The notes under the pieces: model-generated
What the model saw: the letters and a program-made list of their open reading frames with translations, nothing else
Told to the model about the DNA's origin: nothing
The model's database searches: none
Shown: in pieces, positions 1 through 64,000 of the stretch
How the letters are laid out: each line of letters opens with the position of its first letter
How positions within the stretch are numbered: the first letter of the stretch is position 1
Assembly: GCA_045545475.1 (NCBI GenBank)
Contig: JAZQAZ010000041.1
Span: 58,354-122,353 of the forward strand
Length of the DNA: 64,000 nt
Reading direction: 5' to 3'
Source of the DNA: Clostridia bacterium
Lineage (GTDB): Bacteria > Bacillota > Clostridia > CAKSNL01 > HGM11501
Program-made: the position numbers and the translations under genes

Positions 1-54
1 TATTGCGGGAATTAACCCCTTTTCGTCAAATTTAAGTTCTTTAATATCAAGCAT
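1..54 (-). CDS. hisI: HisI/HisIE N-terminus, truncated by window edge
   Basis: Minus strand reads MLDIKELKFDEKGLIPAI after RBS AGAAAGGA; typical HisI start; directly downstream of hisF. Confidence 0.85.
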   Translation of the reverse strand, partial: MLDIKELKFDEKGLIPAI

Positions 55-72
55 TGTTAAGTCCGTCCTTTC

Positions 73-831
73 TTATAATCTAACGGGTATATTTTCTTTT
101 TTAAGTGATTCTTTAAGCGTTTTTATTTCTACTTCGCCGAAGTGGAAAATTGATGCAGCCAAGCCTGCATCCACCTTGGGAAGAGTCTTAAAGAGCGTAG
201 TGAAATCTTCAACACAGCCCGCACCGCCCGATGCGATAACAGGAACATTTACGGCCTCGCATACAGCATCAAGCATTTCAAGGTCAAAGCCTTTTTTAAC
301 TCCGTCTGTGTCAATGGAATTAAGCACAACCTCGCCCGCTCCCATATCCACACATCTTTTAATCCAGCTGATGGCTTCCATCCCGGTGTTTTCACGTCCG
401 CCCTTGGCAAACACCCGGAAAACTCCGTCAACTCTTTTAACATCAGCAGAAATTACAACGCACTGATTTCCGTAAAGCTTTGCCGCTTCTTCAATAAGTC
501 CGGGATTTCTGATTGCACCAGAATTTACGCTTACTTTATCCGCACCGCATTTTAACACTCTGTCAAAATCCGTCACTGTATTTATTCCACCGCCAACGGT
601 CAGAGGGATAAATATCTTTCTTGCAACCTCAGTAAGTATATCGGTGAAAAGTGCCCTTCCTTCGCTGGAAGCGGTAATGTCATAAAACACCAACTCATCG
701 GCTCCCATATCGCTGTAATATTTTGCCAACTCAACGGGAGAAGACACGTCTGAAAGACCTTTAAAATTAACACCCTTTACCACCCTTCCGTCCTTAACAT
801 CCAGGCAGGGAATTATTCTTTTCGTTATCAT
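73..831 (-). CDS. hisF: Imidazole glycerol phosphate synthase cyclase subunit
   Basis: KRIIPCLDVKDGRVVKG, DELVFYDITAS, VIASGGAG motifs; his operon context. Confidence 0.98.
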   Translation of the reverse strand: MITKRIIPCLDVKDGRVVKGVNFKGLSDVSSPVELAKYYSDMGADELVFYDITASSEGRALFTDILTEVARKIFIPLTVGGGINTVTDFDRVLKCGADKVSVNSGAIRNPGLIEEAAKLYGNQCVVISADVKRVDGVFRVFAKGGRENTGMEAISWIKRCVDMGAGEVVLNSIDTDGVKKGFDLEMLDAVCEAVNVPVIASGGAGCVEDFTTLFKTLPKVDAGLAASIFHFGEVEIKTLKESLKKENIPVRL

Positions 832-1541
832 TTTGCCACCTCAATTGCTTCCTTAAGGTCAATTGCACCAATGTAGTATGCCTTTCCTATAATGGCCCCG
901 TAAATATCAAGTGCTCGTAGTTTTTTCACGTCTTCAATAGAGGAAACTCCACCGGATGCTGTAATGTTTACGGAAAACTTTTCTGAAAGCTCCTTATAAA
1001 GAGCGTGGTTTGTTCCCTGCATCGCGCCGTCCTTTGAAATGTCGGTGCAGATAAGGGTTGAAACCCCAATTTTTTCCATTTTTTCGCAGAAGGAAAAAGC
1101 ATCGTGACTGCTTTTTTCCGTCCATCCCGAAATTGCTACAAAGCCGTCCTTTATGTCAACTCCGACGGCAATTTTTTCACCGTACTTCTCTACCGCCGCC
1201 TTTAAGAATTCCTCATCCTTTACTGCCGCCGTACCTAAAATCACCCTATCAAGACCAATGTTTATATACTTATCAACGGTTTCCATATTTCTTATTCCGC
1301 CGCCAAGCTCGGCGAGAAGATTGGTGTTTTTAATTATGTTTTCTACGGTTTCAAGATTCGGAGTTGTTCCGTCCTTTGCACCCTCCAAGTCCACAAGGTG
1401 AATACAGGTCGCACCGCAGGCTTCAAACTCTTTTGCAACAAGTAAAGGATTTTCATTATAAACTGTCATTTCGTCGTAATTGCCCTTATAAAGACGAACC
1501 GCCTTGCCTCCGTATAAATCTATTGCAGGAAATATAAGCAT
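828..1541 (-). CDS. hisA: ProFAR isomerase
   Basis: IFPAIDL..GKAVRL, HLVDLEGA, GGGIR, TDISKDG motifs. Confidence 0.98.
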   Translation of the reverse strand: MLIFPAIDLYGGKAVRLYKGNYDEMTVYNENPLLVAKEFEACGATCIHLVDLEGAKDGTTPNLETVENIIKNTNLLAELGGGIRNMETVDKYINIGLDRVILGTAAVKDEEFLKAAVEKYGEKIAVGVDIKDGFVAISGWTEKSSHDAFSFCEKMEKIGVSTLICTDISKDGAMQGTNHALYKELSEKFSVNITASGGVSSIEDVKKLRALDIYGAIIGKAYYIGAIDLKEAIEVAK

Positions 1542-1544
1542 CCG

Positions 1545-2156
1545 TCATCCCTCACTTTCACAAAAAGCCTTAAGTATTTTAAGTCCCACGTCTCCGCTTT
1601 TTTCAGGATGGAACTGACAGCCCGATACATTTCCCTTTTCAACTGCCGCTGTCAGGGGAGCACCATAGTCGCTTACAGCGATTACACTGTCACATTCTGC
1701 TCCGTAATAAGAATGAACGAAGTAAACAAAATCCCCATCCTTTATATACTTAAAAAGCTTTGAATCTTTAGTAAACTTAAGTGCATTCCAACCTATATGA
1801 GGAATTTTAAGCTCTTTCGGAATAACCCCTTCAATCGGACGAATTTCTCCCTTTATTAACCCCAGTCCTTCATGTTCCCCGTACTCATAGCTTTTTTCAA
1901 AAAGCATTTGCATGCCGAGGCATATTCCCATTATGGGTTTACCCTTTGCAGCTTCTTCTTTTATTACGTCAAAAAGACCTGTATCACGAAGCTTTTTTGC
2001 CGCATCTCCAAAAGCACCAACGCCGGGAAGAATTATTTTTTCAGCATTCTTTATTTCTTCGGCTTCTCCTGTAACAAACGCCTTTGCACCAATCATATCA
2101 AGGGAGCTTTTAAGTGAGAAAAGATTCCCCACTCCGTAGTCAACTATCGCAATCAT
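1545..2156 (-). CDS. hisH: IGP synthase glutamine amidotransferase subunit
   Basis: DYGVGNL, LPGVGAF, GICLGMQ, QFHPEKS triad motifs. Confidence 0.98.
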   Translation of the reverse strand: MIAIVDYGVGNLFSLKSSLDMIGAKAFVTGEAEEIKNAEKIILPGVGAFGDAAKKLRDTGLFDVIKEEAAKGKPIMGICLGMQMLFEKSYEYGEHEGLGLIKGEIRPIEGVIPKELKIPHIGWNALKFTKDSKLFKYIKDGDFVYFVHSYYGAECDSVIAVSDYGAPLTAAVEKGNVSGCQFHPEKSGDVGLKILKAFCESEG

Positions 2157-2743
2157 TAAAGCACTCCCTTTGTTGAAGGTATTTCGTTTTTCGCCGCTTC
2201 GTCTATTGACACGGCAGTTCTCAAGCTTCTGGCAACCGATTTATAAATTCCCTCAATAATGTGATGAGAATTCATGCCGGAAAGCATTTTAATATGGAGA
2301 TTGCATTTTGCATTGTCGGAAAATGCAAGAAAAAACTCCCTTACAAGTTCCGTATCAAAGTCCCCCACCTTTTCTGTGGGGATTTGGGCATCAAATACCA
2401 GATAGCTTCTGCCGGATAAGTCCACTGCAGAAAGAATAAGTGCTTCATCCATAGGAAGAATCATAGAGCCGTAGCGGCAGATTCCCTTTTTGTCGGAAAG
2501 TGCATTTGCAAAAGCATCTCCCAGGGCAATTCCGATATCCTCTGTTGTGTGGTGATAGTCAACAAAGGTATCTCCCTTGCAGGTAAGCTCTATATCAAAT
2601 CTTCCGTGCTTTGCAAAAAGCGTCATCATGTGATCCAAAAAGCCACAGCCGGTATTGATTTTGCTTTCTCCCTTACCGTCTAAATCTATCTTAAGATAAA
2701 TATCTGTTTCATTTGTTTTTCTTTTTATTTCTGCTGTTCTCAA
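2156..2743 (-). CDS. hisB: Imidazoleglycerol-phosphate dehydratase
   Basis: RKTNETDI, GFLDHM, DYHHTTED, NSHHIIE motifs; TTG start at 2743 preferred over GTG at 2752. Confidence 0.97.
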   Translation of the reverse strand: MRTAEIKRKTNETDIYLKIDLDGKGESKINTGCGFLDHMMTLFAKHGRFDIELTCKGDTFVDYHHTTEDIGIALGDAFANALSDKKGICRYGSMILPMDEALILSAVDLSGRSYLVFDAQIPTEKVGDFDTELVREFFLAFSDNAKCNLHIKMLSGMNSHHIIEGIYKSVARSLRTAVSIDEAAKNEIPSTKGVL

Positions 2744-2754
2744 AGTTATCACCC

Positions 2755-3810
2755 TTATTTTATTATTTCGGAAAGTGCCGCTAAAAGTGCTTCCATCTCC
2801 TCACGGCTTCCCACGGTTATTCTGTTATAATCCTTTATTCTTTCCTTTGTGAAATGGCGTACAAGTATGCCCTTTTCACGAAGCTTTATATATATTGCTT
2901 CTCCGCTCAAAACACTATGCTTTGCAAAAATGAAATTTGCTTTTGAATCCGTAAGGGTAAATCCAAGTTTTTCAAGCTCTTTCTTGGTGTATTCCCTGGT
3001 ATCAACAATTTTTTCAAGATTTGCTTTTGTATATTCCTCATCGTTTAATACACCAAGACCCGATGCCTGAGTCATCATGTTTACGTTATAGGGATTGGTG
3101 GAATACTTAATGGTATTAAGATCTCGTATCAGTTCAGGATTTCCGCAACCGAAGCCAAGGCGTGCTCCTGCCATGGAACGGGACTTTGAAAATGTTCCCG
3201 TAACCAGAAGATTGTCGTATTTTCTTACCAGTGAAACTGCACTTTCGTTTCCGAAATCCACGTAAGCTTCGTCAATTACCACCACGTTGTCTCTATTATT
3301 TTTAACGATTTCCTCAATTTCGGAAAGCGTCAGATAAATTCCCGTGGGTGCATTGGGGTTTGCTATTATAATGGTTTTTCCCGCATTAAAGTATTTTTTA
3401 ATGTCTATAGAAAAATCCTCTTCAAGCGGAATTTCCTCATAGGGTACGCCGTTTAAATCCGCAAACACCGGATAAAAGCCATAAGTTATGTCAGGAAATA
3501 CCGCAGGGGTATTTTTATCGCAAAACGCCATAAATGCAAAATTAAGTATTTCATCAGAGCCGTTGGTCATAAGTACTTCATCATAGGAAAGTCCCAGTAT
3601 TTCCGCCATTTTCTCGGTAAGTGCCCTGCATTCCGGATCAGAATAAAGCATAAGCTTTTCCGCTGCCTCGCTTGCTGCTTTAACAGCCTTTTCGGAAGGC
3701 GGATAGGGCGATTCGTTGGTATTTAGCTTTATATACTTACGCTCTTTGGGCTGCTCCCCCGGTGTATAGGGCGTAAGGCTTTTTACTCTTTCATTTTGAA
3801 ATCTGCTCAT
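2755..3810 (-). CDS. hisC: Histidinol-phosphate aminotransferase
   Basis: PYTPGEQP, KLNTNESP, NPNAPTG, DEAY, TFSKSRSMAGARLG (PLP Lys). Confidence 0.97.
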   Translation of the reverse strand: MSRFQNERVKSLTPYTPGEQPKERKYIKLNTNESPYPPSEKAVKAASEAAEKLMLYSDPECRALTEKMAEILGLSYDEVLMTNGSDEILNFAFMAFCDKNTPAVFPDITYGFYPVFADLNGVPYEEIPLEEDFSIDIKKYFNAGKTIIIANPNAPTGIYLTLSEIEEIVKNNRDNVVVIDEAYVDFGNESAVSLVRKYDNLLVTGTFSKSRSMAGARLGFGCGNPELIRDLNTIKYSTNPYNVNMMTQASGLGVLNDEEYTKANLEKIVDTREYTKKELEKLGFTLTDSKANFIFAKHSVLSGEAIYIKLREKGILVRHFTKERIKDYNRITVGSREEMEALLAALSEIIK

Positions 3811-5084
3811 ACTTCCTCCGTACGGATCACCGCACTTTTTGCGTGAGCGGTAAGTCCTTCCTTTTTTGCGAAAAGTTCAACATCCTTTGCCACATCAGCC
3901 AGTGCATCTTTAGTAAAGTAAGTATATTGTGTTTTCTTTATGAAATCGTCAACGGACAGGGGGCTTGAAAACTTAGCTGTACCGCTTGTGGGAAGTGTGT
4001 GGTTGGGACCTGCAAGGTAATCGCCCAGTGCTTCGGGGCAGTTTCTTCCCATAAATATGGATCCTGCATGGCGGATTGAATCAAGATAGTCAAAGGGATT
4101 ATCCACACAAAGCTCCAGATGCTCGGGAGCAATTTCGTTGGCAATTTCAATTGCCGCATAAAGATTTTCCGCAACAATAATTTTTCCGTTATTGTCAATG
4201 GATTCCCTTGCAATTTCACTCCTTAAAAGAAGGGGAATCTGTTTTTCCAGTTCTTCCGATACGGCCATTGCAAGTTCATATGAATCCGTAACTAAAACCG
4301 CACTCGCAAGCTTATCATGCTCTGCCTGGGAAAGAAGGTCCGCCGCAACATGAGATGCGTCGGAGGCACCGTCAGCCACAATTAAAATTTCGCTGGGGCC
4401 TGCAATCATGTCAATGGAAACCATGCCGAATACCTGCTTTTTAGCCTCCGCAACAAAGGCGTTTCCGGGGCCTACGATTTTGTCAACCTTGGGCACAGAC
4501 TCTGTTCCGTAAGCAAGTGCCGCAATCGCCTGTGCTCCGCCCACCTTTATAATTTTATCAACACCTGCAACATATGCCGCAGCAAGTATTACAGGATTCA
4601 CCTTACCATCCTTACCGGGAGGTGTTACCATAACCACCTCCGGGCATCCTGCAATTTTCGCAGGGATTGAATCCATTAAAACAGTGGAAGGATAAGCCGC
4701 CGTACCTCCGGGAACATAAAGCCCCGCTCTGTCTACCGGAATGATTTTCTGTCCCATTACGATTCCCGGCTCGTCATTTATTATAAAGCTTGTCCTTTTC
4801 TGCTTTTCATGAAACTTTCTTATGTTTGATGCGGCTTTTTCAAGCACTCTGATAAACTCCGGTTCAACGGATGCCACCGCTTCCTTTATCTCCTCATTTG
4901 TAACAACCATGTAAGAAAGCTTAGCACCGTCAAACTTTTCGGTGTATTCCAAAAGTGCCTTATCTCCATTTTTTCTTACATTATCTATTATATCGGAAAC
5001 AATGGCAGTAACGTCAACCTTTGGTTCTACTCTTGCGAAGATTTCCGATGCGGGAACCTCGCCGTATTTCATTATTTTAATCAT
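3807..5084 (-). CDS. hisD: Histidinol dehydrogenase
   Basis: [46 protein letters not shown]. Confidence 0.98.
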
Positions 5085-5085
5085 C

Positions 5086-5715
5086 TTATTTATCCTCCGC
5101 TGTCTGTTTCTTTAAAGATTCAATTACCTTTTCCATAAGATCTCCTTTGAACTTGAATGCAGACTTATTGGCAATAAGTCTTGCACTTATGGGAACTATT
5201 TCCTCTTTTACCTCAAGGTCGTTTTCTTTTAATGTAGTTCCTGTTTCAACTATGTCAACTATCACATCCGACAAGGATAAAATCGGGGCAATTTCAATTG
5301 AGCCGTTTAAGTGAATGATGTCAATATCTCTTCCCTTAGCCGCATAATATGCCTTTGTAATATTGGAAAACTTAGTAGCAACCCTTAAAGGGCGCTCGGT
5401 ATTTTCCCTGAAATCACGCTTTGCGGCAACCGCCATGCGACATTTTCCGATATCAAGATCCAGAAGCTCATAAACCTCAGGTTCATACTCAAGCAGTATG
5501 TCTTTTCCCGCAACTCCGATATCAGCGGCTCCCCTCTCCACATAAATCGCAACATCGGAAGGCTTTACCCAGAAGTATCTTACACACTTTTCTTCGTTTA
5601 CAAAGATCAGTTTTCTGTTCTGTTCCTTTATCGAGGGACACGGAAAACCGGCTTTTTCAAACATATCATAAACCTTTTCGCCAAGTCTTCCTTTCGGAAG
5701 TGCAACATTAAGCAT
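5086..5715 (-). CDS. hisG: ATP phosphoribosyltransferase, short form
   Basis: LNVALPKGRL, DIGVAGKD, DIVETGTTL; start moved to ATG 5715, overlapping the hisZ stop. Confidence 0.97.
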   Translation of the reverse strand: MLNVALPKGRLGEKVYDMFEKAGFPCPSIKEQNRKLIFVNEEKCVRYFWVKPSDVAIYVERGAADIGVAGKDILLEYEPEVYELLDLDIGKCRMAVAAKRDFRENTERPLRVATKFSNITKAYYAAKGRDIDIIHLNGSIEIAPILSLSDVIVDIVETGTTLKENDLEVKEEIVPISARLIANKSAFKFKGDLMEKVIESLKKQTAEDK

Positions 5716-6826
5716 GGTTTTCAATGATTTCAACCCCTCTCTCATTCATTTTAAGAAGTTTATTGTATCTTAAATCAGCCGGAATTTCCTTTAAGGCCAG
5801 GGCACTTTTTCCGTCTGCCGTAAAAAGTCTTACGGTATCAGAAAGAGCTTTCATATCGCAATTGTCATCGTAAAGTATAACTGTATCCACATCAAAAGCT
5901 GCTTCATCTTCTGAAAGAGCGTAAAGAGAATCAAGATAAACGGCAAAACCGATTGCCTCGCTCTTTTTACCCATTTTTTTCATAAGCTTGTCATACTGTC
6001 CGCCGGAAAGAATTCCTGTGGCAATTCCGTTTATAAAGCCTTTAAAAACAAAGCCGTTATAATAATTCATGTCATTTATAACAGAAAAATCTATATTGAT
6101 TTTCCCCTCTAGTCCCGCTTCTTCAAGAGCCATGGTGATTTTTTTAAGCTTTGAAAGGGCCTCAGTTTCTTTGCATAAAAGCCCGGATAACGCAGGCAGA
6201 ACCTTAGAAGGTGCTCCATACAAGGACACAAGTTTCATAAGTGCTGTTCCGTCTATCCCTTCTTTTTTACAAATCTCTCCTATTCCGTGAGCATTCTTTT
6301 CGCCGATGCATTTCAGTATTTCCTTTTCGGCAGATGGATTAACGCCCATATCCGAGAGTATATCGGATATAACCGTGAGATTTGAAATATCAAGAACAAA
6401 ATCATCAGATATTGTTTTAAGGCTCATGGCTGCAAGATAGATAACCTCGTAAACAGAATAGTCATCGGAGTTTCCGATGCACTCAAGCCCCAGTTGCATA
6501 ATTTCCTTAAAAGAATGACTTCCCTTGGAAACTCTGTAAACGTTTTCATTATAATAAAGCTTCTGCACCGAAGTGTCATCCTTGCTGTTTTTTATGATTG
6601 ACAAAGTTACGTCAGGCTTTAATGCCATTAATTTCCCGTCTGTATCCGTAAAGGTGATAATGTGATCGGATATCAAAAAATCCTTATTTCTGACATATAA
6701 ATCATATTCCTCGAACTTACTCATTCTGTAACGGGAATATCCGTATTTCGAATAAAGGCTTCTGAGTGCGAAAACCGCCTTTTCGTCATTTCTTAAAACA
6801 GAATCTTCTATTTTCATTAAAGTCAC
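5708..6826 (-). CDS. hisZ: ATP phosphoribosyltransferase regulatory subunit
   Basis: HisRS-like ALKPDVT, QLGLECIG, YYNGFVF, SGGQYD; adjacent to short hisG. Confidence 0.95.
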   Translation of the reverse strand: MTLMKIEDSVLRNDEKAVFALRSLYSKYGYSRYRMSKFEEYDLYVRNKDFLISDHIITFTDTDGKLMALKPDVTLSIIKNSKDDTSVQKLYYNENVYRVSKGSHSFKEIMQLGLECIGNSDDYSVYEVIYLAAMSLKTISDDFVLDISNLTVISDILSDMGVNPSAEKEILKCIGEKNAHGIGEICKKEGIDGTALMKLVSLYGAPSKVLPALSGLLCKETEALSKLKKITMALEEAGLEGKINIDFSVINDMNYYNGFVFKGFINGIATGILSGGQYDKLMKKMGKKSEAIGFAVYLDSLYALSEDEAAFDVDTVILYDDNCDMKALSDTVRLFTADGKSALALKEIPADLRYNKLLKMNERGVEIIENHA

Positions 6827-6831
6827 CCCAA

Positions 6832-7122
6832 TCAGTCGTTTTCAGAAAGTTTCTTAAGCATTTTTTCATAACCGCCACTTCCGTATAAAAGGCAACGGTT
6901 AACACGGCTTATGGTTGTGGTGCTTGCACCTGTTTCCTTTGATATATCCTGATAGCTTTTTCCTTTTTTAAGCTCCATAGCCACAGTAAGACGAAGCGAC
7001 AAATCCTGAATTTCCTTGACCGTGCATATGTCTTCAAGGAAGTTTATACATTCTTCTTCATTTTCAAGCATTAAAATGGCTTTTATAAGCTCCTTCGCCG
7101 ATTCAAAAAGCTTCTTTTCCAT
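6832..7122 (-). CDS. TrpR-like YerC/YecD family repressor (HisR candidate)
   Basis: FLEDICTVKEIQDLS.RL and TGASTTTISRVNRCL.YG HTH; first gene of the his operon. Confidence 0.92.
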   Translation of the reverse strand: MEKKLFESAKELIKAILMLENEEECINFLEDICTVKEIQDLSLRLTVAMELKKGKSYQDISKETGASTTTISRVNRCLLYGSGGYEKMLKKLSEND

Positions 7123-7133
7123 TAAAACCCTTC

Positions 7134-7185
7134 TTTCATCGTTTTATCACTTTACTATAGTAACACGACAGAGCGGTAAAGTCAA
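7134..7185 (-). promoter_or_regulatory. SigA promoter of the his operon with overlapping HisR-type operator
   Basis: Minus strand TTGACT(7185-7180)-N17-TACTAT(7162-7157) with TGn extension; palindrome TTACTATAGTAA at 7152-7163 covers the -10; TAAAG-like repeats every 8 bp downstream. Confidence 0.75.
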
Positions 7186-7331
7186 TGCTTTTTTTGATTT
7201 TTGTGGCAATTTAACAAACAGAGGTATATTTTCACTTTTTTTCTTTACTTTTTAACAACTATCTATTATAATATCCCTATACACCTTGCAGGACAGAATT
7301 TAATTTTCCCCTAAGGGAGAAAGGACTTCAT

Positions 7332-8690
7332 ATGAATATTATTATAGTAGGTGCAGGAAAGGTAGGCTTAAAGCTTGCCGAAAAACTGAATCAGGAAAAT
7401 GAACATGACATAACTTTAATAGATTTAAAATATCAGAACATTGAGCACGCCGTTAACCAGTATGATGTTATGGGTGTTACTGGCGATGCCATAAGCCAGG
7501 AAACGTTAAAAGAAGCAGGCATCGAAAAAGCAGACTTACTCATTGCCGTAACAGGTAATGATGAGCTTAACCTGATTACATGCCTCATCGCAAAAAAATG
7601 CGGTCATTTGAAAACCATAGCAAGAATAAGGCGTCCCGAATACAATAAGGACATTCATCTTATAAGGGAAGATTTAGGCCTTGCAATGGTTATAAATCCG
7701 GAGCAGGCGGCGGCCCACGAAATGGCGAGAGTTTTAAGATTTCCCTCTGCCATTCAGATTGATACCTTCTCAAAAGGAAGAGTTGAAATCTTAAAATTCC
7801 GTATTCACGAGGATTCTCCCCTTGACAATATGCGTATTGCCGATTTAACTCCCAAACTTAACTGCGACATCCTCGTATGTGGTGTTGAGCGCGGTGACGA
7901 AGCCTTTATTCCCGGCGGTGATTTTGTCCTTAAGGAAGGAGACTATATAAGCATAGTTTCCTCTGTTTCAAACGGTGCATATTTCTTTAAAAAAATCGGC
8001 ATCAAAACTTCAAGTGTAAAAGATACCATCATTGTAGGCGGAGGTGACACGGCATATTACCTTGCCAACCGACTTATCCAGACCGGTATTTCCGTAAAAA
8101 TTATCGAACAGGACGAAAAGCGCTGCGATGAGCTTTTCCAGCTCCTGCCGAAAGCAACTATAATAAACGGCGACGGTACCGACAAGACTACATTACTTGA
8201 AGCAGGGCTTGAATATGCAGAGTCCTTCGTTGCCCTCACAAATATAGACGAAGAAAATGTGCTTCTTTCCCTTTATGCCAAAAGCAAGGATATCAAAAAA
8301 ATCGTAACCAAGGTTAACCGTATTGAATACGATAATGTATTGAATTCCCTTGAGCTTGACTCGATTTTCTACCCCAAAAACATAACCGCAGAATATATCT
8401 TGAGATTTGTCCGTGCAAGAAACCAGTCAAGAAGCTCAAACATTGAGACGGTACACCTTATTCTTGACGGCAAAGCCGAAGCACTGGAATTCAGAATCAA
8501 AAAAGACTCCCCCATTTCGGATATTCCGATTATGAAGCTTCATCTTAAACCCAACATATTAATCGCCTGCATAACCCGCGGCGGTCAGATCATTATTCCC
8601 AGAGGTCATGACATAATCAAAGAAGGAGATTCCGTTATCATCGTAACAACCGAAACAGGCTTTGACGATATCTCGGACATTCTCCAGTAG
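7332..8690 (+). CDS. trkA: Trk potassium uptake regulatory subunit
   Basis: Two RCK_N/RCK_C repeats with GAGKVG and GGGDTA Rossmann loops; 452 aa. Confidence 0.96.
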   Translation: MNIIIVGAGKVGLKLAEKLNQENEHDITLIDLKYQNIEHAVNQYDVMGVTGDAISQETLKEAGIEKADLLIAVTGNDELNLITCLIAKKCGHLKTIARIRRPEYNKDIHLIREDLGLAMVINPEQAAAHEMARVLRFPSAIQIDTFSKGRVEILKFRIHEDSPLDNMRIADLTPKLNCDILVCGVERGDEAFIPGGDFVLKEGDYISIVSSVSNGAYFFKKIGIKTSSVKDTIIVGGGDTAYYLANRLIQTGISVKIIEQDEKRCDELFQLLPKATIINGDGTDKTTLLEAGLEYAESFVALTNIDEENVLLSLYAKSKDIKKIVTKVNRIEYDNVLNSLELDSIFYPKNITAEYILRFVRARNQSRSSNIETVHLILDGKAEALEFRIKKDSPISDIPIMKLHLKPNILIACITRGGQIIIPRGHDIIKEGDSVIIVTTETGFDDISDILQ

Positions 8691-8700
8691 AGGATAAATT

Positions 8701-10140
8701 ATGAATCGCAAAATTATATTTTACACACTGGGCACCGTGCTTTATATTGAAGCTATATTTATGCTTCTTCCGATAATCTGCTCCATAGTCTATAAGGAGC
8801 CGTATATTTTAGGTTCTTTTGCCATTTCGGCATTACTTTGCACTTTGACAGGGGTGCTTTTCACAGTCAAGCCTCCTGACAACAAAGCAATGTTCGCCAA
8901 AGAAGGCTATATAACGGTTGCACTTTCATGGATTTTAATAAGTCTTTTCGGATGCCTCCCCTTTATTTTTTCGGGATATATTCCGAATTTCATTGATGCT
9001 TTTTTTGAAACCGTATCCGGATTCACAACAACAGGTGCATCCATCCTTTCTGATGTGGAAGCCCTTCCGAAAAGTCTTTTGTTCTGGCGAAGCTTTACCC
9101 ACTGGATAGGCGGTATGGGTGTTCTGGTTTTTCTTGTTGCCATTCTCCCCCTTTTCGGCGGAACAAATCTTAATCTTATAAAAGCAGAAAGCCCCGGTCC
9201 CGCTGTTTCAAAGCTTGTTCCCAAGGTTAAGTCCACAGCGAAAATTTTGTATACCATATATATTGCAATGACGCTTTTAATGATTGTTCTTCTCTTATTC
9301 GGCGGAATGAATTTATTTGAAGCACTGACCACAGCTTTCGGTACAGCCGGCACCGGCGGCTTCGGAATTAAAAATTCAAGCCTTGCCGGTTATTCTCCCT
9401 ACATTCAGAATGTAGTTACCATTTTTATGATATTTTTCGGAATAGACTTTTCTATTTATTATCTTATACTTATGAAAAAGTTTTCCGCCGTGCTTAAATC
9501 CAACGAAGTAAGAACATATCTTTTAATCATTCTTTCTTCAATTCTTGTAATCGGATTTAATATAAGACATCTTTTCCCATCTGTTTCTGAAGCACTTCAC
9601 CACAGCAGCTTTCAGGTTGCATCCATCATTACGACAACCGGCTTTGCAACTGCAGATTTTGACCTGTGGCCTTCTCTTTCAAAAACAATACTTGTGGTGC
9701 TTATGTTTATCGGTGCCTGTGCCGGAAGCACAGGCGGCGGAATGAAGGTTTCCAGAATAATAATTCTGTTCAAGAGTATTATAAAAGAAATCAAAATTCT
9801 TGCTCATCCGAAAAGTACAATTAAAATCACTATGAACGGCAGACCTGTTGAACACGAGACAGTCCGCTCCGTAAATGTATTCACAGTGGCTTATCTTTCA
9901 ATCTTTGTGCTTGCCCTTCTTCTGATAAGTCTTGACAATTTTGATTTCACCACTAACTTTACAGCAGTTGCGGCAACCATAAACAACATAGGTCCCGGTC
10001 TTTCCAAAGTCGGCCCCACAATGAATTTTTCAGAGTTTTCATCCTTTTCAAAGCTTGTCCTGTCAGCAGCAATGCTTATCGGACGACTTGAAATTTTCCC
10101 GATGCTTGTACTGTTTTCTCCCGCAACCTGGAAAAAATAA
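8701..10140 (+). CDS. trkH: TrkH potassium uptake membrane subunit
   Basis: SGFTTTG, GTGGF, TTTGF, GSTGGG, NNIGPG pore loops; GRLEI. Confidence 0.96.
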   Translation: MNRKIIFYTLGTVLYIEAIFMLLPIICSIVYKEPYILGSFAISALLCTLTGVLFTVKPPDNKAMFAKEGYITVALSWILISLFGCLPFIFSGYIPNFIDAFFETVSGFTTTGASILSDVEALPKSLLFWRSFTHWIGGMGVLVFLVAILPLFGGTNLNLIKAESPGPAVSKLVPKVKSTAKILYTIYIAMTLLMIVLLLFGGMNLFEALTTAFGTAGTGGFGIKNSSLAGYSPYIQNVVTIFMIFFGIDFSIYYLILMKKFSAVLKSNEVRTYLLIILSSILVIGFNIRHLFPSVSEALHHSSFQVASIITTTGFATADFDLWPSLSKTILVVLMFIGACAGSTGGGMKVSRIIILFKSIIKEIKILAHPKSTIKITMNGRPVEHETVRSVNVFTVAYLSIFVLALLLISLDNFDFTTNFTAVAATINNIGPGLSKVGPTMNFSEFSSFSKLVLSAAMLIGRLEIFPMLVLFSPATWKK

Positions 10141-10175
10141 AAAATAAAGCCACCCGATGGGTGGCTTTATTTTTT
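10140..10175. terminator. Bidirectional intrinsic terminator
   Basis: AAAATAAAGCCACCC-GAT-GGGTGGCTTTATTTT between convergent genes. Confidence 0.9.
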
Positions 10176-10935
10176 ATTTAAGTTCTGCGCACAATGGATA
10201 ATGGTCTGAAAGGTAAATTCCGTTTTCTTCATCGTCCCATACGGTAAGCTTTTCAAACTCGGTTTTAAGATTATCGCTTAAATAAATGTAGTCTATTTTT
10301 GCTTCACTCTGTCTTCCGAAGTCGTGGAAGGTAAAAGGAAGCCCCTTTGTTACATCTCCCATACCGGGGAAGCTTTCACAAAGCTTTATGGTTTCTTCCT
10401 TTTCCGATGCATTGAAATCGCCAAGGATAACAAAATCCATCTCGTTTTTTTCATTTAAGGATTTTACGGTATCAAGCACCATTTTCATTCCCATAGCTCT
10501 TACTTCGGGAGTTTTCTCATCCAGATGCACGTTGAAAATCCTTATCATTCTGCCGTCGGACTTTCTTCTTACCGTTGTAATATTAAGCGTTCTGGGACAA
10601 GGACTCTGACCGGGGAATTTACTTTCCGGCTCATAAGGGTCGGGACCTATCCAAAGCACTTCATTTCCCACAAGTTGAAGGGTTGAAGTTTTAATCGCCG
10701 TGAAAACACCCTCTGAATTATAGCTCTTTGTTCTGCCGTGGCCGGTTATTATGTATTCGGGGAAAACCCTCTGCATAAATTCCAAGGATTCCGGCACCAT
10801 TTCCTGAAATGCGATAATGTCGGGCATTTCTTTTTTCACCTTATCATAAATCATCCCTGCTCTGTTTATAAAGCTGTTTATACCGTCCCCTCTGTAGCGG
10901 TAACGGATATTGAATGTTACTATATTAAAAGACAT
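10174..10935 (-). CDS. Endonuclease/exonuclease/phosphatase family protein
   Basis: TFNIR, DIIAFQE, NVHLD, GDFN, IDYI, SDHYP. Confidence 0.93.
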   Translation of the reverse strand: MSFNIVTFNIRYRYRGDGINSFINRAGMIYDKVKKEMPDIIAFQEMVPESLEFMQRVFPEYIITGHGRTKSYNSEGVFTAIKTSTLQLVGNEVLWIGPDPYEPESKFPGQSPCPRTLNITTVRRKSDGRMIRIFNVHLDEKTPEVRAMGMKMVLDTVKSLNEKNEMDFVILGDFNASEKEETIKLCESFPGMGDVTKGLPFTFHDFGRQSEAKIDYIYLSDNLKTEFEKLTVWDDEENGIYLSDHYPLCAELK

Positions 10936-11117
10936 AAAAAAACCTCCGTACTTTATTTTGCATCATTATACCCCTTTACTTTGCCCGTGTCAATACACAC
11001 TATATATAAAAAATTTGAATATGCCACGGTAAATAAAAATTATAAACCTTTACTACTCCCTTGACAAAACAGCACGTGACCGCTAAAATAGCAGTATAAT
11101 AAAAAGGAGGCACAAAT

Positions 11118-12485
11118 ATGATTAAAACATTTCGGGTAACAGATTTCGGAGCCATTCCTGGCTCGAACGCTCTTCAAACAGAAAAAATTCAGGCTGCAAT
11201 TGATGCCTGCTTTCTTGAGGGTGGCGGCGAAGTAATAATACCTGCGGGAACCTTTATAACAGGTTCAATCCGTCTTCGCTCCAACGTAACCCTGCATTTA
11301 TTAAAAAATGCCTGCCTTAAAGGCTCTAAAAATCCTGAGGATTATTATTCCTCTTACATAAATGACAAGATTGAACCCCTTCCCGAAGAATGGATTACAG
11401 ACGGGCTCTGGAACCGCTTTGGTCCGGGCTGGACAAGGGACTACCGCTTTATGCGTCTTCCCGGAAGCCGATGGAATCACGGTCTTATAAAGGCTATAAA
11501 CGCCGAAAACATCGCCATAATCGGCGAAGAAGATTCTTTCATTGACGGAAGCGACTGCTTTGATGAAAAGGGCGAAGAAGAATACCGTGGTCCTCACCTT
11601 ATAAATATGTTCTATTGCAAAAACGTAAGTTTTAAGGGATACACGGCAAAAGACAGTGCAAACTGGGCGCACGCCATATTTTATTCCGAAAACATAACAA
11701 TGAAAAATGTAACCGTTTTAGCAGGACACGACGGAATACACGCGACGGTTTGCCGTAATATAATAATAGAAGACTCCGAATTTTATACAGGAGATGACTG
11801 TGTGGCAGGCTTTGGCAACTTAAATGTTCTTGTTAAAAACTGTGTGCTTAACTCCGCCTGCAGTGCTCTTCGCTTCGGTGGTACCAACGCCTTGATTGAA
11901 GGTTGTCATATGTATGGTCCCTGCCGCTATTTATTCCGGGGCTGTTTAACTCCAGAAGAAAAACGCAGCGGAATAAAACCCGATGTCACAACCCACAGAA
12001 ACAATATGCTTTCTGCATTTACTTATTATTCCGATTTTTCCGTGGAAGTTCCCTATACCCCCGGAAACATAATAATAAAGGATTGCAAAATAGACTATGC
12101 CGACAGATTCCTGCACTTCAATTTCTCCGGGAACGAGCCATGGCAAAGAAACCGCCCGTTAACTTCCGTTACCTTTGAAAACATCACAGCAACAGATATT
12201 TCCATGCCTCTTACGGCTTATGGCGATGCTGATAATAAAATAGACCTCGTGTTCAAAAACGTATCTATAGCAATGAGAGATGGTTTTTCCGAAGTTCCTT
12301 TATTCCATATAGGCAACTTTAAAAAGCTGACCCTTGAAAACTTTACGGTTACAAATACTGCCGCCCCCTGCTTAGTCAGAACATGGACAGATGATCCTGT
12401 TGAATTTATAAATGTTTCATCTCCCATCGTGAATGAAAACCTTGTCAAAAAAGCTGAAGTTGAATTTTCCGCAAAGCCTATATAA
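11118..12485 (+). CDS. Glycoside hydrolase family 28-like beta-helix protein, no signal peptide
   Basis: TDFGA..TEKIQAAIDAC..GGGEVIIPAG..SNVTLHL N-terminus; GHDG/TGDDC acid motif; upstream TTGACA-N17-TAAAAT at 11061-11089. Confidence 0.85.
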   Translation: MIKTFRVTDFGAIPGSNALQTEKIQAAIDACFLEGGGEVIIPAGTFITGSIRLRSNVTLHLLKNACLKGSKNPEDYYSSYINDKIEPLPEEWITDGLWNRFGPGWTRDYRFMRLPGSRWNHGLIKAINAENIAIIGEEDSFIDGSDCFDEKGEEEYRGPHLINMFYCKNVSFKGYTAKDSANWAHAIFYSENITMKNVTVLAGHDGIHATVCRNIIIEDSEFYTGDDCVAGFGNLNVLVKNCVLNSACSALRFGGTNALIEGCHMYGPCRYLFRGCLTPEEKRSGIKPDVTTHRNNMLSAFTYYSDFSVEVPYTPGNIIIKDCKIDYADRFLHFNFSGNEPWQRNRPLTSVTFENITATDISMPLTAYGDADNKIDLVFKNVSIAMRDGFSEVPLFHIGNFKKLTLENFTVTNTAAPCLVRTWTDDPVEFINVSSPIVNENLVKKAEVEFSAKPI

Positions 12486-12486
12486 T

Positions 12487-12520
12487 TAAAAAGCAGCAAG
12501 AAAAATTCTTGCTGCTTTTT
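12487..12520 (+). terminator. Intrinsic terminator
   Basis: AAAAAGCAGCAAGAA-AAA-TTCTTGCTGCTTTTT. Confidence 0.88.
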
Positions 12521-12606
12521 CTTTTTTATGTATAAAAAATCTTCCTTTGCATAAAGCTTGTCAAGTCCCTCCTCTAAACACAAGCGTTTTACTTTATATG
12601 ACAAAA

Positions 12607-12792
12607 TTTTCCTCAAAAGGCTTAGTTATGGGGCTTGAAAAGTTTTCCACAACCTTATAATTCACACGCTTTTTAGATGTGGAAAAAGTGGAAAAAGCTG
12701 TTGATAACTATAAAATACGGCCTTTTTGCGGTGGATAATCAGCTGCCGAAAATATATTTAGATTATTTTTAGATTATGTAATTTATATATAA
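12607..12792. promoter_or_regulatory. DnaA-box cluster with adjacent AT-rich tract
   Basis: TTWTNCACA matches: exact at 12643-12651(+) and 12678-12686(-); one mismatch at 12607, 12658, 12687, 12699 and 12730; TTTAGATTAT twice at 12757 and 12768. Confidence 0.7.
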
Positions 12793-12928
12793 ACGCTCAT
12801 TAATATTCACGTTTACCATTTTTTCCCAAAAGTTGTTTTTTACAAATTTCAGTTTGTTTTTACTATTGTCTTTTTTCTCCCGTTATGCTATACTCCTTTT
12901 GACGAATATAGTAAAAGAAGGTTTTCCC

Positions 12929-14356
12929 GTGAAGATAAATACTGCGATAACTAAAAAAGAATATTATTCAGAAGTTCTCTCTCTGGCTCTGCCCGCTTTT
13001 CTTGAGAAATTATTGCTTACTCTGGTAAGTCTGGTATCCACGGTTGTTATCGGCAAAGTCGTAGGAAGCGAGGCTATGTCCTCTTTGACTATAGCCACAA
13101 CTGTTACCGATATACTGCAAAGCGTTTTTATCGGTTTCGGATTTGGTGCTTCAATTATTATAGCCAGGAATGAAAGCCATCAAAGAGATTTTACAAACAA
13201 GGCAACCTTAAATTCCATTTATTTAAATGCCGCCTTTGGTCTTCTGCTCGGAACTTTATGTATGCTGTTTTTAAGGGGACTTTTAGGTTTTATGTTTTCA
13301 TCAAAAACCGCTTCTGTTACGGAAGGGGCAATTTCCTATCTATACATGATTCTTCCCTTTTCAGCCGTTGCCTCTGTGGATGTTGCAATTTCTTCCTGCT
13401 TTCGTGGTGCCCATGATGCAAAAACTCCGTTTTTTGTAACTGCTGCGGTAAATGCCGTAAACGCACTTTGCTGTATCATCTTTATAGGCTTTCTTAACAT
13501 GGGAATTAAAGGTGCAGCCGTCTCCTATATAATCTCAACTCTCCTGGGCTGCACAGTAAGAATTATGCTTTTGTTCCATAAAAAGTCCGTCATCCGTCTT
13601 CACGGATTCCACAGGCCGGACTTTATGCTGATAAAGCGTATTCTTAATGCTTCTGTTGCATCCACGCTTCAGGCTTTTTTTATAAACTTTGCCTTTTTGG
13701 GACTTCAGGCGGTAACATCGTTAATCAGTGCCGTTGCTATGGCCGGCTATCAGATAGCAAACAATATATTAAAGCTCACCTATTGTATTACTCATGGTAT
13801 TGAGGCAGCACAAATTACCCTTGTGGGTAATGCACTGTCGGTCAATGATAAGGATGCCTCAAGGCTTTATTCTTATAAGCTGCTTTCCACCTCCGAAGCC
13901 GTGTGCTTTATCTGGGCGATAATTATGTTTGTTTTTGCCCGTCCCCTTTCCGGTCTTTTTGTAGCTTCAGGCGATAGCGAAACATTAAACTCCGCAGTAA
14001 ATCTGCTTCGCATCTTGTGCTTTACGGTTCCCTTTACCACTTATTATCAAAGCAGCCAGGGCACACTTAAGGTCGGAGGAGAAACAGGAGCCATTGTCCT
14101 TTCAAGTATACTTGGCCCCTGGGCAATAAGAATTCCCCTTGCTTACTTTTTAATTACTTCCATTGAAAGCGCTTCTCTCTGGAACATGGTAAAAGGCTTT
14201 TTTTCTGCATTCCCCCTTATCTCTCCCTTTGCGGAATCCGTTTTAACAAACGGAATAACGGGACTTATAGCAGGACTCTTTGCCGATTACATAATGCGAA
14301 CTTTAGTTTATGCTTTCAAATTGCACAAAGAAAAGTGGCTCTACAATACGCTTTAA
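12929..14356 (+). CDS. MATE family efflux transporter
   Basis: About 12 TM; LSLALPAFLE, FRGAHDAKTP, MGIKGAA motifs; GTG start at 12929 after AGAAGG. Confidence 0.9.
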   Translation: MKINTAITKKEYYSEVLSLALPAFLEKLLLTLVSLVSTVVIGKVVGSEAMSSLTIATTVTDILQSVFIGFGFGASIIIARNESHQRDFTNKATLNSIYLNAAFGLLLGTLCMLFLRGLLGFMFSSKTASVTEGAISYLYMILPFSAVASVDVAISSCFRGAHDAKTPFFVTAAVNAVNALCCIIFIGFLNMGIKGAAVSYIISTLLGCTVRIMLLFHKKSVIRLHGFHRPDFMLIKRILNASVASTLQAFFINFAFLGLQAVTSLISAVAMAGYQIANNILKLTYCITHGIEAAQITLVGNALSVNDKDASRLYSYKLLSTSEAVCFIWAIIMFVFARPLSGLFVASGDSETLNSAVNLLRILCFTVPFTTYYQSSQGTLKVGGETGAIVLSSILGPWAIRIPLAYFLITSIESASLWNMVKGFFSAFPLISPFAESVLTNGITGLIAGLFADYIMRTLVYAFKLHKEKWLYNTL

Positions 14357-14393
14357 AAAACCTTGGAATTACTTTGTAATTCCAAGGTTTTTT
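14356..14393. terminator. Bidirectional terminator overlapping the AraC gene 3' end
   Basis: AAAAAACCTTGGAATTAC-TTT-GTAATTCCAAGGTTTTTT. Confidence 0.85.
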
Positions 14394-15172
14394 CTCTTTT
14401 TATACTCACTTGGTGATATTCCTTCAAGCTCTCTGAAATTTCTGTTAAAGCTTGCAAGAGACGAAAAGCCCGAGGCAAGTGCCACATCAACCATCGAAAC
14501 CTTTTTTCCTCTTTCTGCTATAAGTTCCTTGGCATAATTTATGCGATATGAAGCAAGTAATCTCCTGAAGTGCATATTTGTTACCGTATGTAAAGTATAG
14601 GATAAATATTTCTCGTTATAACCCAGCTTTTTTGCCAGGTCGCTCAATGTTATATTTTCGCAGAAGTTATCCGAAATAAAATTTATCGCCTCCTGGATAA
14701 GTTCACCGTTTCCGGTTTTCTTTTCGACCCAGGAAATGTTTTTTGCGGCATCGGAACACGCTTCATAAAGAAACGAAGCTATCATAAGATAATCATTCCT
14801 TTTTACTTTCTCCAGTTTTTCTGTCCATAGGGTTTTATCACTCACCTTATATACCGGATTTTCCGGAAGAAAGCCCTCAATTTTTTCGAAAAAGATAGGA
14901 ATAAAGTCATTTGAAAATATTGCTCCGCATACAGAATTTTCTTTTTCATTAATATATTCATGGATACGGTGAGGAAGCACTATCACCGCTTCACCTTCAT
15001 GCACATAATACCTTTCGCCGTCCATTATAACGGTGAGGCAGCCTGACTTTACATAAATAATTTCCGTGAAATCATGAAGATGTGCCGCAATCGAATAATT
15101 TTCAGAAGAAGAACTCCAGAAATGATATTTTTTACCTGAATTCTGATTCTGATATACAATCACGTCTATCAC
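14369..15172 (-). CDS. AraC family transcriptional regulator
   Basis: N-terminal cupin HLHDFTE; C-terminal double HTH VALASGFSSLASFNRNF..G.SP.EY. Confidence 0.95.
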   Translation of the reverse strand: MIDVIVYQNQNSGKKYHFWSSSSENYSIAAHLHDFTEIIYVKSGCLTVIMDGERYYVHEGEAVIVLPHRIHEYINEKENSVCGAIFSNDFIPIFFEKIEGFLPENPVYKVSDKTLWTEKLEKVKRNDYLMIASFLYEACSDAAKNISWVEKKTGNGELIQEAINFISDNFCENITLSDLAKKLGYNEKYLSYTLHTVTNMHFRRLLASYRINYAKELIAERGKKVSMVDVALASGFSSLASFNRNFRELEGISPSEYKKRKNLGITK

Positions 15173-15326
15173 TCCTTAATCAATTCTAAATCAAACTTTT
15201 TCTCACAGATTAATATCGAAAATCTAACCTTTTGATTATATTATATCTTTTTTTTATTAGAATGTCAATTGCAATTATGCTATACTTAATACAGAAGACT
15301 GTAGATAAATTAAAGGAGGAATAAAA

Positions 15327-18086
15327 TTGAAAAAGATACTTGCATTGGCACTTGCTTTCCTTATGCTTTGCTCATCTATGTCCTTTGCGGAAGAAAGAAA
15401 GTATACCGCAGCTGACATAACAATAAACGAAGGATGCAAAATATCAGGAAATCAACTTACCCATTTAAAGAGAGGAGAATATTTCGGCATCAAAGGTGTT
15501 GACCTTACAGGAATAAAATCCCTCTCTCTCCTCGTAAGTTCAGAAACAGAAGCAAACGGAGAAACAATTGTTATAAAGGCCGACAACCATCTCTCGGGAC
15601 AGGTTTTGGGTACAATTACAATTTCAGGCTCCCATAATAAGGAATATCTGTCCACCTCTGTTTTTGAAATGAGCGGCGTGCACGACGTCTACTTCAAAGG
15701 CCTTTACGGAAGAGACAACTATGCCATGGATATATTTATAGAAGATATTATCTTTTCAAGTGAAGAATACCAAAAGCCGGATCCGAAAAAAGAACAGGTA
15801 TCCGACTCAGCAATAAAGGATTTTTATCTTGACACATGGGTTTCCACCGACAGTTTAGGCCGAAAGGTTGCAGACTTCCCCGAAGTCGGTGCAGTTAAAG
15901 AAGGAACCAGAGAACTGGGATTATTATACTGGAACTGGTTTGGCAGAGGTAAAGGCAGCTACGGTATACTGGAAGATTTAAGAGACGCTCATCCCGAAGC
16001 TATGGATGACTTCTACCATCCCGCCTGGATAAAGGACGCAGCTTACTGGTGGAGCGAACCTGTATTTGACGTTTATTCCTCCCACGATTACTGGGTTTAC
16101 AGAAAGCATGCAGAAATGCTTTCAATGGCAGGAGTTGACGTTATCCTCTTTGACTATTCAAACTCAGGCATTGTATACTCAGATGCCGTTGAAGTTTTGG
16201 CAAAGGCATTCCGTGATGCAAAAAGTGCCGGTGTAAAAGTTCCTAAAATAACCGGTATGTATGCAATCGGCGACGACTCTGAGAGCAATATAAAGAGCTT
16301 ATCTGCAACATATCACATTTTCTTCACGGAGAACGATTATTCCGACCTTTGGTTTTATATGGACGGAAAGCCAATGGTGTACACCTATAACAACGCTATA
16401 CGCTCCGCCGAAAAGGGCGATACATACGAAGCAGAGCTGACGAAAACATTATCCGAATTTTTCACCTACAGAAAGAGCAGCTCAAGAAATGTATATACGC
16501 CCGCGCCTAACGGCACAGATTATGAAGATGAAACCTGGTTCTGGCTTGAAAACTTCCCGCAGCCCATAAGAGGAACAACAGAAAACGGAAGACCTGCCTT
16601 TGTTGTTGTGGGTACTGCAATCAATCAGTCAACAATATACGGCACAGGCGTAACAGGTGTTTTATCCGATCCCTATTCCAAAGGCAGAGGTTTTTCCGAG
16701 GTATTCGGCGAGGATTATTCAGAAAACGGAAAGAGAATGGGTTACTTCTTCCGTGAGCAATCGGCACTGGCTCTTACAGCCGACCCCGAATTTATACTTG
16801 TTGACGGCTGGAACGAATGGCGTGCCACAAGATTTTCATCCTACGGAGTATTCTCAGGCGGCAACATCTTTGTTGACAGCTTCGACTCAGAAAACAGCCG
16901 TGACTTTGAACCCTCGAGAGGCCCTCTTAAGGATGATTATTTCAACCTTTTAGTAGACTTTTCAAGAAAATACAAAGGTGTACGTCCCGCCCCCGTAGCT
17001 GCCGGTGCAAAGACCATCGATATGACAGGCGATGCAGCTCAATGGAATACTGTAGGGCCCACCTTTTACAATTTTGACCAGAGCTATGAACGTGATTCTT
17101 TGGGCTATTACGCTCCCGGAACCACCGAGCAGATGCATTATACCACAAATGTTGACAACGCCATAATGACCTCCAAGGCAACTTTTGATACCGAGAATAT
17201 ATACTTCCTTGCAAAAACCAAGGATACCCTGAAAGACTCAGAAGGCTTTATGAATCTTTATATCAACACTGACAGAAACTATGCCACCGGCTGGGAAGGC
17301 TATGACTTTGCCGTTAACCTTTCAGGAAAAGGCACTATCTCAAAGTTTTCCTCTTCCTCATTTACCCCTGAATCAATCGGAAGCGTCGCATACAAGGAAG
17401 ATGTTAACTATATAATGATTTCTGTTCCGAGAGTATTGATTGGAGAAACAGGAACCGTTGACCTTGAATTCAAGTGGACAGACGGAATTAAAAATGACGG
17501 AGACCTTTTAACTTTTTACGAGACAGGTTCTGTAGCTCCCTACGGACGTTTTAACTATCTGTTTACAGAAATCGAACAAACCTCCCTGTCCTCAGACGAA
17601 AGAAATGCTTTAAATGGAGTATCTATACTTAAAGCTGAAGCAGACAACATGATTGTTTCAGGCAGTAAAATGAAAATTTACGAAGCTGACTTAAGAATCA
17701 AAGCTTATGAGGCAAACGGAACTCTTTACGTTCCCGGCGATTCACTCCTTGAAATTCTCGGATATGGAAGAAGTAAGGTTGAATACGATCCTTCTTATAA
17801 CAGCTACTTTATTTACTATTTTGAAATGAACGACTCACTTACAGAAGTAACAACCAACCGCTTCGCAATGAGCACTTTAGACTCATCAAGCGTATATGTT
17901 GACGGAAAAACCCTTCCCTTAAGTGCTCCGGTAACTTCAAAGAACGGAATAATTTATGTTCCTCTTTCCCTTTTATCAGAGGCTTTCGGCTTTACGGTAA
18001 CAAATATCGGAGGCGGCATTTACACCGTTTCAGAAAACACACCGGATGTAAATCTTATCACGTCCGTATCCGGACATCTTAATTAA
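15327..18086 (+). CDS. Secreted multidomain glycoside hydrolase (CBM6-like + GH99/GH71-like barrel + C-terminal copper-amine-oxidase-N-like stalk domain)
   Basis: Signal peptide; GVHDVYF (CBM6-like); YWWSEP..RKHAEML..AGVD and DGWNEW..SRDFEP; NGIIYVPL.LLSEAFG tail; TTG start after AAGGAGG. Confidence 0.7.
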   Translation: MKKILALALAFLMLCSSMSFAEERKYTAADITINEGCKISGNQLTHLKRGEYFGIKGVDLTGIKSLSLLVSSETEANGETIVIKADNHLSGQVLGTITISGSHNKEYLSTSVFEMSGVHDVYFKGLYGRDNYAMDIFIEDIIFSSEEYQKPDPKKEQVSDSAIKDFYLDTWVSTDSLGRKVADFPEVGAVKEGTRELGLLYWNWFGRGKGSYGILEDLRDAHPEAMDDFYHPAWIKDAAYWWSEPVFDVYSSHDYWVYRKHAEMLSMAGVDVILFDYSNSGIVYSDAVEVLAKAFRDAKSAGVKVPKITGMYAIGDDSESNIKSLSATYHIFFTENDYSDLWFYMDGKPMVYTYNNAIRSAEKGDTYEAELTKTLSEFFTYRKSSSRNVYTPAPNGTDYEDETWFWLENFPQPIRGTTENGRPAFVVVGTAINQSTIYGTGVTGVLSDPYSKGRGFSEVFGEDYSENGKRMGYFFREQSALALTADPEFILVDGWNEWRATRFSSYGVFSGGNIFVDSFDSENSRDFEPSRGPLKDDYFNLLVDFSRKYKGVRPAPVAAGAKTIDMTGDAAQWNTVGPTFYNFDQSYERDSLGYYAPGTTEQMHYTTNVDNAIMTSKATFDTENIYFLAKTKDTLKDSEGFMNLYINTDRNYATGWEGYDFAVNLSGKGTISKFSSSSFTPESIGSVAYKEDVNYIMISVPRVLIGETGTVDLEFKWTDGIKNDGDLLTFYETGSVAPYGRFNYLFTEIEQTSLSSDERNALNGVSILKAEADNMIVSGSKMKIYEADLRIKAYEANGTLYVPGDSLLEILGYGRSKVEYDPSYNSYFIYYFEMNDSLTEVTTNRFAMSTLDSSSVYVDGKTLPLSAPVTSKNGIIYVPLSLLSEAFGFTVTNIGGGIYTVSENTPDVNLITSVSGHLN

Positions 18087-18100
18087 AGGAGGCGAAGATT

Positions 18101-20161
18101 ATGAAAAAAGTATTAGCTTTTATACTGGTTATAACAACGGCTTTATCATTATGTTCCATTTTCTCCTTCGCCGAGGGCGATATGCCGGATACCACCACAA
18201 CGGCAACGGCAACAGAAGGTCAGTCTCCCATTATGTCCATCACAGGCCTTCCCACAGTTGACAGAACAAACTGGACTGTCACAGTAAACACCACCCGTCC
18301 CAATTGTGCGGAAAGAGTGCTTGATGGGAATGACAAAACCTTCTGGCATTCAAATTATATGGATGAAGGCGGCGTAATTTACGCAAGAGATGAAGCCCCC
18401 TACACCATGGAATTCACATTTCCGGAAGAAACCTCTATTTCCGGTTTCATTTTACTCCCCCGTCCTGACGGTACAACCGGAAAAATAATTTCGCTCTATT
18501 TCGAAGCATCTGAAACGGATTTCGGAGAATTCGAAAGAATCACAGAGGATATAACCTTAGGAGCACATAACAAGGAAATTATTCTTCCTTACAACATAAG
18601 TGCAAAAAGAATTAAAATGACCATCCTCTCGGGCGACAAAGGCTATGGTACCCTTGCTGAATTTTACGCAATAAAAGCAGACAGCAAAAAGACCGAAGCG
18701 TCTTACTCAGAAGTATTAGAATCAGAAGTATCCATCCCCGTTGACAAAACTGTAACAGGAAAAGCGGCCGACAATCAAACCCCGGTTTCTGCTCTTAACG
18801 GCCTTTCCTCCGTTGACAGAACAGGCTGGATTGTAAAGGTGGATTCCGCCCGTCCCAACACCGCTGAGAAAATGCTTGATGGTGACAAGTCAACCTTCTG
18901 GCATTCAAACTTTGAAACCGCAAACGAAGCTGTTGTCTCAGCCGATGAGGCTCCCTTCACCCTTGAATTCATCCTTCCAGAGGAGGCGGAAATTTCCGGA
19001 TTTATATTGTTCCCGAGAACCGACCTCAATATCGGCAGAATAGCTTCCGCTTATTTTGAGGTTGCTAAAGACGATACATCGGAATATTTCAAAATTACCG
19101 ACGAGCTTTCATTTGAGACAAGTGCAAATCAGCAGGAAGTGGTTTTTGCCTCCAATATAAAAGTCAAAAAGATTAAAATGACCATAACCAATGGAAGCGG
19201 TGGCAAGGGAACACTGGCTGAATTTTACTGCATTTCACCAAGCGAAGAGTACAACACCGTAAGCTACGAAGAATTTTTAGAAAATGAAAAAGAAAACAAG
19301 CTTTATATAGTTGATAAAGCCTCCATAACCGTGGAATGCGACTACCCCATATGGTCTACCAACAACATCGCCAAAGTAACTGACGGCCTTACTACCAGCA
19401 TCTGGCAGACAGATACTATTTCAGAATCCTACGCTCCTCCCATTTTAATTGATTTCGGCAAAGTTCAAAGATTGGTTCGTATGGATTACACTCCCCGTCA
19501 GACAGAGGACTACGACGGTTTCTGGTATACCTACGACGTATACGGAAGTGTCGATGGAGATAACTGGTTTGACGTTGAAACAAATGTAATGAACGAAAAA
19601 AGCCTTCTTACCCACTCCCTTATATTCGACGAAGAGATAAGCGTAAGATACCTTGAAATTAACGTAACAAAATATCACAATAACCGTGTTTCTGCCGCAG
19701 AGCTTACATTCTATCAGACAAGGGAAGCATATGAAGCCTCCGGCGTGGGAGCTTTCGGAAACTATGAACTCACGATAGGCAAAAAATCCATCCTTATCGA
19801 AAAAGGCGGAGAGGTAACTGAAAAAGAAATTGACGTCGCTCCCTACATTGTCGGAGGAACCACACTAATCCCCTTGAGAGGATTGCTTGAGGAAATGGGT
19901 GCAGAAATTTCCTGGAACGGTGAAAAGAGTGAAGTAACCATAAAAGCACAGAACAAGGAAATAGTTCTTCAGATTTGGAATAAACGTGTATATGTTAAGG
20001 ATAACCGCTACGGAAACATCATGTATACTCTTCTCACGTATCCGGTAATAAAGGATTCCCGTACATTTATTCCGCTGAGATTTGTTTCGGAACAGCTTGG
20101 CTATAATGTAGAATGGATCGGCGAAACTCAAACCATAAAAATAACTGCTCCGGAAAAATAA
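18101..20161 (+). CDS. Secreted protein with three F5/8 type C (discoidin/CBM32-like) domains and a C-terminal copper-amine-oxidase-N-like domain
   Basis: Signal peptide; LDGNDKTFWHS, LDGDKSTFWHS, TDGLTTSIWQT repeats; DVAPYI..GTTLIPLR and SRTFIPLRFVSEQLG..V.W. Confidence 0.85.
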   Translation: MKKVLAFILVITTALSLCSIFSFAEGDMPDTTTTATATEGQSPIMSITGLPTVDRTNWTVTVNTTRPNCAERVLDGNDKTFWHSNYMDEGGVIYARDEAPYTMEFTFPEETSISGFILLPRPDGTTGKIISLYFEASETDFGEFERITEDITLGAHNKEIILPYNISAKRIKMTILSGDKGYGTLAEFYAIKADSKKTEASYSEVLESEVSIPVDKTVTGKAADNQTPVSALNGLSSVDRTGWIVKVDSARPNTAEKMLDGDKSTFWHSNFETANEAVVSADEAPFTLEFILPEEAEISGFILFPRTDLNIGRIASAYFEVAKDDTSEYFKITDELSFETSANQQEVVFASNIKVKKIKMTITNGSGGKGTLAEFYCISPSEEYNTVSYEEFLENEKENKLYIVDKASITVECDYPIWSTNNIAKVTDGLTTSIWQTDTISESYAPPILIDFGKVQRLVRMDYTPRQTEDYDGFWYTYDVYGSVDGDNWFDVETNVMNEKSLLTHSLIFDEEISVRYLEINVTKYHNNRVSAAELTFYQTREAYEASGVGAFGNYELTIGKKSILIEKGGEVTEKEIDVAPYIVGGTTLIPLRGLLEEMGAEISWNGEKSEVTIKAQNKEIVLQIWNKRVYVKDNRYGNIMYTLLTYPVIKDSRTFIPLRFVSEQLGYNVEWIGETQTIKITAPEK

Positions 20162-20162
20162 A

Positions 20163-20197
20163 GAAGTAAAACCGCCGAAAGGCGGTTTTACTTTTTT
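20163..20197. terminator. Bidirectional terminator
   Basis: AAGTAAAACCGCC-GAAA-GGCGGTTTTACTT. Confidence 0.9.
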
Positions 20198-21899
20198 ATT
20201 TAAGTTTAAGTTCGGCTTCTCTTTTTTCCTCATCAAAGCTTACTTCTCCATACACAGAAAGACTTCTGAAATATATGTGGGTATAGCCTTCTGCATTGAA
20301 AGATTCACATTGTTCATTATCCAGATATGCCACAATATCTGTGGAAAGCACATCTGAAATATAAGAGCCTATCTCTTCCTTTTCTCCCTCACTTGAGTAG
20401 GTGGATTTAATTTCTCCTCTATTATATATAACAGAGACCGTTCTCTTTTCTTCATCAAAAGTCACTTCAAATCCAAACTCTCTTAAGTCCTTTAACGCAA
20501 TGGCCATTTTCCCGCCTATATTAACGGCTTTAATCTCTTTTCCGTTTATATACGCTCTGATATCTGTCGAAACCACTTCTCCGATTTTTACGCCCATTTC
20601 AGGCTTTTCAGCGGGAGGTGTGTTTTCTTCTCCCGGTTTTTCCGAAGGCTTTTGATTCTCAATCCAAAGTTCGGGGTTCTTTCCGTTAAATGTCCAAACA
20701 TCATCCGGAAATTCCTCAAGATTTTCCTCGGATATAAATTGATTTAAAATATAGCTTTTTATAAACGAACTATTAATTTTTTCCGCTTTCAAAGGCAGAA
20801 TATCCTGATCATCCTCTTCTGCAAGAGTATATCCTAATGCCTTTTCGCATCGGTCTTCGGCATAGTAAGCATTTTCAATTTCACCGTATTCGGGTAAATC
20901 AGAATCCTCGGACAGCGGTGAATTTATCCCTACAATAGCTCCTCCATATTCTCCTGAGACAAATCCCTTAAAATATACCGATGTCAAAGAGCCGTAGCTT
21001 GCTCCTGCGATGCCGCCTGCAGCCTTGTCCGAAACAACACTTCCCACAGAATACACATACTCAAGTTCACTGAACTCATCCATATATCCGGCAATTCCGC
21101 CCGAATAGCTTTCTGCCTCTATTATTTCATCGCTGTAAGCATTCCTGATTACGCTATCTACCATGCGGCCAATAATGCCTCCTGCTGTAAGAATACCCTT
21201 TACATCACATTTTGATGTTACGGCATTGACGCTTGATAACGATACATAGCCTGATACTCCGCCTGCGTTACCCATTGATACAATTTCCGTATTGCTTACA
21301 GCATTATTAAGTGAGCTTTTATGAAGACTTCCCGCAATACCGCCGATATTTTCTTTGCCGTAGGCAAAACCTTCGGAAGACACATTTTCAATTTTTGAAC
21401 TCTCGGCAAATCCGACTATTACGCCGACATCGCTTCTTCCCCATAAAAAAGATTTTTCAACATTTAAGTTTTTGATTTCCCCATCTTTTACATATCCGAA
21501 AAGGCCCACATAGTTTTTTGCCGTATCGGACACATAAAGTCCTGTTATTGTTTTTCCGTTTCCGTCAAATGTTCCCTTAAAAAATGTTCTTGCATTTCCT
21601 ATGGGTTTCCAGATATTTTCAGGTGGATTTTCCTCCCATGAATAAAATTTATCCGTCGAATTTAACGAAATATCTTCCTTAAGAAGAAAATGTTTTCCTG
21701 AAAAGCTTTCTCCGTCATAGACCATATCTGACAAAAGAGCCAGATCTTCAGCCGTTTCTATAAGATACGGCGATTTTACGCTTCCCTCTCCTTTAAAGCT
21801 TTCAGATGCCTCTCCGCTCCATATCTCACTTTCCGCAGCAACAGCAAATAAATTAAATACAAACATTGCCGCAAACAAAAATGCAAATATTTTCTTCAT
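20196..21899 (-). CDS. Secreted GLUG-motif beta-helix surface protein with two C-terminal stalk-like repeats
   Basis: Signal peptide MKKIFAFL (ATG 21899, RBS GAAAGGAG); PYLIETAEDL, WKPIG..F.GTFDGNG..ITGL, repeated GGIAG; two STDI.AY..G repeats. Confidence 0.82.
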   Translation of the reverse strand: MKKIFAFLFAAMFVFNLFAVAAESEIWSGEASESFKGEGSVKSPYLIETAEDLALLSDMVYDGESFSGKHFLLKEDISLNSTDKFYSWEENPPENIWKPIGNARTFFKGTFDGNGKTITGLYVSDTAKNYVGLFGYVKDGEIKNLNVEKSFLWGRSDVGVIVGFAESSKIENVSSEGFAYGKENIGGIAGSLHKSSLNNAVSNTEIVSMGNAGGVSGYVSLSSVNAVTSKCDVKGILTAGGIIGRMVDSVIRNAYSDEIIEAESYSGGIAGYMDEFSELEYVYSVGSVVSDKAAGGIAGASYGSLTSVYFKGFVSGEYGGAIVGINSPLSEDSDLPEYGEIENAYYAEDRCEKALGYTLAEEDDQDILPLKAEKINSSFIKSYILNQFISEENLEEFPDDVWTFNGKNPELWIENQKPSEKPGEENTPPAEKPEMGVKIGEVVSTDIRAYINGKEIKAVNIGGKMAIALKDLREFGFEVTFDEEKRTVSVIYNRGEIKSTYSSEGEKEEIGSYISDVLSTDIVAYLDNEQCESFNAEGYTHIYFRSLSVYGEVSFDEEKREAELKLK

Positions 21900-21970
21900 G
21901 TGTTTGCTCCTTTCTTTCCACGAAAAAGTGTAACATATTATCAAGGCTTAGTCAATGGTATATAAAGGAA

Positions 21971-22210
21971 TCACAAAACCTTATACATATCTGCCGCATT
22001 TTCCTTTCTTACGGTTTCGGCAACTGAAAGAATTTCAACCTTTACGGTTTTTTCACCAAAGGTAATTTCCAGCACATCTCCAACCTTGACATCCGCTCCC
22101 GGTTTTGCAATTTTTCCGTTTACCGTAACACGACTTCCCGAACAAGCCTCCTGAGCCACCGTTCTTCTCTTTATTATTCTGGATACCTTAAGGTATTTAT
22201 CAAGTCTCAT
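21971..22210 (-). CDS. rqcP: S4-domain RNA-binding protein YabO/RqcP (Hsp15-like)
   Basis: MRLDKYLKVSRIIKRRTVA..AC..RV.VNG..AKP..VKVGD; follows mazG-hup. Confidence 0.88.
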   Translation of the reverse strand: MRLDKYLKVSRIIKRRTVAQEACSGSRVTVNGKIAKPGADVKVGDVLEITFGEKTVKVEILSVAETVRKENAADMYKVL

Positions 22211-22230
22211 AACTAAACTTCCTTTCATGT

Positions 22231-22266
22231 AAAAAAATCGTCTGTCCGAAGACAGACGATTTTTTA
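22231..22266 (-). terminator. Intrinsic terminator after hup
   Basis: AAAAAATCGTCTGTC-CGAA-GACAGACGATTTTTT. Confidence 0.85.
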
Positions 22267-22273
22267 TGACAAC

Positions 22274-22546
22274 TTATTTTACGATGTCTTTAAGAGCCTT
22301 ACCAGCCTTAAAAGCGGGAACTGTTGTTGCAGGAATCTTAACTTCTGCACCAGTCTGGGGGTTCTTACCAACACGTGCAGCACGCTTTCTTGCTTCGAAA
22401 GTACCGAAACCAACTAAAGCGATCTTGTCACCCTTCTTAAGTGTCTCTGCTACTACATCTGTGAAAGCAGCAAGAGCCTTTTCAGCGTCCTTCTTGGAAA
22501 GGCCTGTCTTTTCTACCATTGCCATTACAAGTTCTGTCTTGTTCAT
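22274..22546 (-). CDS. hup: HU DNA-binding protein
   Basis: MNKTEL, GFGTFE..KRAAR.GKNPQTG, PAFKAGK. Confidence 0.98.
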   Translation of the reverse strand: MNKTELVMAMVEKTGLSKKDAEKALAAFTDVVAETLKKGDKIALVGFGTFEARKRAARVGKNPQTGAEVKIPATTVPAFKAGKALKDIVK

Positions 22547-22584
22547 TTGTTTTTCCTCCTTTATAAAAAGTATTTAATATAAGT

Positions 22585-22613
22585 AATTCGCCATAAAATG
22601 CGAAATTCCTTTT
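22585..22613 (-). promoter_or_regulatory. Putative SigH promoter for hup
   Basis: Minus strand AAAGGAATTT-N12-CGAAT resembles the SigH consensus (AGGA...GAAT). Confidence 0.55.
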
Positions 22614-22639
22614 TTTTCAAGGCTTTTTTTCCTTCATTT

Positions 22640-23413
22640 TTACAGTTTTTTAGCTTTTTCCCACAGCTCGTCTTTTATCTTCATATCAACAGAGGCAAAG
22701 TCCTCTTCTCCGTCGTAGAGCTGTTCCATTTTTTCAAAGCGTGAAACAAACTTTTTGTTTGCAGCCATCAAAGCCTTTTCCGGATCAATGGAAAGCTTTC
22801 TTGCAAGATTTGCAACCGCAAATAGCAAATCCCCGATTTCTTCTTCCACGTTTCCTTTACCTGCCAGGGCGTCCTCCACCTCAGCTATTTCTTCTTTGAT
22901 TTTAGGAATTACGGCGTTGGCATCCTTCCAGTCAAAACCGGCTTTGCCGGCACGCTTCTGAATCTTTTCCGCACGGGTTAATGCAGGAAGAGCTTTAACC
23001 ACATCTTTTAAATCCTGAGCGTAGGATGTAAAGCCTTTTTCAACGCTTTTTATCTTCTCCCATTTTACCAAAACTTCACTGCTTTTGTCAAGTGTTTTTT
23101 CGTCATTTTCCCTAAAAACATGCGGATGACGCCTTACCATCTTCTCATAAACGTTTCCTGCCACATCATCCAGGTCATATTTACCATCTTCCTCGGCAAT
23201 GATCGCATGAAATACCACCTGCATCAAAACGTCTCCAAGCTCATCCATAGTCTTTTCATCGTTGCCTTCGTCAATGGCATCAAAGGTCTCATATGCCTCT
23301 TCGAGCATGTTCATTTTTATTGAATCGTGAGTCTGCTCTCTGTCCCAGGGGCAACCACCGGGTGCACGAAGAGTTTTTATAAGTTCCACAAATTCATACA
23401 CATTCTTTTTCAT
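22640..23413 (-). CDS. mazG: Nucleoside triphosphate pyrophosphohydrolase
   Basis: LRAPGGCPWDREQT, EEAYE, ELGDVL, RRHPHVF, EEIGDLLF. Confidence 0.97.
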   Translation of the reverse strand: MKKNVYEFVELIKTLRAPGGCPWDREQTHDSIKMNMLEEAYETFDAIDEGNDEKTMDELGDVLMQVVFHAIIAEEDGKYDLDDVAGNVYEKMVRRHPHVFRENDEKTLDKSSEVLVKWEKIKSVEKGFTSYAQDLKDVVKALPALTRAEKIQKRAGKAGFDWKDANAVIPKIKEEIAEVEDALAGKGNVEEEIGDLLFAVANLARKLSIDPEKALMAANKKFVSRFEKMEQLYDGEEDFASVDMKIKDELWEKAKKL

Positions 23414-23426
23414 AATGTTCTCCTTA

Positions 23427-25127
23427 TTATATGAGATGGGCCTTTTCCATAAGCGTCAAAATTTTCTCGCCCTTGGGAAGCAGTAATATTTCTTCCTTTT
23501 TAAGGGTTTTAGTGAAAACAATCGCAGCGAAATAAACGATAACCGACACTCCGATGGATATAATCATCGACAATGTTTCTCCCAGAAGACCGGTAAATAT
23601 GTATTTCACTCCAATGGTAAATATGCCCATAATAACTCCGCATAATACGGGTTTTGCGATAAATCCTTTAAAGTCAGGCCTTATTCCTGAATTTTTGCAA
23701 AGGGCGATAATGTTAAGAGCCGCCACTGTAATATAACATAAAAGCGTGCCGATGGGTGCACCCATTATATTTATCTCCGGTCTTCCCACCAAAACCAAAT
23801 TTACCAGAATCTTAACAGCTCCGCCTATAAGCATATTAACCACAGGAACCCATACTTTACCCCATGACTGTAAAAGTGCATTAACAATCTGCACAAGGGT
23901 TAAAAACAGAACTGCGATTCCCATTACATTAAGCAGTACAGAAAAGCTTCCGTCACCGTAAATAAGCGAAAAAATCGGTTTAGCGAGAATACTCATTCCG
24001 ATTGCACACGGCAGTGCAAGAACCACAGTTATCAAAAGAGCTGATTTTGTAAAGCTGCGACTCTTCTTTTTATCGTTCTCCGCATTGGCTGATGCAATGG
24101 CCGGCACAGCACTCGTGGCAATCGCCGAAATAATAACCGCAGGCATATTGAAAAGCGTTATAGCCCTAACCAGATAGCCATAGACAAAAGCCGCTTTCTT
24201 TTCCTTGAGCTTTTCTCCGAATTCTTCATTTTCTCCCACCTGAAGCTTTGAAGGAATTTCTTCATAGTCTTTCGCTCTTTCTTCATTAAGATTAGAAAGA
24301 ACAGACTGCTCTGCCGTTTCAGATTCAGCAATATATCCCTTCATCTGATTGGTTACCATCGCCGTATCTATGAAAGATGTCAAAGTGAAAACCGAAACAC
24401 CAAGCGTTATGGGAACAGCTATTTTCACTATATTGATAAGCACTCTTTTTGTTGTAAGTTTAGTTTTTTCTGACTTGTTCTCGTTTTTCTTTCCTTTAAG
24501 ATAATAAAGGAACAGGAAAATTATTCCGAGTATACTTCCAACTGTTACTCCGGAAATAGCCCCGGCAGAAGCGTAGAGTTTTCCCTTCGGAAGCAACAGA
24601 TAAGCCAGAGATAGGCCGACAAAAAGTTTGCATGTTGCCTCAATTACTTCGCTTATTGCTGTAGGCAGCATATTACCCTGCCCCTGAAAATATCCTCTGA
24701 AGGCACTCATGCCCGCAACAAAAAGCAAACTGGGACTCATCACCATAACAGTTAGATATGCATCGGGGTAGCCTAAAAGACCGGAAAAAAGCCTGGAGCC
24801 TGCTCCCAGCACAATACTGCCTATTCCGCCTATGCCCAAAAGAAGCAAAAGAGAAACCTTAAGTATTTTTCTTGAGCCGTCATAATCTCCGGTTGATTCA
24901 GACTCTGCCACAAGTTTTGATATTGCTGTGGGAAGTCCAGCCGTAGAAATTACAAAAAGCAGGTTGTAAATCATATACGAGGTATTATAAAGAGCCATGC
25001 CATCCGTCTGAAGCACAAATGTATCCAGCGGAATTTTGAATACTGCCCCGATTATTTTAACCAGTATGTTTGCTACAGCAATAATCATAGCCCCTTCAAT
25101 AAAGCCCATTTTTTTATTTTTGCCCAT
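23427..25127 (-). CDS. Polysaccharide biosynthesis/MurJ-like flippase (YabM/SpoVB family)
   Basis: STAGLPTAISKLVAE, FRGYFQG..NM.PTA.SEV.E; multi-TM; upstream of mazG as in the yabM-yabN order. Confidence 0.9.
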   Translation of the reverse strand: MGKNKKMGFIEGAMIIAVANILVKIIGAVFKIPLDTFVLQTDGMALYNTSYMIYNLLFVISTAGLPTAISKLVAESESTGDYDGSRKILKVSLLLLLGIGGIGSIVLGAGSRLFSGLLGYPDAYLTVMVMSPSLLFVAGMSAFRGYFQGQGNMLPTAISEVIEATCKLFVGLSLAYLLLPKGKLYASAGAISGVTVGSILGIIFLFLYYLKGKKNENKSEKTKLTTKRVLINIVKIAVPITLGVSVFTLTSFIDTAMVTNQMKGYIAESETAEQSVLSNLNEERAKDYEEIPSKLQVGENEEFGEKLKEKKAAFVYGYLVRAITLFNMPAVIISAIATSAVPAIASANAENDKKKSRSFTKSALLITVVLALPCAIGMSILAKPIFSLIYGDGSFSVLLNVMGIAVLFLTLVQIVNALLQSWGKVWVPVVNMLIGGAVKILVNLVLVGRPEINIMGAPIGTLLCYITVAALNIIALCKNSGIRPDFKGFIAKPVLCGVIMGIFTIGVKYIFTGLLGETLSMIISIGVSVIVYFAAIVFTKTLKKEEILLLPKGEKILTLMEKAHLI

Positions 25128-25184
25128 AGGACACCTCTTTTTTTATTTTTTTGAATAAAAGCAAATTATAAGGGTATTATAATA

Positions 25185-25295
25185 AATGTGTGGTGACACA
25201 CAAGTCTTTTTCATTATTCCCTTCTCCAATATCATACAGCTATGCTGTAAACAGAAAGAGTTTCCTTAAGTAAAAGGAACTCTTTTTGTTTTTTT
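25185..25295 (+). ncRNA. Candidate trans-acting small RNA with anti-SD seed
   Basis: TTGAAT..TATTAT/TATAAT upstream; 5' hairpin TGTGTG-GTGA-CACACA; TCATTATTCCCTTCTCC; TACAGC-TAT-GCTGTA; terminator with plus-strand T run, opposite to both flanking genes. Confidence 0.5.
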
Positions 25296-25309
25296 ATTGA
25301 CATATTTTT

Positions 25310-26572
25310 TCAGCCTTTTATTTTGTCAAAATAGACTTTGATTGCCTGTTCAAACTTGTTGTCTCCAGGCTCATAGTATTTTTTGTCTTTTATTTCATCA
25401 GGCAGATATTGTTGTGCCACATAATGATTCGGGAAGCTGTGGGGATATTTATATGTAAGTCCTCTTCCCATCTTGGATGCTCCACTGTAATGAGAGTCTT
25501 TAAGATGTGGCGGAATATCTCCTGTGTTTCCCGCAGACAGGTCAGACATCGCAGAGTCGATTGCCGTTATGGCACTGTTGGACTTAGGTGCTGTTGCAAG
25601 AAGCAACGTCGCCTCTGCAAGGGGAATACGTGCTTCGGGGAATCCCAGCTGAAACGCCGCATCCACACAGGACTTAACAATACTTATTGCCTGCGGATAA
25701 GCAAGCCCCACATCCTCTGCAGCTATTACAAGAAGACGCCTTGCAATAATCTGCAAATCGTCGGATGCCACAAGTCTTGCAAGATAATGCATCGCGGCAT
25801 CAGGATCGCTTCCCCTGATAGATTTTTGAAAAGCACTTATTATATCATAATGGCTGTCTCCGTCCTTATCATATCTCAGTGCCTTTTTTTGAGTACAATC
25901 CTCTGCTGTTTCCAACGTCACATGAATTTTTCCGTCACTATCGGGATTTGCGGCAAGCATACAGACTTCAACAGAGTTAAGGGCTTTCCTCACATCACCC
26001 CCGGAAAGATGAGCAATATGTGTAATGGCATCATCATCGAAGGATACATTCTTTTCTCCTGACACAATTCCTATTGCCCTTCTTACCGCTTTCTCTGTTT
26101 CTTTTGGTGAAACTTCCTTAAATTCAAACACCGTACATCTGGATAAAATAGCGTTATATATGTAAAAATAAGGATTTTCCGTTGTGCTGGCAATAAGGGT
26201 TATTTTTCCGTTTTCGATAAATTCAAGAAGCGACTGTTGCTGTTTCTTATTGAAATTCTGAATCTCGTCAAGGTACAAAAGAACTCCGTCCATTCCAAGC
26301 ATGGAATCAAGTTCGTTTATTATACTTTTAATATCGCTTACTCCGGCAGTTGTTGCATTTAAGCGGTAAAGCCTTTTATTGCTCTTTTCCGCAGCAATGT
26401 TTGCAACTGTGGTTTTCCCTGTACCGGAAGGGCCGTAAAATATCATATTAGAAATATTTCCCGACTCTAGGATATTCCTAAGAGCTTTGCCTTCCGAGAG
26501 TAAATGTTCCTGACCAACCACATCGGATATTAAAGACGGACGCATTCTGTCAGCCAATGGTCTTGATGCCAT
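25310..26572 (-). CDS. rarA: Replication-associated recombination protein A (MgsA)
   Basis: PLADRMRP..VGQEHL, GPSGTGKT, TTENPYF, SAFQKSIRGSDPDAA, YKYPH. Confidence 0.97.
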   Translation of the reverse strand: MASRPLADRMRPSLISDVVGQEHLLSEGKALRNILESGNISNMIFYGPSGTGKTTVANIAAEKSNKRLYRLNATTAGVSDIKSIINELDSMLGMDGVLLYLDEIQNFNKKQQQSLLEFIENGKITLIASTTENPYFYIYNAILSRCTVFEFKEVSPKETEKAVRRAIGIVSGEKNVSFDDDAITHIAHLSGGDVRKALNSVEVCMLAANPDSDGKIHVTLETAEDCTQKKALRYDKDGDSHYDIISAFQKSIRGSDPDAAMHYLARLVASDDLQIIARRLLVIAAEDVGLAYPQAISIVKSCVDAAFQLGFPEARIPLAEATLLLATAPKSNSAITAIDSAMSDLSAGNTGDIPPHLKDSHYSGASKMGRGLTYKYPHSFPNHYVAQQYLPDEIKDKKYYEPGDNKFEQAIKVYFDKIKG

Positions 26573-26597
26573 AATCTGCCTCCTTTCCGTAAAATCT

Positions 26598-26626
26598 CTT
26601 TGCCAAAGCCTAAGGCTTTGGCAAAG
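26598..26626 (-). terminator. Hairpin/terminator after glyA
   Basis: CTTTGCCAAAGCC-TAA-GGCTTTGGCAAAG. Confidence 0.7.
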
Positions 26627-26639
26627 TCATCATCAGTAA

Positions 26640-27875
26640 TTAATAAAGAGGATATTTATCGCAAAGAGCTTTAACTCTTGCTCTTGCCTCATCATACTTG
26701 GATTCGTCTCCAAGTGCTGCAATCTTAATAATCTTCGCAACTTCCTTCATATCATCTTCCTTGAAACCTCTCGTCGTAACAGCAGGGCTTCCGAGACGGA
26801 TACCGCTTGTAACAAAGGGTTTTTCAGGATCAAAAGGTATAGCATTCTTATTACAGGTCACTCCGATATCGTCAAGTCTTCTTTCAAGTTCTTTACCTGT
26901 AAGAGAAAACTTTCTCACATCAACCAGCATAAGATGGTTGTCCGTTCCGCCGGAAACTATATCAAAACCTTCTTCGATAAGACTCTCAGAAAGTGTTTTT
27001 GCATTCTTTATAACCTGTGCCTGGTATGCTTTGAAATCTTCGCTTAAAGCTTCCTTGAAGCACATAGCCTTACCTGCAATAACGTGCATCAAAGGGCCTC
27101 CCTGTATTCCGGGGAATATAGCTTTGTCGATTCTCTTTGCAAGCTCTTCGTCATTTGTCAAAATAAGACCGCCTCTTGGACCTCTTAAGGTCTTGTGGGT
27201 TGTACTTGTAACAACATCTGCATACTCCACGGGATTGGGATGAAGACCTGCCGCAACAAGTCCTGCAATGTGGGCCATGTCAACCATAAGATATGCTCCC
27301 ACTTCTTTTGCAATTTCAGAAAAACGGGCAAAATCAATTGTTCTTGAATATGCACTAGCACCCGCAAGAATCATCTTAGGCTTTACCTCAAGAGCAATTC
27401 TTCTTACCTCATCATAATCTATCATTCCGGTTTCTTCAGAAACTCCGTAAGGTACAACATTAAAATACTTACCAGACATATTAACGGGAGAACCGTGGCT
27501 CAAATGTCCGCCATGTGCAAGATTCATTCCCATGTATGTGTCGCCGGGTTCTAAAAGTGCAAAGAATACCGCCATATTTGCCTGAGCACCGCTGTGAGGC
27601 TGGACGTTTGCGAACTTCGCACCAAAAAGCTCTTTTGCTCTGTCACGAGCCAAATCTTCCACCACATCAACATGCTCACAACCACCATAATAACGCTTTC
27701 CGGGATAGCCTTCGGCATATTTATTGGTAAGTGGTGAACCCATTGCCTCCATTATTTCTCTTGTAACAAAGTTTTCAGATGCAATAAGCTCAATTTTATT
27801 CTGCTGTCTTTTTACTTCGTTTTCTATGGCCAGAGCCAATTCTGGATCTACTTTTGAAACTCTCTCTGTAAACAT
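26640..27875 (-). CDS. glyA: Serine hydroxymethyltransferase
   Basis: [33 protein letters not shown]. Confidence 0.99.
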
Positions 27876-27877
27876 TA

Positions 27878-28300
27878 TTATTCCTCCGTATTAATTATTT
27901 CGTATGAACGGTCAAGTATAAATTTTAACCGCTCATAATTTTTGCTTAAATATAAATATCCGATTAAAGCTTCGAATCCTGTGGCATGTCGGTAGGTTGT
28001 AACATCCGTATTTTTTGGAGCAGTGTAGCTTTTTGCATTTCTGCCCCTTTTATAAATTGCTTCCTCTTCTTCCGTAAGCAAAGGAAGAAGTACATGAATA
28101 GCATCGCTTTGAGCCTTTGCTTTTACAAACCTGGAACAAAGCTTATGAAGCTCATTTACCTTTTTATCGCCAATTGCCATAATCTTTGTCCTTATATATA
28201 ATGTATGAACCGAGTCCCCGATATAAGCAAGCGAAAGCGGGGCATAGCTTTTCACGTTTTCCGGCATAACGCCTGATAAATCACTTACGCTTTTTTCCAT
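27878..28300 (-). CDS. mrnC: Mini-ribonuclease III
   Basis: [27 protein letters not shown]; follows cysS. Confidence 0.95.
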
Positions 28301-29673
28301 TTTACACCCTGAGCAGTATCTTCCAAAACGATACCCATAGCTTTAAGCTCATCTCTGATTTCATCGGCTCTCTTATAATTTTTCTCGCTTCTTGCCTTTG
28401 TTCTTTCTGCAATTAAAGCTTCAACCTTTTCCGATAAATCTTCTTTTTCTTCCGATGCGATTACGCCGAGAACCGAGCAAAGCTCTTCTATCGTATCCTT
28501 TGCGTATGCAAGGCTTTCTTTGGAAAGATTGTTTGCATTCGAGTTTGCTTCCTTAACGGCATCGAAAATAGCCGCAATACCGTCAGCTGTGTTAAGATCG
28601 TCATCCATACCCTTTTTGAAAGCTTCCTTGAAGGAATCCATCTTTGCCGCAAAATCTTCGGATACGCCCTCTTCTTTTGCATTCTCCATTAAAAATTCAA
28701 GATTGGAAACACAGGTTGTGATTCTTTCAAGACCGCTCTTTGATGCTTCCATAAGCTCATCTGAGAAGTTCATTGGACTTCTGTAATGTGCACTCAATAG
28801 GAAGAAACGGATTACATTATAGCTGTATTTTGCCGCAACATCACGCACGGTAAAGAAGTTATTTAATGACTTAGACATTTTCCTGTTGTCAACGTTTATA
28901 TAAGCATTATGCATCCAGTAATTAACAAAGTTACAGCCGTTGGCACATTCGCTCTGTGCAATTTCATTTGTATGGTGAGGGAAAATAAGGTCAATCGCAC
29001 CGCCATGGATGTCAATTGTTTTACCCAAGTACTTTGTACTCATGGCACTGCACTCAATGTGCCATCCGGGTCTTCCTTTACCCCATGGGCTGTCCCAACA
29101 AGGCTCACCGGGCTTTACTGCCTTCCAGAGTGCAAAGTCCAAAGGAGATTTTTTTCTTTCATCAACGTCAATTCTCGCACCGCTTTTTAAGTCATCAAGG
29201 CTTTGGTGTATAAGCTTGCCGTAATTTTTACATTTTTCAACCTCGAAATATACATCGCCTTCAACTTCATAGGCATAACCCTTTTCCACAAGCTCGGAAA
29301 CTATTTCAATGATTGCATCAATATTTTCTGTCGCCTTAGGGTGAACTGTTGCCTTTTTTATGTTAAGGCCTTCTGCATCAGTAAAATACTCTCCTATGTA
29401 TTTTTCGGCAATTTCAGCAACAGTTGTTCCGTCCTCATTTGCCTTTTTAATCATCTTGTCATCAATATCTGTAAAGTTCTGGACAAAGTTTACTTTATAG
29501 CCTATATATTCAAGATAACGGCGGAGAGTGTCGAATACAACAAACATTCTGGCATTTCCGATATGGAAAAAGTTATATACTGTAGGACCGCAGGCATAGA
29601 TACTTACTTCGCCCGGTTTAATGGGCACAAGTTCTTCTTTTTTTGCAGTCATTGTGTTAAATACTCTCATCAT
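28285..29673 (-). CDS. cysS: Cysteine--tRNA ligase
   Basis: CGPTVY..HIGN, GRPGWHIECS, KMSKS. Confidence 0.99.
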   Translation of the reverse strand: MMRVFNTMTAKKEELVPIKPGEVSIYACGPTVYNFFHIGNARMFVVFDTLRRYLEYIGYKVNFVQNFTDIDDKMIKKANEDGTTVAEIAEKYIGEYFTDAEGLNIKKATVHPKATENIDAIIEIVSELVEKGYAYEVEGDVYFEVEKCKNYGKLIHQSLDDLKSGARIDVDERKKSPLDFALWKAVKPGEPCWDSPWGKGRPGWHIECSAMSTKYLGKTIDIHGGAIDLIFPHHTNEIAQSECANGCNFVNYWMHNAYINVDNRKMSKSLNNFFTVRDVAAKYSYNVIRFFLLSAHYRSPMNFSDELMEASKSGLERITTCVSNLEFLMENAKEEGVSEDFAAKMDSFKEAFKKGMDDDLNTADGIAAIFDAVKEANSNANNLSKESLAYAKDTIEELCSVLGVIASEEKEDLSEKVEALIAERTKARSEKNYKRADEIRDELKAMGIVLEDTAQGVKWKKA

Positions 29674-30299
29674 TTATTCTCCTTTAATTCTTTTATTATC
29701 GCTTTAAGGTCATCAATTTCCTTTTGCATACGGCAAAACTCCTGTGAAACAGGGTCGGGAATATGAATCTGGTCAAGATCCACTTTCTTTTCACCCTTCT
29801 TAACAATTCTTCCGGGAACGCCCACACAGGTACAGTCCGGCGGAACTTCGTTTAATACCACGGCATTTGCCGCAATCTTACTGCGGTCGCCAACCTTGAA
29901 AGGTCCAAGCACCTTTGCACCCGCACCTATCATAACATTGTTGCCGATGGTTGGATGACGTTTTCCCGTATCCTTACCGGTACCTCCCAATGTTACTCCC
30001 TGATATATGGTACAGTTATCGCCTATTTCCGTAGTTTCACCGATTATTACTCCGCATCCGTGGTCTATTAAAAGATTCTTTCCGATGGTTGCACCAGGGT
30101 GAATTTCAATTAATGTAAACCACCTTACCAACTGCGAGATTAATCTTGCAAGAAAATAGAAATGTATTTTATAGAAAAAGTGTGCAATCCTGTGCCAGAA
30201 TATGGCGTGAACGCAAGGATAATTAAAGAAAATACTTATTATGCTTCTTGCTGCGGGATCACGTTCTTTTATGGATTTGAAATATCGGAACACAAACAT
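29670..30299 (-). CDS. cysE: Serine O-acetyltransferase
   Basis: RDPAA, IEIHPGA.IG, IDHG.GVIIGET, KRHPTIG hexapeptide repeats; SigA promoter TTGCAA-N17-TATAAT at 30353-30325. Confidence 0.97.
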   Translation of the reverse strand: MFVFRYFKSIKERDPAARSIISIFFNYPCVHAIFWHRIAHFFYKIHFYFLARLISQLVRWFTLIEIHPGATIGKNLLIDHGCGVIIGETTEIGDNCTIYQGVTLGGTGKDTGKRHPTIGNNVMIGAGAKVLGPFKVGDRSKIAANAVVLNEVPPDCTCVGVPGRIVKKGEKKVDLDQIHIPDPVSQEFCRMQKEIDDLKAIIKELKENK

Positions 30300-30362
30300 T
30301 TCTCCTTATAGCATACTCTATATTATTATACATAAAAAACGCCTCTCTTGCAACACATTTTT

Positions 30363-30393
30363 AAAAAAACCGCCGAAAAATTCGGCGGTTTTT
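30363..30393 (-). terminator. Intrinsic terminator after spoIIR
   Basis: AAAAAACCGCCGAA-AAA-TTCGGCGGTTTTT. Confidence 0.85.
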
Positions 30394-30992
30394 CAAAATA
30401 GTTCCAATATTTTGAATTTTATATTGATTTTTTTGTCTTTTGTTTCTGTTATAAGCGAAAATCGTTCTTCTCCAAGCTCTTCCTTAAGAACATTTTCTCC
30501 ATCTTTGTCAAGCTTTGCCGTGACGTTGTCGGTAAAACACAACATTGGGTACATTATGCACCACCAGTTTTCACCCTTAGCCTCGCCGATTTTGATATTT
30601 ACAGCGTCATAAACTCCTCCGGGAAGGCGGATATTTTCGTAAATTTTCAGCGGAAATGAAGTTTTCCCCACATTTACAGTAACAGGATAATTGCATCCTT
30701 CTTCCCTTAAAGTTTTTTCTGCCACACTCACAAAAAGATTTTCGTTTTCCTTTACAATGGTTTTGGCCTCTTCTTTATTTTCCGCCGCAGAAAGCAAAGC
30801 TTTCGCTTCTCTTAACACTGCATCACGGACCTTAAGCTTAAGTTCCTGGTCGTTTTTTCCGTTGCTTTGTGCCACAACGTGCAATCTTAAAACCGAAGAA
30901 GCTATTATCATTTTTTCTCTTTGTGCGTAGATATAGAGAGAAAAAATCAATGCCATAGATACCACAATACCTAAAGTAAAAAGCTTTTTCAT
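30393..30992 (-). CDS. spoIIR: Stage II sporulation protein R
   Basis: LRLHVVAQS..DQELKLKVRD, FP.K.Y....LPGG.YDA, GENWWCIMYPMLC. Confidence 0.96.
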   Translation of the reverse strand: MKKLFTLGIVVSMALIFSLYIYAQREKMIIASSVLRLHVVAQSNGKNDQELKLKVRDAVLREAKALLSAAENKEEAKTIVKENENLFVSVAEKTLREEGCNYPVTVNVGKTSFPLKIYENIRLPGGVYDAVNIKIGEAKGENWWCIMYPMLCFTDNVTAKLDKDGENVLKEELGEERFSLITETKDKKINIKFKILELF

Positions 30993-31016
30993 AAGTTACT
31001 CCTTCTCTTTTTTCTT

Positions 31017-31046
31017 TAAGTATACCCTTTTGATAAGTACTTATAC
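31017..31046 (-). promoter_or_regulatory. Putative SigF promoter of spoIIR
   Basis: Minus strand GTATA-N14/15-GGGTATACTT; the -35 overlaps the spoIIIAH stop codon. Confidence 0.6.
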
Positions 31047-31565
31047 CTTTTTATATACCGATATTCCTATATTTGAACTGTCGGTTCCTGTTATTCTTAT
31101 TATAATTTCCTGGATTATGATTGCTTCTTTGGCCGTAAGTTCTTCTTCTTTTTCAATTATCACGCTGACAGAGCCTGTATTTATATACACCACCGCATCG
31201 GAAAAACCTTTTGCTTTTATTTCTGCTTCCGCAGCAGCTTCCTTCTCCATCCGCTCCGCCATATCCACAAGACGCATTTCCGCCTCTTTTTTGGATTCCG
31301 GCGTACTTTCAGGATTTTCGGCAACTTCTTTAAGGCTTTCCATTGCTCTGCTTCTTCCTGTGTCTCTTTCTCTTTTACAATCTCCGAAATAATCGCTGCT
31401 CTCTGTTATATTTTCTCCGGAAACAAGCCGTGCTTCACCTAAAGAATTATCCTCCGTATCATTTACAACCCCATTCTCAGAATGCTGATACGACCAGTTG
31501 AAATATCCTGCAAGGCCTATCATGGCAACAAGCACGGCTAAAAGAGCCTGCTTTTTCTTAAACAA
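31041..31565 (-). CDS. spoIIIAH: Stage III sporulation protein AH
   Basis: AGYFNW, YF...R.R...RS, EAEIKAKGF.DAVV; last gene of the spoIIIA operon. Confidence 0.93.
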   Translation of the reverse strand: MFKKKQALLAVLVAMIGLAGYFNWSYQHSENGVVNDTEDNSLGEARLVSGENITESSDYFGDCKRERDTGRSRAMESLKEVAENPESTPESKKEAEMRLVDMAERMEKEAAAEAEIKAKGFSDAVVYINTGSVSVIIEKEEELTAKEAIIIQEIIIRITGTDSSNIGISVYKKV

Positions 31566-31567
31566 AT

Positions 31568-32026
31568 CTATCCCTCCATTTTAAATATTTTTATATTGTG
31601 AAACGGTGCTCCGGTAAGAGCTGACACAGCTTCCAATATATCATTTTTCACTTTTTTGTCATCTCCGCCTTCGCATACTACCACGACGCCTCTTACAGAA
31701 GGATATTCCTCTTTAAGAAGTACAACATCACCTGACGCAGACACGGTTTTCTCACTTGTAGCATCTTTGTTTTCCGTCTTATCCGTAAGCGGAACCTTAG
31801 TGCCTTTATCATAAAAGCTCATCATAACCGAAACTCTTCCCGCCCCGCTTATTTCCTCCAGTATGCTCTCCGTTTTCTCAAGAAGTTCCTTTTCATAACT
31901 GCCTTCATAAGATACTTTTTCTTCTTTTTCCGCGGGAATAAAAAGAAATACAATCCCTATTATCAATATGAGCCAGATAAGTTTATTATTCTTAAATTTC
32001 TCAAGCGTTTTTTTAATATTCTCCAT
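31568..32026 (-). CDS. spoIIIAG: Stage III sporulation protein AG
   Basis: LEEISGAGRVSVM, YPSVRGVVVVCEGGD..VK..I.EAV; start moved to ATG 32026. Confidence 0.9.
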   Translation of the reverse strand: MENIKKTLEKFKNNKLIWLILIIGIVFLFIPAEKEEKVSYEGSYEKELLEKTESILEEISGAGRVSVMMSFYDKGTKVPLTDKTENKDATSEKTVSASGDVVLLKEEYPSVRGVVVVCEGGDDKKVKNDILEAVSALTGAPFHNIKIFKMEG

Positions 32027-32444
32027 ATATAATTTCAAGCCTTTCAGGTTGATACAACTCTTTGATTTTCTCCTTTTCTTCTTCCGGGACAATCTCTTTT
32101 GTATAAATTTCTATGCTTTTTACTGTATGCTCATCAGACACTTTAACGTATACATTACCGTAATGTGAAAGTGCTTCTTCAATGCTGTTTTCAAGTTCTG
32201 CTTTAAGATTATCCGAATATATTTTTTCAGCTTCTTCTCTTGACATTTCAAAGGATTCAATATTGTCAAATTCAAAAATTTCAGATATGTCAAGAACGGA
32301 TTTCAACGGTGCAATAAGAGCAAGAGATATTATTACCGAGCTTACAAGATGGGCATACTTTTTCACGTTGCCTTCAGGAAGAACTACAGAACTTACAGTT
32401 ACGATAACAGCCGATGCCAGAAGCGTCATAATATATCCTTCCAT
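32013..32444 (-). CDS. spoIIIAF: Stage III sporulation protein AF
   Basis: LPEGNVKKY..LV between two TM segments; operon position. Confidence 0.85.
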   Translation of the reverse strand: MEGYIMTLLASAVIVTVSSVVLPEGNVKKYAHLVSSVIISLALIAPLKSVLDISEIFEFDNIESFEMSREEAEKIYSDNLKAELENSIEEALSHYGNVYVKVSDEHTVKSIEIYTKEIVPEEEKEKIKELYQPERLEIIYGEY

Positions 32445-32447
32445 AGC

Positions 32448-33563
32448 TCACCCCTTGTATGAAAAAAGTAATATAGCAGCGGAAATCACATATTGTGCCG
32501 CCGTAACAGATACTATTCCGAAAAGCATTCCCATAACCTCGCCCACAGACGTTACAGCCTTTGAAAGCCTGGTATCGCATATAGGTTCAAGCACGGCTCC
32601 CGTAAGATTATATATAAAACTTACTGCGGCACATTTTATAACAGGATATGCCGCTATAAGAAGAATAGCAATAATCCCCGCTATCCCGGCGGAATTTTTA
32701 ATCATTCCCATCGATGCCGTAATTGCCGATATACTGTCTGCAAGTGCACCGCCTGCCACCGGCACAAAGGTGCCTACCGCAAACCGAGCTGTTTTAATTC
32801 CCATATTTTCAGCGGTTCCGGCGGCGAATCCGGAAAGGCTTAATACCGCCGTAAAAATCAGCAAAGTAAATCCCAAAATTCTTCGCATAAACTTATCCGC
32901 CATCACGCTAAGATTTGTAAGACTTTTGCTCCCTGTCATATTATTTATAAATTTCAGGGCAAAAGAAGCGTAAAGAAGAGGAAGAATAACATTTTCTGTT
33001 ATGTATGAGCTTATCGCAATCGCCGTCAGTATTTCAGTATGCAAAACGGATGCGGAAATAACCCTCCCTTCAGAGGCGGACAGCACCGAAAGCATCGGTA
33101 TAAGCGATTTCATAAAGACTCCCATATCTTCTATACTTGCCTTTGCACATTCTGATATTTCATTAAATCCGGTGGCTGAAATCCCGGCAAGAAGGGCATA
33201 GCAACATAAAAAGGCCGCATCACTTACTCCGCCTGAACCAAAGCCTGATGCAAGATTTGACACAAAGGAACAAAGGATTCCCAAAAGCATTACAGCTCCC
33301 ATTATTTTTACGTTTGAACGCACCTCGGAAAATATCATATCAACGCCTTTCATAACCACTCCCTTTAAACTTGCATCATAGTTTCCGCTCTTAATTTTTT
33401 CCGCAGTTTCGTAAAACGAAAACTCAGGATAAACATTTATTATATTATCCATTGCTCTTGCACTGATTGAGCTTTCCACTTCTCTTACCATTTCTGTTTC
33501 TGCACCCAGGGCCGTAAAATGAAAAAGTGCAGTAAATATCAAAATAATCGCAGGTATCTTCAT
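32448..33563 (-). CDS. spoIIIAE: Stage III sporulation protein AE
   Basis: Multi-TM; FVPVAGGALAD..IKNSAGIAG; EPICD.R. Confidence 0.94.
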   Translation of the reverse strand: MKIPAIILIFTALFHFTALGAETEMVREVESSISARAMDNIINVYPEFSFYETAEKIKSGNYDASLKGVVMKGVDMIFSEVRSNVKIMGAVMLLGILCSFVSNLASGFGSGGVSDAAFLCCYALLAGISATGFNEISECAKASIEDMGVFMKSLIPMLSVLSASEGRVISASVLHTEILTAIAISSYITENVILPLLYASFALKFINNMTGSKSLTNLSVMADKFMRRILGFTLLIFTAVLSLSGFAAGTAENMGIKTARFAVGTFVPVAGGALADSISAITASMGMIKNSAGIAGIIAILLIAAYPVIKCAAVSFIYNLTGAVLEPICDTRLSKAVTSVGEVMGMLFGIVSVTAAQYVISAAILLFSYKG

Positions 33564-33578
33564 ATCTTCCTCCGTAGA

Positions 33579-33962
33579 TTAAATCATATCAGAAATCACT
33601 CTCATAAGGGCACTTACTGCAGGAAGGGCCGAGGCACATATCAAAACCTTTCCAAACAGTTCCACCTTCCCAGACAAAGCTACTTCTCCGGCATCTTTGC
33701 ATAATTCCGAGGCACTTTGAGTTATGTAGGCAATCCCTGTTATTTTTATAACTGTTTTATATATTCCTGTATCAAGTCCTGTTTTTTCGGCAAGGGATTT
33801 CAATGTTTCTATTATGCCTGACACTTCTGAAAATGTTATAAAAAGGACATATGTGCTTATGGCAAGTGCAGTTAAAAGAGCCCATTCTCCCCTTAGAATC
33901 TGCTTAAAAAACATGCACATAACACTTCCCAGTATGCATATTCCCGCAACTTTTAAAATCAT
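33579..33962 (-). CDS. spoIIIAD: Stage III sporulation protein AD
   Basis: KITGIAYIT..ASELCKDAGE..L..KVEL.GK. Confidence 0.94.
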   Translation of the reverse strand: MILKVAGICILGSVMCMFFKQILRGEWALLTALAISTYVLFITFSEVSGIIETLKSLAEKTGLDTGIYKTVIKITGIAYITQSASELCKDAGEVALSGKVELFGKVLICASALPAVSALMRVISDMI

Positions 33963-34153
33963 AGGCCAAATACCGCTTTTATGTTTTCAAAAAGCTCTCC
34001 TACCTCCGGAATTACAATCGCAAGAACTACTATAAGTCCCGCTATTGTAACAAGCAAAGCCTGTTCGTCCCTCCCGGATTTTCCCACAATCATATTAAGA
34101 ACGGCCACAATAAGTCCGACTCCTGCCACCTTAAAAACAAATTCAATACCCAT
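33959..34153 (-). CDS. spoIIIAC: Stage III sporulation protein AC
   Basis: FKVAGVGLIVAVLN....SGRDEQA..VTIAG; 64 aa. Confidence 0.95.
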   Translation of the reverse strand: MGIEFVFKVAGVGLIVAVLNMIVGKSGRDEQALLVTIAGLIVVLAIVIPEVGELFENIKAVFGL

Positions 34154-34165
34154 AAAGTCCTCCGA

Positions 34166-34579
34166 TTATATAAGCACAACCGTGATTAAAAGTCCGAAAA
34201 GCAGAAACCCGCCCTTTATGAGCTTCGCTTCTTTTTTGTATTTCTTCCTTTCCTCTTCCTCTTCGCAAAGAAGCTTCCTTTCATATGCGGCTATGTTTGA
34301 AAGCTGACCTTCCGCAGTTTCCGATTTTATCCCTTGAAGGAAATTGATAAAATCTTTTTCATCTTCACCCGAAACCCGACCCTCGTATCCCCGGATACCG
34401 CTTTTTTCAAGTGCCTTTGGCAAAGGAAGTGAAAAAACTTCCACCGCCATCTTAAAATCCGAAAGAGCAATAAGCATACTTTCTATAAATTCAAGCCGTT
34501 CCCTTTTGCTTTCTGCCAGTTTTTGCCCTATCGCATAAACAGCAACGACAATTAATACCGAACCCCAAAGCTTTAACAT
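34166..34579 (-). CDS. spoIIIAB: Stage III sporulation protein AB (short)
   Basis: MLKLWG N-terminal TM, PLP.AL, C-terminal K....KL....G...G TM; operon position. Confidence 0.85.
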   Translation of the reverse strand: MLKLWGSVLIVVAVYAIGQKLAESKRERLEFIESMLIALSDFKMAVEVFSLPLPKALEKSGIRGYEGRVSGEDEKDFINFLQGIKSETAEGQLSNIAAYERKLLCEEEEERKKYKKEAKLIKGGFLLFGLLITVVLI

Positions 34580-35496
34580 AAATCTAAAATCTCCTCAACG
34601 GTACCGGGCCCTTTTTTTCTGCTTAAAATAATTACTTTTTCAAATGCTCCTTCGGACAGCAGTTCTTTTATGCCGCTTTTTCTCTTTACATCAGAAACAG
34701 AAAAGCCATGGGCGGAGGCGATAACAGAAACGCCGGAATTAAGTGCTTGCATAACGGCATAAACATCTTCTTTAGTTCCTATTTCGTCTGTAATCACAAT
34801 ATCGGGATTCATCGCCCTGATAAGTGAAACAATTCCCTCTGCTTTTGGGCAGTTGTCCATAACAAAGGATAGGCTCCCTATGTCGTTTTCCGCAATTCCT
34901 TCAAAGCAGGCGGCAATTTCTCCTCTCTCATCTGCGATTGCCACTTTTTTCATGAAAAAAGGACTTCCAAGCTTTCTTGCAATATCACGAAGCATTGTGG
35001 TTTTTCCGCATCCAGGTGGCGAAACTATAAGAGTGTTTAATACTCTTTTGCCGTTATAAATATGTGGCATCACGCTATCTGCCGCCCCTTTGATTTCCCG
35101 AGCAATTCTTATATTTACAGCAGAAAAATCCGTTATATATTTTATTTTCCCGTTTTCTTCTATGCACCGCCCCGTTATTCCTGCACGGTGCCCTCCTCGT
35201 AGCGGAATAAAGCCCTTTTTGATATGCTCCTGATTTGAATACACAGAGTTTTCGCAAAGCAAAGTTACGATTTCAGAAAGTTCCTCCTTTGAAAAAAAAG
35301 CTGCTTTTTCATATTCTGTGGTTTCTCCGTTTTCTCCCAAAAAATAAAGTCCGCTTTTTTTCAGAACACATACGGCATCGTTTGCTTTAATTCTTATTTC
35401 CTCCGTACGTTCGGGAGCTGCCAAATCTGCCAGCATAATTTTTTTAAGTCTCTCTGGAAAATAGTTTTCTGACAAAAACTTAAGTCCTTTGTCCAT
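34573..35496 (-). CDS. spoIIIAA: Stage III sporulation protein AA (ATPase)
   Basis: EEIRI, GGHRAG, NIRIARE, SPPGCGKTT, DERGEIA, TDEIG. Confidence 0.97.
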   Translation of the reverse strand: MDKGLKFLSENYFPERLKKIMLADLAAPERTEEIRIKANDAVCVLKKSGLYFLGENGETTEYEKAAFFSKEELSEIVTLLCENSVYSNQEHIKKGFIPLRGGHRAGITGRCIEENGKIKYITDFSAVNIRIAREIKGAADSVMPHIYNGKRVLNTLIVSPPGCGKTTMLRDIARKLGSPFFMKKVAIADERGEIAACFEGIAENDIGSLSFVMDNCPKAEGIVSLIRAMNPDIVITDEIGTKEDVYAVMQALNSGVSVIASAHGFSVSDVKRKSGIKELLSEGAFEKVIILSRKKGPGTVEEILDLC

Positions 35497-35624
35497 TAAA
35501 TCTCCGCCTTTATCTTAGTCTTACCTCATTATATTAGCATGTCCTCATTATTAGAACAAAAAAGAGCTGTAAAAAATTACAGCCCCAATCCTCTTTTGAT
35601 TTTTTCTTATGTATGCAGATGGCT

Positions 35625-35696
35625 TTATTTTATCTTAAACGCTTTCTTAAGTATTGCACCCACGAATTTTGACGGTTTGATAACTACTACCTTCAT
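35625..35696 (-). CDS. spoVM: Stage V sporulation protein M (23 aa, absent from the ORF track)
   Basis: MKVVVIKPSKFVGAILKKAFKIK after RBS AGGAGG; amphipathic SpoVM-like pattern with Pro and KF..I. Confidence 0.8.
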   Translation of the reverse strand: MKVVVIKPSKFVGAILKKAFKIK

Positions 35697-35706
35697 AAAA
35701 ACCCTC

Positions 35707-35859
35707 CTAACATCCGAAAAAGAGTATATAGCCGAAGATTAGAATTATAATTGCCTCCATAGCGGCAATAAACCACACGGGCATTATAAATGCAAGAAGT
35801 GCTCCGAGAGCAAATGCCACGGCACAGGTGCATAAAGATGTTCCTTTTCTTCTCTTCAA
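35707..35859 (-). CDS. Small two-TM hypothetical protein (50 aa) coupled to spoVM
   Basis: TTG start after AGGAGGGAG; MKRRKGTSLCTCAVAFALGALLAFIMPVWFIAAMEAIIILIFGYILFFGC; stop overlaps the spoVM RBS. Confidence 0.7.
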   Translation of the reverse strand: MKRRKGTSLCTCAVAFALGALLAFIMPVWFIAAMEAIIILIFGYILFFGC

Positions 35860-35915
35860 CTCAATCTCCCTCCTACAAAACCATATTATGTAAAAAGGGA
35901 AAATGTGTGAATAGA

Positions 35916-35948
35916 AAAGCGACTGTGAATTTCACAGTCGCAAAAAAA
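35916..35948 (-). terminator. Intrinsic terminator after the acyl-CoA synthetase gene
   Basis: GCGACTGTGAA-T-TTCACAGTCGC flanked by A/T runs. Confidence 0.8.
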
Positions 35949-38204
35949 TCATTTTCTGTTTTTATCGTTTTCTCTTATTTCTACTCGTCTTACCTTACCG
36001 CTGATGGTTTTGGGAAGTTCTGCCACGAAGTCAACAATTCTGGGATATTTGTAAGGAGCGGTTCTCTTCTTTACATATTCCTGAATTTCCTTCTTAAGTT
36101 CGTCAGAGCCTTCCTTGCCCTTTACCAGAACGATTGTAGCCTTTACAATCTGACCTCTGATTTCGTCGGGTACTGCGGTGATTGCACATTCAAGAACATA
36201 GGGAAGCTCCATAATTACGCTCTCAATTTCGAAGGGTCCGATTCTGTAACCGGAGGACTTTATAACGTCGTCGATTCTACCCACGTAGAAGAAATATCCT
36301 TCCTCGTCACGTGTTGCCTGGTCGCCGGTGTGATAGAAACCATCGTGCCAAGCTTCCTTCGTCTTAGCCTCGTCAAGATAGTACCCCTTAAAGAGTCCTG
36401 CGGGAACCTCCTCGCTTGTTCTGATACAGATTTCACCTGCTTCACCGGGTGCACATTCTTTGCCATCCGCATCAAGAAGGGTTACATCGTAAAGAGGACT
36501 GGGAAGTCCCATAGAACCAAGCTTCGGATGTGTGCCCACAAGGTTGCCGATCGCAAGGGTTGTTTCCGTCTGTCCGAAGCCTTCCATAATTGTAAGACCT
36601 GTCGCCTCACGGAACTTGTTGCTTACTTCGGGATTTAATGCCTCACCTGCTGTTGTAGCATATTCAATAGAAGACAAATCATACTTTGACAAATCTTCTT
36701 TTATAAAGAAGCGGTACATTGTGGGAGGTGCGCAGAATGTTGGGATGTTGTATTTTGCAAACATGGGAAGAATTTCTTCAGACTTAAAGCGGTCAAAGTC
36801 ATAGGTGAATACACCTGCTTCGCAGAGCCACTGTCCGTAGAACTTGCCCCAGAGTGCCTTACCCCAACCGGTGTCGGAAATGGTAAAGTGGAGTCCGTCG
36901 GGATTTACATTATGCCAGTATTTAGCTGTGATATAGTGACCCAGTGCGTATTTATAGGAGTGTGCCGCAATTCTGGGATATCCAGTTGTACCTGAGGTAA
37001 AGAGCATAAGCATTGTGTCATCGCCGCAGGGAGAATTTTCTGTGCGTTCATAAACGTCAGAGAATTTTTCCATTTCGACGTTAAAGTCGTGCCATCCTTC
37101 CTTACATCCGCCCACCATAATTTTAGTGATGTTTCTGCCTTCTGCCGCCTTTGCTGCATGGTCTGATACCTCGCCGTCAGCAGTACAGATTACAGCCGCA
37201 ACACCTGCCGCCTTATAGCGATACTCAAAGTCATGTTCAACCAACTGATTTGTAGCAGGGATTGTTACCGCTCCGATTTTATGAAGGGCAAGCATTGTAA
37301 ACCAGAACTGATAATGACGCTTAAGAACGATCATTACCGTATCGCCCTTCTTTATTCCGAGACTTTCAAAGTAGTTTGCGGTCATATTGGAATATTTCTT
37401 CATATCGCCGAAGGTAAAGCGTCTGTCCACTCCGTCCCCTGATACCCACATCATAGCAGTCTTATCAGGAGTTTTGTCGGCAATAGCGTCAACACAGTCA
37501 AATGCAAAGTTGAACTTATCGGCATTTTTGAAGCTTATCTTCTGAAGCACACCTTCTTCATTTGTTACGCAGTCGATAAAGTCATCTGCCACGGTTTTTC
37601 CGGTGCTCTTTCTTACGGTAACGGCCTTTTTCTCTGTTTCAGCCTTTTCCTCGCCCGCCATAACAATAGCATAAATTTCGCAGGGAGCATTATCCATTGC
37701 AGAAAGTGCATGGGGTGCGCTGCTGTCATAGTAGATGCTGTCTCCCGGCTCTAAAATTTCCGTGCGTTCATTTATTGTTATCTTAAGTCTTCCGGATACA
37801 ACAATGTCAAGCTCCTGACCTGCATGGGAGGAATAAGATGTTTCTCCCTCAATATAAGGAATTTTAACCAAGAAAGGCTCAGCCGTTTTATTTTTAAATG
37901 AAGGTGCAAGATGCTGATAGTGGAAGCCCGATTTTCTTTCGATTGGCATTCCCTCTCCCTTTTTGACATAGTTATATAAGGAAAGCATGGGGCTTGAACC
38001 CTCTAAAAGGTCCTTAATTTCTACGCCGAATGCCTGGGCGCACTTATAAATAAAGGTGAACCCGAAATCCGACTCTCCCTTTTCAAAGGAAAGGTATGTT
38101 GCTTCTGTCACATCCGCAAAGTTCGCCATTTCAGCTGTCGTATAGCCCTTAATTTCGCGAAGCTCCTTAACACGGAGTGCAATTTCTTTTAATTTGCTGT
38201 TCAT
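35949..38204 (-). CDS. XRE HTH-cupin fused to a short/branched-chain acyl-CoA synthetase (AMP-binding)
   Basis: N-terminal HTH RVKELRE..EKGE; cupin HAGQE..PGDSIYYDS..PH; FTSGTTGYP, EGFGQTET, YHTGD, GYRIGPFEIES, PKTISGK. Confidence 0.92.
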   Translation of the reverse strand: MNSKLKEIALRVKELREIKGYTTAEMANFADVTEATYLSFEKGESDFGFTFIYKCAQAFGVEIKDLLEGSSPMLSLYNYVKKGEGMPIERKSGFHYQHLAPSFKNKTAEPFLVKIPYIEGETSYSSHAGQELDIVVSGRLKITINERTEILEPGDSIYYDSSAPHALSAMDNAPCEIYAIVMAGEEKAETEKKAVTVRKSTGKTVADDFIDCVTNEEGVLQKISFKNADKFNFAFDCVDAIADKTPDKTAMMWVSGDGVDRRFTFGDMKKYSNMTANYFESLGIKKGDTVMIVLKRHYQFWFTMLALHKIGAVTIPATNQLVEHDFEYRYKAAGVAAVICTADGEVSDHAAKAAEGRNITKIMVGGCKEGWHDFNVEMEKFSDVYERTENSPCGDDTMLMLFTSGTTGYPRIAAHSYKYALGHYITAKYWHNVNPDGLHFTISDTGWGKALWGKFYGQWLCEAGVFTYDFDRFKSEEILPMFAKYNIPTFCAPPTMYRFFIKEDLSKYDLSSIEYATTAGEALNPEVSNKFREATGLTIMEGFGQTETTLAIGNLVGTHPKLGSMGLPSPLYDVTLLDADGKECAPGEAGEICIRTSEEVPAGLFKGYYLDEAKTKEAWHDGFYHTGDQATRDEEGYFFYVGRIDDVIKSSGYRIGPFEIESVIMELPYVLECAITAVPDEIRGQIVKATIVLVKGKEGSDELKKEIQEYVKKRTAPYKYPRIVDFVAELPKTISGKVRRVEIRENDKNRK

Positions 38205-38261
38205 GTAATCACCTCATAAAATTTTTATATATTGAAAATTTTCAATTTTAAGCTAAGTAAA

Positions 38262-38512
38262 AACAAAAAACTCGTCTCATTCTTGAGACGAGTTACATTA
38301 CCCGCGGTACCACTCAATTTGTGCTTTCGCACCACTCTTCAGGCTCCAACAAGCCCTATGCACTAACGCAGCATTCTCGGGAGAAGCTTACTTTTTATTC
38401 AGCCCTCCGACTCGGAAGTGATGGGTCTTTGTATCATCTTGCTATCTGCTCACACCAAACGCAGACTCTCTGAAAGCTCAAAGGTACGACCGTCTTCGTC
38501 ACAGTCTTTATT
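38262..38512 (-). promoter_or_regulatory. T-box riboswitch, Ile (AUC) specifier, transcriptional terminator type
   Basis: Stem I with AGAGA and GGTGTGA loops; GACCC-ATC-AC specifier (38422-38420); AATTGAGTGGTACCGCG T-box at 38319-38303; terminator CTCGTCTCA..TGAGACGAG followed by a T run. Confidence 0.9.
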
Positions 38513-38526
38513 ATTGATTTTTTTGA

Positions 38527-38555
38527 ATTATAGCACACTATTTTTTATTTGTCAA
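38527..38555 (-). promoter_or_regulatory. SigA promoter for the T-box leader
   Basis: TTGACA-N17-TATAAT with TGn extension. Confidence 0.85.
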
Positions 38556-38644
38556 TAATTTTTTTCACATTTTTTTGTTTTTTTCATAAGATGTATTGAA
38601 AAGGAGCAGTTTTATAATTTGCCCCATATAAAAGGAGGATTTTT

Positions 38645-39463
38645 ATGGACGATAAAATTTTATCTGCGACAGAATGTTCTTCATGTACGGAAAACGTCTG
38701 CATAAACGCATCACAGATTTACGATTCCTGCAGAGCAAAAGAATGTCTTGAAAACTTAAGAGTTTACATAAGTCCCGAAAGCCAGAGGATTATCGATTCC
38801 GCAAACAAAATCACAGCCGAAAAAGCCGAAGTGATCTGGATTTATTCCGATGTGGATTCCCTTCTCTTTCACAAAGGCTATTACACAGTTAATCTGAAAT
38901 TTTATTTCCGCGTAGAATTAAATGCATACACAGGCCTGCGCCGTCCCGTGACAGTTGACGGCCTTGCCATGTTTGACAAAAAGATTGTACTTTTCGGTTC
39001 TACCGGCGAAGCTAAAATTTTCCAGTCCAAGTACAAGGAAGACAGCTTTGATTTCTCCACCTGGAAAAAGACCAATATGCCAAATGCGGTAATCGAAGTT
39101 GTTGACCCCATGGTACTTGACACTCTTGTATTAAACGGAGATTCAATCCCGACATGTGATTCTGATGTAACTGCCGTTCCCGACTGTGTACAGAGAGTTT
39201 TTGAAGGAGCAATCGGCGACACCGTAGAGGGCAAAAACATCTACGTTACCCTGGGACTTTTCCTGATGGTACGTCTGGAGCGTGAAGTTCAGCTTTCCGT
39301 TCCCGCAACAAGCTTCTGTATCCCCGATTCCGTCTGCCATAAGGAGGAAGGAACGCCTCAGGATCCCTGTGATATGTTCAGGGAAATTTCCTTCCCCATC
39401 GAAGAATTTTTCCCTCCCAACAAGTGCGAAGTCCAGACGGACTGCAATTGCGAGGATAATTAA
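38645..39463 (+). CDS. Cys-rich hypothetical protein, candidate spore coat/exosporium protein
   Basis: CI....IYDSCR.KECLE.LRVY N-terminus, PCDMF..I.FP..EFFPP C-terminus; upstream TCACAT..CATAAGAT SigK/SigE-like promoter; RBS AAGGAGG. Confidence 0.65.
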   Translation: MDDKILSATECSSCTENVCINASQIYDSCRAKECLENLRVYISPESQRIIDSANKITAEKAEVIWIYSDVDSLLFHKGYYTVNLKFYFRVELNAYTGLRRPVTVDGLAMFDKKIVLFGSTGEAKIFQSKYKEDSFDFSTWKKTNMPNAVIEVVDPMVLDTLVLNGDSIPTCDSDVTAVPDCVQRVFEGAIGDTVEGKNIYVTLGLFLMVRLEREVQLSVPATSFCIPDSVCHKEEGTPQDPCDMFREISFPIEEFFPPNKCEVQTDCNCEDN

Positions 39464-39501
39464 CAAAAAGCTGAACACCCGCCAGGTGTTCAGCTTTTTG
39501 T
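39463..39501. terminator. Bidirectional terminator
   Basis: ACAAAAAGCTGAACACC-CGCCA-GGTGTTCAGCTTTTTGT. Confidence 0.88.
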
Positions 39502-40040
39502 TATTCTTTTCCGGGAACAACTATTTTCTTCTTTCTCAAAAGCTTAAAAAGCTCCTTTTCTCCGTTATCCTTAAGATAGGTTAAAAGATAGCAAAGCTTT
39601 TCGTATGTATCAGAATGCATATTGTTTTTGTCTGCACCCCTTAAAAGATATTCGATGGGAGAAGAATCGGTATAGTCGCTCTTTTTGTAAATTTTCGATG
39701 CGGCAATGCGATCGCACACCATTTCAATTATGTATCTGTCGGGCACAGGCACGCTCTCATAACGCTTTGTTTCCATGTTAAGGTCTGTCCAGTATTCAAA
39801 ATGGTGGCGGTTTCTTCCCTTGTGATGCATCCATGCTTCCGAATAACCGTAAAGCTCCCTGGCACGCTCATTGGGGCTTCTTGTTCCCTGATATAGACGG
39901 GCCGATGGAATAAACTCTGTCGGGCTGTACTTGGATAAATCGTGAAACAATCCCTGAAAACCAATTCCCGCCTTAAAGCAATTTTTAATTACCTCGTGTC
40001 TGTGGCGTGTTATAGTCGCAAAATGTTTTATAAAAGACAT
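39501..40040 (-). CDS. DUF5662-like HD-type metal-binding protein
   Basis: KHF.TITRHR, HDLSKY, AWMHHKGRNRHHFEYW, EMVCDR; start moved to ATG 40040 after GGAGG. Confidence 0.75.
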   Translation of the reverse strand: MSFIKHFATITRHRHEVIKNCFKAGIGFQGLFHDLSKYSPTEFIPSARLYQGTRSPNERARELYGYSEAWMHHKGRNRHHFEYWTDLNMETKRYESVPVPDRYIIEMVCDRIAASKIYKKSDYTDSSPIEYLLRGADKNNMHSDTYEKLCYLLTYLKDNGEKELFKLLRKKKIVVPGKE

Positions 40041-40170
40041 AATTACCCTCCGAAAACTTACACTGGTAATAATTATATCATACGCTAATGGAAAATACAA
40101 GCCAAATAAAAAAATAAAACCGCCAATTGAAGTGAACCTCATTTAGTTCAGATGGCAGTTTTATTTTTTA

Positions 40171-40446
40171 TTATTCAGATTTCTTTTTCTTGATAGTAAG
40201 TGCCATTTCTCCGTTTAAGTACATAAGCAGAAGTCCGAGTATTACCAATATATTGGATGCTTTTATAATAACCGGGAAAAATGACTTATATATGAAGTGA
40301 CAAATTACCGCTGCTGTTTCCCCACCGATACAGAGTGCCCCAATATAGCCGAAAAACGTAATTCCACCGGCAAAGAGGCAAATCATAATTCCGTAACCGA
40401 AAACTTTTCTTAAAATATCAGAAATTTTCTTTGCAATTTTTTTCAT
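40171..40446 (-). CDS. Small two-TM membrane protein, partner of the DctM-like permease
   Basis: 91 aa hydrophobic; RBS AAGGAGG; 12 nt after the permease stop. Confidence 0.75.
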   Translation of the reverse strand: MKKIAKKISDILRKVFGYGIMICLFAGGITFFGYIGALCIGGETAAVICHFIYKSFFPVIIKASNILVILGLLLMYLNGEMALTIKKKKSE

Positions 40447-40458
40447 ATCAAAACCTCC

Positions 40459-41817
40459 TTAAAGTCCCAATATCGGAAGCCATCCCATAAGAACGACAAC
40501 CTGCATTACAAACTGAGCCGCTACCCACCAGAGGTTATTTTTAAATGTTTTCATAAAATCAGATTCAGCTAAAGTCATTCCCGCATACATTCCAAGTCCT
40601 AAAGGAGGTGTTATTCCGCACATAACACCGCAGATGCAAGGAAGCATTGCCGCCACTAATATCGGGTTGCATCCTACTTTTTCAAGAACAATGATAAATA
40701 CCGAACCGAAAATAACAACCAGCGATGAGCCAGGAATAACCATTCCCATAAAACAGGTTATAAGGCATACTGCCACAACTGTTCCGAATTTACCGAACTG
40801 CCATGCTGCTATTATATCCCCAAGCTCTTCCGCCACATTAAGGTCCGCAAAAAGAGAGCCTATCATATAACCGAATACACAAACACCAATTGCAGGAGCT
40901 ATGGACTTTACAGCGTCTCCGAACATCTTTGCAATATTGCCTGGTTTAACCAGGTTCTTATCCTTACATATAAGGCAAGCATAAATCGACGAAATACCTC
41001 CGATGAAAAGAAGAAGCGAACTTGAAAGATATTTTGCTCCATCTGCTCCCAGACGTGCTGTGAAGAAATTGTCTTTAAAAAGATAATCAAGCACAAAGGG
41101 TAAAAGTATTATAACAGGTAAAAACAACCCCTGCCAACCTTCCTTTACGGTTTCCTTAAACGAAGGAATATCTTCTTTCTGCATAGGCTTAACTTTATAA
41201 TATTTGCAAAAGGCCAATATCATAACTATTCTTTGCAAGATAAACCAAAGGGCTATTCCCCAAAGAATAATCCAAAACTGACCTGTTGTCATATCAGAAT
41301 TCGGATAAAGTGCAAAGAAAGCCCCCATTGCCGCCACAATATTTGAAGACGGAGGAATCATATTTCCCATATAGCTTGCATTACTTTCTATATTTGCAGC
41401 AAGCTCTGCAGGAAAGCCGGAACGCTTCATGGCAGGAATTGTTATTGCGCCGGTTGCCATAACGTTTCCCGGTCCGGAACCGGAAAGTGCACCCATAAAA
41501 GAGCTTGCAATAACTGCAGCATAGCCTGCTCCGCCGGTTACACGACCGATAACAGAAAGTATAATTGCTATACAACTATCCACTATTTTTGTTTTCGTAA
41601 GAATCACCGACATGGCGACAAACGCAACCATTGAATAAAGAAGCGATGTGGATAAGGCACTGTCAATATAACCCCAAAGTTCACCCCATGTATTCGTAAT
41701 CGCAACCAACAGAACAAAGCTTATAAGAACAGCTTCATAAATAGGTCGCCTCATAAGTGCAAACCAGATAACGATGACAAGAAGCATCAATCCCAGATAA
41801 ATAAGTGACGAAGGCAT
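40459..41817 (-). CDS. TRAP transporter large permease (DctM-like, IT superfamily)
   Basis: GALSGSG, TIPAMKRSG, MIPPSS, GITPPLG motifs; about 12 TM. Confidence 0.85.
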   Translation of the reverse strand: MPSSLIYLGLMLLVIVIWFALMRRPIYEAVLISFVLLVAITNTWGELWGYIDSALSTSLLYSMVAFVAMSVILTKTKIVDSCIAIILSVIGRVTGGAGYAAVIASSFMGALSGSGPGNVMATGAITIPAMKRSGFPAELAANIESNASYMGNMIPPSSNIVAAMGAFFALYPNSDMTTGQFWIILWGIALWFILQRIVMILAFCKYYKVKPMQKEDIPSFKETVKEGWQGLFLPVIILLPFVLDYLFKDNFFTARLGADGAKYLSSSLLLFIGGISSIYACLICKDKNLVKPGNIAKMFGDAVKSIAPAIGVCVFGYMIGSLFADLNVAEELGDIIAAWQFGKFGTVVAVCLITCFMGMVIPGSSLVVIFGSVFIIVLEKVGCNPILVAAMLPCICGVMCGITPPLGLGMYAGMTLAESDFMKTFKNNLWWVAAQFVMQVVVLMGWLPILGL

Positions 41818-41983
41818 GTTACCTCCCCTTTCCCTTAAAACTTTTTAGTTATGGATGTTATATCCAACAAGTTATATTATACTCTATTTTCTTTATTTGT
41901 CAATATTTTTCTGAAAGCTCTTGAATTTTTTTTATTTTTGGATTATGATATTAATACATCTTAAAAGAAAGAGGTGTTTTATT

Positions 41984-42895
41984 CTGAACAACAAGCAGAT
42001 AGAATATGCCATAGAGCTTTCAAAAACCTTGAATTTTTCAGCCGTGGCAGCAAATAAAAAAATATCTCAGCCAGCTTTAAGCAAACACATCTCCAATCTG
42101 GAAAAAGATTTGGGTGTTACGCTCTTTGACCGCAGCAAAAATCCCGTAGAACTTACGGCAGCAGGAGAATACTTTTTCCGTGAAGCAAAAGCACTTTTAT
42201 ATAAGGAAGAGCAGCTTTACCGCTCAATGAAAGACTTTTCAGACGGAACTAGGGGAAGCCTCAATATAGGAATCTCACCTTTCCGCTCTATGTATCTTCT
42301 ATCCTCTGCACTGAAAAAAGTAAACGATGCATATCCGGATGTTAAAATCGTCTTGCACGAGGAAAAAAGTGATACATTAAGAGTCAAAGCCGCAGAAGGA
42401 AAATTCGATTTTGCCGTAATAAATCTGCCTGTTGACGAATCCGTGCTTGATGTAATCCCTCTTGAGCAAGACACTTTAATTCTCGCAGTTCCCGAAAAGT
42501 ATGTGCCTGAAAACATATCCTCCTCAGCAGACTCTTATTCACACATAAGTTTCAGCGATTGCAAAGATATGCCTTTTATAGTAGTTGGGCAATCCCAGGA
42601 AATGCGCTTACTGTTTGAAAAGCTCTGCTCCGAATCTGACATCTCTCCCAAAATCACGATGGAAGTCGTGGGCTTAAGTACAGCCTGGGCTATGACAAAA
42701 GCGGGTATAGGAGCAACCCTTCTCCCCCTTCAATTTATAAAATCCACCGGTGTACCAAAAGATATAAGAATATTCATCCCCGACAGCTGTGAAAACATCC
42801 GTCAACCTGCAATAGTCATGCGTCACGGCCAGTACCTTTCCGACTATGCAAAATATGCAATAAGACTCCTTTCTGACCAAGAAACAACAAAATAA
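41984..42895 (+). CDS. LysR family transcriptional regulator
   Basis: NFS.VA....ISQPALSKHI.NLE..LG..LFDR..LT.AG; probable CTG start at 41984 after AAAGAGGTG; divergent from the permease. Confidence 0.92.
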   Translation: MNNKQIEYAIELSKTLNFSAVAANKKISQPALSKHISNLEKDLGVTLFDRSKNPVELTAAGEYFFREAKALLYKEEQLYRSMKDFSDGTRGSLNIGISPFRSMYLLSSALKKVNDAYPDVKIVLHEEKSDTLRVKAAEGKFDFAVINLPVDESVLDVIPLEQDTLILAVPEKYVPENISSSADSYSHISFSDCKDMPFIVVGQSQEMRLLFEKLCSESDISPKITMEVVGLSTAWAMTKAGIGATLLPLQFIKSTGVPKDIRIFIPDSCENIRQPAIVMRHGQYLSDYAKYAIRLLSDQETTK

Positions 42896-42927
42896 AAATA
42901 CGGTCGAAAAATCGACCGTATTTTTTT
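42894..42927. terminator. Bidirectional terminator
   Basis: AAAAATACGGTCGA-AAAA-TCGACCGTATTTTT. Confidence 0.88.
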
Positions 42928-42928
42928 A

Positions 42929-44455
42929 TCAGCCTGCACCCAGGGGCATGTCGGAAAGATTATCGTAAATGAGATTTGAAAACTTGACATTGCTGATTCC
43001 TACAGCGTAAGGATTTTCTGTTTCACCGAGATAAAGCTGCACTGATTTAACCAGGGTTTTGTCGGCGTTGAAATCGGCACAATATACATCCTTTGTTTCG
43101 TTTACGCTGTATAATACATTACCCACGGAGTCTATCACATCATAGCTCATATCAAAGCTCCTTAAGAACTTTCCGCCCGGGAGAACTGCATCGATTATAA
43201 CAGAGGGGTCATTATCGCCGAAGATAGCCGCACGCAGTGTGATGTTTCCGCCCATTGCATATACATATCTTTCACGGATTCCTGAATAGAGGCTTTCCAC
43301 AAGCGAGTAGTCAGCATCGTAAAGTTCAGGACAGTTAAAGCCGGGAATATCTTCATAAAGTATTCCCATGGTCTTTTCAAGAACCGTCATGGCTTTTCCG
43401 TAGTCTTTTTTGCTTTCATAATAGTTAACAATTTCAATAAGGAAATCGTCCTCTTTCATCCAGCCTGCCGAAGTATATGCATAAACCTCTGATTCCGGAA
43501 CTGCACAGCATCTGAAATCAGATGTGTAAAGTGACACATAATTTTCAGTTATATTTCTTATTGTCGGATTTAAAATTTCACCGAGCTTTCCGTAGTTTAT
43601 ATTGCTTGTAGCTTTCCTGAACTCACTTAAGGAATGTGTTTTTATAAATTCATACAGACATTTTTCGCCATCCTCTGCCTTGTACCATCCGTTAGCAAGG
43701 AAATGGGATGCCATATCATTTCTTACACTGATAACCCGTTCTGCTTCGTTTTCCGTAATCAATCTGAAAAGTGTCGTAAATCCTTCGTAATCTTTTACTC
43801 CCCATGCATAGTTGGGAGAACATGAATTCGTATAGGTTCCGTACATAAGCGAATCTGCATATACATCTGAGAGCTTATGCTTTTCTTCTTTAACCTCGCT
43901 TCCGTTTATGCTGTAAGTATAAAAATATCCGGTATCCGCAAAATCCTGTGTTGTAACTTCAAGCTTTTTATCTTCCGAAAAGCTTATGTTCCAGCCAAAC
44001 TTCTGTCCCCAATCCCATGTCAGGGGAAAATAAAGAACATTCTTATAGTTAAGTATGGGATAAGTCTCTGCTGCATTATTGATTTTCTCGCCCAGCACTG
44101 TTATAGGTGTCGTTACAACCGTAGCTGTTTCGCCCTTCTTAGTGTATGAAAACAAGGGATCAATAAATTCTTTATACACGCCGGAAGGTGTCATCTTATC
44201 TATTACGTTACCGGTTTCAGCTGACCAGTTGTTGAAAAGACCCAAAAACGCACAATCGTCATAAGTCATGGGGAAATACGTTATGGAATTACAAAGAAGA
44301 AACGGATATTCCCTTGCGGCATTTTCCACGATTCTTCCGTTTATAACAATAGGGAATTCCGCCTTGATTACCGGAACCACTCCCGACGCTCCGCTTATCG
44401 GAACCAAAGCCAATACCATTAACACCAAGAGAGTCAATGCGATAATTTTTTTCAT
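42929..44455 (-). CDS. Secreted protein with N-terminal copper-amine-oxidase-N-like (stalk) repeats; C-terminal function unknown
   Basis: Signal peptide MKKIIAL (ATG 44455, RBS AAGGAG); two YP.L.Y..I/V.YFP.T repeats. Confidence 0.7.
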   Translation of the reverse strand: MKKIIALTLLVLMVLALVPISGASGVVPVIKAEFPIVINGRIVENAAREYPFLLCNSITYFPMTYDDCAFLGLFNNWSAETGNVIDKMTPSGVYKEFIDPLFSYTKKGETATVVTTPITVLGEKINNAAETYPILNYKNVLYFPLTWDWGQKFGWNISFSEDKKLEVTTQDFADTGYFYTYSINGSEVKEEKHKLSDVYADSLMYGTYTNSCSPNYAWGVKDYEGFTTLFRLITENEAERVISVRNDMASHFLANGWYKAEDGEKCLYEFIKTHSLSEFRKATSNINYGKLGEILNPTIRNITENYVSLYTSDFRCCAVPESEVYAYTSAGWMKEDDFLIEIVNYYESKKDYGKAMTVLEKTMGILYEDIPGFNCPELYDADYSLVESLYSGIRERYVYAMGGNITLRAAIFGDNDPSVIIDAVLPGGKFLRSFDMSYDVIDSVGNVLYSVNETKDVYCADFNADKTLVKSVQLYLGETENPYAVGISNVKFSNLIYDNLSDMPLGAG

Positions 44456-44472
44456 ATATACATCTCCTTTTT

Positions 44473-45900
44473 TTACCAGCTGCAAAGGCCGGTTGCTTCC
44501 TGAATTTTCCATAATATACCCATAAAGAATCCATCTTCATAATATTCTTCTATGGGAAGAGTATATTCTCCGTCCTCGTTATTCCATATGCGGTCAAAGT
44601 AAGCGTTTATTTCCTCTGCCCTGATATCGGTGCTTTTCATTACTATCTCCGCATCGGTTTCCAGATTATATCCGCCTATATTACGCCTTGTGAAATTGGC
44701 GCTTCCCAATATAACCTTGGTTTCTCCGCTTTTCCCATAATTAAAGACCGCTGTTTTCCCGTGATACTGCTCACCTTTTGTCGCATACCATCTGACATCC
44801 ACGTTTTCGTGTTCCTCGTAAAGCTCGCAAAGTGCCGAACGGTTTGGACTTCCGTTTTTCTCCATTCCGAAGGCATCCTTGTTAGGATCGGCAACAATTC
44901 TCACATCTGCTCCCCTGTCTGCAGCTCTGCCGAGAGCTTTAAGTATATCAAAATCCGATATGTAGAAAATACCGAGTCTTACCTCATCTCCCTTGCCAAC
45001 CTCATTAATACTTTCCACAAGAGAATTTTTAATTTCTTTTTCGGTAATTATCCTTATTTTTGGAGAATCTTCATTTCGTTCTCCCTCATAACTGTATGTA
45101 ACGGAAGGAACTTCTCCACCTGATAAAGCAATTACTGTTTTCTCTGTCTCAAGAAGATCTGCTACTACATCACCCTTAACCCTTACTGCAATGTTAGAAT
45201 GGAAGCTACTGGGATCGTGAGGATTTGCCGATGAAACCATCGCCTCTTTTTCGGTAATTACAACCTTACGGTGATTTGCCTTAAAGTTCGCAAGTTTTAT
45301 AACAGAACGCAGGTTCACTTTATGTGCATCCTTTTCAAAAAAGTTTGGAAGCCAGCAAAGGCCCTTTGTCCCGAACCACCTTGTATAACAACGGTAGTAT
45401 CCCGATACAAGGATATTTGAATCCTTAAGAGAATTAAGCTCGGTTATTACAACATCTACTCCCGCTTCTTTAAGCTTTGTAATATACTTCTGTTCATAAG
45501 CCCCGTAAAAATTGTTTATAGGATCGGTTATAAGAATTACCGGCATATCGGGGTTTTCCCGTTTTTTACCGATGAGTGCATCAGTAACTTTTCCAACAGA
45601 CTCAGGATAAATTCCCGACTCTTTGTTATATTCATCGTTATAAAGGAAAAGGTCTGCAATAACAAACTCCTCTGCTTCATTTATAAGCCTGAGTTTTTCA
45701 TTTAAAATATTATGTTCTCTTACAGTTTCTCCGTCCTTCTCATAACTTAAATCATATATAAATTCAAATTCTTCAGTGGGAACATATTCTCCTTTGAAAG
45801 AAGTTCCGTCAGGCATTTTTGTAATTGCACTTATAATTAACGGGACAATCAGAATCACTGTTATGATAAGTGCTGTTATTTTTCTTTTCGCCTTTTTCAA
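44473..45900 (-). CDS. Membrane-anchored phospholipase D family protein
   Basis: N-terminal TM; NHRK....E..SSAN and HGK....N..GSANFTRRN HKD-like motifs. Confidence 0.85.
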   Translation of the reverse strand: MKKAKRKITALIITVILIVPLIISAITKMPDGTSFKGEYVPTEEFEFIYDLSYEKDGETVREHNILNEKLRLINEAEEFVIADLFLYNDEYNKESGIYPESVGKVTDALIGKKRENPDMPVILITDPINNFYGAYEQKYITKLKEAGVDVVITELNSLKDSNILVSGYYRCYTRWFGTKGLCWLPNFFEKDAHKVNLRSVIKLANFKANHRKVVITEKEAMVSSANPHDPSSFHSNIAVRVKGDVVADLLETEKTVIALSGGEVPSVTYSYEGERNEDSPKIRIITEKEIKNSLVESINEVGKGDEVRLGIFYISDFDILKALGRAADRGADVRIVADPNKDAFGMEKNGSPNRSALCELYEEHENVDVRWYATKGEQYHGKTAVFNYGKSGETKVILGSANFTRRNIGGYNLETDAEIVMKSTDIRAEEINAYFDRIWNNEDGEYTLPIEEYYEDGFFMGILWKIQEATGLCSW

Positions 45901-46007
45901 TACAAATCCCTCCCATCATATTATAAGTATAACACTTATAAAAGATTATTTCAACCCGGAATTGCTATTTTCAGTTTTTTGTGTTATTATAAAAATGAGG
46001 TGATTTT

Positions 46008-46571
46008 ATGACATACTTTGATAAAAATGCATTAAAGCTTTCCCATGAACATATGAAGGCCAACATAAAAGAAGGCGACACTGTTATTGACGGCACCGCA
46101 GGAAGAGGTCGGGATACACTTCTTTTATCAGAGCTTGTGGGCGAAAGCGGAAAGGTTTTCGCCTTTGACATTCAGCCCGAAGCAATAAAATCAACACTTG
46201 AACTCATTACGGAAAACAAAAGACATAACGTAACACTCATAAACGAAAGCCATCACCTTTTGAGAGATTATGTAAAAAGTGCAAAGGCAGTTATATTCAA
46301 CCTGGGCTTTCTTCCCGGCGGAGACCACAGCATTTTCTCCCATTCAGATACCAGTATAAAAGCCATTGATGCCGCTCTTTCAATTATAGATGATGACGGG
46401 TTTGTTTCAATTTGCTCCTATTACGGAGGAGACACGGGGTTTGAAGAGCGGGACAACCTCTTATCCTATCTTGAAGAACTGGACCCGCAGAAATACACCG
46501 TCATGCTTCAATCATTTCACAACCGCAAAAATTGTCCCCCTATTTTTATACTTATAGAAAAAAACAGATAA
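46008..46571 (+). CDS. SAM-dependent methyltransferase of the YtqB/MnmM (Rrna_methylase) family
   Basis: IDGTAGRGRDT..L, VFAFDIQ, IFNLGFLPGGD, Y.G...GFEE. Confidence 0.88.
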   Translation: MTYFDKNALKLSHEHMKANIKEGDTVIDGTAGRGRDTLLLSELVGESGKVFAFDIQPEAIKSTLELITENKRHNVTLINESHHLLRDYVKSAKAVIFNLGFLPGGDHSIFSHSDTSIKAIDAALSIIDDDGFVSICSYYGGDTGFEERDNLLSYLEELDPQKYTVMLQSFHNRKNCPPIFILIEKNR

Positions 46572-46593
46572 GCCATGGCTTATCTGTTTTTTA
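46557..46593. terminator. Bidirectional terminator
   Basis: AAAAACAGATAAGCC-AT-GGCTTATCTGTTTTT. Confidence 0.85.
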
Positions 46594-47334
46594 TTAAAAA
46601 TTGGGCTTATATGAAGGCATAAGCTGAAGTTTGAACAAATTAGCCTTATGCTTTTTATCAATTAGTTCCTTTGTTTCATGATCATCAATTTCTCCGGTTC
46701 TTATATAGCGGTCAAGCACCGCATAGGTAAAGCCAAGGTTTTCTTCGTCGCTCTTTCCGCAAAGACCGTCAATGGGCGTTTTGTCCACAAGCACGCAAGG
46801 AAGGCCAAGCACTCTTCCTATTTCCTTAACCTCTGTTACGGTGAGGTTTGACATGGGCGAAAAGTCCCCGACCGAATCACCATACCTTGTGGAATAGCCA
46901 ACCCAGTCCTCAGATAAATTGCAGGTATTTACAACTCTGCCGTTTACGCTCTGCGAAACAGCATAAAGCGTTGTCATCCTTATTCTGGGCGGAAGATTCT
47001 GAACCGACTGGCTTGTCAAAGAAAGCTCTTTCGGCATAGCCTTAACCAAACTTTCATAAGTTTCTTTTATATTTATTTCGTAGTATTTTATTCCAAGGTG
47101 GTTAACCAGCATATACGCCGCATCAATATCCGCCTGTTCGCCCTTCGGCATCAAAACACCGATAACTCTGTCCTTTCCGAGAGCTTCAACGCAGAGAGCA
47201 GCCGCAACAGAAGAATCCTTTCCGCCTGAAATGCCCACAACCGCATTGCACCCGGGGCCGTTATTTTCAAAAAATTCCTTTATCCATAAAACACATTCAT
47301 CTTTAACTTTTTTTGCATCAAACATTTCATTCAT
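46594..47334 (-). CDS. nadE: NH3-dependent NAD+ synthetase
   Basis: VVGISGGKDS, NL.PRIRM, N.SE..VGY.T.YGD, SDE.NLG..Y. Confidence 0.96.
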   Translation of the reverse strand: MNEMFDAKKVKDECVLWIKEFFENNGPGCNAVVGISGGKDSSVAAALCVEALGKDRVIGVLMPKGEQADIDAAYMLVNHLGIKYYEINIKETYESLVKAMPKELSLTSQSVQNLPPRIRMTTLYAVSQSVNGRVVNTCNLSEDWVGYSTRYGDSVGDFSPMSNLTVTEVKEIGRVLGLPCVLVDKTPIDGLCGKSDEENLGFTYAVLDRYIRTGEIDDHETKELIDKKHKANLFKLQLMPSYKPNF

Positions 47335-47492
47335 CTCCTTAAATTTTATTTTACCACAAAAAAGTAAAAATGTAAATACCGTGTTGATTTCAGAGCAACT
47401 AAAATGTACTTCACTTCGGCGGTGTATTTTTTTGTTGAAATCAGGATTGCTTCATGATATAATAAAATATCTTTATTTTAAGGAGTAGTTTA

Positions 47493-48716
47493 ATGAATAA
47501 TACAAACCACTTAAAGAAACGCTGGTTTTATCTTGCCGCAGGCGTTTTCGCAATGCTGTTTTCCGGAGTTTTATACGCCTGGTCAATTTTAAAGACACCG
47601 TTTTCCGATAGTTTCGGCTGGACTTCTTCTCATCTTTCTCTTAATTTCACGCTTACCATGTGTTTTTTCTGCATAGGTGCTTTTGCGGGAAGTATCATTT
47701 CAGGAAAAATAGGGCATCGCATCACTCTTATAATTTCCGGTATTCTTGTCGGAGTCGGCTTTATACTGACAGGTCTTTTGAAAAGTGACACCCCTTATCT
47801 TTTGTTTGTAAGCTACGCTCTTTTTGCAGGCAGCGGCATAGGTATTTCATACAATGTAGTGGTTTCCACCGTAAGCTCATGGTTTCCTGATAAGAAGGGG
47901 CTTTGTTCCGGTTGTCTCATGATGGGCTTCGGCATAAGCACCCTCCTCTTGGGCGAAACAATAAACAAGCTTTTTTCCTTTCCCTCAGTCGGATTTGAAA
48001 AAACATTCATTATTCTGGGAGCAGTTATCGCCCTTGTGTTAATTATTTCGGGACTAATAATAAGAAAGCCATCGCAGGACATGATTTTTCCGAAAGGAAA
48101 AGTAAACACGTCTTTAATGGCAGAAGATTTTGAAAGCCGTGATTTTACCACCAAAGAAATGCTTAAGAGCATCTCTTTCTGGAAAGCGTTTTTATGCATA
48201 GTCTTCATTGCAGCACTGGGAAATTCGGTAATCAGCTTTGCAAAAGACCTTGCAATTTCTGTAAATGCAACGCCTTCGCTTGCCACAACACTTGTTGGCG
48301 TTCTTTCAATTTTCAACGGGATAGGAAGAATTTTAACAGGAGCCTTATATGATTCTCTCGGCCGTAAAATCACAATGATTTCTGCCAGCGTATTGACCGT
48401 ATTTGCTGCCGTAACGGCACTTATTGCCGTAAGCATCACATCGCTTCCCCTTTGCATTATTGCATTTTGCTTAATCGGCTTATCCTACGGTTCTTGTCCT
48501 ACCGTTACTTCAGCTTTTACAGCATCGTTTTACGGCAAGAAATATTTTGCAACAAATTACAGCATCAATAATTTCAATCTGATTTTTGCATCCTTTATTG
48601 CAAACGGAAGTAACGCCCTGCTTACTTCCTCAGGCTCTTACGTTTATGCTTTTATAATGCTTCTTTTGCTTTCTGTCATTGCCCTTTTTCTTAATATAAG
48701 CATTAAAAAGCCATAA
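47493..48716 (+). CDS. OFA family MFS transporter
   Basis: G..YAWS, WFPDKKGL.SG, NGIGRI..G...D; promoter TTGAAA-N17-TATAAT. Confidence 0.9.
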   Translation: MNNTNHLKKRWFYLAAGVFAMLFSGVLYAWSILKTPFSDSFGWTSSHLSLNFTLTMCFFCIGAFAGSIISGKIGHRITLIISGILVGVGFILTGLLKSDTPYLLFVSYALFAGSGIGISYNVVVSTVSSWFPDKKGLCSGCLMMGFGISTLLLGETINKLFSFPSVGFEKTFIILGAVIALVLIISGLIIRKPSQDMIFPKGKVNTSLMAEDFESRDFTTKEMLKSISFWKAFLCIVFIAALGNSVISFAKDLAISVNATPSLATTLVGVLSIFNGIGRILTGALYDSLGRKITMISASVLTVFAAVTALIAVSITSLPLCIIAFCLIGLSYGSCPTVTSAFTASFYGKKYFATNYSINNFNLIFASFIANGSNALLTSSGSYVYAFIMLLLLSVIALFLNISIKKP

Positions 48717-48731
48717 AAACCAATACGACAT

Positions 48732-48762
48732 AAAAACCGGCGGAGAATCTCCGCCGGTTTTT
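48732..48762. terminator. Bidirectional terminator
   Basis: AAAAACCGGCGGAG-AAT-CTCCGCCGGTTTTT. Confidence 0.88.
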
Positions 48763-49534
48763 ATTTTTTCTCTATATCGTAGCCTATTTCATCAATCATT
48801 CGCTCAATATCCGCATCCTCCGGATTTTCAGGCAATCTATAATATCTGCATCTGCTGAGAAAATATCTTAAATTATCGTCAATTTCCACATCCCCGACCA
48901 ATACAGGAATAACATTTCCTTTTCGCTTTATGGCATAAGCCACCTCGCTTAACATTTCCGCACTTTTTACCGACTCAGACGTAATCAGTGCCATAACGCA
49001 TCCGTCCCTTGATGCTTCCGTGATTGCATTTGTAATTGTGCTCGCATACGGTTGCCCGGGCATAATATCGTCATAATCAAAAAACACGACATAATCCTTT
49101 TCTTCAAGCTTTTTCTTTATCCTTCCGGCAAGCACAGTATCAAAATATTTTCTTGAATAAGAAATATATACTCTTAGATTGTGAAGGATTTTTTCTATAG
49201 CTTCAATGATAGATTTTTCATCATTAATATCAATGGGGATTATCTTTCTTTTATCGGTCTTCTTTATATACTCCCTTTCAAGTGTAACCCATTTTGATTT
49301 TCTTGAGTTTTCGCTGTCCACAAATATAAACCATTCGCGCGCATCTATTTCACGCTTTATAAGGTCTTCTATTTCGCTGTCGTCATCCAGGCATTTAAGA
49401 TAAAAGCAAAGAGGTTCGAATCCTTTTTCTTCAAGGGCGTTTCTGATAACCCTCACTCTTTCAATATCAGCGTGGGAATGAGAAAGGAAAATATATCCTC
49501 CCTTACCCTTTTTAAGCTTATCAAAAATTCCCAT
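48761..49534 (-). CDS. Tandem TIR-TIR domain protein
   Basis: TIR1 IFLSHS..D...SENS..S.WV..E; TIR2 VYISYS..VFFD...I.PG...SESVKS.....E; ATG 49534; promoter TTGACT-N17-TATAAT at 49635-49607. Confidence 0.85.
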   Translation of the reverse strand: MGIFDKLKKGKGGYIFLSHSHADIERVRVIRNALEEKGFEPLCFYLKCLDDDSEIEDLIKREIDAREWFIFVDSENSRKSKWVTLEREYIKKTDKRKIIPIDINDEKSIIEAIEKILHNLRVYISYSRKYFDTVLAGRIKKKLEEKDYVVFFDYDDIMPGQPYASTITNAITEASRDGCVMALITSESVKSAEMLSEVAYAIKRKGNVIPVLVGDVEIDDNLRYFLSRCRYYRLPENPEDADIERMIDEIGYDIEKK

Positions 49535-49536
49535 AC

Positions 49537-49584
49537 TTACCACCCTTCCTCTGCTTTCAATAATTCAAATAAATCCATTTCCAT
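49537..49584 (-). other. 15-codon upstream ORF or gene remnant (MEMDLFELLKAEEGW)
   Basis: Has its own RBS AGGGGG; stops 2 nt before the TIR-TIR ATG. Confidence 0.4.
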
Positions 49585-49753
49585 ATTCCCCCTACGATTT
49601 TTGTTAATTATATACTTAATTTCATAAAAAGTCAATGATTGCCGGGCAAATGCAAAGCTGCGAAAAATGCCGTATCGCTAAGTTTTATATGAAAACAGCT
49701 AACTTTATCTTGACCGCTTTTGCCGTATATGATATGATTTTACGTGAAAGGAT

Positions 49754-52171
49754 ATGATATGTATGAAAAAGATAAATATATTTCTTGCATCATCCATTAC
49801 TGAATTTAACACCGAACGCATGGATATCGAAAATTTCATCCGTAAAGTGAGCGACAAATTTGAAGACCGTTATGGCGTTAAAATCCAGCCTCTTTTATGC
49901 GAAAATTTCGATGATGCATATACAGTAAAAAGAAAACAGGAAGAATATAACGAACAGATAAGAAAAAGCGATTTTTGCTATTTTATCTTCTTTACCAAGG
50001 TCGGAACTTACACCAGAGAAGAGTTTGACGTTGCAAGAAAGCAATTTGAAGATACCAAGAAACCCAAAATTTACACCTATTTCAAAACTCTTGGCGAAGG
50101 CGACCGTGCCGAGCAAAGCCTATTTGATTTCATGGAAGAGCTTGACAAAACCTTTGGCCATTACTACGGTAATTTTTCGCATATCGATACCTTGAAACTC
50201 CGTATCCTTCTGAATCTTAAGCTTGAAGAAATGAATTTTCTTGAGATAAAAGCCGAAAACGGAAAGTGTGTTGTTGACGGTGCAGATATCCTGCCACTCT
50301 CCAACGTGATGGAATTTGCCAACAACAGCGGACTCCAAAAACTTAATGCAGAGCTTTCGGTGATAGAAAAGGAATATCTTAAGCTTAAACCGCTTTATGC
50401 AAAGGGCGGAAACGATTCTGCGTTTTACAGCAGATACAGCACAGTCGCATCGAAAAGGCAGGCAATAAAAGACGAAATAGACAATCTTCAGAAGCTGATA
50501 TTTGCCGTTTCACTCCGCATGACGGAAGACGATGCCAAAGGAACTATCACAGAACGTCAGAAGGAAGCCTACCGCCTTTTTGAAATGGGAGACTATGAAG
50601 GCTGTATGTCGGTACTTAATTCTGATGATATAGACTCGGATTTTTTAAGAGAACGAAAAAAACTTAAAGAACAAAACGAAGCCGTATGCAGAAAATATAT
50701 AAAAGAGCATAAAACCGCAATAGACATTTTAAGTTCAATGACAGAGTACGACGAACGCTTTAAGGAAATTGGAGAAAGATATGAGAAAATCTTACCGGTA
50801 ATACTTGAAGAAGGCATAGAACTTGATACTGCACTGGAATACGGAAGATATCTTTTAGGCCAGAATTCCGACGAAAAGGCTCTTTCCGTCATAAACACTC
50901 TGCTTCCGCATTGTGATGATAACAAGGTCATTCTTTCCGCTCTTTACAATCTTTCAGGCATCATAAACCAAAACCTCAACAACACGGATAAGGCTGAGGA
51001 ATTTTATCTCAAATCCATCGGATTAAGGGAGGATTTAGCCACAAAAGATCCTGCAAAATTCCGCTCGGAACTGGCTGTAAGTTATAACAACATAAGCATT
51101 TTTTACAAAGACAATAATAATTCCAAAGAAGCCATACGCTACTGCCTTCTTGCAATTTCAATTTATGACGAACTTTCAGACATATATCCCGGAAAATATA
51201 CCGGTGAAACGGCTACAATATACCATAATTCCGGAGTCCTTTTTGATCAGCAGGGAAATCATGAAGATGCAGAAAAATATTTTCTCAAAGCGATAAAACT
51301 TAAAGAAGCTCTTTCAAAAGAAAACCCATTAAAATACAATCCATCACTGGCCCAATCCTATAACAGTGCCGGTCTTTTCTATACAAACCGGGGAAAATAT
51401 GACAAGGCCGAGCCCTACGTTCACTCTGCAATAAAACTTATAAGCGAAGCCGCAAAAACAAATCCGGACAAGTACAATCCTGATCTCGGTGCCATCTATT
51501 TCAACACCGGCATATGTTATGCCAACCAGGGAATAATGGATAAAGCCGAGTCATATTACCACAATGCCATAAGCATTTATGAAACTTTGGCCCAAAATAA
51601 CCCTGCCAAGTTCAGTTCGCTTCTTGTAAGAGTATATAATGCTATAAGTGTATTTTATTCATCCGTAGGCTTAATTTTAGACAGTAGTAAATATGTTAAT
51701 CTTGCCATAGATAAATTAAAACCGCTCTATGAGGAAAATCCGGACAAATTCAGCGAGCTTTTAGCAGAATCCTACGGCAATGCCGGCAATTTACATTCTT
51801 CACTGGGAGATTTTGAAACAGCCGGAAAATACATACTGTCGGGTTTGGAGATTTTCACTTCCCTTGCCGATAAAAATCCCGATAGATTTCTTCCAGGTCT
51901 TGCCAAGGGATATAACAATGCCGCCGTTTTTTACAAAAAACAAAACAAATTCAGCGAGGCTGATTCATACTATAAAAAAGCAATGGAGAAATTCGAGGTG
52001 CTTTCCGAAAAGGACCCTGACTCCTATTTACCCATCCTTGCAATGATAATGTTTAACTACGGCGTTTTCGCCACAGATTACAAAGTCCTTGAAAAGGCTC
52101 TTGCCATTGCCGAAAAATATCCTCAAAATCCCAGATGTCAAAAAATCATTGCCTACTTGGGCCAAAAATAA
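49754..52171 (+). CDS. DUF4062/TIR-like N-terminal domain + helical linker + TPR array protein
   Basis: IFLASS..F..ER, QEEYN..IRKSD..FIF..KVG.YT.EEF..A; repeated LA..YN..G..Y..A..YY..AI TPRs with ~45-aa period; promoter TTGACC-N17-TATGAT. Confidence 0.82.
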   Translation: MICMKKINIFLASSITEFNTERMDIENFIRKVSDKFEDRYGVKIQPLLCENFDDAYTVKRKQEEYNEQIRKSDFCYFIFFTKVGTYTREEFDVARKQFEDTKKPKIYTYFKTLGEGDRAEQSLFDFMEELDKTFGHYYGNFSHIDTLKLRILLNLKLEEMNFLEIKAENGKCVVDGADILPLSNVMEFANNSGLQKLNAELSVIEKEYLKLKPLYAKGGNDSAFYSRYSTVASKRQAIKDEIDNLQKLIFAVSLRMTEDDAKGTITERQKEAYRLFEMGDYEGCMSVLNSDDIDSDFLRERKKLKEQNEAVCRKYIKEHKTAIDILSSMTEYDERFKEIGERYEKILPVILEEGIELDTALEYGRYLLGQNSDEKALSVINTLLPHCDDNKVILSALYNLSGIINQNLNNTDKAEEFYLKSIGLREDLATKDPAKFRSELAVSYNNISIFYKDNNNSKEAIRYCLLAISIYDELSDIYPGKYTGETATIYHNSGVLFDQQGNHEDAEKYFLKAIKLKEALSKENPLKYNPSLAQSYNSAGLFYTNRGKYDKAEPYVHSAIKLISEAAKTNPDKYNPDLGAIYFNTGICYANQGIMDKAESYYHNAISIYETLAQNNPAKFSSLLVRVYNAISVFYSSVGLILDSSKYVNLAIDKLKPLYEENPDKFSELLAESYGNAGNLHSSLGDFETAGKYILSGLEIFTSLADKNPDRFLPGLAKGYNNAAVFYKKQNKFSEADSYYKKAMEKFEVLSEKDPDSYLPILAMIMFNYGVFATDYKVLEKALAIAEKYPQNPRCQKIIAYLGQK

Positions 52172-52240
52172 AAAAACAATTCCACCTTTTTCCTTACATA
52201 AAAATTCCTCACTCGTACAAAATAGATTTGTAAATAAAAA

Positions 52241-52299
52241 CGGAACGGATAAATCCGTTCCCTACGATTAATTTGTAGGGTGTGCATTTATGCACACCG
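52241..52299. repeat. Inverted pair of GTAG-type REP palindromes (REPIN-like)
   Basis: Minus GTAGGGAACGGA-TTTA-TCCGTTCCG (52265-52241) and plus GTAGGGTGTGCA-TTTA-TGCACACCG (52275-52299). Confidence 0.7.
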
Positions 52300-52326
52300 T
52301 TTAAATTAAAGGAGTTAATATATTTA

Positions 52327-52425
52327 TATGAAAGCAACAGGAATTGTAAGAAGAATCGACGACCTTGGTCATGTTGTTATCCCCAAAGAAATAAGAAGAA
52401 CTTTAAAAATCCGTGAGGGCGACCC
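52327..52425 (+). repeat. 99-bp direct repeat, copy 1 (spoVT 5' end)
   Basis: Identical to 53481-53579 except A52371 versus G53525. Confidence 0.95.
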
Positions 52426-52510
52426 CTCTCGTATAACATTGACACCTTTCGACAGGTTTTGTATGGCAGTACATAGCGTGGCGGAAAGATATAAAGGAAC
52501 AGCGGAGTGA
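52328..52510 (+). pseudogene. Truncated spoVT copy: 33 codons of the AbrB-like domain fused to an unrelated tail
   Basis: MKATGIVRRIDDLGHVVIPKEIRRTLKIREGDP then SRITLTPF...; RBS AAAGGAG. Confidence 0.8.
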
Positions 52511-52529
52511 ATTTCACTCCGCTGTTTTT
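52498..52529. terminator. Bidirectional terminator
   Basis: AACAGCGGAGTGAA-T-TTCACTCCGCTGTT. Confidence 0.85.
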
Positions 52530-53353
52530 AGTGCAATCGCCCAATCATAAGGTATTTTTAACTTGCCTTTGCCGATACCAAGTTTTATATCTGGTTTGTT
52601 TTCTCCGTGGAAATCACTTCCACCGCTATATTTTAATTCGAATTCTTTAGCTAATTCAACAGCTTCTTTGGTGGCCGTTGTGCTATAGAGCGAATAATAA
52701 CACTCCATTCCAACTAATCCTTGTTTTTTTGCTAACGGCAAAAGAATTTCCAACTCATCTTTTGTTAAATTTAGAAAAGGATGTGCCAATACGGGTGTTG
52801 CACCAATTGATTTTATAAAATCAATCATTTCAAAGAGACATAATCTTTGGGGCTCTTTGTAATGACCTGAGGAAGGTGATAATAGTGTGTCAAACGCTTC
52901 TTTTATCGAAGAGGTATACCCTTTTTTTGTTAACTCAGCGGCTATATGTGCACGGTTAAACTTTCCATTTGGCGTAGAACCTTTTATCGTATCATAGTGT
53001 ATTTTATATCCCGCTCGATTTAGGGACTCTATTAAAGCTATGTTGCTTTGTCGCTTTTTTTCGTTCACATCATTCATCAAATCAGCAACTTTATCAAAGT
53101 TCTTTTCAGGAATATAAAGACCTAAAAGATGCAGTTCTGTTCCGTTGTAGTCAACCGAAAACTCTGCACCTGCAATCGGTTGAATGTTTTTATTATTGGC
53201 AGCTGCTAAAAAATCGTGTAACCCATCCACTGTGTTATGGTCACACAATGCAACGGCTGATAAACCGATATTAACTGCTGAATCTATAATTTCTTCTGGG
53301 GTATATGTTCCGTCAGAATAAATTGAATGAGTATGTAAATCACAAGTTTTCAT
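52514..53353 (-). CDS. PHP domain phosphoesterase (TrpH/YciV-like)
   Basis: DLHTHS.YSDG, CDHN, GAE, HLLG, LAHP, GGSDFHG; ATG 53353 after GGAGG. Confidence 0.93.
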   Translation of the reverse strand: MKTCDLHTHSIYSDGTYTPEEIIDSAVNIGLSAVALCDHNTVDGLHDFLAAANNKNIQPIAGAEFSVDYNGTELHLLGLYIPEKNFDKVADLMNDVNEKKRQSNIALIESLNRAGYKIHYDTIKGSTPNGKFNRAHIAAELTKKGYTSSIKEAFDTLLSPSSGHYKEPQRLCLFEMIDFIKSIGATPVLAHPFLNLTKDELEILLPLAKKQGLVGMECYYSLYSTTATKEAVELAKEFELKYSGGSDFHGENKPDIKLGIGKGKLKIPYDWAIALKTAE

Positions 53354-53412
53354 ATTCAAACCTCCGCCTTTAATTTATTATATCACAATCAATCAAAAAA
53401 ATCAATGCCAAT

Positions 53413-53442
53413 AGTATAAATCTCATCCATTTGCAGATACTA
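53413..53442 (+). promoter_or_regulatory. Putative forespore SigG/SigF promoter of spoVT
   Basis: GTATA-N18-GATACTA upstream of the RBS AAGGAG. Confidence 0.55.
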
Positions 53443-53481
53443 ACAGTACAAATCTGTAAAACAAGGAGATTATATATATCT

Positions 53482-54024
53482 ATGAAAGCAACAGGAATTG
53501 TAAGAAGAATCGACGACCTTGGTCGTGTTGTTATCCCCAAAGAAATAAGAAGAACTTTAAAAATCCGTGAGGGCGACCCGCTGGAAATTTATACCAACGC
53601 TTCAGGCGAGGTAATTTTCAAAAAGTACTCCCCCATCGGAGAGCTTTCGGAATTTGCCTCAACTTATGCCGAAACCTTATCCAAAACCTCAGGACGCCCT
53701 GTTTGCATAACAGACAAGGACAATGTAATTGCGGTCTACGGCATTCCCAAAAAGGAGCTTGCCGAAAAGAAATTGAGTCCCGAGCTTGAGCAATTAATAA
53801 CAGAACGTACCCGCTTTGTTATGAAACCCGGGCAGATAAAGCGATGTGAAATCGCCGACGGAACGGACAAATACTTAGCAGGTGTAGTTATGCCTATAAT
53901 ATCAGAAGGCGATCCCGTAGGTTCTGTTGTAATGATGGATGACGGAAATTCCGAAATACGCGAAATTGACGAAAAGCTGGCAGAATCCGCCGCAGGCTTT
54001 TTAGGTAAGCAAATGGAAATATAA
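53482..54024 (+). CDS. spoVT: Stage V sporulation protein T
   Basis: MKATGIVRRIDDLGRVVIPKEIRRTL.IREGDPLEI..KKYSPIGEL + GAF-like C-domain ending AAGFLGKQM. Confidence 0.97.
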   Translation: MKATGIVRRIDDLGRVVIPKEIRRTLKIREGDPLEIYTNASGEVIFKKYSPIGELSEFASTYAETLSKTSGRPVCITDKDNVIAVYGIPKKELAEKKLSPELEQLITERTRFVMKPGQIKRCEIADGTDKYLAGVVMPIISEGDPVGSVVMMDDGNSEIREIDEKLAESAAGFLGKQMEI

Positions 54025-54033
54025 AAGATATGT

Positions 54034-54074
54034 AAAAATAGACTGTAATTATTTTACAGCCTATTTTTGTTTTT
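54034..54074 (+). terminator. Intrinsic terminator
   Basis: AAAAATAGACTGTAA..TTACAGCCTATTTTT. Confidence 0.75.
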
Positions 54075-54163
54075 CAAGGATTCATTTTCAAGTATATGAA
54101 AATGAATTTACGCCCATACTATTAATGCTTGGCCGAGCAAATAAAAAAGGACGGTGCCGCACC

Positions 54164-54694
54164 TTGAATTACTATTCGCTTTTGAACACGCCTGTTATAC
54201 AATATCCGTCTGGGCGAAAAATCGGAACGGTTTCGGATATATTCTTAAAGGAAAATTCCACCGAAATTTTCGGTATTGTTGCCACAAACAGGAGCCTTAT
54301 TTATCAAAACCGTCTTTATGTTCCCGGGGATATAATTTATACCGGCACTCACGAGGTTTCGGTTTTCGGCCCGGGAGTTAAATTTATAAAAGCCCCGAAG
54401 GAAAAATATTTAAGTTTCCGACATATCATCGGCCTTAAAACGGTATCCGACAGTAATAACGCTTGCATCGGAACCGTAAAAGACGGATTTTTCGACATGG
54501 AAGCCGGAAGCCTTACAGAGCTTTTAATAGGTAAAAGCATCGCAGACGATATTATAAACGGCCGTAAACTTTTAAGAGCCGACTCTATAAAAGAAGAGCA
54601 TGGCCTTTTAAAAGCCGAAAACCCCGCTTTGATATCCAACGGAAAAGGCCTTAAGGCGTTAAGCTTAAGGAGCAGCTATGACAAAAATAGTTAA
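54164..54694 (+). CDS. PRC-barrel domain protein (YrrD-like)
   Basis: Two G..IG.V.D PRC repeats, S.ADDI..GR; TTG start; upstream GTATA-N18-CATACTA (SigG-like). Confidence 0.75.
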   Translation: MNYYSLLNTPVIQYPSGRKIGTVSDIFLKENSTEIFGIVATNRSLIYQNRLYVPGDIIYTGTHEVSVFGPGVKFIKAPKEKYLSFRHIIGLKTVSDSNNACIGTVKDGFFDMEAGSLTELLIGKSIADDIINGRKLLRADSIKEEHGLLKAENPALISNGKGLKALSLRSSYDKNS

Positions 54695-54854
54695 TTTTTC
54701 AATGGGACTTTTTTCGGGAGCTTTAATCGGAATGGCGGTTTTTGCTCTCTCCGATCCCATAAGTCAAAAACACAAAAAATGCATCCGCAAAAAGGGAAAT
54801 AAAATATGCAAATCAATTGAGCATACTTTAGATAATTTTGCGGATATGTTTTAA
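54678..54854 (+). CDS. Small protein (58 aa, YrzQ/YtxH-like), absent from the ORF track
   Basis: RBS AAGGAG; MTKIVNFSMGLFSGALIGMAVFAL.. TM followed by a basic helix; between the PRC-barrel and AI-2E genes. Confidence 0.7.
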   Translation: MTKIVNFSMGLFSGALIGMAVFALSDPISQKHKKCIRKKGNKICKSIEHTLDNFADMF

Positions 54855-54888
54855 GGCAGGCACAGCCTGCCTACATAAGGGGGATATT

Positions 54889-55848
54889 ATGACAAAGAAG
54901 AATTATTTACTTCCGCTTTTTCTTATTATATCTGCGGTATTATTTTTTAACAGCGGAAAAATCATCTCTGTTTTTTCGCCCATTTTAGCCGCTCTCATTC
55001 TCACCTATATCGCCTCTCCGTTTGTTAACCTTATGTCCGAAAGAATGCCTAAAATAGTAGCTGCAGTACTTTTTTATGCTCTGATTTCGGGTTTTCTTTT
55101 TTTGCTTGTAGCTTTTATTATGCCCACATTCCTGTCCGCTTTAAAAAGTTTTATAACCTATCTTCCCGATATTTCCGAAAAAATATCTTCCGTTGTTCCC
55201 AAAACGGTTTTTTCAGGAATTTCTTCATATCTTACAGGTAAGGCCGACAGCATAGCTCTGTTTATAAAAGATGCCTTTTCCTTTTTGGTGTCTGCTGCTT
55301 TTTCTGTAGTTTTATCCTGCTTTTTCCTTATGGATACATCCTCATTCAAGAAAGGAATCGCATCCGTGTTGCCTGAAAGAATTACAGATAAATTTCTCCC
55401 CGCTGTAAGAGAAATAGATGCTGTATTCAAAGGCTTTTTAAGGGGTCAGGTGTTAGTATCCGCCTTTTTAAGCGGTATAACATTTATCCTTCTTCTTATT
55501 CTGGGTGTAAAGCATGCACTTGTTCTTTCGCTTATATACGGCATTTTTTGCCTTATCCCTACCATCGGTCCATTTTTAGGCGGCATTCCCATAGTTTTAA
55601 TCGCCTATCTTTCATCCCCCTTATCCGCTATTTTATCCCTTATAGCTATTTTACTTACTCAATTTGTGGAAAACACCTTTCTTTCTCCAAAAATAAAAGC
55701 CGACAGCGTGGATATTTCACCCGCTTCGGCTTTCATTGCAGTTTATTTAGGTGCTGCTTTTTTCGGTTTTTCTGGAGTTCTTTTCGGAATCCCGGTCCTT
55801 GCATCAGTTAAAATTATTTTACGCCGTCTTCTTTCAGCAATTTCTTAA
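54889..55848 (+). CDS. AI-2E family transporter (YrrI-like)
   Basis: F..FLRGQ, IP.IGP.LG, Q..EN..L.PKI; start ATG 54889. Confidence 0.9.
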   Translation: MTKKNYLLPLFLIISAVLFFNSGKIISVFSPILAALILTYIASPFVNLMSERMPKIVAAVLFYALISGFLFLLVAFIMPTFLSALKSFITYLPDISEKISSVVPKTVFSGISSYLTGKADSIALFIKDAFSFLVSAAFSVVLSCFFLMDTSSFKKGIASVLPERITDKFLPAVREIDAVFKGFLRGQVLVSAFLSGITFILLLILGVKHALVLSLIYGIFCLIPTIGPFLGGIPIVLIAYLSSPLSAILSLIAILLTQFVENTFLSPKIKADSVDISPASAFIAVYLGAAFFGFSGVLFGIPVLASVKIILRRLLSAIS

Positions 55849-56539
55849 TCATATCCTGCTTTGCCAAAAGTTCATAAGTATCGCTGAGCGGCTCCAACAC
55901 GCAGGAGCCGTATTTCTTTATCATTGCACGACGGATTAAATCATCACAAAGTGCAGGATTTTTGGATAAAAGCGGACCGTGCATATACGTTCCCACCGCA
56001 TTTTTATACCTTATTCCTTCTGTTTTATCCTTTCCGTTATTCCCGTTTCCAAACACAACCTCACCGAGAGCTTCACCACCGTCAAGATATGTTTTTCCGG
56101 AATGATTTTCAAATCCGACTAAGGTTTCGAGGCTGTTTTTCACAATGATATTTCCTGTAAATCTGCCATCGGTACCTTCAGTGTGTATAGGAAGCACAAG
56201 TGCCCCCTTCACCTTTTTTCCGGATGAATCTGCATAGTATTCTCCCATAAGCTGATAGCCACCGCAAATAAAGAGGCCTACCCCTCCGTCTTCTGTATAC
56301 CCCTTTATAAAGTCGGCTTTATTTTTTATTATATCCTCCGAAACAATGGTCTGTTCATATTCCTGGCCACCGCCGAGAAACAGGATGTCCGCAGATTTCA
56401 AGCTGTCGCCAACGGATATATTTTTAACATTAACGCTTATCCCTCGTTTTTCCGCACGCCTTTTTATAAGTTTTATATTTCCGTCATCTCCATAAGTATT
56501 TAAAAGGTCGTGATAAAGATGTACTATTTCAAGTTCCAT
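55814..56539 (-). CDS. gatD: Lipid II isoglutaminyl synthase glutaminase subunit (CobQ-like)
   Basis: HLY.DLLNTYGD.GN, GGGQ.YEQ, ICGGYQ, GFENH, YMHGPLL.KN. Confidence 0.92.
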   Translation of the reverse strand: MELEIVHLYHDLLNTYGDDGNIKLIKRRAEKRGISVNVKNISVGDSLKSADILFLGGGQEYEQTIVSEDIIKNKADFIKGYTEDGGVGLFICGGYQLMGEYYADSSGKKVKGALVLPIHTEGTDGRFTGNIIVKNSLETLVGFENHSGKTYLDGGEALGEVVFGNGNNGKDKTEGIRYKNAVGTYMHGPLLSKNPALCDDLIRRAMIKKYGSCVLEPLSDTYELLAKQDMIKKLLKEDGVK

Positions 56540-56553
56540 AAAATACCGCCTTC

Positions 56554-57876
56554 TTATTTCCACAGTTCTTTCGCATAGCCTTTGCCGTAAAGTGCTTTGC
56601 GCAGGTTCATCATTCCGGTGTAAGTACAAAGGGCAAAAGTTCTGTCTTTTAAGCTTTTTACCATTTCAATAATTTCATCGTCGTTCTCACAAAGAATAAA
56701 TCTGTCTTTCGGGAAGCCTGCAGTTTCAAGCCTTATCGCCATATCGAACCGCCTTTTTCCGCTTATTATAACCTTATCGTAATCCATGGATAAAAGCTTC
56801 TCAAAGTGTGCATCCCACACCCAGGAAACATCGGTTCCGTCTCCCCAGTTATCGTTAAGCACCACTAAAAGATTACACTTTTCCTTACAAAGAGCAATGG
56901 TTTCCATGCATAAATCGCACCCTGTGGGATTTTTAATGAGTGAAATCTGCAATTTATTTTCACCCACATTGATTATCTCGTCTCTTCCAAAGCAGCTTTG
57001 TTGTTTTTCTATTCCCGCTTTAATAAGGCTTTTTGGCACGCCCATAAGATGACAAACCGCAAAAGAAGCCAGTGCATTATAAATATTATAAAGACCTGCT
57101 ACAGAAAGCTTTATATTTTCTCCGGAAATTGTAACCTCGGAGCTTTCTGAGGTTATATTACCGGTTGATTCCACAAGATACTCGCACAAAGGCCTCTTAA
57201 ATCCGCATCCCGGGCAATAATAGTCTCCTAGATTTTTAACGGTAATATGTCGGTATCTGAACTTTTCTCCGCACTCCGGACAGAATGCAGGTTCCACATC
57301 GTCACCGATTTTTCCAAAATCTTCCGAAAACCCAAAATAATGAATGGGGTTGTCTCCTTCAATTTTAGAAAACAGCGGCAAATCTCCGTTTACCACCAAT
57401 CCGGTTTTTGGTGAAAGCATAATTGCATCTTTGATTTTCCCCCATGTGTTTGAAACCTCGCCAAATCTGTCAAGCTGGTCACGGAACACATTGGTTATAA
57501 CCATATATTCAGGCTTTATGTAACGGTTTACGATTCTTGTATACGCCTCATCGCATTCAATAACCGCCCACTCACCTTTTTTATAGTTATTGATAAAGCA
57601 GGTAACTATGCCGGCAATCATATTGGCACCAGATGTATTGCTTATAACTTTATAGCCTGCATTTTCCAAAATACCTGTTATCATGGAGCTTGTGGTCGTT
57701 TTTCCGTTGGTACCTGTTACCATTATAACCTTGTAGCCTTTTGCCGCACTTTTAAGTATACCGGGGCGTATCTTAAGGGCTATTTCCCCCGGCAGAGAGC
57801 TTCCTCCTCCGAGGGCTTTAAGTACCTTTGAAATAACCTTGCACAAATATATAACAAACTTATCTATTTTAATCAC
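56554..57876 (-). CDS. murT: Lipid II isoglutaminyl synthase ligase subunit
   Basis: GTNGKTTT, DEA, FRDQLDR.GE, CPEC..CPGC, KNP.G, DG.DVSW.WD. Confidence 0.93.
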   Translation of the reverse strand: MIKIDKFVIYLCKVISKVLKALGGGSSLPGEIALKIRPGILKSAAKGYKVIMVTGTNGKTTTSSMITGILENAGYKVISNTSGANMIAGIVTCFINNYKKGEWAVIECDEAYTRIVNRYIKPEYMVITNVFRDQLDRFGEVSNTWGKIKDAIMLSPKTGLVVNGDLPLFSKIEGDNPIHYFGFSEDFGKIGDDVEPAFCPECGEKFRYRHITVKNLGDYYCPGCGFKRPLCEYLVESTGNITSESSEVTISGENIKLSVAGLYNIYNALASFAVCHLMGVPKSLIKAGIEKQQSCFGRDEIINVGENKLQISLIKNPTGCDLCMETIALCKEKCNLLVVLNDNWGDGTDVSWVWDAHFEKLLSMDYDKVIISGKRRFDMAIRLETAGFPKDRFILCENDDEIIEMVKSLKDRTFALCTYTGMMNLRKALYGKGYAKELWK

Positions 57877-58001
57877 ATCCTGCCTTTGTAGCTTATTATA
57901 TTATTATAATACACATTCTTTCCTTTATCAAGATTTTTTTATTGATATATTTCGCTTTTTGTGCTAAACTATACTATATTTATATAAGAGGAAGTGAGTA
58001 A

Positions 58002-59453
58002 GTGGCCATTATTTTATGTATACTTTCAGCCGTAATTTCAGGCCTTTCATTTATAACCGAAAATACCTGGCCAATACTTTTCTTTTCCCCCGGACTTTTT
58101 TATTTTGCTCTTTATGACGAAAAACGACCGCTTTTCAAAGGCTTTATATTCGGTACTGTTTTTTATATGTTTAATTCAGTTTACCTTTCAAGCTTTGATA
58201 TTTCGTTTATAACATCAAATCTGTTTTTTCAAAAGTTCTTTCCCTTTCTTGCCTATCTGCTTCTCTCGGCCGTAGAGGGAATTTTCGCAGCACTTTTTGC
58301 AAAGCTTTTCGTCTTTATTAAAACCAGAACAGATAAAAAACTTCACACACTGCTTTTTGCATCACTTTGGGTTATCTATGAATACATGCTTTCCATGCCG
58401 GACTTTTTCACGGGGTATCCCTTCGGAAGAATATCTATCCCTTTTGCCGCATGTCCTTATTTTATACAAAGTGCCTCTCTTTTCGGCTCTCTTTTTATTT
58501 CCTTTATTGTAATATACTTTTCATCGGCTTTTTCAATGTGCTTTATAAGAAAAACGGCAAGTCCTATGCTTTTTCCCTGTATCCTCCTCATAGCCAACGT
58601 TATTATTTCCGCCTGCCTTTATGTAACTCCCGAACACGGCGAAGCTGTTACACTAAAGGCCGTACAAAACGGATACGGCGGTTACGACAAATGGCTTACG
58701 CCGCCAAACACCATAATAGAAGACTCATTGAAGGAAATATCCGACGCTGAAATTGTTCTTTTTGCGGAAAGTGCAATTCCTCTGCATCTTAATAAAAACA
58801 CCGCTCTCGATACCCTTTCAGATGCGGCAAGAGATAAAAACATAACCGTGCTTATCGGTTCTCTTTTTTCCGATAAAGACGGAAAGAGATATACCTCGGT
58901 TTACCTTTTACCTTATGAGGAGGGTGAAATTTACCATAAAAGGCACCCTGTTCCTTTCGGAGAATATTACCCAATATTTGATTTGTTCTTTAGCGAAGCA
59001 AAAGAAGCCGGATTATCAAAGGGCACATCTGTTAAGCTTTTAAGCGATTATTCCCTCGGACCTGTAATATGCTTTGATTCCATGTTCCCATCATATTCCC
59101 GGGAAGCCACAAAAGAAGGAGCTCGTCTTTTATGCGTGTCCACCAACGATTCATGGTTTTCCAAGGGCAATGCAGCACTGCTCCACCTTTATCACAGCGT
59201 TTACCGTTCAGTGGAAAACGGCAGATATGTAGCAAGAAGTGCATGCACCGGAATCTCGGCATTCATTGATTCAAAGGGAAATATCCTTGACGTAATTCCG
59301 TTAAATGAATCAGGAACAATTGAAAGAAGTCTCCTTTTAATGGACGAAGTGACACCCTACACAATTTGGGGAGATTTACCGATTATGTTATATGCAATTT
59401 CTGTTATTTTCATTTCACTGTTTTTAAAGAAAAGGAGGGAGAAGAATGTCTGA
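58002..59453 (+). CDS. lnt: Apolipoprotein N-acyltransferase
   Basis: N-terminal TMs with GYP; nitrilase triad FAES / YHKRHPVPFGEY / ICFDS; TNDSWF; RSVENGR..R...TGISA. Confidence 0.9.
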   Translation: MAIILCILSAVISGLSFITENTWPILFFSPGLFYFALYDEKRPLFKGFIFGTVFYMFNSVYLSSFDISFITSNLFFQKFFPFLAYLLLSAVEGIFAALFAKLFVFIKTRTDKKLHTLLFASLWVIYEYMLSMPDFFTGYPFGRISIPFAACPYFIQSASLFGSLFISFIVIYFSSAFSMCFIRKTASPMLFPCILLIANVIISACLYVTPEHGEAVTLKAVQNGYGGYDKWLTPPNTIIEDSLKEISDAEIVLFAESAIPLHLNKNTALDTLSDAARDKNITVLIGSLFSDKDGKRYTSVYLLPYEEGEIYHKRHPVPFGEYYPIFDLFFSEAKEAGLSKGTSVKLLSDYSLGPVICFDSMFPSYSREATKEGARLLCVSTNDSWFSKGNAALLHLYHSVYRSVENGRYVARSACTGISAFIDSKGNILDVIPLNESGTIERSLLLMDEVTPYTIWGDLPIMLYAISVIFISLFLKKRREKNV

Positions 59454-60171
59454 TGTAAAAAAATATTTCAAGGTAATATCGTTAGACATTACAGACTCCA
59501 CCAACAATGAAGCAAAACGTATTATAAAAGACGGTGAAACAGCACCTTTCATCATTATTGCAAACGAGCAGACAAGCGGCCGCGGCCGCCAGGGTAAAAG
59601 CTTTTTCTCTCCCAGAGATACCGGCCTTTATATGACTGTTTCTTTTCCCATAAAAAAAGAGGCAAAGGATTTTCTCTATCTGACTTCCGCTGCCGCAGTT
59701 TCGGTTGTAGAAGCAATTTATAATCTTACAGGAGAAATTTGCGGAATAAAATGGGTAAACGATATATATAAAGACGGGAAAAAAATTTGCGGAATTTTAA
59801 CAGAATCGGTCATGGGAGAAAATTCCCATGTCATTATAGGGATAGGTGTAAATCTCACTACCGCATCTTTTCCCGAAGAAATTTCCCGTATTGCCGCAAG
59901 TCTTGATTGTCCTTCTGTTACATCAAAGGCTTTGGCAGAAGAAATCTCAACAAAGCTCAGATTCTACTTTGAAAGCGGAGCTTCTTCTTTTATTGACCTC
60001 TACAGAAAATACAGTATCGTTCTTTCCAAGGACATAACATACATAAAAAACGGTGAAACTCGTTTCGGAAGAGTTTTGTCTATCACAGACTCCGGTGCCC
60101 TTTTGGTAAAAAGGGAGGACGGCGAAGAAGAAATTCTTGACTCAGGCGAAATTTCATTAAGATTAAAATAA
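59446..60171 (+). CDS. birA: Biotin--acetyl-CoA-carboxylase ligase (no HTH)
   Basis: DSTN, QTSGRGRQG, KWVND, KICGIL.E, GIGVN, SGEIS. Confidence 0.95.
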   Translation: MSDVKKYFKVISLDITDSTNNEAKRIIKDGETAPFIIIANEQTSGRGRQGKSFFSPRDTGLYMTVSFPIKKEAKDFLYLTSAAAVSVVEAIYNLTGEICGIKWVNDIYKDGKKICGILTESVMGENSHVIIGIGVNLTTASFPEEISRIAASLDCPSVTSKALAEEISTKLRFYFESGASSFIDLYRKYSIVLSKDITYIKNGETRFGRVLSITDSGALLVKREDGEEEILDSGEISLRLK

Positions 60172-60181
60172 GGAATAAGCT

Positions 60182-62764
60182 ATGAAAAAAATCACTTTGG
60201 GCATACTTGCCCACGTTGACTCGGGTAAGACCACCTTATCAGAGGCTCTTTTATATAATTCAGGAGAGATAAGAAGCCTTGGAAGAGTCGATCACAAAAA
60301 CACCCATCTTGACACAAACCATATGGAAAAAGATCGTGGAATAACCATCTTTTCGCATCAGGCACATTTTTTGCTCTCCGATGCAGAAATAACTTTGCTT
60401 GACACTCCCGGTCACGTTGACTTTTCGGCCGAAGCGGAACGAACGCTATCGGTGCTTGATTATGCGGTGCTACTTGTAAGTGCCCCGGAAAAGGTACAAA
60501 GTCACACTAAAACGCTATGGGATTTACTTGCCCACTACTGCATCCCCACATTTATTTTTATAAACAAGCTTGACCTGGAAAACGAAGGGAAAGAAGCTAT
60601 TCTTTCAGACATAAGAGAAAATCTGACACCGCTTTGTGCCGATTTCACACATATTACAGACGAATTTTACGAAGAAGTTGCAACGAATACAGACTGCCTT
60701 TTCGATGAATATATGGAATCGGGAAAAATCTCAGATTCATCTTTAGCCGATGCCGTAAAAGAGCGTAAGCTCTTTCCCTGCTTTTTCGGTTCTGCCCTAA
60801 AAAACGAGGGGATTGATAAGCTGGCAGAAGCACTTTCAATATATACAAAAGAGCAGATATATCCCGAAGCGTTCGGTGCAAAGGTTTATAAAATCACAGA
60901 GGACGACAAAGGTCAAAGGCTTACACACATGAAGATAACCGGCGGACGCTTAAAGGTAAAGACCATAATTTCCGAGGACAACCCTGCAGAAAAAATAAAT
61001 GAGCTAAGAATGTATCAGGGTGCAGGATACAAAGCCATATCAGAAGCCTGTGGCGGCGATATTGTTGCCGTTACCGGCATAACATCTCTCGTCTCCGGAA
61101 GCGGTCTTGGCTTTGAAGACGATGCATCCAATCTTTTGTCGGAGCCGGTATTTACTTATACAGCAGCCCTACCTCCTTCCACGGATATAAGCTATGCCCT
61201 TTCTGCATTCAAAAAGCTGGAATCCGAGGAAACAAAGCTTTCTGTAAATTTCAACGAAGACACAAGGAAAATAAGTGTCAGCGTTATGGGGAAAATTCAG
61301 CTGGAAATCTTAAAGCGACAGCTTTCAGAACGCTTTTCAATTAATGTTGAATTTGAAAGCTGTTCTATTTATTATAAAGAAACCGTAAAGAGTACCGTTG
61401 AAGGCGTCGGCCATTTCGAACCTCTCCGCCACTATGCAGAAGTTCATCTTTTAATAGAGCCGGGGAAACGTGGCAGCGGCCTTGTATTTGCCACTAAAGT
61501 GGGAGAAGATTTGCTTTCCAGAAACTGGCAAAGATTAATTCTGACCCATCTTGCAGAAAAAACACACAGAGGAGTTTTAACCGGTGCCCCGTTGACAGAC
61601 GCTAAAATAACCCTGGTTAACGGAAAAGCTCACTTAAAGCACACCGAAGGCGGCGATTTCCGTCAGGCAACCTACCGTGCAGTACGTCAGGGACTTATGC
61701 AGGCAGAAAGCGTGTTGTTAGAGCCTTACTACGAATTTGTTCTCAAAGTTCCTTCAAGCTCCACGGGCAGAGCAATGACTGATCTTGACAGAATAGGGGC
61801 TTCATTTTCTCCACCAGAAATGCTCGGTACCCTGTCCGTTATCAAAGGGAGAGGTCCGGTTTCCGTTTTATCGGAATATCCCGATACGGTTACGGCATAT
61901 ACCCATGGTCTTGGCAGCATTTCCTTTTCATACGGCGGCTATGATGAGTGCCTTAATCCCCGGGAAGTAATCGAAGCTAAGGGGTATGACCCCGAAAGTG
62001 ATCTCCGCAACAGTCCCGACTCTGTTTTTTGCAGCGGCGGGAGCGGCTTTACGGTCAAGTGGGACGAGGTATTCACTCATATGCACCTTCCCCTTCTTAC
62101 CGATAAAAAGGAAGTCCTTGCCCCGTTAAACGCTCCCAAAAGAGAGAAAAAAGATTACTCGGATGCAGAATTACTTGAGATATTTGAGCGAACCTACGGC
62201 AAAATCAAACGCCCCAAGGACCGACGTGAAGAAGAAAAGGTTTATGATTACACTAAAACAGAAAAACCGAAAAAGCCACGGCCGTATCAAAATCTCCCCA
62301 CCTATCTTCTTGTTGACGGCTATAACGTAATTTATTCCTGGAGCGAACTTAAAGATGTTTCTTCCGACAGCTTTGATGCCGCAAGAAGCCTTCTTGCAGA
62401 TAAATTGTGCAATTTTAATGCCATGCAGGATATAAACATTATTTTAGTTTTCGATGCCTATAAGGTAAAAGGAAAATACCGCGAAATTGAAGACTATAAC
62501 GGAATAAAAATAGTATATACCAAGGAAGCCGAAACTGCAGACTCCTACATTGAGAAAACATCAAAAGAGCTTTCAAAGGATTACAGAGTAAAGGTTGCCA
62601 CTTCGGATAATTTGGAGCAGGTAATTATTTTCGGTCACGGTGCCGTCAGAATCACTGCGGACGAGCTGAAAAAAGAAATTGAATATGCAGAATCCACCAT
62701 GAGACGTATCATTTCCGAAGCTTCTGAGGGCAATGCCACTTCCACAATTTCAATTAAAAACTGA
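60182..62764 (+). CDS. EF-G/TetM-like translational GTPase fused to a C-terminal NYN (YacP/Rae1-like) nuclease
   Basis: AHVDSGKTT, RGITI, DTPGH, NKLD, GSAL; LLEPY; C-terminal LLVDGYN, VFDA, ETADSYIE, VATSD. Confidence 0.9.
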   Translation: MKKITLGILAHVDSGKTTLSEALLYNSGEIRSLGRVDHKNTHLDTNHMEKDRGITIFSHQAHFLLSDAEITLLDTPGHVDFSAEAERTLSVLDYAVLLVSAPEKVQSHTKTLWDLLAHYCIPTFIFINKLDLENEGKEAILSDIRENLTPLCADFTHITDEFYEEVATNTDCLFDEYMESGKISDSSLADAVKERKLFPCFFGSALKNEGIDKLAEALSIYTKEQIYPEAFGAKVYKITEDDKGQRLTHMKITGGRLKVKTIISEDNPAEKINELRMYQGAGYKAISEACGGDIVAVTGITSLVSGSGLGFEDDASNLLSEPVFTYTAALPPSTDISYALSAFKKLESEETKLSVNFNEDTRKISVSVMGKIQLEILKRQLSERFSINVEFESCSIYYKETVKSTVEGVGHFEPLRHYAEVHLLIEPGKRGSGLVFATKVGEDLLSRNWQRLILTHLAEKTHRGVLTGAPLTDAKITLVNGKAHLKHTEGGDFRQATYRAVRQGLMQAESVLLEPYYEFVLKVPSSSTGRAMTDLDRIGASFSPPEMLGTLSVIKGRGPVSVLSEYPDTVTAYTHGLGSISFSYGGYDECLNPREVIEAKGYDPESDLRNSPDSVFCSGGSGFTVKWDEVFTHMHLPLLTDKKEVLAPLNAPKREKKDYSDAELLEIFERTYGKIKRPKDRREEEKVYDYTKTEKPKKPRPYQNLPTYLLVDGYNVIYSWSELKDVSSDSFDAARSLLADKLCNFNAMQDINIILVFDAYKVKGKYREIEDYNGIKIVYTKEAETADSYIEKTSKELSKDYRVKVATSDNLEQVIIFGHGAVRITADELKKEIEYAESTMRRIISEASEGNATSTISIKN

Positions 62765-62777
62765 CGGAGCTGATTTT

Positions 62778-63887
62778 ATGACAGTTAAAAAATTTGTTTC
62801 CAAAAACGCCGTTATGCTGATTGCCTTAGTCGCAGCACTCATAACATGCTTCTTCGTCCCTCCCGACGAGGAGTATGCATCATATTTTGACATTAAAACC
62901 CTTTCCTGCCTTTTTTTGGTGCTGGCAGTGGTTTGTGCACTGAAAAATATAAACTTCTTTTACATTCTCGCAAGAAAAATTGTAAAATGCTTCAAAACCG
63001 CAAAAATTGCAATTCTTGCCCTTGTGTATATTACTTTTATAGGTTCAATGCTTATTGCCAATGATATGGCACTTTTAACCTTTCTCCCGCTGGGATACCT
63101 TATTTTGACCCAGACTCACAAAGAAGGACTTATGGCTTTCACCTTTATAATGCAGAACATTGCGGCAAACCTGGGCGGAATGCTTACTCCTTTCGGCAAT
63201 CCCCAAAATTTATATCTTTACACCAGGTTCAACATCCCTAACGGAGAATTTATAAAGATTATGGCACCGCCTTTTATAATTTCTATAGTTATAATTACAC
63301 TATGCTGTCTCTTTGTAAAAAATGAACCTCTTGAACTTTCTGATGAAGACGTAGCCATTGATAAACCAAAGGCCATAATTTATCTTTTGCTGTTCGCCCT
63401 TTCAATCGCAATAGTATTCAGAGGAGTTCCATATTATATCGGGCTTATCATAATCCCCGCAGTGCTCTTTTTCATGGATAAAGATGCTTTAAAGTCTGTA
63501 GACTATCCTCTGCTTCTCACCTTTTGCTTTTTCTTTGTATTTTCAGGGAATATGGCAAGAATTGATGCCGTCAGGGAATTCTTCTCTTTTTTACTATCAA
63601 AAAACACCTTGGTGTTTTCAATTCTTTCCTGTCAGTTTATAAGTAATGTTCCTTCAGCTATCCTGCTTTCACAGTTTACAACAAACTACCCGGAGCTTTT
63701 ACTTGGCGTTAATATCGGAGGAGCCGGAACAATAATTGCCTCACTGGCAAGCTTAATTACTTTCAGGGAATACCTGAAGCATAACCCGGGAAAATCCTGG
63801 AGATACATAGGCCTTTTCTCTATTTTCAATTTCGGTTTTGTATTTATCTTGACATTCTCAATGCTGGGAATTTTAATGTTTACATAA
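62778..63887 (+). CDS. SLC13/ArsB/CitMHS-like anion permease
   Basis: ANDMAL, AANLGG.LTPFGNPQN, SNVP, NIGG.GT.IASLA. Confidence 0.85.
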   Translation: MTVKKFVSKNAVMLIALVAALITCFFVPPDEEYASYFDIKTLSCLFLVLAVVCALKNINFFYILARKIVKCFKTAKIAILALVYITFIGSMLIANDMALLTFLPLGYLILTQTHKEGLMAFTFIMQNIAANLGGMLTPFGNPQNLYLYTRFNIPNGEFIKIMAPPFIISIVIITLCCLFVKNEPLELSDEDVAIDKPKAIIYLLLFALSIAIVFRGVPYYIGLIIIPAVLFFMDKDALKSVDYPLLLTFCFFFVFSGNMARIDAVREFFSFLLSKNTLVFSILSCQFISNVPSAILLSQFTTNYPELLLGVNIGGAGTIIASLASLITFREYLKHNPGKSWRYIGLFSIFNFGFVFILTFSMLGILMFT

Positions 63888-63962
63888 AAAAAGGTGCGGC
63901 TTTCGGCGGTACTTCTTAGGGAGAAGCCGGTTTTGGCTTGTTATTTTCCGCTGATAGTGCGC

Positions 63963-64000
63963 AAAAAAACGCAGACATACGCCAGTATGACTGCGTTTTT
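63963..64000. other. Hairpin at window edge (terminator or palindromic repeat)
   Basis: AAAAACGCAG-A-CATAC-GCCA-GTATG-A-CTGCGTTTTT. Confidence 0.5.

What the first reader, a model, noticed from the sequence alone, without database searches (positions are those of the whole stretch)
35949..38555. Isoleucine T-box controlling an XRE-cupin-acyl-CoA synthetase fusion: candidate branched-chain fatty acid salvage to Ile
Seen: a complete T-box (AUC specifier, UGGU antiterminator bulge compatible with an A73 discriminator, terminator) upstream of a monocistronic acyl-CoA ligase carrying its own HTH-cupin module. Known: T-boxes normally control aaRS, biosynthesis or transport genes, and rumen anaerobes make Ile by reductive carboxylation of 2-methylbutyryl-CoA. 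Inference: this is the 2-methylbutyrate-CoA ligase of that route, induced by Ile starvation and possibly doubling as a regulator.
Basis: partly seen in the sequence, partly recalled or inferred. Interest (0 to 1): 0.72.

Follow-up and report, generated by a model that had tools for sequence, protein, structure and literature searches.

The report
Isoleucine T-box controls branched-acid CoA ligase
A tRNA-sensing RNA switch tuned to isoleucine sits in front of an enzyme that most likely activates the gut fermentation acid 2-methylbutyrate, so that a bacterium lacking the normal pathway can rebuild isoleucine from it.

Summary
The window has a perfect sigma-70 promoter and a full T-box leader (Rfam 96.2 bits, cut-off 93). 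Its specifier is AUC and its antiterminator bulge is UGGU. A terminator follows, then one 751-aa gene (HTH + cupin + AMP-forming acyl-CoA synthetase) and a second terminator.

- The ligase domain's best solved relative is MacsMa (3ETC), which prefers 2-methylbutyrate.
- 72 of 75 related loci keep the T-box. Specifiers are AUC (52) or GUA (21), and the GUA genes form one clade.
- 4 of 5 genomes with a Val copy also show an Ile copy.
- 49 of 80 related loci have a VorB-type 2-oxoacid:ferredoxin oxidoreductase operon downstream on the same strand.
- This genome has no ilvD, ilvC or ilvA match over cut-off, but does have VorDBAC and two class-IV aminotransferases.

The regulator idea remains open. 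The HTH-cupin also occurs as a separate gene under the same T-box, and a complex model supports its binding to the ligase.

This scan had already noted the same arrangement on other DNA (25 notes, at least 24 genomes). My seven literature searches found no paper describing it.

The parts
38527..38555 (-). Sigma-70 type promoter: TTGACA, 17 nt spacer, TG-extended TATAAT
   Evidence: 12 of 12 hexamer matches with TG. The same TTGACA / TGnTAnAAT layout is seen upstream of the orthologous leaders.
38281..38511 (-). T-box leader (Stem I, Stem III, T-box sequence and antiterminator)
   Evidence: RF00230, 96.2 bits (gathering score 93), E 7.2e-20, model positions 1-219. Stem I covariation, 17 of 19 pairs.
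38420..38422 (-). Specifier codon AUC (Ile), followed by A38419 and the closing helix CUUC 38418-38415
   Evidence: The triplet ATC is invariant while both flanking bases vary across the 52 ATC leaders. The ileS leader of the same genome shows the same string.
38303..38314 (-). Conserved T-box sequence AGUGGUACCGCG, with the UGGU bulge (38312-38309) that pairs with the tRNA 3' end NCCA (U opposite an A73 discriminator)
   Evidence: The identical 12-mer occurs upstream of 72 of 75 related genes.
38269..38294 (-). Intrinsic terminator of the leader (11-pair stem, loop of 4, T-run)
   Evidence: It is also present in the MFE fold.
35949..38204 (-). 751-aa ORF: XRE-type HTH + cupin + Macs-type AMP-forming acyl-CoA synthetase (candidate 2-methylbutyrate-CoA ligase)
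37998..38174 (-). HTH_3/HTH_19 domain (residues 11-69)
   Evidence: PDB 9k3w PbsX-family regulator, E 6.5e-4. Predicted to contact the ligase in the split homologue.
37665..37850 (-). Cupin_2 domain (residues 119-180), with H127, E131 and H165 invariant
   Evidence: These residues are invariant in 35 of 35 aligned sequences. The fold resembles HTH+cupin proteins HppE and 1Y9Q.
35994..37484 (-). AMP-binding (241-609) and AMP-binding_C (659-737) domains. Notable residues: W430, G544, A306, G448
   Evidence: 3ETC MacsMa, E 8.2e-193 over residues 228-749. Clade-specific residues A306 and G448. Residues checked.
35919..35941 (-). Intrinsic terminator after the gene, closing a monocistronic unit
   Evidence: 10-pair stem, 6 GC pairs.

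Best explanation
The unit is a transcription-attenuation switch followed by a salvage enzyme.

Shown: a strong promoter starts a T-box leader whose Stem I presents the Ile codon AUC. A 3' element can form a terminator.

From established T-box biology: uncharged tRNA-Ile pairs with the codon and, through its free NCCA end, with the UGGU bulge. This stabilises the antiterminator and lets RNA polymerase read into the gene. Charged tRNA-Ile cannot do this, so transcription stops at 38269-38294.

Inferred: the gene product uses ATP and CoA to turn imported 2-methylbutyrate into 2-methylbutyryl-CoA. The VorDBAC 2-oxoacid:ferredoxin oxidoreductase carboxylates this reductively to 3-methyl-2-oxopentanoate. 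A class-IV aminotransferase then makes isoleucine. This replaces the ilvC/ilvD route, which was not found in this genome.

A sister clade under Val (GUA) T-boxes would do the same with isobutyrate.

The N-terminal HTH-cupin is most likely a module that sits on the ligase and modulates it. Whether it also binds DNA is unknown.
For: T-box and specifier:
- establish the leader and the AUC codon.

Ligase family:
- The best NCBIfam match is MbcS, NF047394, E 1.6e-136.
- The best solved relative is 3ETC MacsMa, 645.9 bits, E 8.2e-193.
- MacsMa prefers 2-methylbutyrate and completes the two-step reaction with it. It has Gly in place of the Acs Trp416, plus a critical Trp259 (passages of PMC10455477).
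- The window protein keeps the aligned KYW Trp (W430) and FGQTET Gly (G544).
- MbcS selectively activates 2-methylbutyrate and isobutyrate, handles isovalerate poorly and does not use acetate (abstract of PMC10026030).

Conservation of the T-box:
- 72 of 75 related loci with upstream DNA carry the T-box 12-mer.
- Of 73 leaders, 52 have ATC and 21 have GTA at the codon columns.
- The GTA genes are one clade with SH-aLRT 100, one label change on a 75-row tree.
- 4 of 5 genomes with a GTA copy also show an ATC copy. In two of them the genes are in tandem, each with its own T-box.
- Two ligase positions separate the clades perfectly: 306 is A in 51/51 Ile and G in 21/21 Val; 448 is G in 51/51 Ile and A in 21/21 Val.

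Gene neighbourhood:
- 49 of 80 loci have a VorB-type alpha subunit 904-3697 nt downstream on the same strand. Among loci with at least 3900 nt of downstream DNA the figure is 40 of 53.
- In the loci read in detail (L015, L018, L019, L068), the ligase gene is followed 15-28 nt later by a P-loop gene, then vorD and vorB.

This genome (95% complete):
- No ILVD_EDD match.
- No KARI_N match over cut-off.
- No ilvA match over cut-off.
- VorB alpha scores 574 bits against a cut-off of 399, and beta, gamma and delta subunits are present.
- Two Aminotran_4 genes are present.

Sample of Clostridia-class genomes:
- 66 of 89 genomes with a close full-length homologue lack an ilvD match, against 66 of 211 without one.
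- 88 of the 89 have a VorB match, read from the table.

HTH-cupin module:
- It also occurs as a separate ~190-aa gene between an Ile T-box and the ligase gene in 5 of 12 loci examined.
- It occurs as a separate gene beside a paralogous ligase in this genome.
- A model of that pair scores 0.62, with 0.00 for the best of 3 controls. This mark was reached by 51 of 78 solved complexes and 2 of 108 mismatched pairs. Runs agree in at least 98% of contacts and the partner's pLDDT is at least 85.
Against: - No assay, expression measurement or labelling was available. Substrate, induction and carbon flow are all inferred.
- In this genome the vor cluster lies on another contig (C18), and none of the 7 T-boxes found lies there. 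Co-regulation with the ligase is therefore not shown here.
- 12 of the 53 related loci with enough downstream DNA, including the closest relative L008, also lack vor nearby.
- An acetolactate synthase large subunit is present (696.9 bits against 538), so not every ilv gene is missing.
- 23 of the 89 genomes with a close homologue do have an ilvD match. The gene is not confined to auxotrophs.
- The cross-genome counts use related genomes and a threshold chosen after seeing the data, so the p-value overstates the association.
- The MbcS score (456) is far below its equivalog cut-off (850).
- tRNA-Ile(GAU) is not in the assembly.
- MbcS itself serves fatty-acid priming, not amino-acid synthesis.
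- No Val-type copy was found in this genome. How it obtains valine is unexplained.
Confidence: 0.72

Rival explanations
1. The ligase makes 2-methylbutyryl-CoA mainly as a primer for anteiso branched-chain fatty acids, as MbcS does in Staphylococcus aureus. The Ile T-box would then compensate for the loss of Ile-derived primer when Ile is scarce.
For: The best family match is MbcS, whose shown role is BCFA priming (abstract). The product acyl-CoA is the same for both fates. Val-type copies would give iso-even primers.
Against: T-boxes sense tRNA charging, which reflects demand for the amino acid in translation. The gene is followed by a VOR operon in 49 of 80 loci, and priming from an acyl-CoA does not need VOR. 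The gene is enriched in genomes without an ilvD match. The two fates are not mutually exclusive.
Confidence: 0.12
2. The enzyme activates some other acid (acetate, propionate, butyrate, or an Ile-related 2-oxo or 2-hydroxy acid), and the link to isoleucine is indirect.
For: Some sources name relatives 'acetyl-CoA synthetase'. MacsMa forms adenylates with C3 to C8 acids. No assay exists for this clade.
Against: Acetate-CoA ligase models fall far below their cut-offs (TIGR02188 245 against 725; NF003313 346 against 729). The position of the Acs pocket Trp holds Gly. The Ile/Val split of T-boxes follows the protein tree. This matches the two alpha-methyl acids that MbcS accepts.
Confidence: 0.08
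3. The protein is chiefly a transcription factor (a 'trigger enzyme') that uses the ligase domain as a sensor and its HTH to control vor, transporter or other genes.
For: It has an XRE-type HTH and a cupin in the arrangement seen in PuuR-like regulators and 1Y9Q. The module is conserved throughout the family.
Against: The presumed recognition helix is variable and acidic in the alignment (consensus VSxEEYxxxExG). Only 15 of 63 HTH positions are at least 90% conserved. I saw no conserved palindrome beyond the promoter elements. The same fold pair occurs in enzymes where it does not bind DNA (HppE; their lack of DNA binding is recalled). In split operons the module is itself under the T-box. The model places HTH helix 1 and the HTH-cupin linker on the ligase.
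Confidence: 0.06

Closest known systems
Class I transcriptional T-box leaders (Rfam RF00230), for example ileS leaders of Firmicutes, including this genome's own ileS leader
   Same: Stem I with K-turn, specifier loop with AUC plus a purine, distal AGAGA/GGUG elements, T-box sequence with UGGU bulge, and a competing terminator.
   Different: The cargo is an acyl-CoA ligase rather than an aaRS, a de novo biosynthesis gene or a transporter. The 5' side of the specifier loop lacks the consensus AGUA stretch (a 4-nt deletion in the alignment).
MacsMa, medium-chain acyl-CoA synthetase of Methanosarcina acetivorans (PDB 3ETC)
   Same: Aligned over residues 228-749 at 645.9 bits. It shares the KYW Trp and the Gly that replaces the Acs pocket Trp. 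Its preferred substrate is 2-methylbutyrate.
   Different: The 580-residue chain aligns only with residues 228-749, so it shows no counterpart of the HTH-cupin module. It is archaeal and has no T-box. MacsMa has G at both 306 and 448, where the Ile clade has A/G and the Val clade G/A.
MbcS, methylbutyryl-CoA synthetase of Staphylococcus aureus (NCBIfam NF047394)
   Same: It is the best-scoring curated family. It is selective for 2-methylbutyrate and isobutyrate, the same pair implied by the Ile and Val T-boxes.
   Different: The score of 456 is below the cut-off of 850. The MbcS model (525 positions) aligns only with residues 243-750 of the protein. Its shown role is fatty-acid priming.
Two-domain HTH + cupin proteins (1Y9Q HTH_3 regulator of Vibrio cholerae; HppE, HEPD and MPnS phosphonate enzymes; PuuR)
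   Same: An N-terminal helical HTH-like domain followed by a cupin barrel (Foldseek E 5e-11 to 2e-9). H-x3-E...H is invariant in the cupin.
   Different: TM-scores are only about 0.3, because the domain orientation is uncertain. PuuR scores 22.7 against 211. Here the module is fused to, or encoded beside, an ANL ligase.
Isoacid (branched-chain volatile fatty acid) requirement and reductive carboxylation route of rumen microbes
   Same: 2-methylbutyrate goes to isoleucine and isovalerate to leucine, as stated for rumen methanogens in PMC10658910 (passage). The classical work on rumen bacteria is recalled, not read here.
   Different: That physiology was described without assigned activation genes or control in Clostridia, as far as my searches show.

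Membership tests
T-box leader (RF00230) | Covariance-model score at or above the gathering score | tested here: met
   96.2 bits against 93, full-length match.
T-box leader (RF00230) | Stem I with a specifier loop presenting a codon just 5' of the closing helix | tested here: met
   AUC + A + CUUC lie at the model's codon columns. The closing helix shows compensatory changes (GAAG/CUUC, GAAA/UUUC, GAGG/CCUC). 17 of 19 Stem I pairs covary.
T-box leader (RF00230) | Conserved T-box sequence with a UGGN bulge, and a mutually exclusive terminator | tested here: met
   AGUGGUACCGCG at 38314-38303. Terminator at 38294-38269.
T-box leader (RF00230) | Antitermination by the cognate uncharged tRNA | not testable with these tools
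   tRNA-Ile(GAU) is not among the 35 tRNAs of the assembly. An in vitro assay is needed.
Macs-type branched/medium-chain acyl-CoA synthetase (MacsMa, 3ETC) | ANL fold with both AMP-binding domains and close similarity to MacsMa | tested here: met
   PF00501 and PF13193. E 8.2e-193 over 522 residues.
Macs-type branched/medium-chain acyl-CoA synthetase (MacsMa, 3ETC) | Gly at the Acs pocket Trp position, and the alternative pocket Trp (MacsMa Trp259) | tested here: met
   G544 in FGQTET and W430 in KYW align with identical MacsMa residues. Their roles are taken from PMC10455477. Mapping Acs Trp416 onto the xGQTET motif is recalled.
Macs-type branched/medium-chain acyl-CoA synthetase (MacsMa, 3ETC) | Preference for 2-methylbutyrate | not testable with these tools
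   Enzyme assay needed.
MbcS (NF047394, equivalog) | Score at or above the curated cut-off of 850 bits | tested here: not met
   456 bits. It works like MbcS but is not filed as MbcS.
Acetate-CoA ligase (TIGR02188, NF003313) | Score at or above the curated cut-off | tested here: not met
   245.2 against 724.95, and 346 against 729.
PuuR-type HTH-cupin transcription regulators (NF007408) | Score at or above the curated cut-off; DNA binding | tested here: not met
   22.7 against 211 on the N-terminal 218 residues. DNA binding is not testable here.
VorB-type 2-oxoacid:ferredoxin oxidoreductase (partner, NF005507) | Alpha subunit over the cut-off, with beta, gamma and delta subunits adjacent | tested here: met
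   574.3 bits against 399. Beta and gamma subunits are adjacent, and a 68-aa two-cluster ferredoxin lies directly upstream. Location G000:C18:65646-68872.

The most novel reading that the evidence does not exclude
The HTH-cupin is not a DNA-binding regulator. It would be a new kind of sensor module for ANL ligases that docks on the mobile C-terminal domain. Through its invariant His-Glu-His cupin site it would gate the ligase in response to a small molecule or metal, for example Ile, a 2-oxo acid or Fe. That would add post-translational control on top of the T-box. In this reading, the Ile and Val paralogues, told apart by the A306/G448 to G306/A448 swap, are the missing substrate-specific entry enzymes of the isoacid-to-amino-acid route.
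Probability: 0.3. Interest if true: 0.78.

Novelty: new variant of a known kind. Interest (0 to 1): 0.66.

Why it matters
Rumen and gut fibre-degrading Clostridia have long been known to need branched-chain volatile fatty acids. The genes for the first step, and their control, are not assigned in the literature I could search.

If this reading is right, several things follow:
- The T-box specifier acts as a built-in label of substrate: Ile for 2-methylbutyrate, Val for isobutyrate.
- That label would apply to a family of thousands of proteins (7998 relatives scored) whose few source names are generic: 'AMP-binding protein', 'cupin domain-containing protein' or 'acetyl-CoA synthetase'.
- It gives testable genes for isoacid supplementation in ruminant nutrition.
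- It improves auxotrophy predictions for uncultured gut bacteria.
- It extends the T-box regulon to a salvage ligase.
- It points to an unstudied regulatory module on ANL enzymes.

Tried and rejected
**Expression.** The run search listed only two gut metatranscriptome runs, each holding 0.07 of the sampled words and kept as contigs. Laid at 90% likeness, contigs of relatives cover 27 and 28 of 30 bins, and two records cross from the leader terminator into the ORF. Contigs cannot show starts, ends or levels, and DNA carry-over is not excluded. I draw no conclusion on expression or attenuation.

**Literature.** Seven searches found no paper linking a T-box to a branched-acid CoA ligase. The library lacks most subscription journals. 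The two primary MacsMa papers (PMC2767475, PMC2976453) are not held. Pocket residues other than Trp259 and the Gly could therefore not be checked.

**tRNA-Ile discriminator.** Not testable, because the gene is not in the assembly.

**T-boxes on more distant relatives.** None of 12 loci in the 45-52% identity group has any Rfam match within about 700 nt upstream. T-box control is therefore not universal in the wider family.

**Operator search.** Reading 62 printed promoter regions by eye, I saw no conserved palindrome. There is only a recurrent AATTGAATA-like string.

**Sequence search of the N-terminal module against the PDB.** It gave only a 65-residue PbsX-family HTH.

**Structure-based distances for residues 306, 448 and 430.** Not possible, because model coordinates are not returned.

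**Earlier notes on this genome.** None exist.
Full report
**What is in the window**

cmscan of all 64 kb gives one match over a gathering score. It is a T-box leader at 38281-38511 on the minus strand, scoring 96.2 bits against 93 and covering all 219 model positions.

- A promoter lies upstream: TTGACA, 17 nt, TG-extended TATAAT, 12 of 12 matches, at 38555-38527.
- The model's codon columns hold AUC (38422-38420), followed by A and the helix CUUC.
- The T-box sequence AGUGGUACCGCG, with its UGGU bulge, lies at 38314-38303.
- An 11-pair terminator with a T-run lies at 38294-38269.
- The ORF at 38204-35949 encodes 751 aa: HTH_3/HTH_19, Cupin_2, AMP-binding and AMP-binding_C.
- A second terminator at 35941-35919 closes the unit.
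- The neighbours are unrelated to this function: a spoIIIA-like operon downstream and a divergent gene upstream.

**Is the specifier really Ile?**

The genome holds seven T-box matches. The one in front of ileS carries the same AUCACUUCCGAGU string, and the model aligns its AUC to the same columns. That leader scores only 60.7 bits, below the gathering score.

Across 73 homologous leaders (the window plus 72 loci), the codon columns hold ATC 52 times and GTA 21 times. The base before the ATC triplet varies, and the base after it is A, C, G or T. This fixes the reading frame.

RNAalifold on 45 Stem I regions predicts 19 pairs, and 17 of them show compensatory changes. These include the helix that closes the specifier loop.

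tRNA-Ile(GAU) is not among the 35 tRNAs of this draft assembly, so its discriminator base could not be read.

**What the enzyme is**

- The best curated family is MbcS, at 456 bits. This is below the equivalog cut-off of 850. Acetate-CoA ligase models score far lower relative to their cut-offs.
- The best solved relative is 3ETC, MacsMa of Methanosarcina acetivorans, at 645.9 bits over residues 228-749.
- Passages of PMC10455477 state that MacsMa prefers 2-methylbutyrate and completes the two-step reaction with it. They also state that Gly replaces the Acs pocket Trp and that Trp259 is critical.
- The window protein has the aligned W430 and G544.
- The abstract of PMC10026030 states that MbcS selectively activates 2-methylbutyrate and isobutyrate, uses isovalerate poorly and does not use acetate.

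**The family and its switches**

The fused architecture is common. Of 7998 scored proteins, the best 120 are all 751-768 aa, 69-98% identical, and share the same Pfam domains. Most are unnamed.

In species-representative genomes, 588 stretches encode a relative and 80 loci were kept. I left out five loci without usable upstream DNA or an N-terminus (L029, L062, L066, L071, L084). Of the remaining 75, 72 carry the identical T-box 12-mer upstream. The misses are L016, which has only 267 nt upstream, and L055 and L061.

I built a 75-row tree (the window plus 74 loci, with L027 also dropped as a partial ORF). On it, the 21 GTA genes form one clade with SH-aLRT 100.

Five genomes with a GTA copy each hold a second copy. 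In four of them the second copy has an ATC leader, and in two of those the genes are in tandem, each with its own T-box. In the fifth genome, the upstream DNA is missing.

Two ligase positions separate the clades without exception:

| Position | Ile clade | Val clade |
|---|---|---|
| 306 | A (51/51) | G (21/21) |
| 448, in the DTGWGK motif | G (51/51) | A (21/21) |

From memory, position 448 corresponds to a pocket residue of Acs. That mapping is not tested here.

The pairing of Ile and Val fits the two alpha-methyl acids that MbcS accepts.

**The partner enzymes**

I used this genome's own VorB alpha, beta and gamma proteins as tblastn queries. Of the 80 loci, 49 have a VorB-type alpha subunit 904-3697 nt downstream on the same strand. 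Among the 53 loci with at least 3900 nt of downstream DNA, 40 have it downstream, one has vor upstream on the other strand, and 12 have none. The 12 include L008, the window's closest relative.

In the loci read in detail (L015, L018, L019, L068), the ligase gene is followed 15-28 nt later by a P-loop gene of about 225 aa. A 68-aa two-cluster ferredoxin comes next, and then vorB and the beta and gamma subunits. That arrangement looks like a single operon behind the T-box.

In the window's genome the same cluster (P-loop, vorD, vorB, beta, gamma) lies on contig C18. Its alpha subunit scores 574 bits against a cut-off of 399.

The genome is 95% complete. Its content bearing on branched-chain amino acid synthesis is:

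| Gene or family | Result |
|---|---|
| ILVD_EDD (ilvD) | no match |
| KARI_N (ilvC) | none over cut-off |
| ilvA | none over cut-off |
| Aconitase family | a single 659-aa gene (so apparently no separate leuC) |
| Aminotran_4 | two genes |
| IorAB | present |
| Acetolactate synthase large subunit | present |

**A wider look**

I searched an even sample of 301 Clostridia-class genomes at least 90% complete. Of these, 300 were scored in all three searches. I defined a close full-length homologue as best E at most 1e-290, and 89 genomes have one.

| | With close homologue (89) | Without (211) |
|---|---|---|
| Lack an ilvD match | 66 | 66 |
| Have a VorB match at E ≤ 1e-100 | 88 | 133 |

The ilvD association has an odds ratio of 0.16. 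The VorB counts were read by eye from the table.

These genomes are related to one another, and I chose the threshold after seeing the data. I therefore treat this as a trend, not a statistical test.

**The HTH-cupin module**

It is conserved across the family. H127, E131 and H165 in the cupin are invariant in 35 of 35 aligned sequences.

A model of residues 1-220 has mean pLDDT 74. It resembles two-domain HTH + cupin proteins: HppE, the 1Y9Q regulator, HEPD and MPnS. Foldseek E-values range from 5e-11 to 2e-9, but the TM-score is only about 0.3.

The presumed recognition helix is variable and acidic, and I saw no conserved operator.

The module can also be a separate gene:
- In this genome, an ORF of about 183 aa sits directly upstream of a paralogous ligase that is 50% identical. 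No T-box lies there.
- In 5 of 12 'ligase-only' homologues examined, a full T-box is followed by a separate HTH-cupin gene of about 190 aa and then the ligase. Four of these have the specifier AUC+A and one is ambiguous.

A complex model of this genome's split pair supports binding, though it does not demonstrate it:
- The score is 0.62, with 0.00 for the best of 3 controls.
- This mark was reached by 51 of 78 solved complexes and 2 of 108 mismatched pairs.
- The runs agree in at least 98% of contacts, and the partner's pLDDT is at least 85.
- The contacts join HTH residues 7-19 and 59-79 to ligase residues 387-390 and 433-522. By my reading of ANL enzymes, that ligase region includes the mobile C-terminal domain.

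I read the module as a ligase-bound regulatory part. DNA binding is not excluded.

**How it most likely works**

When Ile is scarce, uncharged tRNA-Ile stabilises the antiterminator and the ligase is made. The ligase converts 2-methylbutyrate to its CoA ester. VOR carboxylates the ester reductively, and a transaminase yields Ile.

The T-box anatomy, the family relations, the neighbourhoods and the gene content are shown here. The substrate, the induction and the direction of carbon flow are inferred. The same acyl-CoA could also prime anteiso fatty acids. That is the main rival explanation, and it is compatible with the best one.

**Novelty**

The T-box class, the Macs/MbcS ligase group and the isoacid physiology are each known. 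Their combination is not described in any paper that my seven searches returned. That combination consists of Ile- and Val-specific T-boxes on paralogous HTH-cupin ligases, often heading a VOR operon. The searchable library lacks most subscription journals, and the supplements of comparative T-box studies were not seen.

After my own analysis I looked up earlier notes of this scan. It has 25 notes in at least 24 other genomes describing the same arrangement and reading. They agree with my results. One of them prompted the VOR neighbourhood test.

Noticed in passing
G000:C47:65461-71200 (own genome, outside the window; locus L001 covers its start): A second T-box (134.9 bits) with specifier CUC (Leu) precedes four genes. 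They are a divergent LeuA-like gene (below the LeuA and CimA cut-offs), an 818-aa fusion of an N-terminal region that I did not scan (about 270 residues) with a FadD-like acyl-CoA ligase, an aminotransferase and an inorganic pyrophosphatase-like ORF (read by eye, not scanned). This is a candidate isovalerate-to-leucine unit that uses a different ligase family.
   Followed up: partly
G000:C9:10733-16500 (locus L002): A T-box (103.8 bits) lies upstream of a sodium:solute symporter, another acyl-CoA ligase and a cysK-like gene (the last read by eye). The model puts ACG (Thr) at the codon columns, but UAC (Tyr) lies one base 5'. The amino acid sensed is unclear.
   Followed up: partly
G000:C6:22487-22711 (locus L006): A weak T-box match (68.9 bits, below the gathering score) with a likely UGG (Trp) specifier lies upstream of a lone trpB-like gene. 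This suggests indole salvage.
   Followed up: no
G000:C29:38752-41020 (locus L119): A split version of the same architecture. A separate HTH-cupin gene lies directly upstream of a Macs-like ligase that is 50% identical to residues 223-750. It has no T-box, and its substrate and control are unknown.
   Followed up: partly
G000:C18:65646-66284; also L015, L018, L019, L053 and L068 between the ligase gene and vorD: A conserved P-loop protein of 212-236 aa (motif GHYGSGKTN/E) always precedes the vorD-vorB genes. In relatives it sits between the T-box ligase and vor. Its function is unknown; it may be a maturation or accessory factor of the oxidoreductase.
   Followed up: no
G000:C34:59454-61103: An acetolactate synthase large subunit is present (696.9 bits against a cut-off of 538), although no ilvC or ilvD was found. 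Its role in this genome is unexplained.
   Followed up: no
window 38512-38526 (-) and the same position in related leaders: A recurrent AATTGAATA / AATTTAATA-like string lies between the -10 box and Stem I in many orthologous leaders. It may be part of the leader or a protein-binding site.
   Followed up: no
window 35707-35859 (-): A 50-aa hydrophobic ORF with a TTG start and a GGAGGGAG ribosome-binding site lies just after the ligase gene's terminator and before spoIIIAA. It was not examined further.
   Followed up: no
G008:C3:60442-62649, G006:C12:19046-21262 and ten other loci (L107-L118): This is a more distant group of HTH-cupin + ligase pairs, 45-52% identical and mostly with an in-frame stop between the two parts. 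None of the 12 has a T-box or any other Rfam match within about 700 nt upstream.
   Followed up: partly

Follow-up and report, generated by a model that had tools for sequence, protein, structure and literature searches.

Two divergent genes of a gut Clostridia genome, one coding for a protein built of two TIR domains (TIR-TIR) and the other for a protein with a TIR-like NIR/DUF4062-like domain, a helical stalk and an array of TPRs (NIR-TPR), are interpreted here, with moderate confidence, as two independent single-gene, NAD-directed modules of immune type, which would be adjacent because both are recurrent cargo of a variable region upstream of spoVT. An earlier note on the same DNA (a stretch of 64,000 nucleotides, hereafter the window) took them for a single candidate anti-phage system and named the failure of the genes to co-occur elsewhere as the outcome contrary to this proposal; such a failure is what comparative analysis revealed, the N-terminal module of the larger protein being found in none of 13 loci with TIR-TIR orthologues over the flanks covered.

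Domain composition of the two proteins

Both open reading frames extend as previously claimed, over 48761-49543 of the minus strand (260 aa from GTG 49543) and 49754-52171 of the plus strand (805 aa), and the true starts probably lie three codons inward, at ATG 49534 (257 aa) and ATG 49763 (802 aa), since orthologues open with MGFF... and MKKI... and the representatives of their own clusters have 257 and 802 aa. Each gene is preceded by a near-consensus sigma-A-like promoter candidate, as had been stated, TTGACT-17-TATAAT at 49607..49635 (minus strand, 11/12) for TIR-TIR and TTGACC-17-TATGAT with TG at 49710..49738 (plus strand, 10/12) for NIR-TPR, promoter-like matches across the region not exceeding shuffles (15 found vs 13.2 ± 3.5 expected); the first site is conserved in four orthologue loci (L010, L011, L012, and L019).

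The assignment of two TIR domains to the smaller protein was confirmed by Pfam (TIR_2, E 3.9e-31, two stretches; ThsB_TIR at residues 19-110), and its AF2 model has pLDDT 90 and pTM 0.88. The N-terminal domain (49190..49504, minus strand; residues 14-118) is ThsB-like, matching Pfam ThsB_TIR (E 1.5e-6) and PADLOC ThsB models (best E 2.7e-14) with modest scores, and nearly invariant (mean pairwise identity 75.5%), while the C-terminal one (48764..49189, minus strand; residues 119-260) is of TIR_2 type, with the Pfam match spanning residues 125-248, and variable (45.9%). Retention of glutamate in both domains, noticed before, extends to the aligned TIR-TIR family, where E89 of WVTLE is kept in 30/30 and E200 of MLSE in 28/30 members. 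Judged from sequence, the ThsB-like domain with its candidate catalytic E89 is likely to be the catalytic unit of this stand-alone tandem TIR; the fast-evolving C-terminal domain might be its regulatory or trigger-binding partner and may provide, in cis, the second TIR required by active TIR assemblies. The stand-alone tandem TIR offers a compact model for studying how two TIRs in one chain regulate catalysis.

In the larger protein, the TPR array is preceded, as described earlier, by a stalk of helices and the TIR-like N-domain. The NIR/DUF4062-like domain (49763..50239, plus strand; residues 4-162) holds candidate catalytic E90 in GTYTREEF, invariant in 33/33 and 6/6 aligned sequences. A small beta-hairpin unit (residues 165-181) and a long helical stalk (192-346), both delineated by AF2 secondary structure (50240..50803, plus strand), are conserved jointly with this domain, constituting one 350-aa N-module. 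The TPR array (50804..52168, plus strand; Pfam TPR families, approximately residues 360-800) is a variable putative sensor: median identity to family members is 59% for the N-module vs 32% for the TPR part, tail length across the family ranges from 103 to 1029 aa, and one member has LRR instead of TPR. A Walker A motif was searched for and is absent, no NTPase domain was matched in Pfam, NCBIfam or PADLOC, and the Pfam search detected no ThsA-like, SLOG, Macro or other signal-receptor domain. The previous reading, in which repeats act as the sensor for a TIR-like effector on the same chain and no NTPase takes part, is consistent with such content, and both products belong to the TIR superfamily with the catalytic Glu kept.

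According to three preprints, DUF4062/NIR (PF13271) acts as a TIR-like NADase and is the effector in anti-phage systems that consist of one protein, namely Swarozyc, represented by KpSwz (Osinski et al., bioRxiv 10.64898/2026.05.01.722283), Evangelion, represented by Eva01 (Ibarra-Chavez et al., bioRxiv 10.64898/2026.06.25.731849), and Vulcan (Le Mouellic et al., bioRxiv 10.64898/2026.09.04.749371). This NADase domain has been present in the literature since 2026 only. Two of the three studies set out from the Pfam family, Ibarra-Chavez et al. analysing PF13271-containing proteins and Osinski et al. taking DUF4062 as the starting point of sequence and structure searches; Le Mouellic et al. used their own HMM built from one Avs protein.

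We place the 805-aa protein in the DUF4062/NIR family as a divergent, TIR-like member and a putative NADase. Its direct match to DUF4062 is weak (E 0.22 for the full protein and 0.041 for the first 350 aa), the scores of 12.2 bits (full protein), 14.5 bits (first 350 aa) and 16.2 bits (six-frame search) lying below the curated Pfam gathering cut-off of 24.7 bits, and PF13271 is matched at E<=1 by 21/33 members of the N-module family (best 2.1e-4). Comparison of the N-domain profile with 16 aligned domains that are bona fide PF13271 and pass the Pfam cut-off gave an hhalign probability of 94.2% (E 1.2e-7, 132 columns) vs less than 1% with the two canonical TIRs of the adjacent gene, the control pair, N-TIR vs C-TIR of TIR-TIR, reaching 94.8%. 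E90-F91 aligns with E-Y of the DUF4062 motif SYTExEY, E90 falling on E of SYTEKEY in the profile; the catalytic Glu named in the preprints is E97 in KpSwz (Osinski et al.), E98 in Vulcan (Le Mouellic et al.) and that of E87-Y88 in Eva01 (Ibarra-Chavez et al.). The AF2 model of the N-domain (pLDDT 88) adopts a five-strand beta-alpha, TIR-like fold. It is structurally most similar to TIR domains and to nucleoside deoxyribosyltransferase/CMP hydrolase, with Z of 12.6-9.8 over some 115-135 aligned residues; in VIA-align these include TIRAP (Z 12.6, rmsd 3.3, 135 aligned), MilB CMP hydrolase (Z 12.0), SfSTING TIR (Z 11.7) and SARM1 TIR (Z 10.5). Foldseek alone was ambiguous, giving generic flavodoxin-like and GTPase matches, and the sequence search returned no solved relative.

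Likeness to named systems

The earlier note did not recognise the architecture as a named system; the effector type has a name by now, DUF4062/NIR. Since its N-domain is assigned to the family recognised in 2026 as a TIR-like NADase effector, the 805-aa protein would represent a new TPR-sensor variant of this recently named kind. In layout, by architecture and not by sequence, it resembles Vulcan, both being single proteins with N-terminal NIR/DUF4062 fused directly to C-terminal alpha-helical repeats, without STAND NTPase and with the Glu near residue 90-100 (E98 vs E90). Differences concern the repeats (HEAT in Vulcan, TPRs here), the approximately 190-aa beta-hairpin and helical stalk separating effector from repeats, the N-domain, which stays below the Pfam DUF4062 cut-off and has RYG replaced by KVG with a shorter loop, and the hosts, Enterobacter for Vulcan and a gut Clostridia genome for the 805-aa protein.

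KpSwz is a single-gene system with Glu-dependent NADase that comprises a DUF4062 TIR-like domain, a small beta-sheet, a helical stalk and a C-terminal auxiliary sensor, and the AF2 monomer of the 805-aa protein has the same order of elements (strands 165-181, helices 192-262). The auxiliary domain of KpSwz has no recognised fold and binds phage portal, whereas a TPR array is the putative sensor here; KpSwz forms an intertwined dimer and a "bouquet" oligomer, and the model of our protein is a monomer. Eva01 has an AUX region of compact form, is encoded on plasmids in staphylococci and linked to replication sensing, in contrast to the long TPR array and chromosomal hotspot of the gene studied here. 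By analogy with Swarozyc and Vulcan, the 805-aa protein would be kept at rest by its stalk in an autoinhibited, oligomeric state, its TPR array would bind a phage protein, a rearrangement would open the NIR active site, and NAD+ would be hydrolysed, the infected cell ceasing to grow. NADase activity, phage sensing and abortive infection are what we infer for TIR-TIR as well.

TPRs serve as phage-protein sensors in Avs/NLR-like proteins. Those with NIR or TIR effectors share with the 805-aa protein the combination of effector and C-terminal repeat sensor, but the latter has neither the STAND/P-loop NTPase nor Walker A of the Avs/STAND type. TIR-TIR, in turn, may resemble ThsB of Thoeris, its N-terminal TIR matching ThsB models at modest scores and having a conserved Glu, and differs by two TIRs per chain; no ThsA-type effector gene adjoins it in the window or is conserved beside the 13 orthologues, and its score against NCBIfam Thoeris type III ThcB4 is 28.6 bits at a cut-off of 220 bits. 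PADLOC (2023) made no system call, registering weak ThsB-model matches for TIR-TIR and a TPR-only match for the large protein. Stand-alone TIR NADases without partner genes are an established kind, as exemplified by SpbK of Bacillus subtilis, a TIR-domain protein interacting with phage protein YonE (PMC12847820); TIR-TIR is likened to it by description and differs in having two TIR domains and nothing else.

The variable region upstream of spoVT

Both genes reside in a stretch (48713..53440) between the MFS transporter gene and spoVT (53482..54024, plus strand), the conserved anchor of the region, that has no nucleotide match in 11 other genomes of the genus; neither gene has an orthologue in these genomes, and both are therefore accessory. 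In one relative (G010), about 77 bp separate the end of the MFS gene from spoVT. The same stretch contains a 60-aa AbrB/MazE-like mini-SpoVT gene (52328..52510, plus strand) and, between it and spoVT, a PHP-domain gene as cargo (52514..53359, minus strand), bracketed by 117-nt direct repeats 96% identical to each other (52309..52425, plus strand, and 53463-53579). The first 33 codons of mini-SpoVT are almost identical to spoVT and its tail is conserved and its own; what was called a spoVT duplication is a conserved gene and not a remnant. What was called a REP doublet is two hairpins, 52242-52261 and 52279-52298, and the segment at about 52232-52273 recurs as 25-40 nt matches on other contigs of the genome and in relatives.

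Location beside spoVT is repeatedly observed. In 5/13 TIR-TIR loci, spoVT or mini-spoVT is 0.1-5.4 kb away, and in 3/9 loci spoVT is immediately preceded by an N-module gene with the same orientation (the window, G314, and G409, the last at 34% identity); at the same spot, a different TIR_2-Sel1-TPR gene is found in a genome of the same genus (G004) and metabolic cargo in other members. In L010 and L011, direct repeats of the spoVT 5' end, with spacings of 1096 and 1106 nt, lie on both sides of TIR-TIR, and the repeated units contain ACAGATACTAACA, a conserved motif that is also present upstream of spoVT. Against the reading as immune-type modules, there is no classic defence island around the two genes, sporulation, NAD synthase, transporter and cell-wall genes being found within about ten genes on each side; among 100 scanned neighbours, credible defence-type matches occur in just 3/13 TIR-TIR loci (PDC-M42 in L016, mad3/8 in L020, and CARF-PDDEXK in L021), and 40 neighbours of five further N-module loci include no defence-type Pfam family.

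A tentative and rather doubtful extension of these data is that the region upstream of spoVT in gut Clostridia is an undescribed gene-capture site with single-gene cassettes, each about 1.1 kb long and flanked on both sides by spoVT 5' copies, and with preference for TIR-family immune genes. The cassette cargo would be PHP here and TIR-TIR or a 188-aa ORF elsewhere, the 5' copies would persist in the form of the mini-SpoVT gene of 60 aa, conserved like its terminator hairpin, and the preferred TIR-family cargo would comprise TIR-TIR, NIR-TPR and TIR-Sel1-TPR. If so, the site may put its cargo under spoVT-type control, coupling immunity to sporulation.

Co-occurrence of the two genes and alternative readings

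The 13 orthologue loci lacking the N-module encode TIR-TIR with 41-65% identity to that of the window, and some flanks are short (115 bp upstream in L002, 880 bp in L021), so that a partner could escape detection there. At the genome level, a distant N-module homologue (33-34% identity) is present in 2/13, each time on another contig, and the query from the window found none in the remaining 11. Conversely, N-module genes occur without TIR-TIR in six genomes (G314, G404, G409, G877, G1036, and G795); the first of them has the closest homologue among the searched genomes (70% identity) and, instead of a TIR-TIR orthologue, only weak TIR matches inside 830- and 665-aa ORFs. No neighbour is conserved in the 13 loci besides spoVT, the sole cluster common to more than two of them (three loci). 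These results argue against an obligate system of two genes, with phage sensed by the TPR protein and the TIR-TIR NADase being activated or signalled to by it, or with the roles exchanged as in Thoeris; so do the missing signal-receptor domain and the large protein's own predicted effector domain with an invariant candidate catalytic Glu. We consider such a system improbable despite the divergent arrangement over 210 bp of intergenic DNA that contain two strong promoter-like sites, the position of both genes in the stretch missing from genus relatives and their adjacency, within this species, on contigs from four metagenome runs, each of a different study, these contigs being approximately 99% identical and of the same lineage. 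Less improbable, though still unlikely, is facultative cooperation, with NIR-TPR recruiting or co-assembling with other TIR-fold proteins and neighbours modulating or widening the response in a non-obligatory way. It is in line with N-terminal extensions in 6 of the top 150 N-module representatives: TIR_2 in front of N-module and TPR in one chain (P0336), a further domain with a weak PF13271 match (P0309 and P0338) and 155-170 aa without Pfam match (P0304, P0352 and P0289, the last resembling P0309 in sequence). Islands of a human-gut type (L024/L025 and L028/L029) also surround N-module genes with several other TIR genes, encoding TIR-Sel1, 502-aa two-TIR, CAP12-type TIR and 339-aa TIR proteins. 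However, the fused and neighbouring TIRs are related to TIR-TIR by generic domain only (BLASTP E 0.002 for P0336 and 0.065 for the L028 two-TIR protein), TIR genes are near N-module genes in just 2/9 loci, and clustering of immune genes would look alike.

Recurrence of the site beside spoVT in distant genomes, the divergent orientation of TIR-TIR only 128 bp from spoVT in L010 and the motif in the repeated units of L010 and L011 might suggest that the products work inside the forespore or the spore, for instance by turning over NAD or protecting the spore stage, rather than in general phage defence. This is very unlikely in our estimation: patchy distribution (about 1% or less of sampled genomes) and the lack of orthologues within the genus do not fit a core sporulation function, 8/13 TIR-TIR and 6/9 N-module loci are away from spoVT, both genes have their own sigma-A-like promoter candidates, and the metabolic cargo of other genus members occupies the same spot. 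TcpB, TirS and AbTir are bacterial TIR proteins discussed as host-directed factors. A non-immune function of this sort, in host signalling or in housekeeping nucleotide metabolism, could be imagined for a sequence carried by animal gut metagenomes with nadE 1.4 kb away, and it is the least probable of the alternatives weighed, as the Pfam domain search found no secretion-related domain, and immune genes typically combine, as here, variable repeats on a conserved effector with a patchy distribution at hotspots. Besides, every tested bacterial DUF4062/NIR protein conferred phage defence according to the three preprints (Osinski et al.; Le Mouellic et al.; Ibarra-Chavez et al.). The preferred interpretation as two independent modules carries a caution for genome scanning, namely that adjacent immune-looking genes may reflect a shared insertion hotspot and not shared function.

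The N-module family provides natural domain experiments, with TIR_2 or a further DUF4062-like domain ahead of the N-module and a degraded gene that reads as TIR_2 in its N-terminal part, and surveys relying on the Pfam cut-off may have missed this large NIR branch with TPR (sometimes LRR) arrays and a conserved stalk. It comprises 3678 representative clusters at E<=1e-3, mostly from gut and rumen Clostridia and with scores below that cut-off, and is patchy in the samples searched (2/399, 5/401, 1/25 and 1/14 genomes).

The large protein and its relation to NIR/DUF4062 effectors

Both reading frames are found where the earlier note had placed them, at 48761-49543 (-) for the 260-aa protein (TIR-TIR) and at 49754-52171 (+) for the 805-aa one (large protein). 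Their sequences suggest that the true starts lie 3 codons downstream of the ORF starts; in family alignments the orthologues begin with MGFFDKL... and MKKIKIF..., respectively, and the representatives of the clusters to which the two window proteins belong comprise 257 and 802 aa. The region's two best promoter-like sites fall into the divergent intergenic region, but the total number of sites (15) does not stand out from that in shuffled sequences (13.2 ± 3.5). The promoter of TIR-TIR is kept across orthologous loci.

As had been supposed, the large protein possesses neither an NTPase domain nor a Walker A motif, and TPR families cover approximately residues 360-800. In the AF2 model of the N-terminal part (pLDDT 88), a beta-alpha domain with five strands occupies residues 5-158 and is followed by short strands at 165-181 and by long helices extending from 192 to 346. 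The N-module, i.e., the first 350 residues, is conserved (median 59% identity to 119 family members), and the C-terminal repeats are much more variable (median 32%), with tail length in the family ranging from 103 to 1029 residues and LRRs replacing TPRs in one member. Exhaustive structural comparison of the N-domain model groups residues 3-162 with TIR domains and nucleoside deoxyribosyltransferase/CMP-hydrolase folds, represented by TIRAP (Z 12.6), the CMP hydrolase MilB (Z 12.0), SfSTING TIR (Z 11.7), SARM1 TIR (Z 10.5) and ThsB (Z 9.8). Foldseek with the N-module model returned ambiguous matches, and the search of its sequence against PDB gave no meaningful one.

Comparison of sequences and profiles indicates a relation to DUF4062. 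The N-terminus of the large protein matches DUF4062 weakly, and PF13271 matches below threshold are present in 21 of 33 members of the N-module family. When the N-domain profile was compared by hhalign with a reference alignment of 16 DUF4062 domains exceeding the Pfam cut-off (from 14 of 301 genomes of the phylum), the probability was 94.2% (E 1.2e-7, 132 columns) versus less than 1% for the TIR domains of the neighboring TIR-TIR; as a yardstick, these two TIR domains give 94.8% with each other. The invariant E90-F91 of the large protein is aligned with E-Y of the DUF4062 "SYTExEY" stretch. The top protein atlas cluster (score 0.94), carrying DUF4062 on 24% of its members, may be considered only as a lead. 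The family is large but patchy: 223 clusters at 90% identity for the first 350 residues, and 3678, 2394 and 800 representative proteins found with a six-N-module profile at E<=1e-3, 1e-10 and 1e-30, respectively, with occurrence in genome samples limited to 2/399, 5/401, 1/25 and 1/14. None of 29 candidate stretches in viral contigs turned out to be an N-module relative.

Three 2026 preprints, one of which renames DUF4062 as NIR, show this domain to be a phage-defence effector, namely a TIR-like NADase. In the Swarozyc protein KpSwz a TIR-like domain (E97) is joined by a small beta-sheet, which is intertwined, by helical stalks and by a phage-portal-binding auxiliary domain (Osinski et al., bioRxiv 10.64898/2026.05.01.722283); Evangelion Eva01 has F11 and E87-Y88 and a variable AUX region (Ibarra-Chavez et al., bioRxiv 10.64898/2026.06.25.731849); the third set includes Avs2-NIR, Vulcan, where NIR (E98) is directly fused to HEAT repeats, and Vesta (Le Mouellic et al., bioRxiv 10.64898/2026.09.04.749371). 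KpSwz resembles the large protein in logic and in the order of elements, and Vulcan in the layout of effector plus helical repeats; the large protein differs by a TPR sensor and by an N-domain whose divergence keeps it below the Pfam cut-off. No mention of NTPase-less TPR fusions was found in the main texts, and the architecture trees and tables of the supplements may already include NIR-TPR fusions from Clostridia; the words "TPR" and "tetratricopeptide" are absent from the main texts of the first two preprints and in that of the third are confined to the abbreviations of two figure legends. PADLOC (2023) assigns no system name to either TIR-TIR or the large protein. Judging from sequence and predicted fold, the large protein is a putative new TPR-sensor variant of the recently described NIR/DUF4062 single-protein NADase systems.

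A second DUF4062 domain of the same genome, at 82252-82548 (-) of contig C44, scores 37.8 bits, above the Pfam cut-off, and opens a 1433-aa ORF; motifs DLRWG and GDRYGW are present in its sequence.

The tandem TIR protein

The smaller protein indeed consists of two TIR domains only (Pfam TIR_2, E 3.9e-31, two stretches), the first of which also matches ThsB_TIR in Pfam and the ThsB models of PADLOC. The protein is modelled by AF2 with high confidence (pLDDT 90, pTM 0.88). Both Foldseek with this model and sequence search against PDB retrieved generic TIRs, the latter at E 1e-4 or weaker, and comparison with viral contigs yielded three partial matches of 35 residues only. The family counts 393 clusters at 90% identity. 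Its N-terminal TIR hardly varies (mean pairwise identity 75.5%, with E89 kept in 30 of 30 aligned members); the C-terminal one is considerably freer (45.9%; E200 in 28 of 30). Since a ThsA-like partner is found neither beside TIR-TIR in the window nor as a conserved neighbor at orthologue loci, assignment to a Thoeris operon was ruled out. We rather regard TIR-TIR as a stand-alone tandem TIR, in which the N-terminal domain would be catalytic and the C-terminal one regulatory or sensing. No description of a bacterial protein made of two TIR domains alone was found among the papers listed on tandem TIR proteins (e.g., PMC13142454), within which TIR-TIR is undescribed yet unsurprising.

Adjacency of the two genes

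The earlier note considered the two genes as parts of one system, and comparison of orthologous loci does not support this proposal. The TIR-TIR set comprised 12 full-length loci (one genome per species, up to 7 kb per side) and one more from the search of relatives, with 41-65% identity. By tblastn the N-module was detected in 0 of these 13 loci, flanks being short at some of them (115 bp upstream at L002, 880 bp at L021). Two of the 13 genomes do contain N-module relatives, 33-34% identical and located on other contigs. All-against-all comparison of 123 neighboring ORFs revealed that the only shared neighbor family spans 3 loci. Conversely, genome G314, bearing an N-module gene with 70% identity, has no TIR-TIR orthologue, and five further N-module loci showed no TIR-TIR match and no TIR Pfam match among the 40 of 64 neighboring ORFs scanned; a scan of metagenomes for the N-module yielded only 7 loci of 590 pattern matches, which limits the co-occurrence test from this side. 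Contigs of four DNA runs do bridge TIR-TIR and the large protein gene, with the MFS and PHP parts thinly covered or uncovered; being ~99% identical, they belong to the same lineage and therefore are not independent. RNA datasets are absent from those listed as containing the region. We conclude that TIR-TIR and the large protein do not form a conserved system, and an obligate pair appears very improbable.

Facultative cooperation of the large protein with TIR genes is likewise doubtful, if a little less so. In its favor, in one type of human-gut island N-module genes are packed together with four other TIR genes, and N-terminal extensions occur in 6 of the best 150 N-module representatives: a TIR_2 domain in P0336, one more domain with weak PF13271 (DUF4062) match that precedes the N-module of P0309 as well as P0338, and 155-170 aa without Pfam match in P0289, P0304 and P0352. 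Yet the island and fused TIRs are unrelated to TIR-TIR of the window beyond the generic domain. 

TIR-TIR and N-module genes are recurrent cargo of one variable site, which sufficiently explains their adjacency. A SpoVT search of all compared loci placed TIR-TIR near spoVT or a copy of its 5′ end in 5 of 13 cases: divergent from spoVT at 128 bp (L010), between two 35-codon 5′ copies with full spoVT at 1.1 kb (L011), 270 bp from a 5′ copy (L019), and 4.4 and 5.4 kb from spoVT (L013 and L012, respectively). Of the 9 N-module loci for which downstream sequence exists, 3 have the gene immediately before spoVT and codirectional with it: the window's own, that of G314 (70% identity) and that of G409 (34%).

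The TIR-rich islands mentioned above are human-gut metagenome contigs (L024, L025, L028 and L029), where one or two N-module genes are surrounded by genes for TIR-Sel1, a protein of 502 aa containing two stretches of TIR_2, two further TIR proteins (one of CAP12/Pycsar type, the other of 339 aa) and an asparaginase-like protein, with IS1595 and Mu-type transposases close by. An asparaginase-like gene (PF00710, N-terminal domain only) is found again and again no more than 2.5 kb from N-module genes, at L033:4799-5839 and at L024:9927-10940, although these two loci are unrelated. A degraded gene at L028:5727-7355, frameshifted near position 6000, encodes TIR_2/ThsB_TIR in its first 93 aa followed by N-module residues 130-279 and TPR fragments, which suggests that TIR_2 and NIR-like domains may be swapped on the same stalk; this same partial match is present in four contigs. 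The stalk-adjoining domain of P0309 and P0289 is devoid of the YTxEE motif.

Genomic defence context is weak. Window neighbors are housekeeping genes, and credible defence-type neighbors accompany TIR-TIR in 3 of 13 loci, based on 100 of 123 ORFs (the remainder being 13 TIR-TIR genes and 10 ORFs, most at locus ends). Four other PADLOC matches, judged on partial or single-domain likeness alone, are likely housekeeping: a DnaG-like one and partial MzaA at L013, DEDDh within a 1386-aa ORF taken for polymerase at L017, and a beta-galactosidase-like stretch at L012. We infer a putative defence role of both proteins from homology, architecture, the variable sensor and patchy hotspot-borne distribution rather than from context. 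The NAD synthase gene nadE (PF02540; 46594-47334 (-)) lies 1.4 kb from the two putative NADase genes, probably by coincidence, since it is conserved in genus relatives.

A putative spoVT-anchored cassette site

Nucleotide comparison revealed no counterpart of window positions 48713-53440 in the remaining 11 genomes of the genus. Approximately 77 bp separate spoVT (53482-54024 (+) in the window) from the MFS transporter gene in G010, and other members carry different cargo in between; G004 has at the same site, divergently from spoVT, an unrelated 890-aa TIR_2-Sel1-TPR gene (L040:908-3580), whose product resembles the large protein in the TPR part only. In G010 the interval from the MFS gene to spoVT holds nothing but a 28-nt piece (52182-52209); like the stretch ~52232-52273, this piece recurs elsewhere in the window's genome (contigs C30 and C40) and in relatives with 85-100% identity over 25-40 nt.

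Single cargo genes stand between directly repeated copies of the 5′ end of spoVT together with the sequence upstream of it: 117 nt at 52309-52425 and 53463-53579 around the PHP gene of the window (spacing 1154 nt), 71 nt around TIR-TIR at L010:6842-8008 (spacing 1096) and 182 nt around TIR-TIR at L011:5804-8043 (spacings 952 and 1106). A hairpin followed by CTTTATATC is common to the window and L011, and no recombinase gene is present among ORFs scanned from 30393 to the window's end. What had been perceived as a spoVT duplication, 52328-52510 (+), is no remnant but a conserved gene for a 60-aa AbrB/MazE-like mini-SpoVT (PF04014), whose first 33 codons match spoVT and whose own conserved tail is also kept, together with the terminator hairpin, in L011. 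At least 120 clusters of 55-91 aa, mostly 57-60 aa, with 77-93% identity constitute this family; some carry the name "stage V sporulation protein T" in a source. Among the by-products of this analysis, the putative cassette site anchored at spoVT, together with the conserved mini-SpoVT genes, is the most interesting.

Contig joints skipping mini-spoVT and PHP (52208>53482, 52405>53608 and 52511>53358) were discarded, having sides of at most 33 letters with 90% likeness that may stem from spoVT copies of other organisms. In four gut metagenome runs, summed contig depth over the 5′ ends of mini-spoVT and spoVT (52180-52463 and 53316-53599) exceeds the depth of the flanks 10- to 40-fold (836 versus ~19 in metagenome run X1); evidently, this highly conserved stretch is common to many organisms of the sampled gut metagenomes.

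Follow-up and report, generated by a model that had tools for sequence, protein, structure and literature searches.

A probable recombinase-less relic of a large serine recombinase element at the 5' end of spoVT in a Clostridia genome

Introduction

The window analysed here, a stretch of 64,000 nucleotides from the genome of a Clostridia bacterium, raises the question of why the 5' end of the sporulation gene spoVT should be present twice, with a gene on the opposite strand between the two copies. The original prediction, made from the sequence alone, was that the duplicated end marks a gene-capture hotspot, at which a minimal cassette is mobilised in trans and the target gene is restored by an element-borne copy of its end. 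Intervening elements are known from several sporulation genes, among the described cases being skin/SpoIVCA in sigK, SPbeta/SprA-SprB in spsM, vfbin in spoVFB, gin in gerE and yin in yabG (PMC10747680, PMC5595907, PMC4191935, PMC5499854). A literature search on spoVT with intervening elements or serine recombinases found no paper on spoVT as a target.

Results

The two copies of the spoVT 5' end

A repeat search gave a direct repeat of 117 nt (52309-52425 and 53463-53579) with 112 of 117 positions identical (96%, 5 mismatches) and a start-to-start spacing of 1154 bp. Four of the mismatches lie within the 19 nt between AAGGAG and ATG, and the remaining one is coding, with CAT in copy 1 and CGT in copy 2 giving His15 and Arg15 respectively. 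Identity stops after GACCC: at coding base 99 copy 1 has C and copy 2 has G, which makes the coding repeat 98 nt long, with a single mismatch, and not the 99 bp first proposed; the predicted spacing, the single coding mismatch and the ribosome-binding site at each copy (RBS1 and RBS2) all hold. The 5' repeat is present in two copies only in the whole genome (2.74 Mb, 50 contigs, 95% complete) and the 3' part of spoVT occurs once. The closest congeners match the same 99 nt at 85-87 positions, so that the identity of the two copies (97/98) is far above the between-species level, and comparison with the congeners shows both to be native-like and not element-like. At other loci of the same layout the copies match at 70-95 of 99 positions.

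Copy 2 begins an intact gene. Its product scores 237.1 bits against TIGR02851 (cut-off 235.9), as a full-length SpoVT, and contains both PF04014 and PF15714, the AbrB-type N domain and SpoVT_C. The gene shows an even 88% nucleotide identity to that of the congener G002 along its entire length, which rules out a chimera with a foreign 5' part, and synteny downstream of spoVT is conserved, indicating that copy 2 and the downstream genes are native. Copy 1 opens a reading frame of 60 amino acids (52328-52510) whose product matches the SpoVT/AbrB domain only at profile positions 1-26 of 48 and thus lacks a complete swapped-hairpin domain; the structure model puts a helix (residues 40-58) in the place of strands 3 and 4. 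Codon 15 encodes arginine in 49 of 50 family members, histidine being found only in copy 1 of this window.

The end of copy 1, the tail, the PHP gene and P2 are also present on independent contigs from two public runs, which span 52393-53458 and 52415-53228. None of the pieces listed spans a whole repeat copy into both unique flanks, and the chromosomal order therefore rests on the assembly. Among the joints listed for contigs of four public runs there was no circle or empty-site joint and none that skips 1154 bp, a comparison of contigs that says nothing on excision; joints skipping 1202-1356 bp have short sides and fit the intact spoVT of relatives.

Table 1. Positions in the window of the features around the duplicated spoVT 5' end
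Feature	Position	Strand	Basis
P1, genus-type native spoVT promoter region, presumably sigma-G/F-like, now ahead of the truncated copy	52164..52234	+	Alignment with congeners, BLAST
Insert of ~67 nt, two back-to-back REP-like hairpins with GTAG/CTAC flanks, between P1 and RBS1	52240..52305		Absent from relatives
Repeat copy 1: RBS1 and spoVT codons 1-33, B arm of attL	52309..52425	+	Sequence, repeat search
LSR crossover core GACCC and P' arm (CTCTCGTATAACATTGACAC)	52421..52445	+	Junction conserved in family attL sites
Tail, 27 codons and stop; homology to related tails points to the end of an LSR gene spanning attP	52426..52510	+	Related ORFs, LSR homologues
Palindromic terminator, 13-bp stem; the two convergent ORFs both end TAE*, with their stop codons in the loop	52498..52526		Hairpin prediction, comparison
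Gene for a PHP-family phosphoesterase of 281 aa; not native to the genus	52514..53359	-	PF02811
Foreign spoVT-type promoter P2 and RBS2	53360..53481	+	Homology to L075, L076, L077
Intact native spoVT; first 98 nt are repeat copy 2; attB-type site at 53575-53580	53482..54024	+	TIGR02851, synteny, identity to G002

The junction and the tail

The point at which copy 1 leaves spoVT, GGCGACCC, is the crossover core of a large serine recombinase (LSR) att site, bearing out the suggestion that it is a true recombination junction. Here GACCC is followed by CTCTCGTATAACATTGACAC, as against GACCCG followed by TCACTGATAACATTGACAC in the family form. The junction is conserved in the attL sites of G114, G125, G399, G063, G219 and other genomes, and junction and P' arm together match the attL of split spoVT genes in G039, G114, G063, G219 and G399. 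At the attR of G114, G063 and G219 the P arm, GTGTCAATGTTATCA...GACCC, is an inverted repeat of the window's P' arm, and in the family the two arms are inverted repeats around GGGGACCC. Copy 1 thus has the make-up of an attL: at the core a host half-site meets an element half-site, and the latter is matched, in inverted form, by the half-site at the opposite end. The window's core and P' arm form the sole such site in the genome, and a search of the 95%-complete genome gave no P arm, attR or second P' arm.

The tail beyond the core, which had been described as unrelated, belongs to a family of attL tails and is shared by at least 120 listed ORFs of 55-91 amino acids, most of them 57-60. The source annotation calls some of these ORFs 'stage V sporulation protein T'. 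Within one order, 41 of 401 genomes carry a tail ORF. Codons 32-38 show conservation of the DNA sequence, and a pN/pS of 0.46 in codons 41-56 indicates moderate constraint at the protein level. The tail unit is present once in the genome, which rules it out as a dispersed repeat. The motif TTGACA in the tail belongs to the P' arm and does not amount to a demonstrated promoter; an Rfam search of 52100-53700 gave nothing near the gathering score. The terminator and the opposite-strand PHP gene predicted between the copies were both found, and the same hairpin terminates the PHP genes of L075, L076 and L081. Tail units that lack a spoVT part are also seen (G153 unit B, L216 and L221), with the homology of L216 beginning at the core; these may be secondary-site integrations.

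The recombinase

At the attR of the family the LSR ORF reads '...SEGDP' directly into 'LEIF' of spoVT and continues through codons 34-180. Typical members of the element family hence do not restore spoVT and, with both 98-nt copies in the window being native-like, this speaks against the element-borne restoring copy of the original prediction. LSR homologues of ~615 aa, the unintegrated form, have a C-terminus made of GDP and a related tail (12 of the 20 short homologues fetched end in GDP or GSP followed by a TLT..E-type tail), whereas forms of ~730 aa are fused to SpoVT_C.

No integrase had been noted near the repeats, and profile searches extend this, with no recombinase (PF07508, PF00589) on the entire 122-kb contig. 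The search for an associated recombinase that the prediction called for found no cognate LSR in the genome (G000), whose own LSRs are at most 25% identical to the spoVT-targeting LSRs; members of that family are 45-56% identical to each other. Among long proteins carrying the window's own tail subfamily there were only two ORFs, of 109-122 aa, and no recombinase, which is weak evidence. An LSR was absent from all eight loci of this subfamily that were examined, and the subfamily may therefore spread without any recombinase.

Cargo gene and promoters

The PHP protein scores 66.6 bits against PF02811 (cut-off 26.4). It falls under the cut-offs of the nucleoside bisphosphate phosphatase and RNase RNM models and reaches no subfamily equivalog cut-off. 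No orthologue is present in the 11 congeners, and relatives at 89% and 85% are found in other families. The GC content across the gene is 0.35-0.37 compared with 0.36-0.46 in the flanks, so that the predicted AT-richness is right in direction and only slight in extent. The P2 region is unlike P1; its homologue is the sequence between PHP and spoVT in L075, L076 and L077. Judged from these homologies, the PHP gene, P2, which appears sigma-G-like, and RBS2 are foreign to the genus and are native upstream neighbours of spoVT in other lineages. In L075 the terminator hairpin occurs twice, ~1150 bp apart, flanking PHP, promoter, spoVT' (the truncated 5' part) and tail in a segment that is a circular permutation of the window's unit; the window's own hairpin is flanked by tail-type sequence on the left and by PHP-type sequence on the right.

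Ahead of the truncated copy, positions 52182-52209 of P1 are identical (28/28) to the sequence just upstream of spoVT in the congener G010 and similar to that in G009 and G007; we take P1 to be sigma-G/F-like from the consensus. The hairpin insert that follows is missing in 11 of 11 aligned relatives, and in metagenome contigs without it ~52209 is joined to ~52321-52328. Both of its hairpins score as terminator-like, and the first is also found on contigs C5, C13, C29, C30 and C40.

Recurrence of the layout

Between 1 and ~5 units of spoVT', tail and cargo lie ahead of an intact spoVT in at least 7 other genomes or contigs, and the layout recurs with other cargo in G456 (1121 bp), G411, G153, G632, G643 (2 units), L197 and G752 (4-5 units). 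Since the junction recurs with variable cargo and in arrays, as the survey of relatives was predicted to reveal, it does not reflect a one-off duplication. The units of an array differ in cargo and tails, which rules out that the arrays arose simply from one segment duplicated in tandem. Some modules are found in more than one genome, a tail-Fic-tail fragment being present in G153 and G752, and the combination of PHP and tail is present in several lineages. Each unit retains a sporulation-type promoter. Six of the ~17 units seen are degraded; in G411 the start codon is lost and neither ORF between the copies matches a Pfam family, and other units are fragments. No LSR was present in the stretches fetched from G752, G643, G691, G456 and G632, and a composite of relic units, inner attL, LSR and attR on one contig was not found. 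In G752 it is the unit closest to the intact gene that is degraded, contrary to expectation if attB is where new units enter. The two units of G643 have a promoter type in common that differs from that of the intact gene, a pattern that fits the accretion model only if the shared type is native there.

Discussion

Origin of the unit

The 1154-bp unit is probably a recombinase-less relic cassette of an LSR element family that integrates at spoVT codons 31-33 (GDP), of the kind that accretion and cis-mobilisation leave behind, with later gene conversion between the repeats. We infer the following path for its formation. Copy 1 would be an orphan attL, in which the core links the host promoter and first 33 codons to the P' arm of the element. 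To judge from the homologous tails, this arm would continue as the last 27 codons and terminator of the recombinase gene, a gene that would span attP in the free element. The PHP gene would be cargo, the cassette would have brought P2 and RBS2 from a lineage that natively has PHP next to spoVT, and copy 2, the intact spoVT, would hold a usable attB. Either a composite element, consisting of a relic unit and an active element, may have integrated at attB and then been excised from the inner attL, or a circle of the unit may have been inserted through homologous recombination. Both paths would place the native promoter on the stump and the donor promoter on the working gene. An extra step of gene conversion must be assumed because both copies are native-like, yet every transfer model predicts one donor-type copy, and in this final step the 98-nt repeats would have been homogenised.

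By the half-site logic of LSRs attL is not known to pair with attB, and on that ground an LSR-catalysed attL x attB reaction was set aside as a probable non-starter for the origin. Excision of the unit by a recombinase as it stands would likewise not be expected, because copy 2 has an attB-type arm and not a P arm. With no cognate recombinase, P arm or attR found in the genome, the unit would not be self-mobile. At present it would be immobile alone and could be lost by RecA-type recombination between the repeats, which, in line with the original prediction, would remove the 1154 bp and place spoVT under the other promoter; an LSR element arriving at the attB of copy 2 could also mobilise it in cis.

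An origin by homologous or illegitimate recombination only, where a spoVT split by an element was made whole when RecA inserted foreign DNA, either in the ends-in gap repair of a small circle or through recombination at the palindromic terminator that is shared, and the recombinase had no role after the first integration, is rather unlikely. With ends-in gap repair no separate conversion would be needed for both 98-nt copies to be native, and the hairpin pair of L075 and the mixed flanks of the window's hairpin are in keeping with it, but the sole available 5' end from a donor lineage (L075) shares identical runs of no more than ~11 bases with the native one, poor for RecA, the left boundary at the LSR core in every locus would go unexplained and an independent rare event would be needed in each of at least 8 lineages. 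An actively mobile minimal cassette, cut and pasted at GACCC by a spoVT-specific recombinase acting in trans and carrying a restoring promoter and 5' end, would account for the position of the junction exactly at the LSR core, for arrays of units with different cargo and for the modules common to several genomes, including PHP and tail in several lineages. It is distinctly unlikely, given that its circle would carry a B arm and a P' arm, making an attL-type site that would not pair with attB; also against it are the lack of a cognate LSR in the genome or the five sets of fetched stretches, the G411 ORFs without a Pfam match, the absence of a circle or empty-site joint among the contigs of the four public runs and the degradation of 6 of ~17 units.

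Retention of the 57-60-aa protein, SpoVT residues 1-33 and a helix, as a forespore-expressed AbrB-like modulator selected for in a functional two-gene arrangement is very unlikely. The length of the ORF is fixed, Arg54 is kept across switches between the CGN and AGR codon families, the tail is constrained (pN/pS also 0.47-0.56 among loci without an LSR), a helix is predicted and the promoter is kept by each unit; against this, the constraint is explained by the tail's past as a recombinase C-terminus, the DNA-contact residue Arg15 is histidine in this window, the sole case among 50, two terminator-like hairpins lie between P1 and the ORF, and there are units that are fragmentary or, as in G411, without a start codon. 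When the 60-aa product was modelled in complex with SpoVT residues 1-58, the score was 0.31 where the mark is 0.32, which is neither for nor against binding. Collapse of a circle or strain mixture into a tandem during assembly is extremely unlikely. The assembly is a draft in 50 contigs, a circle with an empty site would also fit a de Bruijn graph of repeat, insert and repeat, and no listed public contig bridges a whole repeat copy; set against these, usual reads are longer than the 117-nt repeat, each copy is linked to its own flanks by the 5 positions at which the two differ, and the layout was assembled independently in at least 7 other genomes or contigs. A relic of an LSR element remains the preferred reading.

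Relation to known systems

Integron gene cassettes also form arrays of short units of 1-2 genes, with a conserved recombination-site remnant, beside one fixed platform. They differ in that no IntI tyrosine integrase, attI or attC is present here (no tyrosine recombinase on the contig and no Rfam match at the gathering score), the conserved unit is an LSR half-site and recombinase gene tail, and the cargo lies in both orientations with its own expression signals. In the integration-dependent immunity of mycobacteriophages, genes span attP and integration changes the end of the protein. The attP of the parent family likewise lies inside a coding sequence, with integrated and free forms differing in C-terminus, but here the gene is that of the recombinase itself and the integrated form is fused to SpoVT residues 34-180.

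CIMEs, as described for tandem accretion of the ICESt1/ICESt3 type, are decayed elements without recombination genes beside a reusable site, which pile up in tandem and are cis-mobilised by an incoming element (PMC5704250). The window's unit too has no recombinase gene and would lie beside a reusable integration site, and arrays occur in other genomes; attL is kept and copy 2 has an attB-type site, the right border being attB and not attR. The systems in that description use tyrosine recombinases and an attR that rebuilds the target end (PMC5704250), whereas an LSR is concerned here and normal integration splits the gene. The reusable site here would be a fully restored attB behind a donor promoter, and cis-mobilisation would be a presumed step.

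The parent family resembles the sporulation-gene intervening elements in being LSR-borne, in using one fixed site inside a sporulation gene and in having hybrid attL and attR. The targets listed for the known elements are mother-cell genes (PMC10747680), whereas spoVT is described as sigma-G dependent (PMC3738446). Where skin-type elements have their own large serine recombinase, split the target between attL and attR and rebuild it through developmentally timed excision, the window has no recombinase and no attR, spoVT is whole with its 3' part present once, and only the attL stump and one cargo gene are left.

Significance

The known elements in mother-cell genes, as far as they are described, can be excised without loss from the germ line. 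Since spoVT acts in the forespore, an element in this gene would pose a conflict between element and host. The locus may bear the traces of such a conflict after it was settled, with the recombinase and most of the element gone and the gene whole, and a scar, one cargo gene and a foreign promoter remaining. ORFs of 57-60 aa that are called SpoVT and end in a helix offer a sequence marker for such loci, which also point to natural attB and attL sites of a serine recombinase family that has been little studied.

The proposed gene-capture hotspot is supported in part, by the recurrence and the variation in cargo and not by an element-borne restoring copy; as the layout recurs with different cargo and in arrays, the site may work as a gene-capture and promoter-swapping hotspot at a key regulator of sporulation in abundant gut anaerobes. 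It is possible, if doubtful, that the 5' end of spoVT is a natural gene-capture platform in gut Clostridia. Recombinase-less units, each made up of a host or donor sporulation promoter, codons 1-33, the LSR half-site and tail, and 1-2 cargo genes, would there form arrays of up to 4-5 and pass between species in cis on spoVT-specific LSR elements, every move swapping the promoter and every unit expressing a small SpoVT-derived forespore peptide. Were this so, an integron-like function would have been built on a large serine recombinase, and every move would change the promoter of a master regulator of the forespore.

Duplicated spoVT 5′ end and foreign segment

Reading of the sequence from 51800 to 54400, together with a repeat search, confirmed the predicted duplication of the spoVT 5′ end as a direct repeat of 117 nt with 96% identity and a spacing of 1154 bp. 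In pairwise alignment four mismatches lie between AAGGAG and ATG, the single mismatch of the coding part sets CAT (His15) in copy 1 against CGT (Arg15) in copy 2, and identity ends past GACCC. The genome (G000; 2.74 Mb, 50 contigs, 95% complete) holds two copies only. As the closest congeners match the start of the window's spoVT at 85–87 of 99 nt, the near-identity of the copies exceeds ordinary conservation. The ORFs and domains also agree with the original prediction, namely a 60-aa ORF, a hairpin, a minus-strand PHP gene and a complete SpoVT that exceeds the TIGR02851 cut-off. Both convergent proteins at the hairpin end in TAE because their stops fall within its loop. The PHP genes of loci L075, L076 and L081 have the same hairpin-type end, and more distant PHP genes have different C-termini. 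The chromosomal order of the unit (spoVT fragment, tail and cargo) rests on the assembly, contigs from public runs spanning its inside only.

Features of the spoVT locus and its upstream region in the window
Feature	Coordinates	Strand	Remarks
527-aa protein and PLD-like protein	42929–45900	−	No Pfam match for the first; overlaps end of the second, 475 aa (PF13091)
Protein with two TIR-type domains	48761–49543	−	Adjoins TPR-repeat protein
TPR-repeat protein	49754–52171	+	805 aa
Genus-type spoVT promoter	52164–52234		Upstream of truncated copy; identified by aligning the two upstream regions to 11 relatives
Two-hairpin insert	52240–52305		~67 nt; between native promoter and RBS1; absent from 11/11 aligned relatives
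Repeat copy 1	52309–52425		Stump
Truncated ORF, copy 1		+	60 aa; SpoVT residues 1–33, then 27 other residues
Strong hairpin	52498–52526		Palindromic terminator; loop holds stop codons of both convergent genes
PHP gene	52514–53359	−	Window cargo
Repeat copy 2	53463–53579		Start of intact spoVT

The native promoter in front of the truncated copy is identical to that of the congener G010 at 28/28 positions. The promoter of the intact gene differs from the genus-type one, yet is spoVT-type in the alignment with 11 relatives, and with RBS2 it is homologous to the PHP–spoVT intergenic region of L075, L076 and L077. No PHP orthologue was found in 11 congeners; the best relatives of the window PHP (89% and 85% identity) come from other families, and in three such lineages (L075, L077 and L080) spoVT has PHP as its divergently oriented neighbour on the upstream side. 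The intact spoVT shows an even 88% identity to that of genome G002 over its whole length, so that its body and first 98 nt are native-like. Taken together, these comparisons place the foreign segment at 52426 to ~53475, between two native-like 98-nt copies.

Synteny within the genus is conserved downstream of spoVT and hypervariable upstream. The TIR and TPR genes separate the spoVT promoter from a gene for an MFS transporter, the MFS gene being directly upstream of spoVT in G010, and the pair is likely a defence-gene insertion at a hypervariable spot. The genes for the 527-aa and PLD-like proteins also lie within the variable upstream region. Paired small hairpins flanked by GTAG/CTAC (REP-like), as in the two-hairpin insert, form a family dispersed in G000, with members on contigs C5, C13, C29, C30 and C40. 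Two other genomes have similar hairpins at the same spot of a spoVT unit, past the −10 region and ahead of the RBS, which is that of unit 2 in G691 (L306) and that of the intact spoVT in G456 (L309). Such hairpins may represent a mobile palindromic element or mark a rearrangement hotspot.

The junction as an attachment site

A 25.6 kb contig of genome G039 has spoVT codons 1–34 at its start and the gene from codon 31 on at its end; the halves enclose restriction-modification genes and a large serine recombinase (LSR) of 536 aa. In genomes G114, G063, G219 and G399 spoVT is split at the same position and the recombinase ORF reads directly into it (...SEGDP followed by LEIF...). Past GACCC the left junctions carry TCACTGATAACATTGACAC, conserved in all these split loci, and the window counterpart, CTCTCGTATAACATTGACAC, is conserved with them. 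This arm forms an inverted pair with the one preceding GACCC at the right junctions, and both properties identify the window junction, on sequence grounds, as an attL of a spoVT-targeting recombinase family. Copy 2 is an attB and not an attR, since untouched host sequence lies on both sides of its GACCC. A fuzzy search of G000 found neither a P arm nor a second P′ arm (attachment half-sites), and there is no recombinase on the window's contig; the serine recombinases of G000 reach no more than 25% identity to those that target spoVT, whose identity among themselves is 45–56%.

The G039 contig (C32; L071, L072), with spoVT halves at both ends, looks like a whole LSR element; over the ~16.6 kb examined, it carries type I restriction-modification genes and genes for two more methylases, an ATPase of Hsp70 type and a protein with the metallo-beta-lactamase fold. 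Genomes G125 (L186) and G408 (which holds L075) have a spoVT stump and tail only, and nowhere in their assemblies was a spoVT 3′ part found; at a rated completeness of 99% for G125, the missing part reflects gene loss or an unassembled remainder. Some recombinases of the family (P0156, P0164, P0165 and P0173) terminate in a peptide read antisense from the 5′ end of spoVT (…ITTRPRSSI..TIPVAFI), which points to junctions in inverted geometry.

Tail of the truncated ORF

Relatives of the G063 recombinase come in two lengths: those of ~718–756 aa are fused to SpoVT_C and represent the integrated state, and those of ~582–640 aa are without it. In 12 of 20 fetched short recombinases, GDP or GSP precedes a final tail of ~27–35 residues (S/L-x-x-T-L-T-x-x-E...). 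It follows that the recombinase gene extends across attP, and that on integration the end of its coding sequence stays at attL together with the terminator. Homology of the tails suggests that the window tail is a former recombinase C-terminus; a long protein with its tail subfamily (TPFDRFC.A.HSV.ERYK) was not found, which is weak evidence.

The protein search returned at least 120 tail-bearing ORFs of 55–91 aa, mostly 57–60; those listed, of which 26 were inspected, are 77–93% identical to the window ORF over 90–100% of the query, tail included. In 50 distinct DNA sequences conservation extends to all three positions of codons 32–38, where the core and P′ arm lie; codons 41–56 give a pN/pS of 0.46 and Arg54 is retained across codon-family switches. 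A structure model of the 60-aa product has a helix at residues 40–58 (mean pLDDT 70).

Second tail units without a spoVT part occur in L216 (7796–7872), L221 (8558–8614) and L184 (4144–4237). That of L216 starts its homology exactly at the crossover core, beside unrelated DNA, a layout that would be expected from integration at a secondary site.

Recurrence, arrays and cargo

The survey bore out the predicted recurrence of spoVT stumps with a related tail, differing cargo and arrays. A tail-bearing ORF is present in 7 of 399 scored genomes of the Clostridia class sample, G000 included, and in 41 of 401 from the order of genome G411 (E ≤ 1e-17). Of 80 metagenome loci, 53 were kept with such an ORF; L197 alone has an intact spoVT within the downstream stretch covered (6 kb or less), a family recombinase flanks two (L249 and L253), and in other annotated ones the cargo is of defence type, for example type I restriction-modification, Schlafen-like, Fic and AAA proteins. 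A layout like that of the window, with stump, cargo, promoter and intact spoVT all on one strand, was seen at eight loci, and the stretch examined at each holds no family recombinase.

Loci with window-like layout. Distances are start-to-start, stump to intact spoVT; identity is stump versus intact copy over 99 nt
Locus or genome	Units	Distance	Identity
G456	1	1121 bp	82/99
G411	1, start codon lost	1754 bp	73/99
G153	1 + orphan tail unit	2125 bp	87/99
G632	1	2203 bp	79/99
G643	2	2595 bp from first unit	87–88/99
L197	1	5262 bp	70/99
G752	4–5	~8.5 kb array	95/99
G555	1	~15 kb	

Cargo varies by unit (PHP, Fic, DUF5655, UDG-like protein, acyltransferase, barstar and unknown proteins), and some modules are common to several genomes, for example a tail–Fic–tail fragment in G153 and G752. 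Of ~17 units seen, the ORF remains open in 11; the other 6 are fragmentary or without a start.

Proposed origin and present state

The window locus combines an orphan attL, a foreign PHP–promoter module and a native intact spoVT with attB, without a recombinase and in a layout that recurs. In-frame restoration precise at GACCC would be achieved most easily by the recombinase itself, through excision between attR and an attL to the right of the relic unit. A composite circle, in which an inner attL joins the relic unit to an active element, could integrate at attB of a new host, and the active element would later leave by excision from the inner attL, with the host promoter on the stump and the donor promoter on the working spoVT, as observed. 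Homologous insertion of a unit circle would predict the same promoter arrangement. Neither path alone yields the 97/98 identity of the window copies, so gene conversion across the sole homologous block is assumed, which would homogenise the two 98-nt copies; their flanks are unrelated, and copies at other loci match at 70–95/99 compared with 97/98 here. Against the composite route, no composite of relic units and an active element was found, the window's tail subfamily is seen exclusively without a recombinase, and details of G643 and G752 show no obvious fit to unit addition at attB.

Under LSR half-site rules the unit as it stands is not excisable by an LSR. RecA-type recombination across the two repeats would remove it, leaving spoVT again under its native promoter, behind the hairpin insert. 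Codon 15 is Arg in 49 of 50 relatives, and the two hairpins between the native promoter and RBS1 are terminator-like; with His15 in the stump, this suggests decay or silencing of the stump in G000.

The composite route follows the logic of accretion and cis-mobilisation that PMC5704250 describes for CIMEs, whose enzymes are tyrosine recombinases. Intervening-element targets named in the excerpted text of PMC10747680 are sigK, spsM, spoVFB, gerE and yabG; spoVT is sigma-G dependent (PMC3738446, in excerpt). A search of literature other than subscription journals found no report of spoVT as an intervening-element or serine-recombinase target. The relic cassette without a recombinase, the exchange of promoters and the arrays are new.
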